A stretch of DNA of 50,521 nt, filler included, from Bipalium vagum (taxonomy: Eukaryota): NCBI GenBank assembly GCA_037834085.1. It is 3 parts of 3 records of this genome, joined end to end, with 100 filler letters (N's around TTAATTAATTAA, not from the genome) between each part and the next. Parts side by side here need not be neighbours in the genome. Positions count along the whole stretch, not along the records: positions 17,067 to 33,278 come from JBBMKC010122457.1; 2 more parts are not named here. One strand, 5' to 3'. Numbering within the stretch: position 1 is the first letter of the stretch; the number at the start of each line of letters is the position of its first letter. Below, in pieces: positions 1-50,521 of the stretch. The position numbers and the translations under genes were made by a program. A model generated the notes under the pieces. That model searched no databases. It saw nothing but the letters and a program-made list of their open reading frames with translations, and was not told the origin of the DNA.

Positions 1-199
1 ATAAAGTGAGTATCAGATTTTTTAACACAGCAATATATCATATATAACTAAATAAATACAATTTACATTTTCCGAATATTTAAAGAATATCCGAAATTTA
101 ATGTGAGTGTATAATTGTTTAAATAAGCCGATGTTATGAATTTTAATTTCGGTGTTAATTCAAATTTTAACAATATTCTCCATTGATGAAAGAATGCAA

Positions 200-600
200 A
201 TTGTTTTATTGATAGTTAAGATGGTATCAGTCACATTAGTCAGGTGGCATTTAGAACACTGAAATGTTAAAGGATACCCACAGTGAGAAAGATAGTTGCA
301 GAATTCAAAGACGCAGTGAGTGCTTGTGATCTTTAGAAGTCTAGAAGGCCTTCAATTGAATTTGAAAAATATGCGAAATAAGTAAGGTTTAAGAAAAAGT
401 ACTGAAACATCACAAAGAACTGTTACTAAGAAAGTTGGATACAGTTCTAAAGCTAAAGAAAATGTACAGTCATATAACTATAACTTCCAAAAACTATAAT
501 TTCACAATTTTTTCTATTCCCGATTTGGTTCTTAACAGCTCATAAGAATTTATATTGATTTTTATAGCGATTTTTTAATTCACACATTTTTAAGTACACT
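200..600 (+). mobile_element. Decayed Tc1/mariner 5' remnant
   Basis: Broken frame resembling a transposase HTH region (TVRKIVAEFKDAVSACDL*KSRRPS, compare KF..TGSV.D..RSGRP). Confidence 0.35.
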
Positions 601-1846
601 TAATATTTTATTTATATTTAATATATTTAATAATATTCTAAGAAAATATCTTCAACTATGTGATTATAGGATCTAAACTATCCATGAGTTAATGACTAAG
701 ACTATACTAAAAAATTGTAATGTATGAAAGCCTAATAAAAAAAATTGACAAAAATCCATCTTTTCTTCAAAATCTCACTACTTCCTCTGAGGATATTTGA
801 AGACTCAGACATATGGAAGAAAACAAAAAGATATCAAAATCCTAAAAGATATTATTTAACCGAAAGCAGGTAAAATATAACGAGAAATATGTCAAAATGT
901 TATGAATGACTTACTAAATGGCTTGCATAAGTGTAAGTGTATTAAAGTAAATGGTCATTCGGTATAAAAATAATAAAGTTTAATAAATATATGTTACTGT
1001 GTGAAAAATTCACAGTTTCACGTTGAATATATTGTACAGTATTAAATTTTAATAGCGGATACTTACTTAAAAAATAATAATAAAAATTAAATTATACTTT
1101 GAATCTGTAAAATTTGTTTCAAAATGAAAACTATTTCTGTCACTATAGCCACAAAACGAAAATATAAATATAAATAAATATATAAATTATTTAATGTAAT
1201 GTATTAAAGTAAATAAAATTAAATAACTATAAATATAAAAAAGTGTAATTTCATATGGAAAAAGGAAACTAATCGAAATACATAATAAATTTAATATACA
1301 AAAATATGGTAGTGTTTTTCTAAAAATTTGATTGTTAAATTTATAAGAATTACTTATTGTATTTATTATTTTTGTGATTTTGTACTTATTATAAAGAGTC
1401 ATTCAGATCATGAGAATCATCAGTTTTAAAATCATTTTAAATATTAGGTGTACAACAATGACTCCGGTTCTTTTTTAAAATAATAAAAATGTTGTTTGCA
1501 TATATATCTAAATTATATTGAATTGATTTATAAACAAAAATATCATATAATTAATAATATCACTAGAGAGTTGTTTTAATATTTCTTGTTTAAATATTAT
1601 AGCGATTCAAAATGTCAATATTCATCCCAAATAAACGACATTTGCGGGGTTTGGTGACACCAATATTTTATGAGTACGACATTCTCGTATTAAGGCAAAA
1701 TTTCTCTATCATATGGACAAAAGATCAAATTTCTTAAAAATTCATTCAGTTCATATTTTGCTCATTGATGTTCCATAAATATTAAACAATAATTTTATTA
1801 AAATTCTTTTAAACATGTCAAGAAATTGAATTTTTAAATATTTATA

Positions 1847-1972
1847 CAGTGAAACCTGACAATTTTGCGACCGAACATTTTGCCAAAAATAGAGGGTTCA
1901 TGAAACCGAATGTCAATATTTAATTTTTATTACATTAACAAATTTAGGTGCCAAAATAAACCGGTTTTACTG
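1847..1972. mobile_element. pogo/Tigger-like MITE, copy 1
   Basis: TA|CAGTGAAACC...GGTTTTACTG|TA: 9/10 terminal inverted repeat (TIR), TA target-site duplication (TSD), 126 bp. A diverged second copy lies at about 45331-45449. Confidence 0.7.
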
Positions 1973-2211
1973 TATCTTTTATCAATCATTAATTAATTGG
2001 TATTAATTAGTTTTTATTCAAAAATCAAACAAAAAAAAATTTTATCCCCCTTTTGATAATATATCGATCGGAAAATCTTGTGGAAAAAATACCTAAGAAG
2101 CTAAATTCTCATAATTAAATATGGCTACAGAAACAAAGTAAACTTAGGAAACTTATTATTCTAAATAAATATAATAATATCAGAAATATGTAAAACAATT
2201 CATAATTTTAC

Positions 2212-2435
2212 ACATGGCTTTCATCGCATTATCAGAATAGATGTGATCATCCGGAACGGTGAATTGATCTGATAAAATAGATAGAACGCTATCTCCAAAT
2301 GGTAGAGAGAAAAAACATATATTGTACATCAAAACTCCCAATGCCCATATATCTGATTTGCGTCCAATTACATGTTCTCCACCATCATAATATAGATCTG
2401 CCATTTCAGGTGAGCGGTAAGCCAAGGTTGTAAAC
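2212..2435 (-). CDS. AAK1: AAK1/BMP2K-like kinase, exon 6 (gene probably continues left of the window)
   Basis: (E)FTTLAYRSPEMADLY...IGRKSDIWALGVLMYNICFFSLPFGDSVLSILSDQFTVPDDHIYS resembles the AAK1 motifs YTTLSYRAPEM, KADIWALG and TLPFGES. AG acceptor at 2436-2437, GT donor at 2210-2211; phase-2 join to exon 5 is in frame. Confidence 0.93.
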
Positions 2436-2663
2436 CTAAATATAGAAGAATTAATCAATTCAAATCTCATAAATTTATCCAAGGTTCGTGTGGTAATATT
2501 CATAGGATTTCAAGAAATTTATTTTAACAATTGACTGATAACCTAGCCAAATGAAATCTCTTAGTGCTTCCATAGTGACATATATATCTAAATTTTCACA
2601 CAAAACAAAAATGATGAGAAAATATTCCTTTAAAAAAATCAATAAACTCAATTAAATAGATTA

Positions 2664-3951
2664 CAGGGTGTCCCATAAGTCCCCACAGAAAGTAAACTTA
2701 AATATTTCTTAAGCAGATTGAGATATTTAATCACTTGCTTTATAAAGTTAATGACAAATCTTTTAATTTTTATTTCATATAAAAATATTTACAACAATTA
2801 TTCGAAATGACTACCATTAACTGATATACATAAATTCATCCTTTTCACAATATTTAAAAATACGCTATTCAAAGTTTCTGTAGTAACAATTTTATTTCTT
2901 CGGTGATTTTTTTTTCAAATCCTCAATATTTTTTATTTCAGATTTTTATATCTTATTCTTTAAATGGCCCCCCTTAAATAGAAGTCAAGAGGAGTTAAAT
3001 CTGATGAAAGTGGAACCAATCGAATTAAACCACCTCTTCCAATCCACCTGTTCGGAAAATGAGCGCCAAGATACCGTCGTACATTTATTGAAAAATGCGC
3101 AGGAGCTCTATCTTGCTGAAATACCAAAGACCGTACTTTGTACATTTTCCTCACTACAAACATAAAATAGTCTTGAAGCATTGATAGATAATTTTGGCAA
3201 TTAACAATCTCATCTTCAAAGAAATACGGACCGATAATTTAATTTTTTGACGAAGCACACCAAACATTTACCTTCTGGGATTTTCTAACAGTTTCAAAAG
3301 TAACATGTGGATTAATTTCTGACCAATATCTGACGTTATGTTTATTTACTAATCTTTTTAAGTAAAACGTTGCTTCATCCTGAATATCCACGTTTTCAAA
3401 CATTGGATCCAGGGATTTGCACATCACAACTCTGTCTTGCAAATCCCCTTCATGTAGTTCCTGCGTGAAATGGACCTTAAAGGGTTTCAGTGATAACTGT
3501 TTTCTCATAATTCGATGGGTTGTTCGCGAAATGGAGCAGGTGGTTGCAACAGTTCGAACACTAGTGGGTCTCTTTCAAATCCTTCACTCATTTTCTGAAT
3601 ATTATTTTCAGTGATCAGCCTTGGTCTTCCAGAACGTTCACGATCTTCCACCGAGACAATCTTACAAAAACCATGAAAAATCTCTCTTATAGCACTTTCA
3701 CTTGGTGAGGTTTTCCCAAATTCGGCATTTAATTTCCGTTTAACAACACAAATTAAGTTGAATTTGGCCATTAAAAGTAAGATTTTGATTCTTAACTTAA
3801 ATCAAGCGGCATTTGATAAATCTAATTTTAAAATATTTAAACAAAACTTAGACTTACATACTTTATTATTACATAAATAGAAATTTCAATCGATTGAATT
3901 TAATGAAAAATATTCTATTTTACTTTCCACGGAGACTTATGGGACACCCTG
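2664..3951 (-). mobile_element. Full-length decayed Tc1/mariner DD41D (rosa/VS-type) element in kinase intron 5
   Basis: TIRs CAGGGTGTCCCATAAGTC / GACTTATGGGACACCCTG with TA TSD. Fragmented transposase with RSGRP, DEATFYL..VNKHNVRYWS and FQQD-41aa-D (RWIGRGG...SSDLTPLDFYL). Confidence 0.92.
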
Positions 3952-5899
3952 TAATATCACATTTCTCATACAGATATGGAGGATTTATTAAATACATTAG
4001 CGTAATCAATAAATAAAAATATTTTTGTGGATTCGTTAATGTTTCATTTTTTCTTGATAATATATATGCTTTACTTTTTAGAATTTTTACTCATCTGGTC
4101 TAGGAAGACTGATCGTAAACCCACATATTTGATTCTTCTTATAGAACCAGATAAATATTCACCATGATATGCTTAATTTTAGCAACTTGTTACTTACAGT
4201 AAAACACTCAATGTGGTTCGTTTTTTATTTGGACCAATGTTCTTATAAAATTTTTTTATTATGAAATTTAAGACTAAGCATTTTTGAATAATTTCCTATT
4301 TAAGTTTCAAAAATATTTCATTTCTTTGACGTTTCTCTTTCATTTCTAAATTTCACCTCTGATTTTTTTCGTTTCGGATTTTTAAAAAAACTATTTTTCA
4401 TAACAAATAATAATAAGTGTAAAAAGGATATTTCCTTTGCAGCATAACAATGTCTGACAAATGTCTAATCGCCTTGCAATATCTGTTTTTTTCAAACGAT
4501 GATGCAACAATTTCCGACTTTCTGTTTGTATTCAATGGCTTTTAATCGTGTCATTATGGTAGATTTATTTACATTAATAACTTGTGACATTGTTTCAATT
4601 GTTTAGGATCGATCTTAGATGTCATCTGAAAATTCATCTATTTTGAATTGCCAAAACCAATTTTTAGTTACCTTCACAAATTTACTTTTTGGAATAAAAC
4701 TAGTCCTATTAAATAGATATGTTTTCGTTTCCTGTACTTAACTAAATAATATACCATTATTTTAACATTTAAATTTTAATACTTATCGATTAATTTAAAT
4801 TATCGATGAAATATTTATTTAATTAGTTAAATAAAACAAAGAGCGAGAAATAATGTAACTGTCTAATATATTATTCCAATTTAATTTACAATATTCACGC
4901 TTTCAGTAAGAATCGTTTTTAATTATACATGTTTCAACATATAATAATTAAATTTATTATAAAGGTTTAGGCTATTTATAATTTTTTAATAATTTTCTTA
5001 AATGATTTTTTACCTACTAGGTTTAATAAAATCTGTAATTAATTTATATTTAATAATTAAAAATTAATTAAAATTATAATATTAATATTTTACAGGTAAA
5101 TTTATTTATAAATAAAGTTACAAATTTTGTCAATCAATATAAATAATATAAACAGGAATTTTTAAAATATCAATTCTTTACTTCGGTCGACTAACATAAA
5201 TTGAATATCCCATATGATCACATAGCTCTGGTCAATAGTGATGAATACAAATTGACATAAATGACTTTTCCAATAATCAATTATATTTATAAAGTGATGT
5301 AATATGAGAGTTAACAAAATGAGATTAATTAATTAATTGCAGCACAAGCAATATTTTATTTAAAATAAAAAGGACCGTTAATTAACTGAATTTATATTTT
5401 ATTACGAAAATGTTAAGTTTTTATTCATAAAAATCTAATAATGGTTTACTTCACATTATTAACAGTAATAAGTCTTTTATGCTAAAGTTTTTCAGGACAA
5501 ATTTGATAGTTTCGAAATAAATTTGTATTAATGACAAACATGACCACATACACTAATGTATGCTTAGAAATGTTGTCATTGGGAAATATCACCCGAAGCA
5601 ACACATCATTTAACCAAATAAATCTAGATATTCATGTTATGAAGAAACAGTTTGAAATTTTACTTTGAGACGTTGGATCATGTTTTTTATAATCGACTTG
5701 GTCAAAAAACAAACTTGAGACGAATCACCAAAAAAATAAAAAAAGCAAATAATTTTCTTAAAAACAAACACATATTTAAAAGCACAAAAATTGACAAAAA
5801 CAAATAATTTTCTATTTAAAAATTTATTAAATAAAAAATTGAATCGCAGTTTATTGATTGAATATTTTGGCATCAAGTTTATTCATTTAGATATAATTC

Positions 5900-6240
5900 C
5901 AAAAGATCACCATAGACGCTCTTCACTGACACAATTTTAATCTTCAGTTTCTTCAAAATCGATTCAAATCTTTGCGTGTGAGCACCAATCCCCCTGTCAA
6001 CAAAATTCATCTTGTGCTTGACAGTTCGATGAACATAATTTTCATCTTTAAATAGCTGAAAATAGGCTCTCCATTCATTATAACTGAGCCACGCTTAACA
6101 ATGCCCCTTATAATTGGTAGTAAAGTGGCGTATTTTCTGTCTCCTACTAATTTCAAAAATAAACTTGCATTCTCGGAGTAGTCAACCATACTAAAAATCC
6201 AAAACTCATAATCATAACTTATTTCCATGATATCATATAA
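5900..6240 (-). mobile_element. Merlin (IS1595/ISXO2-like) transposase remnant
   Basis: WIFSMVD...LVGDRKYATLLPIIRGIVKRGSVI and, frameshifted, YVHRTVKHKMNFVD..GAHTQRFES, matching the Merlin VNHS..FVDP.TGAHTQ.IES motif. Confidence 0.8.
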
Positions 6241-6419
6241 AAAATCGTCGTCAATTAAGAAAGAAGAAATGGATTTTGATAGGGAGACGGTTGGTTATAG
6301 TTTTAAAAAAATAAGTAAAAAATAAGCTAATAATATAATAAGGAACACTTTACGAAGTTAGTGAGACAACAACAAAAGGAAGAGAAGAGAGAGAGAAGTT
6401 TCCTGAATTATATTATGTA

Positions 6420-6790
6420 GATAAAATTGAATTTCTTATGTCAACGTTCAACTACACTTAGCACAAGTTGTCCTGGAAAAAATTAATGAAATTAGTTGAA
6501 AACATCTGATTCATCCTCCATATAATCCCGATTTGATCCCATTGAGATATCACTTGTGCAGGTCAATGCAGTACTCATTGGCTAGAAAAAATTCAAAATA
6601 TTGTAATCAGACTTTGGATGTCCGAATACTTACTATGCTCGGGAAGTGAATTCGAGAATGACATTTGTTCTCTTCGTGAACGATGGCGAAAAGTCTTTGA
6701 CATTGATGGAAATGTCTTAGATTAATATAAATATTTATTTTTTTCTGTAAAAGAATTCTTTTTTAAAAAAAACGCGCAACCGAATAATAT
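6420..6790 (+). mobile_element. mariner 3' remnant
   Basis: KHLIHPPYNPDLIPLRYHLCRSMQ and ERWRKV resemble mariner HPPYSPDLAPSDYHLFRSMQ and RW..V. Confidence 0.75.
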
Positions 6791-6891
6791 TTTAACCCAC
6801 ATATCTCATCATCTCATCATTTTTTTTTTGTAAAAGTTAGGAAAATGCCGTACAGCAATAATATAATAAAAATTCAGTTTAGTAAACTAAC

Positions 6892-7205
6892 TCTAAAATT
6901 TCGTCTTGTAACTGTTGCCTGTTAACTTCACAGGGTCTAACCTCTTTCATCGTAGCACTGCCGAAATCACAAAGAACATATCTTGGCGGATATGCAATTA
7001 AAATATTTTCTACCTGATATTTCAATAAGTGATTTCGTTAAAGTTGATTTCCTTACCTTTAAATCTCGGTGAATAATGGGATTCGGTTGAAAATGATGAA
7101 GACAAGCGACAGCTTCTACAATGTTTGTCATGATCGTTAATACGTCAATCTCATCAAAAGATCTATTCGAAGAGAATTTTCCTTTCATCTCTGTTGATAA
7201 GTTTC
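6892..7205 (-). CDS. AAK1: AAK1/BMP2K-like kinase, exons 4-5 (7205-7057, 7013-6892)
   Basis: GNLSTEMK...VEAVACLHHFQPNPIIHRDLK|VENILIAYPPRYVLCDFGSATMKEVRPCEVNRQQLQDEIL. PIIHRDLKVENIL and YVLCDFGSAT are NAK-family signatures. 43-nt GT-AG intron at 7014-7056. Confidence 0.93.
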
Positions 7206-9041
7206 CTAGATATAACAAAAATTGAAGTTTACCTTCATCAAATATTAATGCTTAATAATCATAAGTTAAAAAGATATTTTGTGAAGACATGTAATTATTT
7301 TTCGGATACCAGATGGGTATGGCTTAAGAAGATTAAGCTACGTTCTAAGTTATTTGTAGAAGACCTGTGCAGTACATAAATTATTTATTTGTCTATTAAA
7401 TTTGGACTATTTTAAAAAAATAAGACTGTCTGTGAATTGGCAGGTGGTAACCAACATATATATCATATCAAAATACTTCAACATAATACTTTAAAAGCAC
7501 TTGTACAATAAGAAATATGCAAGTAATTATAACAACCATTACCATAACATATAATTTTCAACGATATTTAAAAGCTTTCATATGATTTTATACTTAATAA
7601 TTGTATTTCTAAATTATTTTTTTATTTAATAATAAATTATATTTTAATTATTTCAATTAAGTTAAAAAAGTTAAAGCATACTTAAAACATATTCTTAATA
7701 AAGGAGCGACAACCAGAGATTATTGATATTAAAATATAAGTAAATAAAAACCAATGAATTAATAGTGTGTTCTATAATTTATCAAAAATATTATTATGTA
7801 AAATAATAATAATTTTAATTTTAACCAACCAGAATTTGATAAAATATTTTAATTTAAAATTATATGATTAAAATGCTTTATATCAAATATTAATAAATAA
7901 AGAACTGATAAAAAGTTCGACACACGTTTCATAATAATACATTTTTAAACAAATTTTGTTGAAAATTGATGAAAAGCGTTTACTCCAAAAATATTATTTG
8001 TGTTAATTATTAATTTCATTATTAGTAATAGAAAATTTTATTTATTTATTACTAATTTCCGGAATTTAATTATGTTATGTAAGATATTATGTAAAGATGT
8101 TCTGCATACAAAATTTCTATTGCATCCTTTGGTATTTCTTAATTTATATTTTATTTAAATTAATGACAACTGTTTTAAAGTCACTTTTCATTATTTTTAA
8201 AAAATGTTTATATAATTGTTAATAATATATTTAATATTAAAGACGAAACAAAAAATTATATATCCAGAAGTTTTACTGTCTAAAATTAATAAAGAATAAA
8301 TATTATTATAATAAATAATATTATTATTAATTTCTAAATAAATAATTAGATTGGAAAATCGCAAAGATCAATATAGATAATAAAACAAAAATATTTTTAA
8401 AAATATTTTGTTTTTTAATTAATTTAGTCACAGAAGATAAAATAATGAATTGGTAAATTCAATAGCTTTATTTATTTTAATAAATTCTTATCAAACAGGA
8501 TCAATCAATTCTATCTGGTTACATTGATCAATTTATAAACTTATTGGATCATTGGATAAGAAAATTTCAATATTTATTCTTAAGTTTTTTTTTCGTGATT
8601 CTCAACCAAAAATAAATCTCAATATATTTAATCAAAATTTACTCTCAAACTATGGACACATTTCCGGTGAATATTTGACTTTTGAATTAAACATCGCTGC
8701 TTGATCCATATGTTTAAGCACTGTGGTGAAACATTACGAATGTCTAAGCCAAATACATCTTCCATCACACGTAAAGACATATCGAAGAATTTCAGATTTT
8801 TTCACGTTGGCAATTTATTTCAATACTATAATTCTATCATACTTTGGCGAATAGAACCAAAACCCTCATTAGAAATTTTCCACTGTGTCCTGCAGTTTAG
8901 CATTGTTGGCAACAACATTGAAGAGATAAAAAGCTTTCTAACATACCTTTTCGTCAAACCATTTTTTATAATACAAGTAATATTTATGCAGTCTTAACTC
9001 TAAGTTTTTAAGTCAACAATTTTAAGTTGAGTGAAAAGGTA

Positions 9042-9239
9042 CTAGGTCGTCCAAAAATTTTCCGGGGGGAAAAGTTTGAAAAAAATCAAAAAAACTTTAT
9101 TAAATAAATACTTTTAAATTACACATAAATTGATTCCATAAAGTAAAGCCATCATTCTCAATAACATTGAGCCATTCTGCAAATAATCAAAAAAGTTATT
9201 CATTGTTCATACTACCAGGAACCTTTTTGGACGACCTAG
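9042..9239 (-). mobile_element. Internally deleted mariner-derived MITE (198 bp)
   Basis: Perfect 16-bp TIR CTAGGTCGTCCAAAAA / TTTTTGGACGACCTAG with TA TSD. The interior appears to retain a degenerate transposase 3' end on the minus strand. Confidence 0.85.
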
Positions 9240-12200
9240 TATGGTCATTATTCTTATATCACAAATTAAAAGTCGATAACTCAACATGAAAACTTTTTAA
9301 AATTAAAATAATCACCAATCCCGTCAACGATACTTTGTCAACGTTTTAAGTTATTAATATCGTCTTTGAAAAAGTCCTTATCATGTAATTCAACAGGAAG
9401 AACATGTGTTTTGAACATCATCTTGATTTTAAAGCTTTCTATTTTGTTAAATATTGTCAAATGATAAGAATTAATGATAATCTGTGGGAGTTATGTCTGG
9501 GGAAGTAAAATGGGTGCGGTACAGTTTCGTAAAAAGTTCATCTAATTTTTCTAGTTAATTATTGGTTGCAATATTTTATCGTGTAAAAGTAAAGAATGGT
9601 TACGATTCATCAAACCTGGATGTTTTTGCTTTGATTTTTAGTCGCAAGCATCGAGTTTGAGGCAATAGGTTTCCGCAGCTACAGTTTATCTATGTCCCAG
9701 GAAATAATGTTGATTAATATCGCCCAAACAGCTATCATTATCTTAGAGTAATCATTGACTTTACAACAATGAAAAAAAAATAAATAAAAAAGGTTATCCT
9801 TTGTCTATCTTGTCAAAATTAATAATTCTTTTACATAGAGCCTCAATTCTGTTTTTTCCGTATAAAGAAGAAAAAATGTAGAGACGCTGATTTTTGAAAT
9901 TTTCACTTAATTGATATTAGAGTCATTTTTGAAGCTTCTTGACTTTCAAATTTATCGAATATTTTCTTAAAAGTCTGTATATATGAAACCGACAATACCT
10001 TTCCACTAATCTAATATTGTTGGCTAAATATTCTTACAGTTAAGATATCATAAACTGTTTGTTTCAGAAATATATTTTAATTTTTTAAGAGTAAGCGTAA
10101 TCGTCATATTTTGTAAACTGTATTTCGTCCAACTTTTAGAATCAATGTTTTTCAGTCGTATTTTGTTAACGTCACAATGTAGAGCTGCCTCGACTTTATA
10201 CCTTCAAGTCAGTTTTGAAACTCAATAAATTGTGATTGTTATGAATTTTGGATCTATCAGATATGATTTCAGAACTTTTTTATGAATTATTATTAAACGT
10301 GTTCGAACTGCCACTTTGCTTTCGATTAATGGTCATACGTTTCTTAACATGTTTCCTCACTTTACAAGTTGCAAATTTCTCCTCAATCCTTCATTTTTAT
10401 TTATTTGTGGAAACTTAATTTTAATTTATTTAATAATTAATATTATGTTATAAACACACTAAAAAATCAATAAGGTTAATTCATTTTGATTGACTGTCTT
10501 CTATAAATGAAATTATTTAATGGGCACGCCAGATTGAGAATGTTAACTTTTAAATTAAATATTTTATATAAAATATTAATTTAATAAAAATAATATTCAA
10601 TAAATTCCGATTACTAGAAATAAAATATCAATAATTCTTAAATTTAATTATAAATTTGTTAATAATGGAATTTATTAATAACAAATTTCAAATATTTTAA
10701 TTAATAACGATTTTCATTATTTATTATAAATTAACATAAATTATTAATTATCAATAATAGAGTTTTAAAACATTGATTATTTTATTCATTTTCAATAATT
10801 TATTCATTTTCAATAATTAAAATTTCCAATTAATAAATAACTTATTTTTCATTCATAATAATAATAGTAATATAAATAAGGAAATTATTATTATGTCCAT
10901 CATCGTCGTAACTGATTGTTTATCATAACCATTTCAAGTAAACTTACAGTTACAAAAAATAACAGAATTCGGTGTGTTATAAATTATTAAAAAAATTATT
11001 TATTTAAATTAATAGGAGAAAACTCAGGAAATAAAAAACCTGTACTATTATTTATACTATTATATATTTGTAAAATAGAATTTTTATTAATTATTATATT
11101 AATTTATTAATATTAATATTAATTATTTATTAATTATTATAATAATTATTAAATATGCAATACACTTTTTGAAAAACATATCTAAGGACAGAATATTTTG
11201 GTATTGACTTAACAGAATTAAATTACTTTAATTAAATTTCAGATATCTATTGGATTCGTCAACAATTTTTAATATATTAAAAAATCAATATTTATTTTAA
11301 TAAATTTTAAACCAGTTACATGTTTGAGAAAAATAGTAAATTGAATAGTAACTGTATCTAAATATAAATTGGTTTATAGCAATATGAAAGTCTATATAGT
11401 ACGATTACTTGATCTGATCTCCTTTAACAGGAGCAACCGCTTTTGGCTTCAAGAGAAGCCTACCACATGCCCACTTAATTCTTCTGGATCAGGAACCTTC
11501 TCGATCCTGTGTTTCGCAACCAATCATTTTGTCGATTGACTTTTTTATCTTAAACGAAGTCTTTTTCATCGGAGAAGAACTTCAATAGCTCAGGACTATC
11601 ATGCTACATGTTATTGAGTAAAAAATGTGCGTTAAGTTTTCGGAGAAAAGATTTTTAGCATATATTCTATCTTATTGCTACAATAACTGTTAACTTGATC
11701 ATGTTCATTTCCTTTGCTAATTCAATCATATTTTTATGATCCATCAATATAAATCTTATCTTTTAAATCAGCTGAATTGTTGATTCCTTTTTGAATCATA
11801 ATACTTCTTTGTCCAATCAAATATTTTTGGGACGTCCTATATTTTCTTATTATTAAATAAAACTATTTGAACAATTGTCAAATGATATTTTCAAAATTAA
11901 ATAATTTACTGAAGTATACTTTTAAAAATTGAAATAAGATTTTTTTACTGAAAACCTCTTAAGTATATCTGTGCCCCAATACCAACCAAACAATTTTAAG
12001 ATAATAAACTTTTGATGTCAAAGCAAGCTTCACCAGAATAAAGCAAATATTAAAATATCAGTATGAATCAATAAAAACTAGAACCACAACTGTCATTAAA
12101 ACAATATCATTGATAGGAACTGAGATCAATATTTTTGGTATCCTCCAGGCATACTCAAAAGATAATGTTTCAATTAAAACGTTCAAAATTAGACAAGATA

Positions 12201-14425
12201 CTTTAGGAAACTGCTAATACATGTTCATAAATGTAATGATATTGTATATGGTAATATATATACTATGTTTACAAATAAATAGTGCGGGTTTATTTAAATC
12301 GATTCATTGACATATTGTGATAATATAATATATAATATGGACATACAGAATTTTGAATTCGAATTTACTCCATTGTGTTTAAAAAAAAACCGCTCCTTGG
12401 TAGAATAATTATTCAATTTTTCACAAATAGCAACCAGGCTACCCTATCCTAATTTAAAGACAAAGATTTAGAAAAATTATTCCATGAAGATGCCCGTCAG
12501 TCTCGAAAACATACTTATAATAATTGTATTTCATTTTTATTTCGATTTATTATTATATTATAAAAATTATTTTAAAGAGAAGATAAAAAGTTTGCTATTT
12601 CTATTCCATAATATAATGATAGAATAATACTATCCTTAGAAATTAAGTAAAATTATAAGTAGATGAAAAAATACATTATCGATTTTATATAATAAATAAA
12701 AACTTTTTTATCTGCTTGTGTGTCCATCCAAATCTCACACTGTTGCGAATGAAAGATGAGCAAAAAAGAGATTAATGTCATATACATTTCCACAATGAAC
12801 GTTACGAAAGCAACGCGAAAATTTTCCACGACTTTTAATTACTGTTTTGTTTTATTTTCTGAATTCAATCTCTACTGAGGTCTGTGTCAAATAAATCTGT
12901 AAAAAGTGACAATGGAGAATCGGCACGATCAGAAAAATTCCACAATGTTTGTTTCAGTCGAGAGGAGTTGGTCAAATTTACCGAAGCCATTAATTGTCAT
13001 TGTCTGAGAGCGACAAGTTATTGTATTACTATCTAATACAAATATGCTAGTGCTCACCTAATCAATGAAGTAGGAATGGCTTGGTATTATTTATAATCAC
13101 GTTGAGTTGAGAAAAAGTAGGATGAAAACAAACTGCGCTTTGCCTCCTGCTGCCATATATTATTTTTGATGGAGAAAAAGCTACTATTTATTAAATTCCT
13201 GGATCACAGAAAATTATTTTTATTTAAATATGAATTGTGAGAGTAAACCCATTTAGACAGTTAATTAATAGTCAATACCACTATTGTTTCTAAGTAAAGA
13301 CTTAATAAGAAAAAATCGATATTATTCCCTATTTATTTTTATAATATATAACTGATTTGTAGAAAATATTACTCTTAATTGTTATTTCATGAGAAATTTG
13401 AAAAATTGAAACAATAATAATTATTATATTTTATAATTAATAATCAATTATGAAAATTTTATTAGATATCAATTATCAATTGAATCTAATAATTAAAGAT
13501 TGAATTAATATTATATTTCATAAATAATTGTATTAATCAATTAAGTTATAATTTACTAATTTATATAAAATAATTTTTGTCGACTTCCACCATCTGACAA
13601 GAACGTGTCTACACAAGTTCCTGGAAAGGAATCAAAAATCAAAAGGCTAATGTATATAAAACGATAGACTAATTACAATGATTAAATAATAAAATCGTAG
13701 TCTGTAGACTGAAAATAATTTTGTGATCCTTTAAGAAAACTTCGCAAGACAATTTTTATTCCGTTTATTTTTATTTGAGATATATTTCAAAAACAGAGCA
13801 AAACAATAAAAGATGTGAAGATATTCGAATTCAATCAAATTGAAGAAAACCAATTTTTCGGTCTGTATTAATATCGTAGCTTAAATAAAACGTAAATAAG
13901 AAAATAATGTATTCAAAATTCCAAACTCATAATAATAACAAAAATAAAAATATCAATTAATTAGACAGTTAATAAATAATAAACTAAATATATTTATAAT
14001 AATTATTATATATGATTTATATAATATTAATAATAATTAAGCTAATGTGTGGACTGCTATAGCTTTCTTTAAAGCAGGATCATTTCTTATCATTTAAAGT
14101 TAAGTGTAAAAGTAAAATGTGTAAATTAATTTCGTACTCGATACATGAAGACTGTGATTCTATTTTAAATATATATTTAAATCTTTTATTATTGTAAGTT
14201 TCTAGGTCTAAAGTAAAGCAACCCCTTTATCAAATTAAATAATTTATATAATATATAAGTATTCAAATACTAAATAATTAACTTTTATATTTTTATAAAA
14301 GTTATATACCCCTTTTAAAAAATGATATAATTAAAATTATAAATAATACTATTTTATACCTCAAAAAGTAAGCTTAACTTAATTATAAATCATTGTTAGA
14401 GTGAATAAGTAACAAAGCACTGTAC

Positions 14426-14904
14426 CTCCATGAAAGTCTGTCAAAATGTAAACTTCGTAAATTTCCAAATCAATTTGATAAATAATAGAATCGATGAATT
14501 GTAAAATGTAATTGTTCCGCAAATTTTTCTGAAGAGGGATATTTGACTTTCAATCAATTTTTGATAAAGAAAAATATTTTTACCAAAATAAAAATTTCTT
14601 GAATACAATTTTCAAGTTTGTCTTGGTTATTCACGCACAGCTTTTTCAGAGCATAGAACTTGTTACATGAGTGAACTTTATAGACAGTTCCAAAACCTCC
14701 TGATTTAATATTTCCATAAATACCCAATAATTACCAAATTTATAATAAATATTAGTGTTTACCTTGTGCAATTTTTTCATCAACTGTCACCGATTCAAAT
14801 GTTAAATTAATTAATTTACAATTTTTATTTGATAAACTGTTTAAATAATTAGTGCTTCGATATATATCTTCATTTGAGATTACTTTTGATAAAATTCTAT
14901 TCAT
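14426..14904 (-). CDS. AAK1: AAK1/BMP2K-like NAK Ser/Thr kinase, exons 1-3 (14904-14763, 14699-14584, 14528-14426)
   Basis: Spliced translation MNRILSK...ESVTVDEKIAQG|GFGTVYKVHSCNKFYALKKLCVNNQDKLENCIQEIFIL|KNLRNNYILQFIDS...YEVYILTDFHG. Shows the Gly-rich loop, ALK lysine and alphaC Glu. GT-AG introns of 63 and 55 nt; phases consistent. Confidence 0.9.
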
Positions 14905-15914
14905 TGTTTTAGTAAAAGTTTACTTTATAAAAATTTGAACAAATATTCAAACTTCAATTAAGCATTTAAATTTCAGTTGAAGGTAAATTATTTCTAAATG
15001 ATAAAACAAAATAGTTTTTACTAAGTTTTATTAAAATAAATCATTTTTAAATGTAAATGTTTCAGAGATGTTTCATTTTATTAATTTTATTATAATATTA
15101 ATTAATGTAATAAAATTTAACTGTTACTTGTCATTGGAATTTCATTTAATTTAATAACGAGTCATTTAAAAACTGAATTGAAATTAGTTTTAAAATCAAA
15201 GTAAATCAGTGAAAAAAGTAAACAATTAACATTTATCTGTGACCACAACCATGTTCACATCAATAGTAACTCCAAACAGTTTTCCTTTTTTCAAATGAGA
15301 ACTCGAAAATATTACTAAAACCTATGAATGATGAACAAATTCGAACCTCTATAGTCATTGGTAGTCCATCTTAGATAAAATTTCATGAATTAAAAATTTT
15401 CTAAATTTAATTGAATCACAATATTATATAATAGTATTATAAAAGACTGAAACGGTAAAAATTGTTTAAATAATGTACACCGGATATATTTTCTTCATAA
15501 TATTAACATTAACATTTTTGCTTTTAAATGCTACAATTTTCTAACATTACGAAAGCAAACTATCTCATTTAGGTATTCCTAACATTTATTTAATGTATTA
15601 ATTAGCATTTTTACATAGGAAACTAATGAGATATCGGATCATAGTTTTTTGACCGAAATGACTATTATTTTCTCGTCAGAGTGGTGCTTCGCCAGTTTTA
15701 GCTGCAGAAGCATAGGTCATTTTAAATGTGTTTTTGGAGATTGATCCCCGAAAACCAGTTTTTATGATCGGAGTACCGTTAAGTCTCAATCTCCTATTCA
15801 AATAATATGGATCGATATTATTTAATTGAGGAAGCAAGGGAGGTGGAAAGTTAGGGTTGAAGAAAAGTATCACATTGATGGGCCATAGGAAGATCATAAA
15901 AGTCAGTTACTGAA

Positions 15915-16190
15915 GACACGGGCGTTTCAAAATATGTCGTTACTAATTTCTATGCAGAAACGAGGAAAAAATTTGGGATATTTTCTTGAAATTATGTTTA
16001 TTGAACTGTCAACCATAACATGAATTTTTTTGATTTGGAAACCGGTGCTCACACGCGAAGAAACAGATGATTAAGATCGTGTCAATGAAGGGCGTCTATA
16101 GTGATCTCTTTGAATTATATATAAATGAATGAATGTGGCGCCAAAATATGCAATCACGAAACTGTGAAAAATTTTTAAAAATAAATTTGT
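15915..16190 (+). mobile_element. Merlin transposase remnant (second copy)
   Basis: TVNHNMNF..ETGAHT and YINE*MWRQ. DNA near 15988-16035 is visibly similar to the reverse complement of about 5998-6045. Confidence 0.7.
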
Positions 16191-16239
16191 AAATAGAAAA
16201 TTATTTGTTTTTGTTATTTTTTGTGATTCGTCTCAAGTC

Positions 16240-16960
16240 TCAAGGGCTGGGTATATATTACTTCAACAGGTGGATAAGTCACGTGGACTAAGGTCGGGTT
16301 CTGAGTTGCTCCTCAATGAGTGTTCGATCCATTAAAATCATGATGAACAATACACTGTCTGCAGTGCTTTAGTTCTTCTTGTTTAAATTACGGAGTAATA
16401 ATCTAGCACTAAAATATAGCCCTTTGAGTAATGTGAGAGGAAGGAATATCAACTGTAGGCTCTGCAAAACTACAGTGGAAACACAAGCTCACGTGCTTAA
16501 TCATTGCGTGATTAGCGAAACCCAATCACGTTTTCACACTGTTGTTTGACTTTCTAAAAGACTCGGGATTGGACGTAGATATATGTGTATGTCCTCATGA
16601 GGTGAAAATCACACTACGACCAGACTTAATTGTCAGATTCAAGGACAAGAGAGTTAAAAGTCTCATCGACCTAAAAGTACCATATGACGAGCGGACTAAC
16701 TTTTCTAAAGGTAGAAAGAAAAACCACAATAAATATAAGGGACTCGATCAACAAATAACACTTGTAATGGGATCTGCAGGATCCAACAATAATCAGAGCA
16801 CAGGATCTACCAACAGTGATCAACCTCAACAGACTCAAACCAATGATGACCAACAATAATAACATTTTTGTGATCTGTGATCCATTAACAATATATTTGT
16901 TCTATAACATTGTTTTATTATTGACATTGTGTTATTTGTTATTCTTTTATAATTATTTAG
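16240..16960 (+). mobile_element. RLE-type non-LTR retrotransposon 3' fragment (R2/NeSL-like endonuclease)
   Basis: CRLCKTTVETQAHVLNHC (CCHC knuckle), LRPDLIV...LIDLKVPYD (PD..D.K) and KKNHNKY...VMGSAGS. Ends at an assembly gap. Confidence 0.85.
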
Positions 16961-16966
16961 TTGTTG

Positions 16967-17066
16967 NNNNNNNNNNNNNNNNNNNNNNNNNNNNNNNNNN
17001 NNNNNNNNNNTTAATTAATTAANNNNNNNNNNNNNNNNNNNNNNNNNNNNNNNNNNNNNNNNNNNN
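16967..17066. other. Assembly gap with artificial spacer (44 N + TTAATTAATTAA + 44 N)
   Basis: Seen directly; an identical 100-bp structure occurs at 33279-33378. Confidence 0.95.
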
Positions 17067-17759
17067 ATTATCATCATCTTAACTTTAATAAAAACAAAAG
17101 CTTGATAAATATAACACATATATTGCACCCTTTATAATAACAATTTTGTATATTTAGGGGAAAAAAGGTCTTCTTAGATCATATGAATATCACTAAGAAA
17201 ACACTGAAGCCTGCCATAAAAGCCACCCCGGGATCCGCATTCGACCTATATTACTCCTGCTTCTCAAAGTCAATGATGTCCACCCATTTCACCCACGAAC
17301 ACGGTGTCTTTTATCCGAGTGACAAAACAGACCCTTTGAAGCCATTTATCCAATTTTCGTTCCGAAGGTTTATCTTTCTCCAGTGGAACCACTTCTTCAA
17401 CCGAACCAAAGGGTTTTTAATTGCACTGATGGACATCTCAAAGAGCGAGGGACACCAATGCGTTAAGATGTTCAGGATCACTTTTCAGGTGAGACTCTCT
17501 CCCTTTAGTTCCATTGATTTTTCCATTTATTTCCCCTCCACAGCATTTCTGGAGAAAACCTGTTTCTATGTTTTGAGGGGTTGTGATGGTAGTAATAATA
17601 TGGTACCAGTAAATATGACGTCATTGTGACACTTGGAAATGTTGAGAAAAGTAAGACAAAAGAAAAGAAGAAGCTGTCCGTGTTCCACTTCAGGGCGTCA
17701 GATTTCGAGAATGATATTTCGTTTTTAGCTAAATAGGAGTAAGGTGGCAAACAATGAGG

Positions 17760-18300
17760 TGATAAATGGGGACGTTGTTCGAGTTCCGGTTTCTAGTCCC
17801 ACCAGTTTTCTTCGCTGTTATGGCTTGGCGTTGTTTCGGTGAAATACTGCCCTTCCTCCTGACTCTAACAAGGGTTGCTATTGAACGTCAATGTTCGCAT
17901 GCAGTAGTTTTTATCATTTCAAGATCGATTGGTCAACCTTTGTTCAATAACATACACTTCACAGTTTTCTTTAGTTGTTAGTTTGATCCACAGGCAGGTG
18001 GTCTTATTTGGCCTACAGGTGACAGACTAGTTTTTTTGAAGGGCTTTCATCCAGTACAATGAAGAATGAATTGGCGATCATTCGCTCTTCATAATTGACT
18101 TTCTGATACATTAATTCTTATTTCTCCCGAAGGTCGTTCTCAATCATCCCTATCACTTGTAATCCTCTCACATGCTTTGGCAGGCTCAGCACATCGAAAT
18201 AGTCCTTGAACTTGTTAAAGAATTTCTCGACATCATCCGATCTTCTAAATAGTTATGGTGTGAGAGATTCGGCTAAAAACCCTCGGCTCGTGGTCGTCAT
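17760..18300 (-). mobile_element. Possible decayed LTR-retrotransposon gag-like fragment
   Basis: GC-richer block. Minus frame MTTTSRGFLAESLTP*LFRRSDDVEKFFNKFKDYFDVLSLP... resembles Gypsy gag N-termini; several stops; no LTR pair or pol found. Confidence 0.35.
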
Positions 18301-19509
18301 GTGAGCTGGAGTTGCAAAAATTAGGCAATAACAATACTTGAATAACTTTGGAAATTCAATAAATCAATATAAAGAGCCTTTTTGTAACATTGATAAAATT
18401 GTAAAATATGATTAAAATCTCACAATAATCATTAATAATGAAAGGTAAAAATCGATAATTAAAACTATTTCAATTATTGATTTTATTGAATTATTGAGAT
18501 TATATAAAATCTTGACAATTCCTTATAATAATAGTGAAAAGTAAAAAATATTAATAATAATCAAAAATAATAAAAATAATAATAAAAAAAAATAATAAAT
18601 TAAGTCTATTTACAGAAAATATATTTTCAGAAAAGTGAAAGAATTATGGAGACGGATTTCCTTGCCAAAGGGTGCTCTAAAGAAAATTATGTTGAGGATG
18701 TTGATTTCTATGACACTAGTGAAGATGGGAGGCTGTTTGTGATGCTTGATGTAGCGAGACCGCTCGAAGTGGAAACCCCATACAAACTGTCTTTGACTTG
18801 GGTGGACGCTCACAATGGAACAATGGAGAACTTTATTTTTTTCGATTCGTTACCAAATAACAGTCAGTTATCATTTTCGTTTAACCTCACCGTAATATAT
18901 TATCAGACTGTATAACTTAAAGTTTTCACGATGGTCTCATTTTCAATTTGCAGTCTTCAACATTCTTAACATTCTTCTTAATTTAACTGGTAAATGGTAA
19001 ATATCTTTAACCACAGGTCATTGACTATTTCCTAATCTTTCACACATCTTCTACTTATACCGGGTGTGTGTAAAGTCCATTCGCTATTTTAATAGTCATA
19101 TAATAATCAATGTTTGCAATCTATATTAAAAATCAAGAATCGATTCGTTAGTATTGATATAGTGATTTTTGCGTAGTAAGATGAATATATTATCTATCCC
19201 AAGAATTATCAAAATGATTTCTAGCTTATTCTAATAACTGAAAGATAGGAGTTCAAACCATTTAATTTCAAGCAAAACTTTGTTCCGTGAAACTGGTGAA
19301 GTACCAATGGAAAGTCTTTATGAAGGCAAACCTTCAAATGTGAACGCCATGTGACATTTATTTCACGGGATCAGTACTGGACGAACCAGGAAGTGGAGTA
19401 CACCACATGACAACCAAATATTGTCTTCAATCAGAATTTTGTATGAAGGATATCGAAAATCATCTTTCAGAGAAGTTTCATCTCCACTTAACATAATAAG
19501 AGAGGCCTT

Positions 19510-20060
19510 GAATACACAGGGGAGACACAACATCACCTAAAGACACGAATTATTGAGCATTCTCAAAAAAGTAGAACAAGTAAAATGTTGGATCATACTG
19601 TTAGCTTCAAAGAAAGAGAAGGGAATAAATATGCCAATGAAAATGAGTTTACTGTAGTAATGACCAACTTTGATAACGATGAAGAAAGAAAAATATGCCA
19701 ATCATTAATTAATTAATCAGTAATTAAAAAACTGAAACCAGAAATTCTATTCACAAAATGGAGAAAGTAAAAATCAATGAATGATTAATGTTTTCTTTAA
19801 TTAAAATTTTTAATAAAAAAATAATTTTTAAAAAATAATTAAAAAAAAATATTAAAAAATGGTATTTTTAAAGTTTTTATAATTAAAACGGTTTTTTTAC
19901 TTTTGTCGAATAATAATGCACATAATATTTTAGAATCATGATAGTGATATCACTTGAAGATAGACATTGAAGAAGAATAAAATTGACTGAAGAAGATCTG
20001 AAAAAATAGATCGAAACATGTTTCAAGATAGCAGTTTAAATAAAATTTTTCGTGTTAAAA
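19510..20060 (+). mobile_element. Penelope-like element 3' fragment (GIY-YIG endonuclease end and pLTR region)
   Basis: EYTGETQHHLKTRIIEHSQKSRTSKMLDH...EFTVV...EERKICQSLI...KKLKPEI matches the Penelope pattern YIGET.R.L..R..EH...R.I.ES..I....P. Followed by a hammerhead-like motif and AATAAA. Confidence 0.8.
19983..20026 (+). ncRNA. Candidate minimal type-I hammerhead ribozyme of the Penelope pLTR
   Basis: TTGA-CTGAAGA-A-GATCT-gaaaaaat-AGATC-GAAA-CATG-T-T-TCAA: stem I TTGA/TCAA, core CUGANGA and GAAA, stem II GATCT/AGATC, palindromic stem III, GUU cleavage triplet. Confidence 0.7.
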
Positions 20061-23000
20061 AAAAATATATGTAATTATTCCTCAGTTATTAGAAGATTGT
20101 CACGTAGCAGGGATTTCATTATATAAATAGATGAAGGAACTAGCTGCCTATGAGTTTGACTATAAAAATGTGCTGATAGACAACACTTTTACCTGTAGAA
20201 TACACATTGAATATCGCTGTTTAGTTTTTCATTATTAAATGTCTCTGTTTACCAACCCATCTTTTTTTACAAAAAATTTAAAATAGCTAAGGCGCTTTAC
20301 AGTCACCCGTATAATAAATCTTCTGCTTTCTCCAAACTGTCGTTTGTTTTCAGATTCACAATTCCTTATCCTATACTGCTCTTCAATCTTTCCAGCTTAG
20401 ACTAACCTGATCTTCATCGTATCACCGTAATCAAAATGACAGAATGGTCAGTTTGAAATCAAAGAAATACATTGAAATAAAATATTTATCAAATTATTCA
20501 TAAATATTCATATTGTCACATTTCTCTTTCAGGTAGCGGATTTATAACCGAGGACGTATTGAACTTCAGCTCCAACTCTAACTACGAAGTCGTGCGAAAC
20601 TTTGCACCGGACTTGGACCAGCAAGGTATTTCTTTTCCGTTTCCAATAGTCAAAATTTCTCATTATATCTGCCTTTCGTTATCAAAGTCAGTGTGGGTGG
20701 TTAGAGTAAAATTTTCAGAAAAGGGGGATGTTTTCATGAATGTAAGGTTTTAAAATTCAAGGTAAGAACGCAGGAGATTCGAAAGAATTTTGGTAAATCC
20801 GAAAGAAGTCCTGGTAAAATTTTCTTCGAATTTAATTGGTTGATTGAATTTGATCATCGCAACCGATACTATAAATAGTAATATTAACATGGAAGCTACA
20901 TCATCACCCATCACAACGCTGCTTGTCTCACAGATTGTGCAGATCTCCGAATACGATCGATAATAAAAGAATCGAACAACTTAAATATTATTTTTTTATT
21001 TCTTAATATTTTCCCTTAGCCTTTGAAAATCTGTCTTTTCTCTTTTGTCCGTGGAAGATAGCCTTAATAAAATAATGAAGGGGACTATTAAGGGACAACG
21101 AAGAGTTTAGTCAAACAATTTAATAAATTTATATGGAAAGGTTTTATTTTCAGTTCTCAGTGATTATCAGGACAATCAAATATATCAGACAACGTTTAAC
21201 GCTAACTTAACGGAGAAATTTGCGGTGGTACCGTCTGTGTCGACGAAACCACCAGTCTGGGAAATCGTCAAAAACACGACGACCTTCCGTTACTTACTCA
21301 TTGTAACCAACATTCTCTTTTTGTATTTGATATCTTATCTGACCTCCTAAATTGCAGAAATGTATCCAGATGACCGAGTGTAAAAAGGGTATGCATCCAG
21401 TCTTCTATGTTATTTGTTCAAAAAATGTTTTGGGAAAAAAATTCGTAGAGATAATCTCAATCTCAAAAGAACAGGGTAAAAATATGATTTTGTTGACAAT
21501 CTGTAATCCTGTCATTGCATCCAGCAGGGGCCACCATTATTTCTCAAAACCTCATTCCTGACTCCAGTACGTACACCTTTACAGTCAGCTGGAAAATCAA
21601 TCTTACTACATTGGTCTTGCCGGCCCTGTTTGTCGTGAAAGTGAAGTTTAATAAGTCACAGTGCACTCATCTTTACATTCTGAAGTGCGGAACGTGTAAC
21701 GAAAATTATAAACAGGTAAGAGATTTTTTGGAAGAATCCTTGATTTTGAGACTGGGTACTCCAAGCTAGGACTGTTCTCGACTAAATAAGAAATATGAAA
21801 ATAACACCTTGCTTTTCTTTCTGCAAACGTTTTTCTCCAAGTCTCGGGTCGTCCTCTTTGCATGTGATTTCGTTGAAAATCAAGAGACATGAAAAGTGAG
21901 AGTTATTCTTTTGTCGAGTCTTTGGAAATACTAGACATAAAACTCCTTTTCAATTTTTTCTGCTTACTTTTACAAAGATCGGACTTCTTGTTGAATAAGA
22001 ATAATTTCAAAAGTGAGACTAAATTTCCCAATTCAGAATTGGAGGACCACTTTCTCATTTTTAATTAAGGTCATATGAGAGAACCCACTTCTCATAATTT
22101 CTCAAAAGAAGCAGTTGCCGCTCTCAGAGACTTCCTCAGTCTCTGAACCTCCTATCAAGACCTTTCCAATTTTATCCAAAACAAAATTGTTTTGACTATG
22201 TTCTCTATTTATACATCTCGAGATTCTTTTCTTCATAAAAGGTGCCACTTTCAATTTCTTGTCTCTCCCAATTCTTTGGTAAGTTCGACTTCAGATATGC
22301 TAATCTTCAGGTAACAGAGAGCAACGCAAAGACGAAATTAGATGATTGGACGAAGGAGTGCAAGAAGTATCGAATTCTTGACAAATATTACAAAGCGTCA
22401 TCGACTTCGATTTCTTTTACAACGGATGAAATGAGAGACGAAGAGAACTTTGAAGCTGATTTGATACCTTTCGGCTTAATAAGCAATGGCGAAAAGGTCT
22501 CAACAACACCCAATTTCATTAGACGTAAGCGTTATTGAGATGAAAGAATTTAGAGAACTTTTTGGTTTATTTTTCAGGAGATTTTTGGAGAACCCATGGT
22601 CGCATTATTGGCTTCATTTTAGGTCCCCTTTTAGGAGTCTCATTCCTGGCTGTGGTCATTGTGCTCTTCAGACTCATTAGAAAGAAAAAAAATGAAAAAG
22701 CTATAAAGTCTGACTCCCATTTAATTTTTTCTATTTACAAGTATTTCTATTGGTTAAAAATCTTTTAAAAAGTTAAAAAATGTTCTTAAAGTAAAATTAG
22801 AATTTATCATAACAAGTCTAATCAAATATTTTTAAATTATTTAAATTGTCTTTCTTGTTTTTCAACAATTTTTGCTTTAACAATAATACTAAACACTTTT
22901 TCGTTTTTATTAATTTGATCAGAATATTTTTTAAAGTTTTTGTATTATAAAAGTATCATACAAATTTACAAATAAAAAAGGCAAAATAAAAGAAAATAAA

Positions 23001-23219
23001 ATTTTCATATTAATATTTATTATTAAGTTCGATTTAATAATTGCGTTGTTTAAATAATTTGTAACCTTGACATTTTATTTATTTTTAAATGTTATGTAAT
23101 CATAAAATTATAAAATATTTATTTATTTTTTATAAAAAAATATTTATAAAAATTAGGCAATGCGTACTAAAAAAGTTAAAAATTAAAAAATTATTTAAAT
23201 TTAAAAAAATGATTTTAAT

Positions 23220-23470
23220 GTTTCAAGATTTCTGCTTCCAAGGCCTCTGTTGTTAATGTTCACAAGCTTTTCTCTATAAAAAAATCTATCTATAAATAGG
23301 CGACCTTAAACAAAAAAGAGCCGTGAAATCTTGAACGTTCAATAGTATCAAAGATTTGAACATAATTGAAAAAATTTGGATATTGATGTACGAAAATTAA
23401 TATGTTTAGACGAACTGGGAATAATTTATGGGAATTTTAAATAAAACTTTATTTAATCGTTTTAATTCGG
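23220..23470 (+). mobile_element. Tc1-like remnant
   Basis: SKDLNIIEKIW near 23348-23380 resembles Tc1 SPDLNPIENLW. Confidence 0.4.
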
Positions 23471-24999
23471 TTTTTATTAGAGGTTGTTAATAATAAAATA
23501 CAAAAAAGAATTAGTAATATATATTTAATGTGAAAAGTTATCAAGCAAAATTTGTCACTTCTTTTCATAATTATTTTTCAAATATTAATCTATGAAAAAT
23601 TTGCGTTTTTTTCCAGGGATTGTTCGAAATTTAATGAATTATAGGTAAATAAATATACATATATGGTTTTTCGGATTTAATGAATTGTATTATTGACCGA
23701 CATTTAGGATATTCGAAACTGTATGGAATAGTGCCAATATTTCGATACCATTCGAAGACGCCTCATTCAGTATTTATTAAACTGAGAGGCTCTGTAACAT
23801 AATACTGAAAATTCTATGTAAAATAATATTAAAATTCAAAAATTTAAACAAGCTTTTCAAGGCCATCGGGTTAACGAAACTTAGCCGAATTATTCTATAA
23901 TCGATAATTAAATTATTCCTCTTTTATAATAATCGAAAAGGATAAATTTTATTCAGAGTTATTTAGACTTTCAATAAGTTATTTATTTTAGATGTGTTCT
24001 ATACAACCGTAAATAAACATCTGAATACATACATGCAAGTTTCTAGGTACCAGTTTATTGTAACACTTTGAGAAGTAAACAATCTGTCCTTCAAAAAGTT
24101 GGATAGTTGGTTTCTCTCTTGTAATGAAACAACTTGTAATTCAAGAAATACAAGGTGTTCTGATTGACCTGTGAATATATTTTTGATTTGTTAATCATCA
24201 CAGTTCAAATACCCTTTGTCATAGTGTCTCACTTAAAGTAAATCGAGAGGCTTACTGGATAAATAAAAACCATTTCTGTATTGTTTCATGAACGACCATC
24301 AATCTTAACGAAAAAAAATTATGGAAGGATTAGTGAAATTTATTAAGCAAAGGTGTTTTCAATGTCTTTAAGTAACATTTCAAATTCAAAGGATTCCACA
24401 ATTTAATTATTTACAATAATAAATGAAAGATAATAGTTGCACGATCATCGTAGAGGATTCTGAGCATTAATTATTCGAGTTTTATTTTTAAATACTTTTT
24501 TAGCCTACCTGAAGAAAATGAATATTATGAAGAGGCGTTGTGAAACCCTGGCTCTCGAAGAGGAGGACCTAATCTTTCAAGTTTTTGATAAGAGAAGAGA
24601 ACTGTTTTCACTGATTATACTGATATTTTAAAAATAATTATAGAAACAATTTTTTGTGTAAAAATGACCGGTAAATTTTTTTAATAAAATTACATTGTTC
24701 TAATTTTTAAAAAATTAAGAAAATCTATAAGTTTTTAATCAGAGTTTTTTGAAAAAAAGATTTACTAAGACAATATCGTTTTAGATAAGTCAAAATAAAA
24801 CTAGTTTTGTTTGAAATTATTAAATTGAATTGGCTTTTGGCGGTTTTTTAAAATTTGTTTATGCTTGAGCAATATTTTAAATTTTGATTAAGGTCATTGT
24901 TGTTATTATAAATAAATAACTCACTTTTTACTTTGTTTTTGAGATTAACAATTTTTTTGTAAAATACATTTATATATAAGTTACTATTTTATTTAACTG

Positions 25000-27900
25000 A
25001 AATAGGTACCTTTGACTCGAAATCAAGAATTACTCATAAAAAACAGTGATTTATTTCAAATAAAAGATATGGTTGTCATTGACACGGGGAAGTTTTTAAA
25101 TGTTTGTCTCTGCTCTCGCTATGAATTTTTTCCAGATATTATATCTGGCTGCACATTTTTCCATAATTGAGTTAATTTCTGTTATTTTAAATCCAAATGC
25201 TCAGAGTTTCTGGTAGTTTGATGGGATCCACGATCCCCCGGCTCAGATTATAAATGTTCTGATATCGTTGTACCATATTCTTCCGAGCTCGGATTGAGCT
25301 TCGTCCAACAAAGTTTGATATTTTTGCTTGTTTGCTTCGTCATTGCCCTTGATAGAAATCTCTGATTCAAAGGGGATTTTGACATCTATTATTAGGAATC
25401 TTTTAAGCCTCTTATTCACTAATTGTATATCAGAAATTAAGTTTTTTCCTGAAAAAATTTCTTTCTTTTCAACGTGTATTTCCCACTCCTTTTTAAGTGT
25501 GGACAGCAAATCAACTAAGATATCGCGAACATCATTGTGCTTTTTTCGTATCATAGGCATTATGTAGATGCAGCTGCATAAGGCGTGTGAGGCAGTTTCT
25601 TCTTTCCAATAGCAATGTCTACAGTTGCCGGCCTTTTTCGATTTTTTATTGGTTGGTAAGTCATTAGTTCGATACTTTTGAATAAAGTACCATTCATCTG
25701 TACTGCACAGATGCCCGTTCATCAGCTTTTTGTTTAGGCGACCATTTAGTACAATTGTTTTTGCCAGTATTCCTGCGCTGCGCAAGTTAGCCTAATTCTC
25801 AAACATCTCTTCCCCGATTTCCTCATGTAATAATGGACATAACAGGTGAGTTGCGAATTAGTCAAAGATTGTCATTTTATTTATAGCTTTGATGATTGTA
25901 ATGATTCCGCTGTTGTTGTTCAGTTGAAAGGATATTGTGGAACTTATCAAAATAATGTACAGCCATGCTAATTTTGTACCACCAGGACCTTTGTATGGCC
26001 TCACTACATGCTTTGTTTAACCAGTCAAAACCCATTTCTGCTGTCGTTGCGTTTTACTGAGACTTTAAGGAATTCAAGGCTAGATTCAACATTTGCTTAT
26101 CTGAGGTGTTCAGCATCCTATGAGCTTGTATGATCGACTGAGTTATATATTCATAAAATGTTGAGATACAACCGAGTCCACCATATTCTACTGAACAGTA
26201 TAAATATCCGATTGGAGACGACGGTGAGTGCGAAAGTAATTCTCGTAGATGTTTCCTAAGAATAAAATCTAGTCCATAATGTATACCTTCACTCTTGGTC
26301 GTAGTTTCAGAGCAATTTAAATATGATACAACTGTTTTATAGTTTCGGAACGCAAAGATTAATTTCGGATGGAGGAAAGTCTTATAGGCTTTTACGGCCT
26401 GCCAGGGATATAGCCCACTCTTGCGTCTTTTGCCCATCAGATTCGTCACTGATTCATAGGTGTGATGAGTGTTCCGCTCAATTTTAAACCCCCTATCTAT
26501 ACCCAAGTATCTGTATCATTCACCAAGTAACAGTATTCGGTATAGGGCTGCCGTTGATGGTTATCTGTCCGATTTTATTCTTAGAGAGATTTAAGAACGC
26601 GCATTTAGAAGCGTTTACTGTCATCCCTGACCACTGGATAACATTAATCACATTGTTCACCATGTTTTACAAATCTCCAATCTTGTTGGCAACGACAGCT
26701 AAGTCATCAGATTAAGCAAGTACTGCAAATTCCAACTGAGGGAATTTTCTATAGTTTTCTGTCACATCCGTATTTATTGTTATATTAAACAATAACATAG
26801 ATAATGGACAGCCCTCTCTTAACGTTTATAGGGTCTGTAGAAATGGTCTCGCAGAAAACTTTGGTTTGGCAATTTTGTTATAAGTCTTTGATTATTTGTC
26901 GTGCATTCTCACCAACTCTGTGTCTTCCTAAGATGTCTAATAAAACTCTGATCGGTACACTTCCGAATGCATCTGCAATATCAATGAAGCAAATAAAAAG
27001 ATCCTCCTTCTTTAATTTAGCTTCCTCGATTTTCAGAGTCAGCATGAAGTTGTGTTCGGAACAGCGTTTAAAGTGCGCTAGTGATTATTGATTTTTGTGC
27101 ATCAACCTCTCTTTCAAAACCTCTCTAACTGTTTGCACAGAATTGACGTATAGAGCTTGTAGCTCGTATTTAGAAGGGCAATCGAACGACAAGCATTGAC
27201 TTTTGAGTAGTCGTCTTTGTTCGGCTTTGGAATTAATTTTTTTGAATATTCTCTCCACAAGTCTGGTATCTTTCGTTCAAGGATTATTGACTGCAAGAGA
27301 TGTTCGTAGATCAGGACTTTTGGGTCAGCAATCCGGATGGCGTTATATATGATCCCATCTGGGCCAGGGGATGATTTTTTGTTTCTGCTTTTCAGAGTTT
27401 GTAGGATATAAACTGCGGTGGGTAGACTAAAGTCAAAATTTTTTTCAGCTTGCTTGATCATTGGAGCAATCGAGAACGACCAGTTAGGTGGTTCTGGGAT
27501 TGTCGATTTTTTCTTGAAGTCCGCCTTTATGTTATCAAGAGTTGGCCATGTCTTAATTTCTGGTTCATCGATGTTTCGTATGATCTCCATCGCTCGTTTC
27601 ATGTTTTTGTTGAACATTACTTTGAGATTTGATGGTTTAGAGTTCCGTGTAAGCCTAAGGTCAGGCTTTTATGCTTTACATGGATTACAGTTCATTATGA
27701 ATTGCTTTATGATCCATATTTTGTTGTTTATTGGCATCGCTAGATTTTTGGTTAACAAACCATGTAATTCTCTGGCTGCTGTTTTCTGCTGCTCATAGTT
27801 CGAGGCTATATGACTGTTTATCTGATTGTAAGGCTTAATATTCCACAAAGTGTCTACAGAAGGGGCTCTGTTTTCATTTAATTTTTTGCGGTACATTTTC

Positions 27901-28555
27901 CCAGAACGTCATGTTTGGTTTCCAGTAATTGTGATGAGGGGGGATTCCTCATCCCAATTTTTTGAATTTTTTCTTTTACTCTCAGCCCGTCCCACTGATT
28001 TGCATCTTTTATTTAATGTTTCATTGCTTTCAACGGATGTCTGCAAGAGTTTGACCCGTTTTATGGGTTTCCTCGGTGTTGAGGTAGAAGCAGTAAATAG
28101 ATCCTGGCTCATTTAGCTGGTTGAAGGAATCAAAACTTGTTGCTTCGAGACATCCAGCGATTCTTCTTCACCTATGATACTATTATTGATTCCGTTTACC
28201 TGATTATTGTTTTGTGATTATGTTGTGAATTTCGTTGGAGAAAAGGGTTGTGTTTGGTTCACTATTATAGCTACACTCAATTGAATCAAAACTCCAATAA
28301 AACCTTATTCGTTCCCAAACTGAATCAAAACGATCACAGTAAACATTTATAAAACGCAAACTTGCAGCGTTACATGTGTCAAAGGAATCTCAATCACTCA
28401 AAGAATCAAAGTTAGTCAAATGTCTAAAAATAATCACGAAGTCAAACTGATCCAATGCCAACGGCTATTCCTTACAATAGCCCATTAATTCTAACTTTAT
28501 ATCCACGCAGAGATAAAGTTAGTCGAAAAGAAATTTATTATGCCGACGACGGGAT
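25000..28555 (-). mobile_element. Near full-length decayed RLE non-LTR retrotransposon (R2-group, NeSL/Utopia-like)
   Basis: Ordered motifs: KSSPGPDGIIY, LIPK...RSIALLNTSYKLY, CSEHNF, FIDIADAFGSV, LA*SDDL, YLGI, YGGLG, CRHC..ETASHALCSC, RKKHN, ISDI..IIDVKIPFE, KQKY, GSWIP.N. Many stops and frameshifts. Confidence 0.93.
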
Positions 28556-29419
28556 ATATTTCTTTATCTAAAATTTAATTAATGAAATATTCCAAATATA
28601 TCAAATTTTTTAATTAATATTGTCAATCCAAATTTTTTATGGTTTGTATGTTTGGCAAACCCAACACAAGTATTCATATTCATAATCTGTTGTTGAATTG
28701 TCAATTATGGGAATAGTAATTATAAAAAATATTACTTAAAGTTAAAATCAATTTTTTAATTTAACATTTCAAATAATTATGTTCAAGCATAATACTATTT
28801 ATATCGATCATGTTCGGCTTGATATCGATATTATAAATGATTAACAGATATCATTTTTGTGAATTCGTTTTCAGATAAATTCGTATAAGTGTTCTTCAAT
28901 ATCCTCATTTTTATTTGAATTTTGAATCCATTTCATATTCCTTCTATATGATTAGTGTGGAATGTCGGCTACTTTATCTTTCAATGCTTTAGAATAGATG
29001 ATCATGATTATACTTTCGTTTGGAATATTTAGTTTCATGAATTTTGGCTGTTTTCTCTCTCAATTATGTCATTATCATGGCATTTCGAAACAATTAATAT
29101 AGCGACTAAATTACTAGAGCAACTAAAAAGTCAATACGGTCAAGTTTTCGATTTTTAGGTTAATAAAGTCAAGTTATTTAAAAATTTGTAAATATTGTAA
29201 CTTATTTTTTATTAATTTTATAACCGAAAAATTTATAACTTATTAATAATAATTAACTGAGTGTTTTAATATTAAATATTCATCGTTGATTAAATATTCA
29301 ATATCTTATCTAAGTAAGATTTTTATATAAAAATATTTAACTATTATTAACTATATTAAAATATTATATTTAAATCCATATATTTTAGTGAGCCGAAAGT
29401 AGCTGTGTCTTCGAAATGT

Positions 29420-29745
29420 AAGGCAATGGCAATTGTAAATACTTACCAAAATGAATTTACAATTTCACCAACCGGAAGCATATTTTGTTTACTATGCGAA
29501 AAGATGTATTTTGTTTAAAAAAATCGTGCTACAAATAAGCATAGTAAGTTTATGAAAAACGTGTCAAAATAATAGTCAAGCTTGTTTTCCAAACAACAAT
29601 TTATTCAGATAAGCAAGAATGATTTTGCCTTAAATGTCACACGAGCATTTCTATTTGCTGACATACCTTTGTATAAAATACAAAACCAGAATCTTCGTGA
29701 TTTATTTTTGTCTATTGGGAATCCTCTGCCCAGTTAAAAAGCACC
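29420..29745 (+). mobile_element. hAT-like (CGGBP1-related) transposase N-terminal remnant
   Basis: NDFALNVTRAFLFADIPLYKIQNQNLRDLFLSIGNPLPS fits the pattern F..D...A....IPL.K..N...R.F.....PS. Confidence 0.5.
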
Positions 29746-29752
29746 ATTCAAT

Positions 29753-29933
29753 GTTGTGTTTGGTTTACTATTATAGTTACACCCAATTGAATCAAAAATC
29801 CCACAATAAAACCTTATTCGTTCTCTAAATTGAATCAAAACGATCACATTAAAACATTATTAAAACCAAAATTGCACCGTTACACGTGTCACATGAATGT
29901 CAATCATTCAAAGAATCAATGTTAGGCAAATGT
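29753..29933 (-). repeat. Diverged ~180-bp direct copy of the retrotransposon 5' region 28247-28423
   Basis: Colinear match visible by eye (GTTGTGTTTGGTT.ACTATTATAG...AATAAAACCTTATTCGTTC...GAATCAAAACGATCACA...CAAATGT). Confidence 0.9.
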
Positions 29934-30352
29934 AGATACTATATAGATAATTTATTTAACTAAAACAAATACAAATTTATCACATGGGTTGTAATAAATT
30001 CCCTAATTAATGTGGTTCACTAATGAAAATGAAATTTTATTTATACTATTTTACCGATAAGATAAATGAATTGTACATAAAAATTAATTAAAGATAAATA
30101 AAATGAAAAAGTTAAAATTATGAAAAAGTTAAATAAAATTAAAGTTAATTTTACAAAATGCAAATATTTTAATATTTATTTTAAAAATTGAGTTCTAATT
30201 TAACAAATAAATCTTTATATTTCCTCTATATTGGTTATTTTCTTTTCGTAATTGTTCACTATTGATATCTTTAAGGAATATTTTAAAAAAACCTGTTTGT
30301 TTAAATAATGTGGTGCTCATTATTTATTAACAAGATTAATTTCAAAGATTCA

Positions 30353-31657
30353 ATGTATTTCATACTCCTTATCGTCATATTCGGACCAATGAAGGCTTTA
30401 GGTAAAGGAAAATTAAAATTCTGCTATTGATTTACGCTTAATTAAGAAATAAATAAGCACAACTGCAAAGCATCAATGATGCTCCATGCGAAATGTTTCT
30501 TTAATATCATTCTGGAACCACCGTTGACAGAACGATTGGACTGTCGTTTGAGTTTCAGAGATGTAACCAACAACTCTCTGTTATTGTTCTCTAGCGAACC
30601 GATATCGATGATATCAGAGGAAATATCGACCAGACAATGCCCGGTTTTCGAAATGAATATCATGAGTAATTGGTCGAATCCTGACACAAAAGTGAATCCA
30701 ATTTGTTCCAAGGACGACGATAATCATCTTTGACTGTTTTTTCTAGTATCTGCTCTCAACGAATTGCGGTGGTCAAATCAAAGCGATAACGGATCAGTTC
30801 AACGGATTTGTCCAAGCCCACTTGGTCTACGACAACCGAGGACTGGAAGACAACTATACCGCCATCAGGATGAAGCTGACACTGAACGTGACAGACAAGA
30901 AAAAGTGTCACGAAGACCAAGAGCCTTCAAACCAGTTGTCGTTAATGTTTGTAAAATTAATTGTGATCTTATTTGCGGTTGTTTTGTTTCTGGGTATTAT
31001 CGATTTTGTTTGCAATTTTAATTTGATTGGTTGATTGATTAAGTTTTGATAGTTGTCATAACTGTCATTACCCTCATAACTGCCATGGGTGTGATGACTG
31101 TCACATATATACGGGGAGAAAGGAAGAGGAAGAGGGTAATTTGGTGGAGAAGGTGGAGGAAAATATTATCTAGAAGCAGCCAGTATTCCACAGAAGAGGA
31201 CAGCGGTAATTTTTACTTTCATGAAGGATCGAAAGATTTGATCGGGTTTTCACATTATTTTTTTGTCATATTTGGAAAGGGTCTCGTCGTGACATGAGAA
31301 CAAAGCTCTTGTTTGATTAAAAATTATGACAACTGATAAAAATCGATAATAATANNNNNNNNNNNNNNNNNNNNNNNNNNNNNNNNNNNNNNNNNNNNNN
31401 NNNNNNNNNNNNNNNNNNNNNNNNNNNNNNNNNNNNNNNNNNNNNNNNNNNNNNNNNNNNNNNNNNNNNNNNNNNNNNNNNNNNNNNNNNNNNNNNNNNN
31501 NNNNNNNNNNNNNNNNNNNNNNNNNNNNGAAGGAGAGACTGTCCCTTTAACCCATGAATCGATGGAATCAAATACAATTTCAACGACGACCAATGATTCT
31601 GTCTCTTTTTGGAATTCAAATAATGCGAAAGCCTCAACGTTAGAGTTTTTCTATTAA
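30353..31657 (+). CDS. Orphan signal-peptide and membrane-anchored protein, possible diverged CUB domain
   Basis: Exons 30353-30401, 30447-30691, 30747-30993 and 31044-31135 splice in frame with no stops (211 codons; introns 45, 55, 50 nt). Signal peptide MYFILLIVIFGPMKA, Cys-containing ectodomain, long hydrophobic segment, then RGERKRKR. Probable last exon 31529-31657 after the gap. Confidence 0.7.
31355..31528. other. Assembly gap (174 N)
   Basis: Run of N. Confidence 0.99.
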
Positions 31658-31943
31658 TTTTGTTATTGTTATGATTATGATTATTATTATTGTTAATATT
31701 CTTTCTTTTAATTCTTTAGATATTCATAATCAATAATTGATCAATCAACTGTGTAACATAACATAACTAAAGATTAATGCTTTGTTTTAACCTTTACTCA
31801 TGCTTTAAATATTAATAATAATAGTATTATGAAATATGTTTTTATAATTCTTTTTATTTATTTTATTTGATTAATTATTTATTTTATTTTATTTGATCAT
31901 ATTTTTTATAGTTAAAATCTATTTGGTTTTATAATTTTCAACA

Positions 31944-32373
31944 ACAAAAAGTAACTTTAAAATAATAAGAAAGATAAATAATAAAATATAATAACATGTA
32001 ATAAAATCAATAATAATAAATAATAAAATTTCTTAAAATTCTTTTTATTTCATTATTTATATTATTCTTAATATTTCTTATTTTATTTAATCATTTAATT
32101 TATTTATATTTTATTATATCATAATTTTTTTATTTTATAAATTTGTTAATTAATATTTATTATTGATATTTTTTAATATGTATATATTTTTTATTATTTT
32201 AAATAATTTAATAAAAATAATAAATAATTTAATATGATATCGAAATTTTTAATTATCATACCAAAAGATAAAACACAAAAGGCAACTAAAAATAAAAGAA
32301 GATAAATAATAAAATATAATAACAAGTGATAAAATCAATAATAATAAATAATAAAATTTTGAAAAATTCTTTT
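31944..32373. repeat. AT-rich direct repeat (~100 bp) at 31944-32046 and 32275-32373
   Basis: AAGATAAATAATAAAATATAATAACA.GT.ATAAAATCAATAATAATAAATAATAAAATTT occurs twice, about 330 bp apart. Confidence 0.75.
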
Positions 32374-32375
32374 CA

Positions 32376-33278
32376 TTGTGTTGTCCCATAAAAAATGTCC
32401 GTTTTATTCAATAAATACAACACAAAATTTTTATTGTAAACTATAAAATTATGAACTAAAATAAAATTCATCGTTCTCACACACAAGAGCCAAACGTTCT
32501 GCAATTTTGAGAATTCCATTTTCATACCATCCTGGAGATTTAGAGTGAAAAAACACCGATAGGCACTTTTCCAGGTCATCCATGTTCTCAAAGTGCTTTC
32601 TCCGCAAGAAATGTGCCATGGAGAGGAACAAATGGAAGTCTGATGCTGCAACATCGGGCGAGTACGGAGGATGTGGTAAGAGTTCAATTCCCTCAATATT
32701 TTCCAAAGTCTTCATCGATTTCTTTGAAGTATGAGGTTTTGCATTGTCAGCTTGAAATAGAACTCTTTTCCTGTTGATTAAAGCGGGATGTTTTTTGATG
32801 AGAATCTGGTGAAGTCGATTCAATTGTGCAGAATAGATCTCTGAATTAATATTTTGACCAACTGGAAGAATTTGAAAAATTAGAATTCCATTGTAATTCC
32901 AAAACGGAAATCACGTACTTCTTTCAAAATCTATCTACTTTAGATCTGCCATCAGGTGACTCGTTTGCTGATAACCATTGCATTTTTTGTGTGGACTATT
33001 AATGAAGATCCATTTTTCAGCCATAGCGACAATTCTTTGGAAAAAACGCTTCTCTAATGGGTTATCCAACAACCTTTTACAAGTTTGAAATCGTTTATCA
33101 ACTTGCGCATATGTCATCTGATGTCGGTCCACTCGATTGGCTCTGTATTTTTTGCCAGGAGTACGAAGGTGACGATGAATTGTGGATTTTGAATGACCTA
33201 CTTGAGATGATAATTCTCGAGTCGATTGAGAAGGATCTGATTCTATAGAATCCAGTAGATCATCGTCTTTGAAGACCA
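32376..33278 (-). mobile_element. mariner element, 5' end lost in gap
   Basis: RIVAMAEKWIF, FQADNAKPH...PHPPYSPDVAASDFHLFLSM, GILKIAERLALVCENDEFYF; TIR-like TTGTGTTGTCCCATAAAAAATGTCC. Confidence 0.9.
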
Positions 33279-33378
33279 NNNNNNNNNNNNNNNNNNNNNN
33301 NNNNNNNNNNNNNNNNNNNNNNTTAATTAATTAANNNNNNNNNNNNNNNNNNNNNNNNNNNNNNNNNNNNNNNNNNNN
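33279..33378. other. Assembly gap with artificial TTAATTAATTAA spacer
   Basis: 44 N + TTAATTAATTAA + 44 N. Confidence 0.95.
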
Positions 33379-34069
33379 TTTATATATACTTTTATCTGTC
33401 CATTGTTATATGTTTAACCTCAATGTTCTAAATTATATCTGAATAGAAAGAAATAAATTGTTCGGTACATATGCACTAACTAGTATGGAAAGATACAGCG
33501 AGAAACCATTGAAATGCAAATATAGAGTTTAGGTAGTCTCTACAAATATTAGTAAATCAAAACAGATCTGCATTCCTCTGAGAAAGAGATGAATGAATAT
33601 ATCATTATACAGAGAATCAGAAAGCGCTCTCAAGCAATGACGAAAAACATAATTCTGATCCTGATAGCCACCGGAGATAGTGTCAGCTACCAGCACCAAT
33701 GTTAAAACAACAATTTCCAGTCGTTAGCTTCATTTCATCATCATTCAAAAGTCCCACCAAAAATTTAAATGAAATTTGTCTTGCTACACTTGAAATTTTA
33801 TGCAAAATCAGACCCCGATCATTATAATTTGGAGTATGAAGAAGGAACCGTTATATACATGCTGTTACAATTTCAGTATGTTCATATAGTAATAATAATA
33901 ATAATAAAGTTGGTGATATTAATAATATTAGTATTTGATATTTGATAATATTTTAATAAATAAATCCTAAAAATTTTAATTAGTTCTTTTCAATAAGACA
34001 TTTATTTTCCATTTTTAAAATATTTAGTCTACTTAAAAGATAAATAATTATTCAGCTCTTAATATCTTT

Positions 34070-34830
34070 TGGCTGAGATGAATAATTGAACGGTCTCAAT
34101 TTCTTTATTGACTAATGGAAAGGGTAATTTTTCTGCAAAATCAACATCGTGTCGATGTTACTAAAGAGATACTGGATCTTTGTAGAAAATAATCCAACAT
34201 TCATTATTATTATTCATTAGTATTATTACTGATAACGAGACATGGGTTTAGAAGCTTGAAATTCTGACAAAGCAACAGTCCAATAAATGGATGAATCAAG
34301 ACCTAAAAGAATTTGACAAATGAAATCAAAACTCAAGACTGTTAACAATTTTATGGATTATTGTGGTGTAATTCATCACAAATTTCTTGCATAAGGTTGT
34401 ACCGTAAATAAAGAATATTATTCACAAGTTATGCATCGTTTGCGTCAGGCGATTCGTCAAAAAGAGTAGATTTATGGGCAGACAATTTATGCTTTTTACA
34501 CCACGACAACGCCTCTTATCATAATGCGATTATTATCCGTGAGTTTTTAGCCAAAAATGCAATAAATGTCATTTTACATGCACCATAATTTCCAAATATG
34601 TCACCTTACGACTCTTTTTTATTCGAAGGGCCCGATTGATTCGGTTGAATCAATAAAGCAAAAATCGAAAGACGAACTTATGAAAATTCCGAAGTGATTT
34701 TGAAAAATGCTTTCTGAAATGGAGTAAACGTTGCAGCATGCATATCTCGAAGGGAAAAGAGTATTTTGAAGACGACAAAAAAAATTTGGTGATTAAATAG
34801 ATATTGTTTAATTTTGACAGTCACCTTACT
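34070..34830 (+). mobile_element. mariner remnant (irritans-like)
   Basis: IITDNETWV, KQQS, TVNKEYY, LHHDNASYH, HAP*FPNMSPYDSFLF, EYFEDD; multiple frameshifts. Confidence 0.8.
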
Positions 34831-35187
34831 TTATAAAAATGGCATTGTGTAATAATTCAAAAATTTTGAATAGGAAGTTTAAAATTCAACTGAGAGTATA
34901 GAAATAAAAATATATAAACCTATTAATACATAAAAATAACTTATATAATTAAAAAATATTTTTATTAATTTATCCTGCATGAAAAAATATACTTTTATTA
35001 GAAATTAGTAGAATAAAAGAACATTTTACCATGAGGCAGGAAGATAACATATACATACTTAGTAAAACCTTTTCGTGATATATAATATATAAAAAGTTTT
35101 CAAAGGTTAGAAAAAGTTATAAAACTTTTTTGTTTTGTTTGTTGGCACTATTTTAATCAAATTAAGAATTAAGCTATTTAAAATAGA

Positions 35188-35778
35188 ATGAAAAATGTTT
35201 TCAGTACCAATAATTTATTGAAAATAGCTGGTTTTGGAGGAATATTTATTGCAACTTGTGGATACGCATTTGAAAAATTAACTAAAAGTAAAATATTTTT
35301 TACATGAATTGAATTATGTTATTTTAAGATAGATATAGAAAATTATCTTGTACACAAGATGCTCTAAATATTTTTCAGAATTATGAACCTACGAAAAATT
35401 ATATGGGAAAATTAGTTTCTTATAAAATTATTTTAGAAAATTATGATGGATTCAATAGACATGCCTTGAGTGATACTAGAGTAAAGCATAAGGTATTTAA
35501 TATTTATTATTATTATTTTGTAAAAGGTAAAAATTGGACTAGCCTGTACAAAGTCTAATGGAATACTGTACATGTATGCTCGGAAAATACTTGATTGCGA
35601 GGAGGATAAGTAAGATATCAAATTGTCTGTTAGCATTTAATTTTATTTGACTAGATGGATTATAAGACGATTAGATATTGAACTAAAGGATAAAGGTCTT
35701 CACTGGAAATTTTATGAATCAGAACCCGTTGACGATGACATATCATGTGAAGAAGCATGTAATATTCAAAATAAATAA
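35188..35778 (+). CDS. COA1: Cytochrome c oxidase assembly factor 1 (COA1/MITRAC15) homolog, 4 exons, about 152 aa
   Basis: Exons 35188-35287, 35329-35480 (or 35492), 35527-35609, 35655-35778 splice in frame from ATG to TAA. N-terminal TM (IAGFGGIFIATCGYAF), QDALNIF, and VKIGLACTKSNGILYMYAR...KWIIRRLDIELKD resemble COA1 LKIPVSGSKSEGLLYVHS...WHLDEVFLELKD. Confidence 0.8.
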
Positions 35779-36159
35779 TCAATTGGCATAATATTTTGTT
35801 GTAAAATTATTTTTAAAAAGGGTTTTAAAATAAATGGCCGTTAAAATATATTAAGCGTGTTTTCAAAAATTATAAACCTTTAAAAAATTTCAAGTTGTTC
35901 CTATTCTTTTTTAAAGTAACACTATAAACTATTTTGGGTATATACGAAGCTTTTTTATTTCAGTTTTACATTTATTATATTGTGCTTGCTTGTGATTGCC
36001 AGGTTATCATCACTATTTTTAATAATTGAATTCATTGAAAATAAAACAAAATGCTTTTATGATGCCGATTAATGTAATACAGAAAATATTAATATTTGAA
36101 AACTTTTAAAAGGCTTGTTCAAAATCCTTATTTTAATATATATAAAATTGTTGAATAAT

Positions 36160-36730
36160 TAAATACACCCAGTCAGCGACGTCTATGTTCATCATTCTGT
36201 GTCTAGTAAGTATCAATGTTGTTAATCGGTAAAAGGGGTTGCTTTCTGCACCAACCTTTTAAGCTTCTGAATTTTTCTCATTTTGTTTAACCGTTTGCAA
36301 ACAGTTGTTTTTCGAGTTCTGCTTGTGTCTGGGCATTACTTTTACTTAGGAATCCTTCTAAGTTTTCAAATTTTAACCTTCATGAAGCACCCACGCGTAT
36401 TCTATCTGTGACATCAAAATTTTTTTCTTTGAATCTACAGAATCAGATTTCACATGTATTGTGGGAAACTGTATTCTCCTCAAGACTGCGGCATATTTAA
36501 TGCTTTAGCAGAACTTTTACCTCGCTGAAACTCATCTGATGCACTGTCGAAAGTATGTTTAACGTTACTCATCTTCAATGATATTTTTGTTATTATCCAA
36601 GAAACTAAATTTAAGTAATAAACTTTTCATAAAAATTAATATCTAAATTACCGAAATACAATTTGGCAGATGTTAGATTATTATTTTGATTATTTGAACA
36701 ATACCCAAAAAGAGTAAAACTTATGCATAT
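36160..36730 (-). mobile_element. mariner 5' remnant
   Basis: Minus strand EFQRGKSSAKA and later a degenerate KRL..G..WV pattern; TIR-like AAAACTTATGCA near 36716. Confidence 0.55.
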
Positions 36731-37181
36731 TATTATAAATCAAAAATTAATCGACTCGTACAACTTTTATCAAAGAAACCTATTATAAAACGTACAAATA
36801 ATACGAAGGTTCATACATGTTTAGCCATTCAGGACAAAACTATTTAAAGAAATTACAGACGTTTATGAATTATTAATTGATTAATTTGATTTATACTATG
36901 ATTATTTCCAACAAGCAAAAGGGGTATCAGTGCACAAAAAAATAAAGTTTAATTATGATTTTAATTGTTTAATAAATCATTTTAACTATTGCTACTTTAC
37001 TTGGGATATACAGATTATACGTTACCATATTTGAAGAATAATCATAACAGTTATGATTATGAATTATAAGACCTTAACGATATGTAAGATTTGTGTATTT
37101 TGATTAGATAATAAGTATATTAATATTTAAGTATTTACGTAAGTATTTAAGTATATAAGTATGTATGAACATATGAATGTA

Positions 37182-38260
37182 TTAAGTTGTTCGGAAATAA
37201 ACTAGTGTTTTATATAAGCCAACTTTCGATGATTTTATTGTATATAAAATACGTATGAATGACATCATATGATATTCCAAATTAATGCTTAGATGATAAG
37301 GATCCATATTCTATATTAATTTGTTTTACTGCTTTAAATTAAAGAATATTTTGGCACAGTTTTAAAAATGTTAAGAAACCAGCAATATATCTCCATAAAT
37401 TTAAACTTGGAAATTCTGCGGCAGATGCAACCAGAAATATAAACAGAACTTTCGAAGATGATTATGTAGCAGAATCAACAACCCGTTGGTGGTTTGCCAA
37501 ATTCCGTCTTGGAAAGTTTGATCTCAGTGATGCAGAGGGTCGTGGGCGGAAAACTTCAGTGGACAATGATGATTTGAAGACAATTATTAAATCAAACCCA
37601 TGGAATACAGTAAGAAATATATCCAAGCAATTATCAGTATCTATTCCATCTGTTTCTCAACACCTAAAGGAAATTGGCAAGGTTAAAAAGTTAAATAAGT
37701 GGATACCGCATTTATTAACTGATTATCAAAAACAAATGAGATATGATATTTGCTTAAAACTAATTCAAAGAAATAAAAATAATCAATTTTTGCGCAGAAT
37801 AATTACGTGTGATTGATCTTTTACGATAACCGTAAACGTCCATCTAAGTGGGCAGATCGTGGTTCAGTTCCAAATTGTTCTCCAAAACCAAGTTTGCACC
37901 CAAAAAAGATTTTGATATCAGTTTGGTGGTGTCAGACGGGTTTGATTCATTACAAATTCCTAAAAAACGGTGAATCAATAACATCAGATGTATATTGCAA
38001 TCAATTGGAACGTATGCATCAAAAATTAAAAGTTTTGCATCCAGCAATTGTCAACAGAAATATTCCAATTTTGCTCCATGACAATGCGAGGCCACATGTC
38101 GCAAAACAAACACTGCAAAAGGTAAATGACCTTGGATATGAGATTCTTTCAAATCCGGCATACTAACCGGATTTATCTCCCACGGATTATTATTTATTTC
38201 AAGCATTACATTATTTCCTGTCTCGAAAGATTTTCAATAGTTACGACACCGTAAAACATG
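37182..38260 (+). mobile_element. mariner DD34D element (cecropia/Hsmar1-like), 3' end missing
   Basis: KKLNKWIPHLL, RRIITCD, PKPSLHPKKILISVWW, LLHDNARPH, PAY*PDLSPTDYYLF; left TIR TTAAGTTGTTCGGAAATAA. Confidence 0.92.
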
Positions 38261-38262
38261 TA

Positions 38263-39687
38263 TACTGGCTGACATAATTATTTATACCACGATTAAAAAT
38301 TGTTAATTAACTATTTACTTTTATAAAAATGAATATAAAACCTGAAATATGATAACCTGATGTATTTATTTGTTAAGGATATTCAAATAAGTTAATTATA
38401 ATTCTTTTGTTTATATAATTTGCAATATTTATAATTTATGCTAAAAATTTAAAGGACATAATTATTTATACCGTAATTAGTTTTGATAATTAGATTCAAA
38501 AATTATAACTTTAAATAGATGCATTCTAGAGAAATTAAGAGAACGGTAATTGAAATAAGAAAATATGGCAATAAATATACAGAAATTGGAAAGAGGAATA
38601 CTATAACTATTTGAGGAATAGTATAACTAATTATGTAAGAGTTTGATTAAGTTAATTAAGTCTGTTCATCCCATTTATTTTTTTTGAAAAATCGTATTCA
38701 AAAGAAATTTCACAAAAAACTTACTATATATTTGCGCATTTTAATAATGTAAATATAATTTGGAAATTAAAATTTTGTTGCATCTCCACAAATTTTACAA
38801 TGGCAGCCAATCTGGCAATGACTTATGTATATATATTTTGTAGGAATACTGTACCATATACCTTGGATTTTCTTCCAATATTCCCAAACATTTAGTACAA
38901 CGATGTGTCTTAATTTCCAAGTCATACATCCCCATAGGTTTTCTATAATATTGGTATCTAGAGAATTTCTAGGTAAAATACGTAAATTTTTAAACATGTA
39001 TACGGAAATTATCTCGCATCAATTTAAACTCTTTATTTGGAAAAACCAGTACAGAAGCTACAATACAAATACCATGAATAACTTCATCTTGATATTTCTG
39101 GGAATTTAAAATTCCATTAAGTCGCCTAAGTAGTCGCCGCAAGCTTTAACTGTATCTCTTGTTTAACATTTTGTATGTAACAAACTTTCTTAAGTCTTTC
39201 TTCGGTTCTACTTGTTACAAATATTTTTCTATTTGAATTCATTTTGAATAGTTTTTCATCTGAAAATAAAAACGAATCCCATCCACCTCTGACTGTATTT
39301 TAGAGTATTTATGACAAATAACTAAAGTTAAAAGAATAAATTGACTGATTTAATATGAATTAACAGAAATCAATATATAAAAAAGCGTTTCAATGAATGC
39401 ATTTATCTGCTCTCACGGAATAAGAGGTTCTTTTTTTGGTGGATCCCGTACAACAATTGTAAGAGATCTGCACAATTATTATATGAAGGTGAACCTCCCA
39501 AGCTTGTCCAAAGTCGAAAATTAATCAAAATAAGCTGATGGTTACTGTTTTGCAGGTTGACACACTACAGTTTCATGAAGCAAAATCAATCAATCACAGT
39601 AGAAGTCTACAGTAATTCAATTGGAAGAAATCATGAAGAATCTTGCAAAAAAATCATCCAAGATTGATAAATAAATATTGACCAGTA
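38263..39687 (-). mobile_element. Decayed Tc1 (DD34E) element with IR/DR-like end
   Basis: WDSFLFSDEK and PRNSLDTNIIENLWG. Degenerate TIRs TACTGGCTGACATAATTATTTA / TAAATAAATATTGACCAGTA; internal repeat GACATAATTATTTATACC at 38271 and 38455. Confidence 0.7.
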
Positions 39688-40020
39688 CTGCTTTATAATT
39701 TAAGCATATTGTATAAAGATAATTAATTTAATATTTTAACCATTTATATTCTTTTTTAATTTTCAGTAAGAACAAAGTTTAAAATCTATGTCTTTTAAGA
39801 AGTACAATTAACAGAATAAACGAACATAATTTGAAATTAACTTAAGATTAAAAAGAGTAAATAAAGAATAGTATTTGTTATAATACTTCAAATATATTGC
39901 TTTGAAAAACTTTTTTATTTAAAACCATAATTTAGTTATTTAAAGATTACATTATAACTTTTGTCTTAATTTTGTTTTCTGTTTTATATCATTTAATTTT
40001 TGATACTATTTATATTTTAG

Positions 40021-40320
40021 AGGAAATTACATAGAATATTTTTTTATTTTATTTGCTTTATAATATTGAGTATTTTTATAAAACTTATGATATGGACAAT
40101 TTTCAAAGAAATAATACATTCAAGTGTCTTTCTACAAATATTAATTATACAGATCTTGTTCATTTTATTATCCTTTCCATTCATATTTGGGTATTTCATT
40201 TTAAATGTGCTTTGTGGCTATATATTTGGAACAATCAATGGAACTATTTTGGTGGCTTGCTGTGCTGGAGTAGGACTTTCAGTATCTCGCTTATTCTTTC
40301 AAATATGGTTTTCTAAGGAG
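40021..40320 (+). CDS. TMEM64: TMEM64-like (DedA/VTT, SNARE-associated) exon; other exons not found
   Basis: AG|300-nt open exon|GT. LFILLSFPFIFGYFILNVLCGYIFGTINGTILV..GVG resembles TMEM64 [28 protein letters not shown]. Confidence 0.75.
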
Positions 40321-42082
40321 GTAATATAATGTTGAGTATCTTTGGTACAAATCATTTTTTAATTAGATATTTTTATTATTTTTAATTATTATTTTTTTTA
40401 TATTTATATAAGTTCTAAATTCATCTTCAAATTTTATTTTAATACAAAATTCATTGAAAAAATTAAAAATGAATTCTGAATTTTTATTTAATTTCTTTCA
40501 TCTATCAATTTAATAATTTATTTATTGTGGTGGTTTTAAGTAATCTGTGCTAAATATAGGAAATCTATATTTAAACGTAACCAGTGAATGAAATGTTAAA
40601 GGTTGTTTAAATTTTTTATACAAAATGAAATTAATTTGGAAATTCTTGTAAAAATTATTTTTTTAAATTATTAAAGAATAATTTTCGAACTATAAAAAAT
40701 CAAAAATAATAAATAAAATAAAATAATTTAATTTCTAATTTAAGTTTAATAAAATCTATTTTTTCATTTTTACTATTGTATAAATAAAATTATATAATTA
40801 TAGTTCATGGCTTTAAGTAAATAATTATATTTTTAATTTTTTTACTCAGTAAAATTTTAATTTGGATGCTGAATAATGGATATTATTTTAAATTATTTCC
40901 TTTCAATATATTGTTATTTTCACTTATGTTTGTCTTTTAAGTCTCATGAAAATCATTAGGGTTTTTTCATTCATTAATAAGACTAAAAATTGTTTATTAA
41001 AATTTATATTCTTAGTTCATTCATATTTTCCTTTTTTATATTTCTGTTACATTTACTTATACTGCCTTTTTTAAAATTAAATTTAATGGAAAAAATTATT
41101 TCTTTTATTTTATCTATATTTCATTTTAATTTCTAAGAATGTTGAAAATATACAAAAATGTAATAAAATACTCAAATATTATATCAAAATTAAAACAAAA
41201 ATTAATTCTCTTATTGTAGTCTTAAATTATTGTTAGAATATTTAATTGTTTGTTAATTTAGTTTGCTCTGAATTAAGAAAAAAATTATTTTATTTTAATG
41301 TTTTATCTTAGTTTATATATTTTATTTTCTCGACAATAAAATTAACAAATTTTCTGAATACTAATTTTTGTGTCTCTGATCAACATTTGATCTCTAACAT
41401 TTTGTTCCGCAAATATTTTCATTGTAACATTTTTACAATTAAGGTTTTAATTTAAATGTTTAATGATTTGAACATTTTTCGGAAAAGATTAATTTTATGT
41501 TAATATTTTAGTATAAATAATATTATTGTTACAAAAAATATGTTTAATTCCTATAATAAATATTATTAACTTTAGTTTTTCTTAATTATTTCTTCAAAAA
41601 TTTCCGGTTATTTATTCACACACTTAATAATAATTTTAATGTGAAAACTCTTTGATATTCCTATAAAATATTTTTTCAGTCAGTTTTTAAATATATATTT
41701 TCGATATCATGGTCATATTTCATATAATTTATTCCTTTACTTTGTAAAAGTAATAACTTTTCATACATTACTGTTTTGAGGAAAGAAATAGTTAAAGTAA
41801 ATGTAGTTTTGTTTTTTAAACTTATTTCAAGGTAGAAATGTTATTGAGTCACTAAAGCGTGGCTCATTGCTATTGTATTTGCTATTTTATTATTTAACAT
41901 CTGAAATTCTTAATAAAAATGAAATTAAATTGTTAATAATTTGTGGGAGGGAGAGCAATTAAAAAATGTTTTAAAGGAAACAATAATTAACAAGGTAATC
42001 AGTAATCATCTCTATTTATATTAATATAAAATATATTTTAAACATTCATGTTCTTTATATTAGATATATTATGTTCATTATA

Positions 42083-43266
42083 TTAGGTGTAGGCATAAGT
42101 TTTAGTCCTTTTTTTAAAAAAATGTTTTTATAAAGGTAATATATATATTTTTAATACGACAGGGATTCAAAAAATCAGTCATCAACATAATATTCATTAT
42201 TGGAAATCCCTTTTTGCCATCTTTCAGGTAATTGCCGAATCCCGGAACGATAGAAAGATATTGGTTTTAACGCAAGATAATTCTTGACAAAATCTCGTAT
42301 CTGGTCAACATTTTTGAAACGACATTCGGCTAATTCATGCTGCTTTGAGCGAAACAAATGAAAATCTGTAGGAGGAAAGTCTGGAGAATAGGCCGAGTGA
42401 GGAAGAACTTCCCAGCCTAAATTTTTTTCCTGAGTATGTTTCGCTACATGCGGTCTGGAATTGTCATCTAACAGGACAATCTTACGCAATCCTTGCCCGA
42501 AAAAAAGTCCTTTTTTCTCGATTTGTTTAGCCAAATGCAGTAATTGTTTGCTATAACGTCCCGCAATAGTAGCTGGCATTCCAGGGTCCACCCACGAATG
42601 GTTGCGTTTTGGATTATTGTAATTAATCCATTTTTCATCTCCAGTGACGATTTTCCATAAAAATTCTATTTTATTAAAGTCTAGCAATAAGGGATGCGCA
42701 TGTTGTTAATCGGCATAAAATATTGCTTTCAGAAAGTTCATGCGGAATCCACTTTCCACCCTTCTGAATTTTTCCCATGTTGTGTAATCGTCTCCCAACA
42801 GTTCTTTGTTCAATGCCAAGTTGTTTAGAAAGTTCTGCTTGCGGCTAGGCTGTATTTTCATGCAGGAGCTCTTCCAATTTGGCTGATTCCAATATCTGTG
42901 GAGCACCACTACGTGGTCGATCGGTAACATTAAAATTTCCGTCTTTGAATTGACGATACCAGTATTTACATGTACTGGGGGAAACGGCATATTACCAGGA
43001 ACGGAACATATTGATTTAAATGCCTGGGATGCATTTTTGCCTTGATCAAATTCATATCTTTTGCAAAATCGAACGTATAATTTTTCATCACTCATTTTGA
43101 AGACTGATATTTTGGTTTTTATAAAATAACTTAAGTATAAAATTAATATATTTATAAAATTTAATATATTGATTACCAATTTAAAATTTCGTAGCAGTTA
43201 TTTGATAATATTTGGACTAGTAAAACAGCGATGAAAATATGGTTTAAAACTTATGCCTATATCTAA
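42083..43266 (-). mobile_element. mariner element (mauritiana-like), both TIRs, internal deletion
   Basis: TIRs TTAGGTGTAGGCATAAGTTTTA / TAAAACTTATGCCTATATCTAA with TA TSD. Motifs YEFDQGKNA, WIPHEL, IVTGDEKWINYNNPKR, DDNSRPH, PHSAYSPDFPPTDFHLFRS, ERWQK. Confidence 0.93.
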
Positions 43267-43268
43267 TA

Positions 43269-43611
43269 TATCTTCAGGTGAAGAATCTATGACAGAAATA
43301 GTGGATATTCCACGTAATAAAGAGGTTTTAGCTTCCCTTGAAACTATCAAGAGATTTTTATGTTGAACTAAAATATCAGATGATAAATGTCTCATAAATA
43401 TATTTATGGAAAATGAAGAAAAATTCAATTGAATTTACATCCAAACATCACTGTTTCATTATTTTAAATAAAAATTCCATGTTCCTTCTGCAACAAGTGT
43501 CACGCTGCTTTGTATTTAATAAATTGTAACATTACATTTACAGTGTAATCTTTTTCCCATTATAAGAAACCCTTGTTTTCACGACCTGTTACTTGTAATG
43601 AAGATTGACTG
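43269..43611 (+). mobile_element. pogo/Tigger transposase 3' remnant with right TIR
   Basis: IPRNKEVLASLETIKRFL...IQTSLFHYFK* resembles a Tigger C-terminus. Ends ...GAAGATTGACTG|TA (CAGT-type terminus). Confidence 0.55.
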
Positions 43612-45330
43612 TATTACTTCATTGTTGAAAATTATAAATTTCTGTTTGTATCGTTTTCCATTATTTTTATTCAACTTTATTTGAAATTTGAAAGTCATTA
43701 TATTTTCACTGATTTTTAAAAACTTCTATTTTCATGAGTATTGATTTTAACAAAATAAACAAGTCGATGAAAAATACAGTTCAGAGTGACGCATTAAAAT
43801 TTTTGGAATGTATTATTACCTATTCTTGATAAACAAACATTATTTGAAAAATTCTGTCATTTCTCATGATCCAGTGGTCTATTTTAGAATTTTAATTTTC
43901 CTGTATGAAGCACTTATCAATCAATCAATCAGCAGCTTTTAATTAAAATTTCAATTTGTTCTCCCAATTAGAAACTTTTGTTTATAAAATTTTGGTTACC
44001 TTTCTGGTGGTAAGCATTCCACTTTAAATGTATTCAATTTTCAATTTTTATATTCCTATTTTAAAGTATTTTTTATTATTTTTTAAAATATATTTTATAT
44101 TTGTAAAAATATTTGAAATACACTAAAAACAAAAGAATTGTTTTAATATAAATTTCTTTAAAATAAAAAAATTATTTTTTTCATTCTAATGAAATCTAAG
44201 ATAAATAAATTTTAGTAAATATTATTTAATTTAGTTTGAATAAACTTAGATGTTATATATAAATATAAATGTTTTGCTTGACTTAATTGGATAAATAGTT
44301 TTTGGCAATAATTTAAAATATATGAAAGAAGTTTTTTGGTAATTAAATTCCTTTATATTCCTTTCATAATCCTAATACTATTTCCAATGATGGTTCCTCT
44401 TTCATTGGCGGATGATCTCAGAGGTAATTAAATGAATTTTACCACTTTTAGTGTCCATCATTTATTAATATACTTGAATTCTTATTCCAATTTAAGCTCG
44501 CCATTTATAAAGTTTCCTATTTTATCTTTAGAGTTCAACGAAAATATGAAAAAGAGAAAATAAAACAAAATAAAATAACTAATTTGTTTTAATTTTCATT
44601 TTTGATTAAACGATAACCTAAAAAGTATCATTTTTAATTACTTAGATTTCAATTTATGTAATTATAAGAACTGTTAATTAATTTTATAATATTAATTTAG
44701 ATCCAAAGAAATCAAACAGAATAATAGAATAACATTAAATAACTTTATTATTTTTATAAAAATAAAATAAATGAAAATTGTTCAATTAAACTTTATATTT
44801 GATAAATTTTATAAAAGAATGAACATTATTTTCCCTTTCTGGGAATCCAGTATAAAAATGAATATCAATATATTGATTCTAATTCTAAATAGGTTTTCAT
44901 TAAAGTTTTCCTTGTATTTTTATCTAAGATCAAAATTGGACATCCTTTTTATGATATAAATTTCTTAAATTTATTAAGTAACGAATCAATAAATATTTTA
45001 AAATCTGAAATGTGATACTTTGAAAAGTCAATTAATTATTTTTCAATTATTGTTTATTCCATTTTTAAATAAAAAAATTAATTTCAATATTGATTCAAAA
45101 ATTTAAACAATTTTTTCTAGTTATAACTTAATCCAGCTGAGATTTTTTATAATACTTATCTCAAACGAATGAAAACTCTAAAATAGCTAATATAACAAAA
45201 TCATTTTAAATGTTCAACTACCAATCAAATTGTCATTGATGGATAACCTTCAGTTTCCTAAGTGACATGACAATCGACTTCTGACAGATAAATTGACTTC
45301 TACTTGGTTGTAAGCATCATTTTTCAACTA

Positions 45331-45449
45331 TACTGGAAAATGGGACAAATAATGTGCACACAAATTATAGAGGTTTCATGAAAGCAAAAGTCAATATTTA
45401 ATTTTTATTAACAAAATTTTTTGGGTGCCCAAATTAACAGGTTTCAAAG
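45331..45449. mobile_element. pogo-like MITE, copy 2 (family of 1847-1972)
   Basis: Shared core TAGAGG.TTCATGAAA.C.AA.GTCAATATTTAATTTTTATTA and GGTGCC.AAAT.AAC.GGTTT. Confidence 0.65.
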
Positions 45450-45779
45450 TATATGAATTTTATGTTAAAACAATTATCATAAAAACTATCTTACAAATAG
45501 AAACATTTGAAATTTGAATTTTCTATTTTTTTTAACACTAAGAAAATTGAACGATTCTTTTTATTAATTGTAAACTTTAATTAAAATTTAATATTTTTGG
45601 TTTATTATTTAATAATATTTTTTTATTTAATTTTACTAACTAGTTTAAAATGATTGATTGTCCATTAAAACAATTTATTGTATATATTTCGTATCTTTAA
45701 AATATTTAAAGTTAACCAATCAAATCAAAATTCCTATAAAATATCAACTACTTGTCAAATTTAATTTAATCAATTTAAG

Positions 45780-48288
45780 GTGCTTTTCAAATTACGAAGG
45801 AGCTCGGTGTGAAACTCTGAGTGTCCCAAAGAACCGATTAAAGGTAAAGCTGGAAAATCCGAATTTTTCTACAAAAGCACCGTGTTTATATGGTAAATAA
45901 TTACATTTTTAGTTTGAACACTGAACATTATTTTAGGCTGTAATTTAACAACTAACCACATATTTTTCTATGCGGTTTTCGGATTCCTTCTGCTTATCCT
46001 AGGACTCTTTGTAGCAATTTTTCTGGTGCAGAGAAAGTAATTTTGTTATTTATATCTTTTCAAACTTTTATTATCAAATAGTAAAATTTAGACTAGACTG
46101 ATATTTTGTTAATATTTATGTTTCCAAAGTTGTAATATCCGACTCCTTCTCTTCATTGTGTTCAACGACAACTCTACATATATTATAATTAGCGCAATTT
46201 TGTTGTACTAAAAAATGATAAAGTTGAGTTTATTTTTGAAAAGTGCACAAGAAATAAAGTAAATAACAAGATTACATAACAAATGCCAACAGTGTTCTCA
46301 GTTACAATCACAAATATTAAACATTTCTAAAATCGTATCCAAACAATTTTAACTTTTCCGAAATTTATCGTTACTATGTTCCTGTTCTTCCCTTATCTAC
46401 TGTACGATAGACCAAAATAACAATATAGGAAAGCAATCAATAAACAAACAATAATAATAATAATCAATTTTAAAAAAATGAAGATAGAACCACCTCACAC
46501 GGTTCCTGAACCGATTACCATTTCTTATTCGACCTCTCCTTGTCGACGAAAAATTCAAACTTAAATATTTTAATGAAAGGTAAAAAATTAATTAATTTTT
46601 TAATTATTTGCAAGAAGGATAAACTATTTCTTTAACATCACAAACTCAAAATGAATTACACATTCATAATTCCACCAAACATTGATCATTACTTTTTCTC
46701 AAATCGATTCTTTTCGACACTTGTAACATCCAATATTTACCTTTTTCTTGACTAATAAAATAGATCTATTTTTCATCTGTAGTAAGAATGCGGCGCCAAA
46801 AGCAGTCATCTATAAAATTTTCCAAAAGATTTTTACAGATTTTCAAGTGCCTTTGGGTCTGACGTTCCAAAACTCATGCGAATTTAATCTAAGTCGCTTA
46901 TAGTTATATCCATGTTTTATCAGGTGTTTATCGATGGTTCAATTATCGAAAATAAATCGCACTTGGAGGTATTTAAGTGATCAATTAATGTTTGGTGTAG
47001 AACCTCTTCATTTATCACAGAAGGTTTTCCTTGGCGGGGCTCATTTTAGAGACTAGTGTCTCTGTTTGGAAACTTTTTTGACCAATCTAAGACTATTGTA
47101 TAGGCAACGAAATCTTCGATATCACAAATAGTGGAGGCAGCAATAGTAAATAATCTTTTCCAATAATGACGAATAAAACATCGACTTGCAATTGTTTCTT
47201 TATTCATTTTACTCTAATTATAAATTCAAAAAAACGCATTTATATGTTTATTTAAACAAAACCTATAAATCTATTTGAATAGTAAAATATCAATGATATC
47301 AAATTTACAATATCAATATCGATATTACTCTTTCTATTAATGAGAAATTCAGGAATATAATACTTTTAAAAAAGCACAAAGCCCTTATAAATAAAAACTT
47401 TAATTTTTATTAAGCATTTATGTATCAACATCAAAAAGTTTTGTGTTCTCAAACTGGTCTCTATTCTCAAAATTTTAAAAACATTTATCCAAGAAATCAA
47501 ATCCATTTAAAGCAATACGGAACTAACTGGATGAATTTCGATTTTAAAAAAGATATTACATTTGTAATAACCTCTTAAGTTACTTTGTCGTTTGATTATG
47601 AAAAATAACTGAACAGAGAAATCTTACGGATATGTGAAAGATAATATATGAAAAAGAGAAAAATGTTCATTCCCACAAGGAAAATTTTTAAGTAATTAAC
47701 CTGTTACATTTCTCAATAACTTTTATAATAATCATTGCTTATTAAAACATTAATATAAATTTAGAAATATATCGAGAAAAGAGATTAAGACTAAATCAGG
47801 TTCTATTGATGAGATTTCAGAATACTTATAGAATCCGGTCCACAAAGTTAAATAATAAAGATGTAGCTTAAAAGCAGCATCGTGGAATTTTAGTCCGTTA
47901 GCATTGATTGTTATTGGAAAGTATGATTTTTGAGAGAAATTTTAAATTCCGTCATTCAATGATAACTTCATAATTCTAAGCCATTCTTCAGAACATTTCC
48001 AATATTTCTCCATTAAAATTTAATCAATTTTACACATCTATCGCTTATTTATTAAATCATACAATTAATAAAAAGGTGTTCTACTAATGAAAATATTAAC
48101 AATGTTATACAAAAATGATAGGAACAATTGATTTATGACTTTAACTGATCACAAAGAATATTTTTCTTAATTTTTACATTTCAATTTAAAATAATTTTTA
48201 TTGTTTTAGACGGCGTCTGCAACTTATCAACAGAGCAAATATGGAAGCATTAAGAGTATGTAAAATTGTAAGAGTTTTCCTAGAATGA
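45780..48288 (+). CDS. Membrane-anchored EGF-domain protein (EGFR-ligand-like), partial
   Basis: Exons 45780-45892, 45937-46036 and 48210-48255/48288 splice in frame: xCFSNYEGARCETLSVPK...|GCNLTTNHIFFYAVFGFLLLILGLFVAIFLVQRK|RRLQLINRANMEALR. C-x3-Y-x-G-x-R-C-E is the C5-C6 loop of EGFR ligands, preceded by a phase-2 intron and followed by a TM helix and basic residues. Confidence 0.7.
46560..47220 (-). mobile_element. mariner remnant in an intron of the EGF-like gene
   Basis: MNKETIASRCFIRHYW, WSKKF...EPRQGKPS, RRILTTDEK*IY. Confidence 0.7.
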
Positions 48289-50451
48289 CTTAGAAAAAAA
48301 TTATAGATTTTTTATTTTTGTAATTTTTAATAGATCAATGATACCTGTCATAAAATATTTTTTTGGATTAAATCATATTTTTAAAATAAATGAAAAATTA
48401 TTTATATTTTTGAAACATGAATTTTATTGTGAATAATCAGAATAATTTTCCTCATTACTATTTCGAATGAAATTTGAAGCCTGGAACTTATGATAGGGAT
48501 TTTAATTATTTTAAAAAGATTTACAATCTTTTTTATAGAAATTGTGATTTCGGTTTTTCGAAACTGTGTAACACTCTGATTTCGGTAACTTTAAATTCTA
48601 AGCCATTTTATTATTTACTGATAACAAAATATGGAAATTATTATTTTAGTCAAGCCAAGATTTTTCTTCACCATTCTTTTGTTTTGTATCTTTAGTTTTA
48701 AATATTATAATAAAGAATAAATCAAAGATAATCAGATTTAATGACAATAGTGAGAAGTGTCAAGGAACAAGTCTAGGTCTTATATTTCATTTAAGTTTTA
48801 CTATTTTTCTTATTAGTGTTCGAAAAAGAACTTGTGAAAGTTAAAAATAAGAATATTTAATTAACTAAAGAATAGTTCTGATTTTTTAAATTGATAATCA
48901 ACCTGAGCCAATGAAATTTAAGAACCAACGATATTCAAACATCCACCAACGCTCTGGACAACCTACAAATCTTTTCTTTAAATTTATAATACTTCGATGC
49001 TAGTTTAATTGCGTTAATGTTTAACAAGATATGATGCTTTTAAAGTACGCCCAAAGAAAAACTCAAATATGAACACCTATTGATCAATACACATCAGTAT
49101 TTGACGAAAAATTTAACTTTAGACTTAGAATTCTATAAGACAATAATAACTTAAAGTTTCTTTTCCTGTCATATATATCATTGTCTTGCCGAAGTTATTT
49201 AAAATAAAGTTCAGTCATCTCCGGATTAAAAAGAATACCATAAATTGACATTATGAATCCAATGATCGTTCCACGATTTCTGCATTCTCAGTGGCCATTA
49301 TATTTTTGACTACTTTAGATATTATAAATAAGCATTCATATAAAAATAAGTTCATTGATAAATCTTCGTCCACTTCTTTGTTCTTAAGAACTATACCTAA
49401 AAACGTACGGTGTACGTTTTGGTGCTTGCGTCAGTATGTAAGTATGTCGAATTGACATTCTCTAATTTTATTCTTTTGAATTGCCGCAATATTTTCACTT
49501 ATGCTAGAGTGATCACTTGTCTTATAATCAGTGCCCTGTATGAATTTACTGTTACAAAATCATCCATGTATCGAATTTTCTTTTCTCTAAAGCTTTTATG
49601 CTGACGGAAAATAGTAAAAATACTTCAATAAGTACTTGAAACAGGAGAAAGATTTTTATAATGACTAAAATTTAAACTCTTTTCTCAAGTAATGATTCTT
49701 ACTTAAATTTTAAATACCCAACAATTAACTTATTAAAACAAAACTTTATTTACATAGATTAAAGTAAAATATTCGGTAATTTTGAAAAAATGGAAAAACA
49801 TTGCGATTTAAAAGTTGAAGATCTGCACTTAGTTATTTATAATACTTTGTGATTTTTTTAATGTTGTAAATTGTTTTGTTCTGTTATATTAATATTAATT
49901 TTCAATTCTCAAAGAATTAGAACAGAAAATAGTGAAAAAAATATTAAATTGTCAACTTTTTTAAATTAAACTTAAATAAACTTAAAGAAACATTTATTTA
50001 CAGAAAATTACTTTTTTAATTTATGAATGTAAATATTAAATTAATAATGTTAGATTTTAAGCAAATCAGTCCCCTTGAAACTAAATTCGTGCAATAATTT
50101 ATTACCATATATCTCTTTAAATTGGCACCAGCTTGATACTTTCGTATTACACAAAATCTAAAAATATAAGACACTGAATCAGATCAGATCATTACTTACA
50201 CTGTCATATTCTTGTATTATAAATTCGTTTTTGTCCAATTTTTTTATTGTCAATATTGGTTAGTGGGCTATTTTTATACTCAAGTGATGGTGTATTTTCT
50301 TTTATAATTTATTCTAATAAAACGTTTTAACAAAGTCACAATTTTATTATATTCATTACAATAGTTCACAATACCTTTAATAATTATTCTCTTATCTTTA
50401 AAAAAGTGTACCCTTCTATAAGTTTTTAAGATAATCATATTAAAAAATATT

Positions 50452-50452
<1 letters not shown>

Positions 50453-50521
<69 letters not shown>
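50453..50521 (+). repeat. (AAT)n microsatellite running off the window end
   Basis: About 23 perfect AAT units. Confidence 0.95.

Follow-up and report, generated by a model that had tools for sequence, protein, structure and literature searches.

A 50,521-nt stretch of DNA from Bipalium vagum (hereafter the window) carries, behind a decayed endonuclease frame and within an apparent intron, a short sequence annotated at first pass as a candidate minimal hammerhead ribozyme, which raises the question of whether it is a genuine hammerhead and whether it could cleave the transcript of the gene in which it lies. From the evidence set out below, we consider it almost certain that the segment at 19983-20026 is the minimal hammerhead of a Penelope-like element (PLE).

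The segment can be drawn as a type I hammerhead, the parts of which are collected in Table 1. Helix II, which in hammerheads of the PLE kind usually measures 5-8 bp, is closed by the G10.1-C11.1 pair and consists of five Watson-Crick pairs with predicted pair probabilities of 0.95-0.98, to which a sixth may be added through a G-U pair. Since the NUH-type triplet is GUU (20020-20022) with U at position 17, the cut would fall after 20022. The longer palindrome of the region spans not only helix III but also G12-A14, U17, and the first two bases of the 3' arm of stem I. An AATAAA, pointed out at first pass as following the motif, is indeed present at 20039, 12 nt downstream, although it is uninformative as a signal because the window holds 3.6 AATAAA per kb and another lies at 19976.

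Table 1. Positions, in the window, of the hammerhead motif and of the features that enclose it
Feature	Position	Strand	Remarks	Basis
Gene, predicted single-pass membrane protein	18631-22745	+	Phase-1 introns, TTTCAG-type acceptors, one 53-nt intron	
Likely intron	18863-20532	+	1,670 nt; GT-AG sites; flanked by exons 18631-18862 and 20533-20625	
Older TIR element holding the Penelope piece	19060-20309	.	32-nt imperfect inverted repeats, TA on both outer sides	
PLE GIY-YIG endonuclease frame, C-terminal part	19504-19770	+		phmmer, tblastn, alignment
AT-rich 3' untranslated end (pLTR)	19771-20062	+	Right end approximate	X1 depth drop, loose ends at 20049 and 20062
Minimal type I hammerhead motif, PLE kind	19983-20026	+	Predicted cut after 20022	Sequence, descriptors, consensus of Fig. 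S3 in PMC4209133
Stem I, 5' arm	19983-19986	+	TTGA; 4-bp helix I	Sequence
Core (C3-A9)	19987-19993	+	CTGAAGA	Sequence
Core with inserted A	19987-19994	+	A (19994) sits between positions 9 and 10.1	
Helix II and loop II	19995-20012	+	GATCT 19995-19999 / AGATC 20008-20012; 5 bp, 8-nt loop	
Perfect 12-nt palindrome	20013-20024	+	Contains the 6-nt helix III palindrome 20016-20021; predicted inactive trap	
GAAA	20013-20016	+		Sequence
CATG	20017-20020	+		Sequence
U16.1	20021	+		Sequence
H17 = U	20022	+	GUU triplet, NUH type	
Stem I, 3' arm	20023-20026	+	TCAA; 4-bp helix I	Sequence

Three descriptors of falling strictness (strict, medium, and loose) were run over both strands of the window, and the segment was the sole match on either strand for all three. 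In a control of 3,020 shuffles that kept the dinucleotide content in 1-kb blocks, none matched the strict or the medium descriptor and 251 matched the loose one; as the descriptors were composed with the motif and the features of PMC4209133 in view, these counts serve as a guide and not as a blind test. Together with the sequence itself, the sole match and the shuffle control bear out the first-pass parse. The covariance-model search proposed along with that parse gave nothing, the scan against Rfam returning no hammerhead match either at the gathering score or at E up to 10. Free-energy folding yielded z-scores of 0 to -0.8 and recovered stem II, not the hammerhead; the structure as drawn differs from the predicted most stable fold, and stem I reaches a predicted pairing probability of at most 0.12 in the monomer.

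Minimal hammerheads in the pLTRs of metazoan PLEs have been described by Cervera and De la Pena (2014, PMC4209133), and the candidate motif, as read from its sequence, is in agreement at every position with the consensus in Fig. S3 of that study, the 56 motifs of which were tallied by eye. The shared features comprise the type I arrangement, CUGANGA followed by one inserted base, the G10.1-C11.1 pair, a helix II of 5-6 bp, a helix I of 4 bp, a palindromic helix III, the NUH triplet, AU-rich flanks, and a single 3' copy behind a 5'-truncated element. The extra A before stem II, taken at first pass for a core variant, is no departure, for a nucleotide inserted after CUGANGA belongs to the definition of the PLE motif and occurs in 54 of the 56 rows, as an A in 30. 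U at position 17 is found in 24 of the rows, and the 2-nt loop 3 is likewise among the figured variants (Drosophila, rotifer, and Oikopleura rows). What sets the window motif apart is its palindrome, 6 nt long against 4 nt in most of the published minimal motifs and perfect to 12 nt across G12-A14, U17, and stem I. A comparison by eye showed this exact extension in no row of the figure, the longest extensions reaching 8 nt (Clonorchis twice, and Tetraodon with a further G-U pair).

According to Table S1 of PMC4209133, 5'-truncated PLEs bearing only a 3' hammerhead are common, and the same report puts lone minimal hammerheads on truncated Penelope 3' ends at thousands per genome. A single motif tested there did not cleave in vitro, and a dimer or trimer showed low activity; a review (PMC6765202) describes the small PLE-associated hammerheads with a short palindromic stem III as needing dimers to cleave. 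The window motif also resembles the hammerheads of animal non-LTR retrozymes, which, according to a preprint (bioRxiv 10.64898/2026.07.22.740005), are of type I, related to those of PLE pLTRs, and dimer-dependent. Unlike those protein-free tandem repeats, the window holds one copy joined to an endonuclease remnant, and the tandem non-coding repeats with a hammerhead in each, by which such retrozymes are recognised, were not found in it.

The assignment of the surrounding fragment to a PLE rests on its homologues. With the frame at 19447-19767 as the query, its two stops written as X, a phmmer search of 1.84 billion representative proteins gave 28 matches at E up to 0.001, the best at 5e-11. 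When 18 of the phmmer matches were searched with Pfam, RVT_1 was recognised in seven, GIY-YIG (E up to 0.01) in seven, and both in two; the endonuclease remnant of the window itself was not recognised by Pfam, so that its identity depends on these relatives. The long homologues are RT-EN proteins of 750-820 residues with a DKG motif and a linker lacking an extra cysteine cluster, and inspection of five of them (P0004, P0009, P0020, P0023, and P0029) revealed no Zn-finger in that linker. In tblastn with 12 homologues, the window was matched only from ~19504 onward, starting at the YIG strand, and no match to the RT or the linker was obtained upstream of that position; the Penelope copy is thus 5'-truncated. 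A short insertion in the remnant brings an in-frame stop at 19714; conserved residues are changed as well, and the alignment shows the loss of one cysteine that is nearly invariant among the homologues.

The nearest homologues resemble the Penelope/Poseidon clade as characterised by Craig et al. (2021, PMC8557442) in having the RT followed by a C-terminal GIY-YIG domain, CxxC...H...H, and DKG, and in an RT-EN linker devoid of the Zn-finger of Neptune and Nematis; frequent 5' truncation and a hammerhead in the pLTR are further likenesses in that account. This architecture of the homologues points to a place for the element in Penelope/Poseidon, as far as sequence can tell; the window copy keeps ~85 endonuclease codons, and the RT, the linker, and the two cysteines are therefore unreadable in it. 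Neither an upstream pLTR nor an inverted partner copy turned up in the window, and around the piece there was no target-site duplication of more than 5 AT-rich bases. The motif begins 212 nt after the end of the frame, a shorter distance than the ~240 nt initially given. All of the above agrees with its earlier description: a type I hammerhead of the minimal form, in pLTR position at the 3' end of a PLE, whose helix III is palindromic and whose cut site follows 20022.

Related PLE loci were sought by a scan with homologue alignments, which provided two loci in metagenome contigs and eight loci (L009-L016) in two assembled genomes labelled as bacterial; the latter eight are likely eukaryotic contamination. 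A protein scan of viral contigs yielded no relative, and six matches to the core pattern in viral contigs were dismissed as chance after inspection revealed no paired stems. In six of the ten loci, a minimal hammerhead follows the endonuclease on the sense strand, and these six amount to five distinct families, as L015 and L016 are identical at the motif. All six have a 4-bp stem I, the palindrome, a helix II of 3-7 bp, and the inserted base, which is A in four and T in two. Their stem sequences differ while the pairing is kept, as tabulated from the descriptor parse. The remaining four loci (L010, L011, L013, and L014) are without a convincing motif: L010 and L011 are one rearranged family, L013 belongs to the family of L015/L016 and diverges where the motif starts, and L014 was matched by its RT only. 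A weak minus-strand match in L011, with 2-bp stems, was excluded before this count. The eight loci L009-L016, five if none is counted twice, supply three hammerhead families. L009, L010, and L011 show the inverted duplicate arrangements typical of PLEs.

To follow the family within sequencing data, four of the 24 runs listed (X1, X2, X4, and X24) were compared over 19900-20200, with X1 at 80% likeness. X1 (56% of sampled words) may be the source of the window itself and is for that reason not independent. In this run, 411 contigs match the interval, and their summed depth, which is not a copy number, amounts to 76,368 at the motif, 8,000-13,000 in the upstream flank, and 20-40 beyond 20065. 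They do show that the element is a multi-copy family, probably of hundreds to a few thousand members, that ends near 20062. Eleven sites vary among the contigs at a level of at least 5%, three of them in loop II (20003, 20004, and 20007) and eight in the flanks, while the 36 positions of core and stems are free of them (P = 0.03 under random placement, with the caveat that matching favours contigs similar to the conserved part). The invariant core across the family argues that the motif matters to the element, and the expectation that genomic copies should keep the core and the stem pairing was upheld at this level of variation. As to covariation, the stems differ and still pair across six families; among the copies of the one family in X1, no pair had changed in a compensatory way. 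The 12-nt palindrome is likewise free of variants at or above 5% in X1, its extension being family-wide, and since no other letter reaches that level at 20022, U17 is not a decay mutation of the window copy.

Compared with the X1 majority, the window copy has 8 differences in ~136 places, none at the 36 core and stem positions. The chance of such an outcome is P = 0.08 for the 8 sites and 0.21 for the 5 near-private ones, so that an intact core in a dead copy needs no selection by the host. The contrast drawn at first pass between an intact core and a dead coding part accordingly stands as a description, every core base being present, but loses its surprise. X2, from a second organism, contributed three contigs: one without a listed core change, one decayed with several core changes, and one of 65 nt (depth 3.8) with a head-to-tail 35-nt duplication whose joint runs from 20022 to 19988. 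This joint was rejected as a sign of cleavage, because both places share a near-identical word of 6-7 bases, the contig is a single one, and ligated cleavage products would not give such a joint. In the RNA-labelled runs X4 and X24, matches were confined to a 35-nt, AT-rich stretch that lies outside the motif, and these runs are uninformative on transcription either way.

The extended palindrome provides a competing fold. In the modelled dimers, the palindrome-paired form lies at -25.4 kcal/mol and the active form at -13.0 kcal/mol, a gap of 12.4 kcal/mol; the 12-bp pairing has a probability above 0.99, and that of stem I in trans is 0.0. Within the monomer, the trap pairs reach probabilities of 0.3-0.6, compared with the low value for stem I given above. 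The palindrome is thus predicted by the fold model to trap both monomer and dimer in an inactive structure. Among the five other families, where the palindrome measures 4-6 nt, the corresponding trap lies below the active dimer by at most 2.6 kcal/mol, and in three of the five the co-fold minimum is likewise far below the active dimer. As the energies ignore tertiary contacts and Mg2+, and the other families misfold too, the misfolding prediction is weak when taken by itself.

The Penelope piece is itself enclosed in an older element, with inverted repeat arms at 19061-19092 and 20278-20309 that are 81% complementary, and this element is, to judge from its sequence, likely a decayed Tc1/mariner. 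A stretch in it resembles, by eye, what we take to be the N-terminus of a transposase; Pfam found no transposase there, and an alignment to another mariner-like copy of the window was unconvincing. Over 20065-20200, the element is low in copy in X1. At 2660-3955 on the minus strand lies a near full-length Tc1/mariner-like copy, the inverted ends of which measure 48 nt (85% complementary) and the transposase frame of which is broken; further frames near 32449-33330, 37343-38166, and 42175-43197 are presumably mariner-like from their motifs. Broken frames at ~25240-28430 (minus strand) and 16200-16860 we assume to be of R2/NeSL-like non-LTR origin, with an RT and a restriction-like endonuclease; Pfam gave no significant match on four of these frames. 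Part of 28247-28423 is repeated ~1.5 kb downstream, and the segments 16967-17066 and 33279-33378 show identical masked-run patterns around a short AT palindrome, which are likely masking or assembly artefacts.

Around this region, an open frame runs through three candidate exons bounded by GT-AG sites. When 13 GT donors were tried, the frame stayed open with 2, and the sequence at 18863 is the better donor of these. One of the later exons codes for a run of hydrophobic residues with basic ones behind it. A search with the first exon among longer proteins brought up 28 candidates but no relative, all of them lying above E 1. On this gene model, the hammerhead likely lies in sense within a 1.67-kb host intron, as had been proposed. 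Elsewhere, at 2180-2509 on the minus strand, the window holds an exon or a fragment of a protein kinase (Pkinase at E 1.9e-06, which falls short of the curated cut-off).

With these data in hand, the alternatives can be weighed. That the motif might be a chance match in AT-rich DNA is suggested by the silence of Rfam, by the folding z-scores, and by the 251 shuffled windows that satisfy the loose descriptor. Against this, the descriptors that demand features really present were never satisfied by a shuffle, five other PLE families have the same anatomy at the same position, and conservation across the family peaks at the motif; we regard a chance match as refuted on these grounds, its probability being practically nil. 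A different alternative accepts the hammerhead and holds that the 12-nt palindrome is itself selected, as a lock on the ribozyme or as a signal for RNA dimerisation, cleavage being protein-dependent or never taking place; the family would then carry, in place of a free-running ribozyme, a signal for dimerisation or a switch that a protein releases. Such a role would fit the invariance of the palindrome among the X1 contigs, its length and trap gap relative to the five other families, and its absence in full from the 56 published motifs, three of which reach 8 nt. The invariance is nevertheless no separate signal, because each base is already constrained as core or stem I; U17 is common among the published rows, two more matching bases would arise by chance in a few percent of families, which would explain the extension, and no compensatory change was seen within it. 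From the modelled energies and these considerations, a built-in, selected lock appears unlikely, though it can coexist with the explanation that we prefer.

Less probable again is that the motif cuts the host pre-mRNA to a meaningful extent, pairing in trans through its palindrome with transcripts of other family copies or of the same gene, and so lowering or reshaping the expression of the host gene. Its sense orientation in a likely intron, the intactness of every core base, the existence of a multi-copy family that could furnish partners in trans, and the strong predicted intermolecular pairing of the palindrome all speak for it, and the 6-nt length of the helix III palindrome could favour dimers. 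The predicted dimer is, however, the 12-bp inactive form, cleavage in vitro was poor even for tandem dimers of this class in the experiments of PMC4209133, the intactness lies within neutral expectation, and the RNA-labelled runs matched only outside the motif. Because no second motif was found in the window and because the predicted competing fold ties up G12-A14 in pairs with U17 and stem I, the pre-mRNA is expected to undergo negligible cleavage before it is spliced, and an effect on the host gene would be quite improbable.

The explanation that we prefer, and consider highly probable, is that of a standard PLE minimal hammerhead that is a passive passenger of the host intron and essentially inactive on the host transcript. 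In an active element, helix III would be built from the 6-nt palindromes of two copies of the motif, stem I would form between these copies, and each RNA would be cut after U17; this dimer model of cleavage is a published one, and dimers of this type are reported to cleave weakly (PMC4209133, PMC6765202). The window copy may have arisen by a reverse transcription that stopped ~560 nt from the 3' end and have landed in the older TIR element within the intron, since when it would have drifted by ~4-6%, the changes sparing by chance the 36 positions of core and stems.

The motif is therefore of a well-described kind, and by itself the copy in the window matters little; a lone motif that cut the pre-mRNA of a host gene would be a novelty, and nothing here points there. 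The role of PLE hammerheads in the life cycle of the element is described as an open question in PMC8557442. A multi-copy family with a predicted self-lock offers a cheap test of whether cleavage is what is conserved, and, should the lock prove true, the family would be a natural test case for what PLE hammerheads do.
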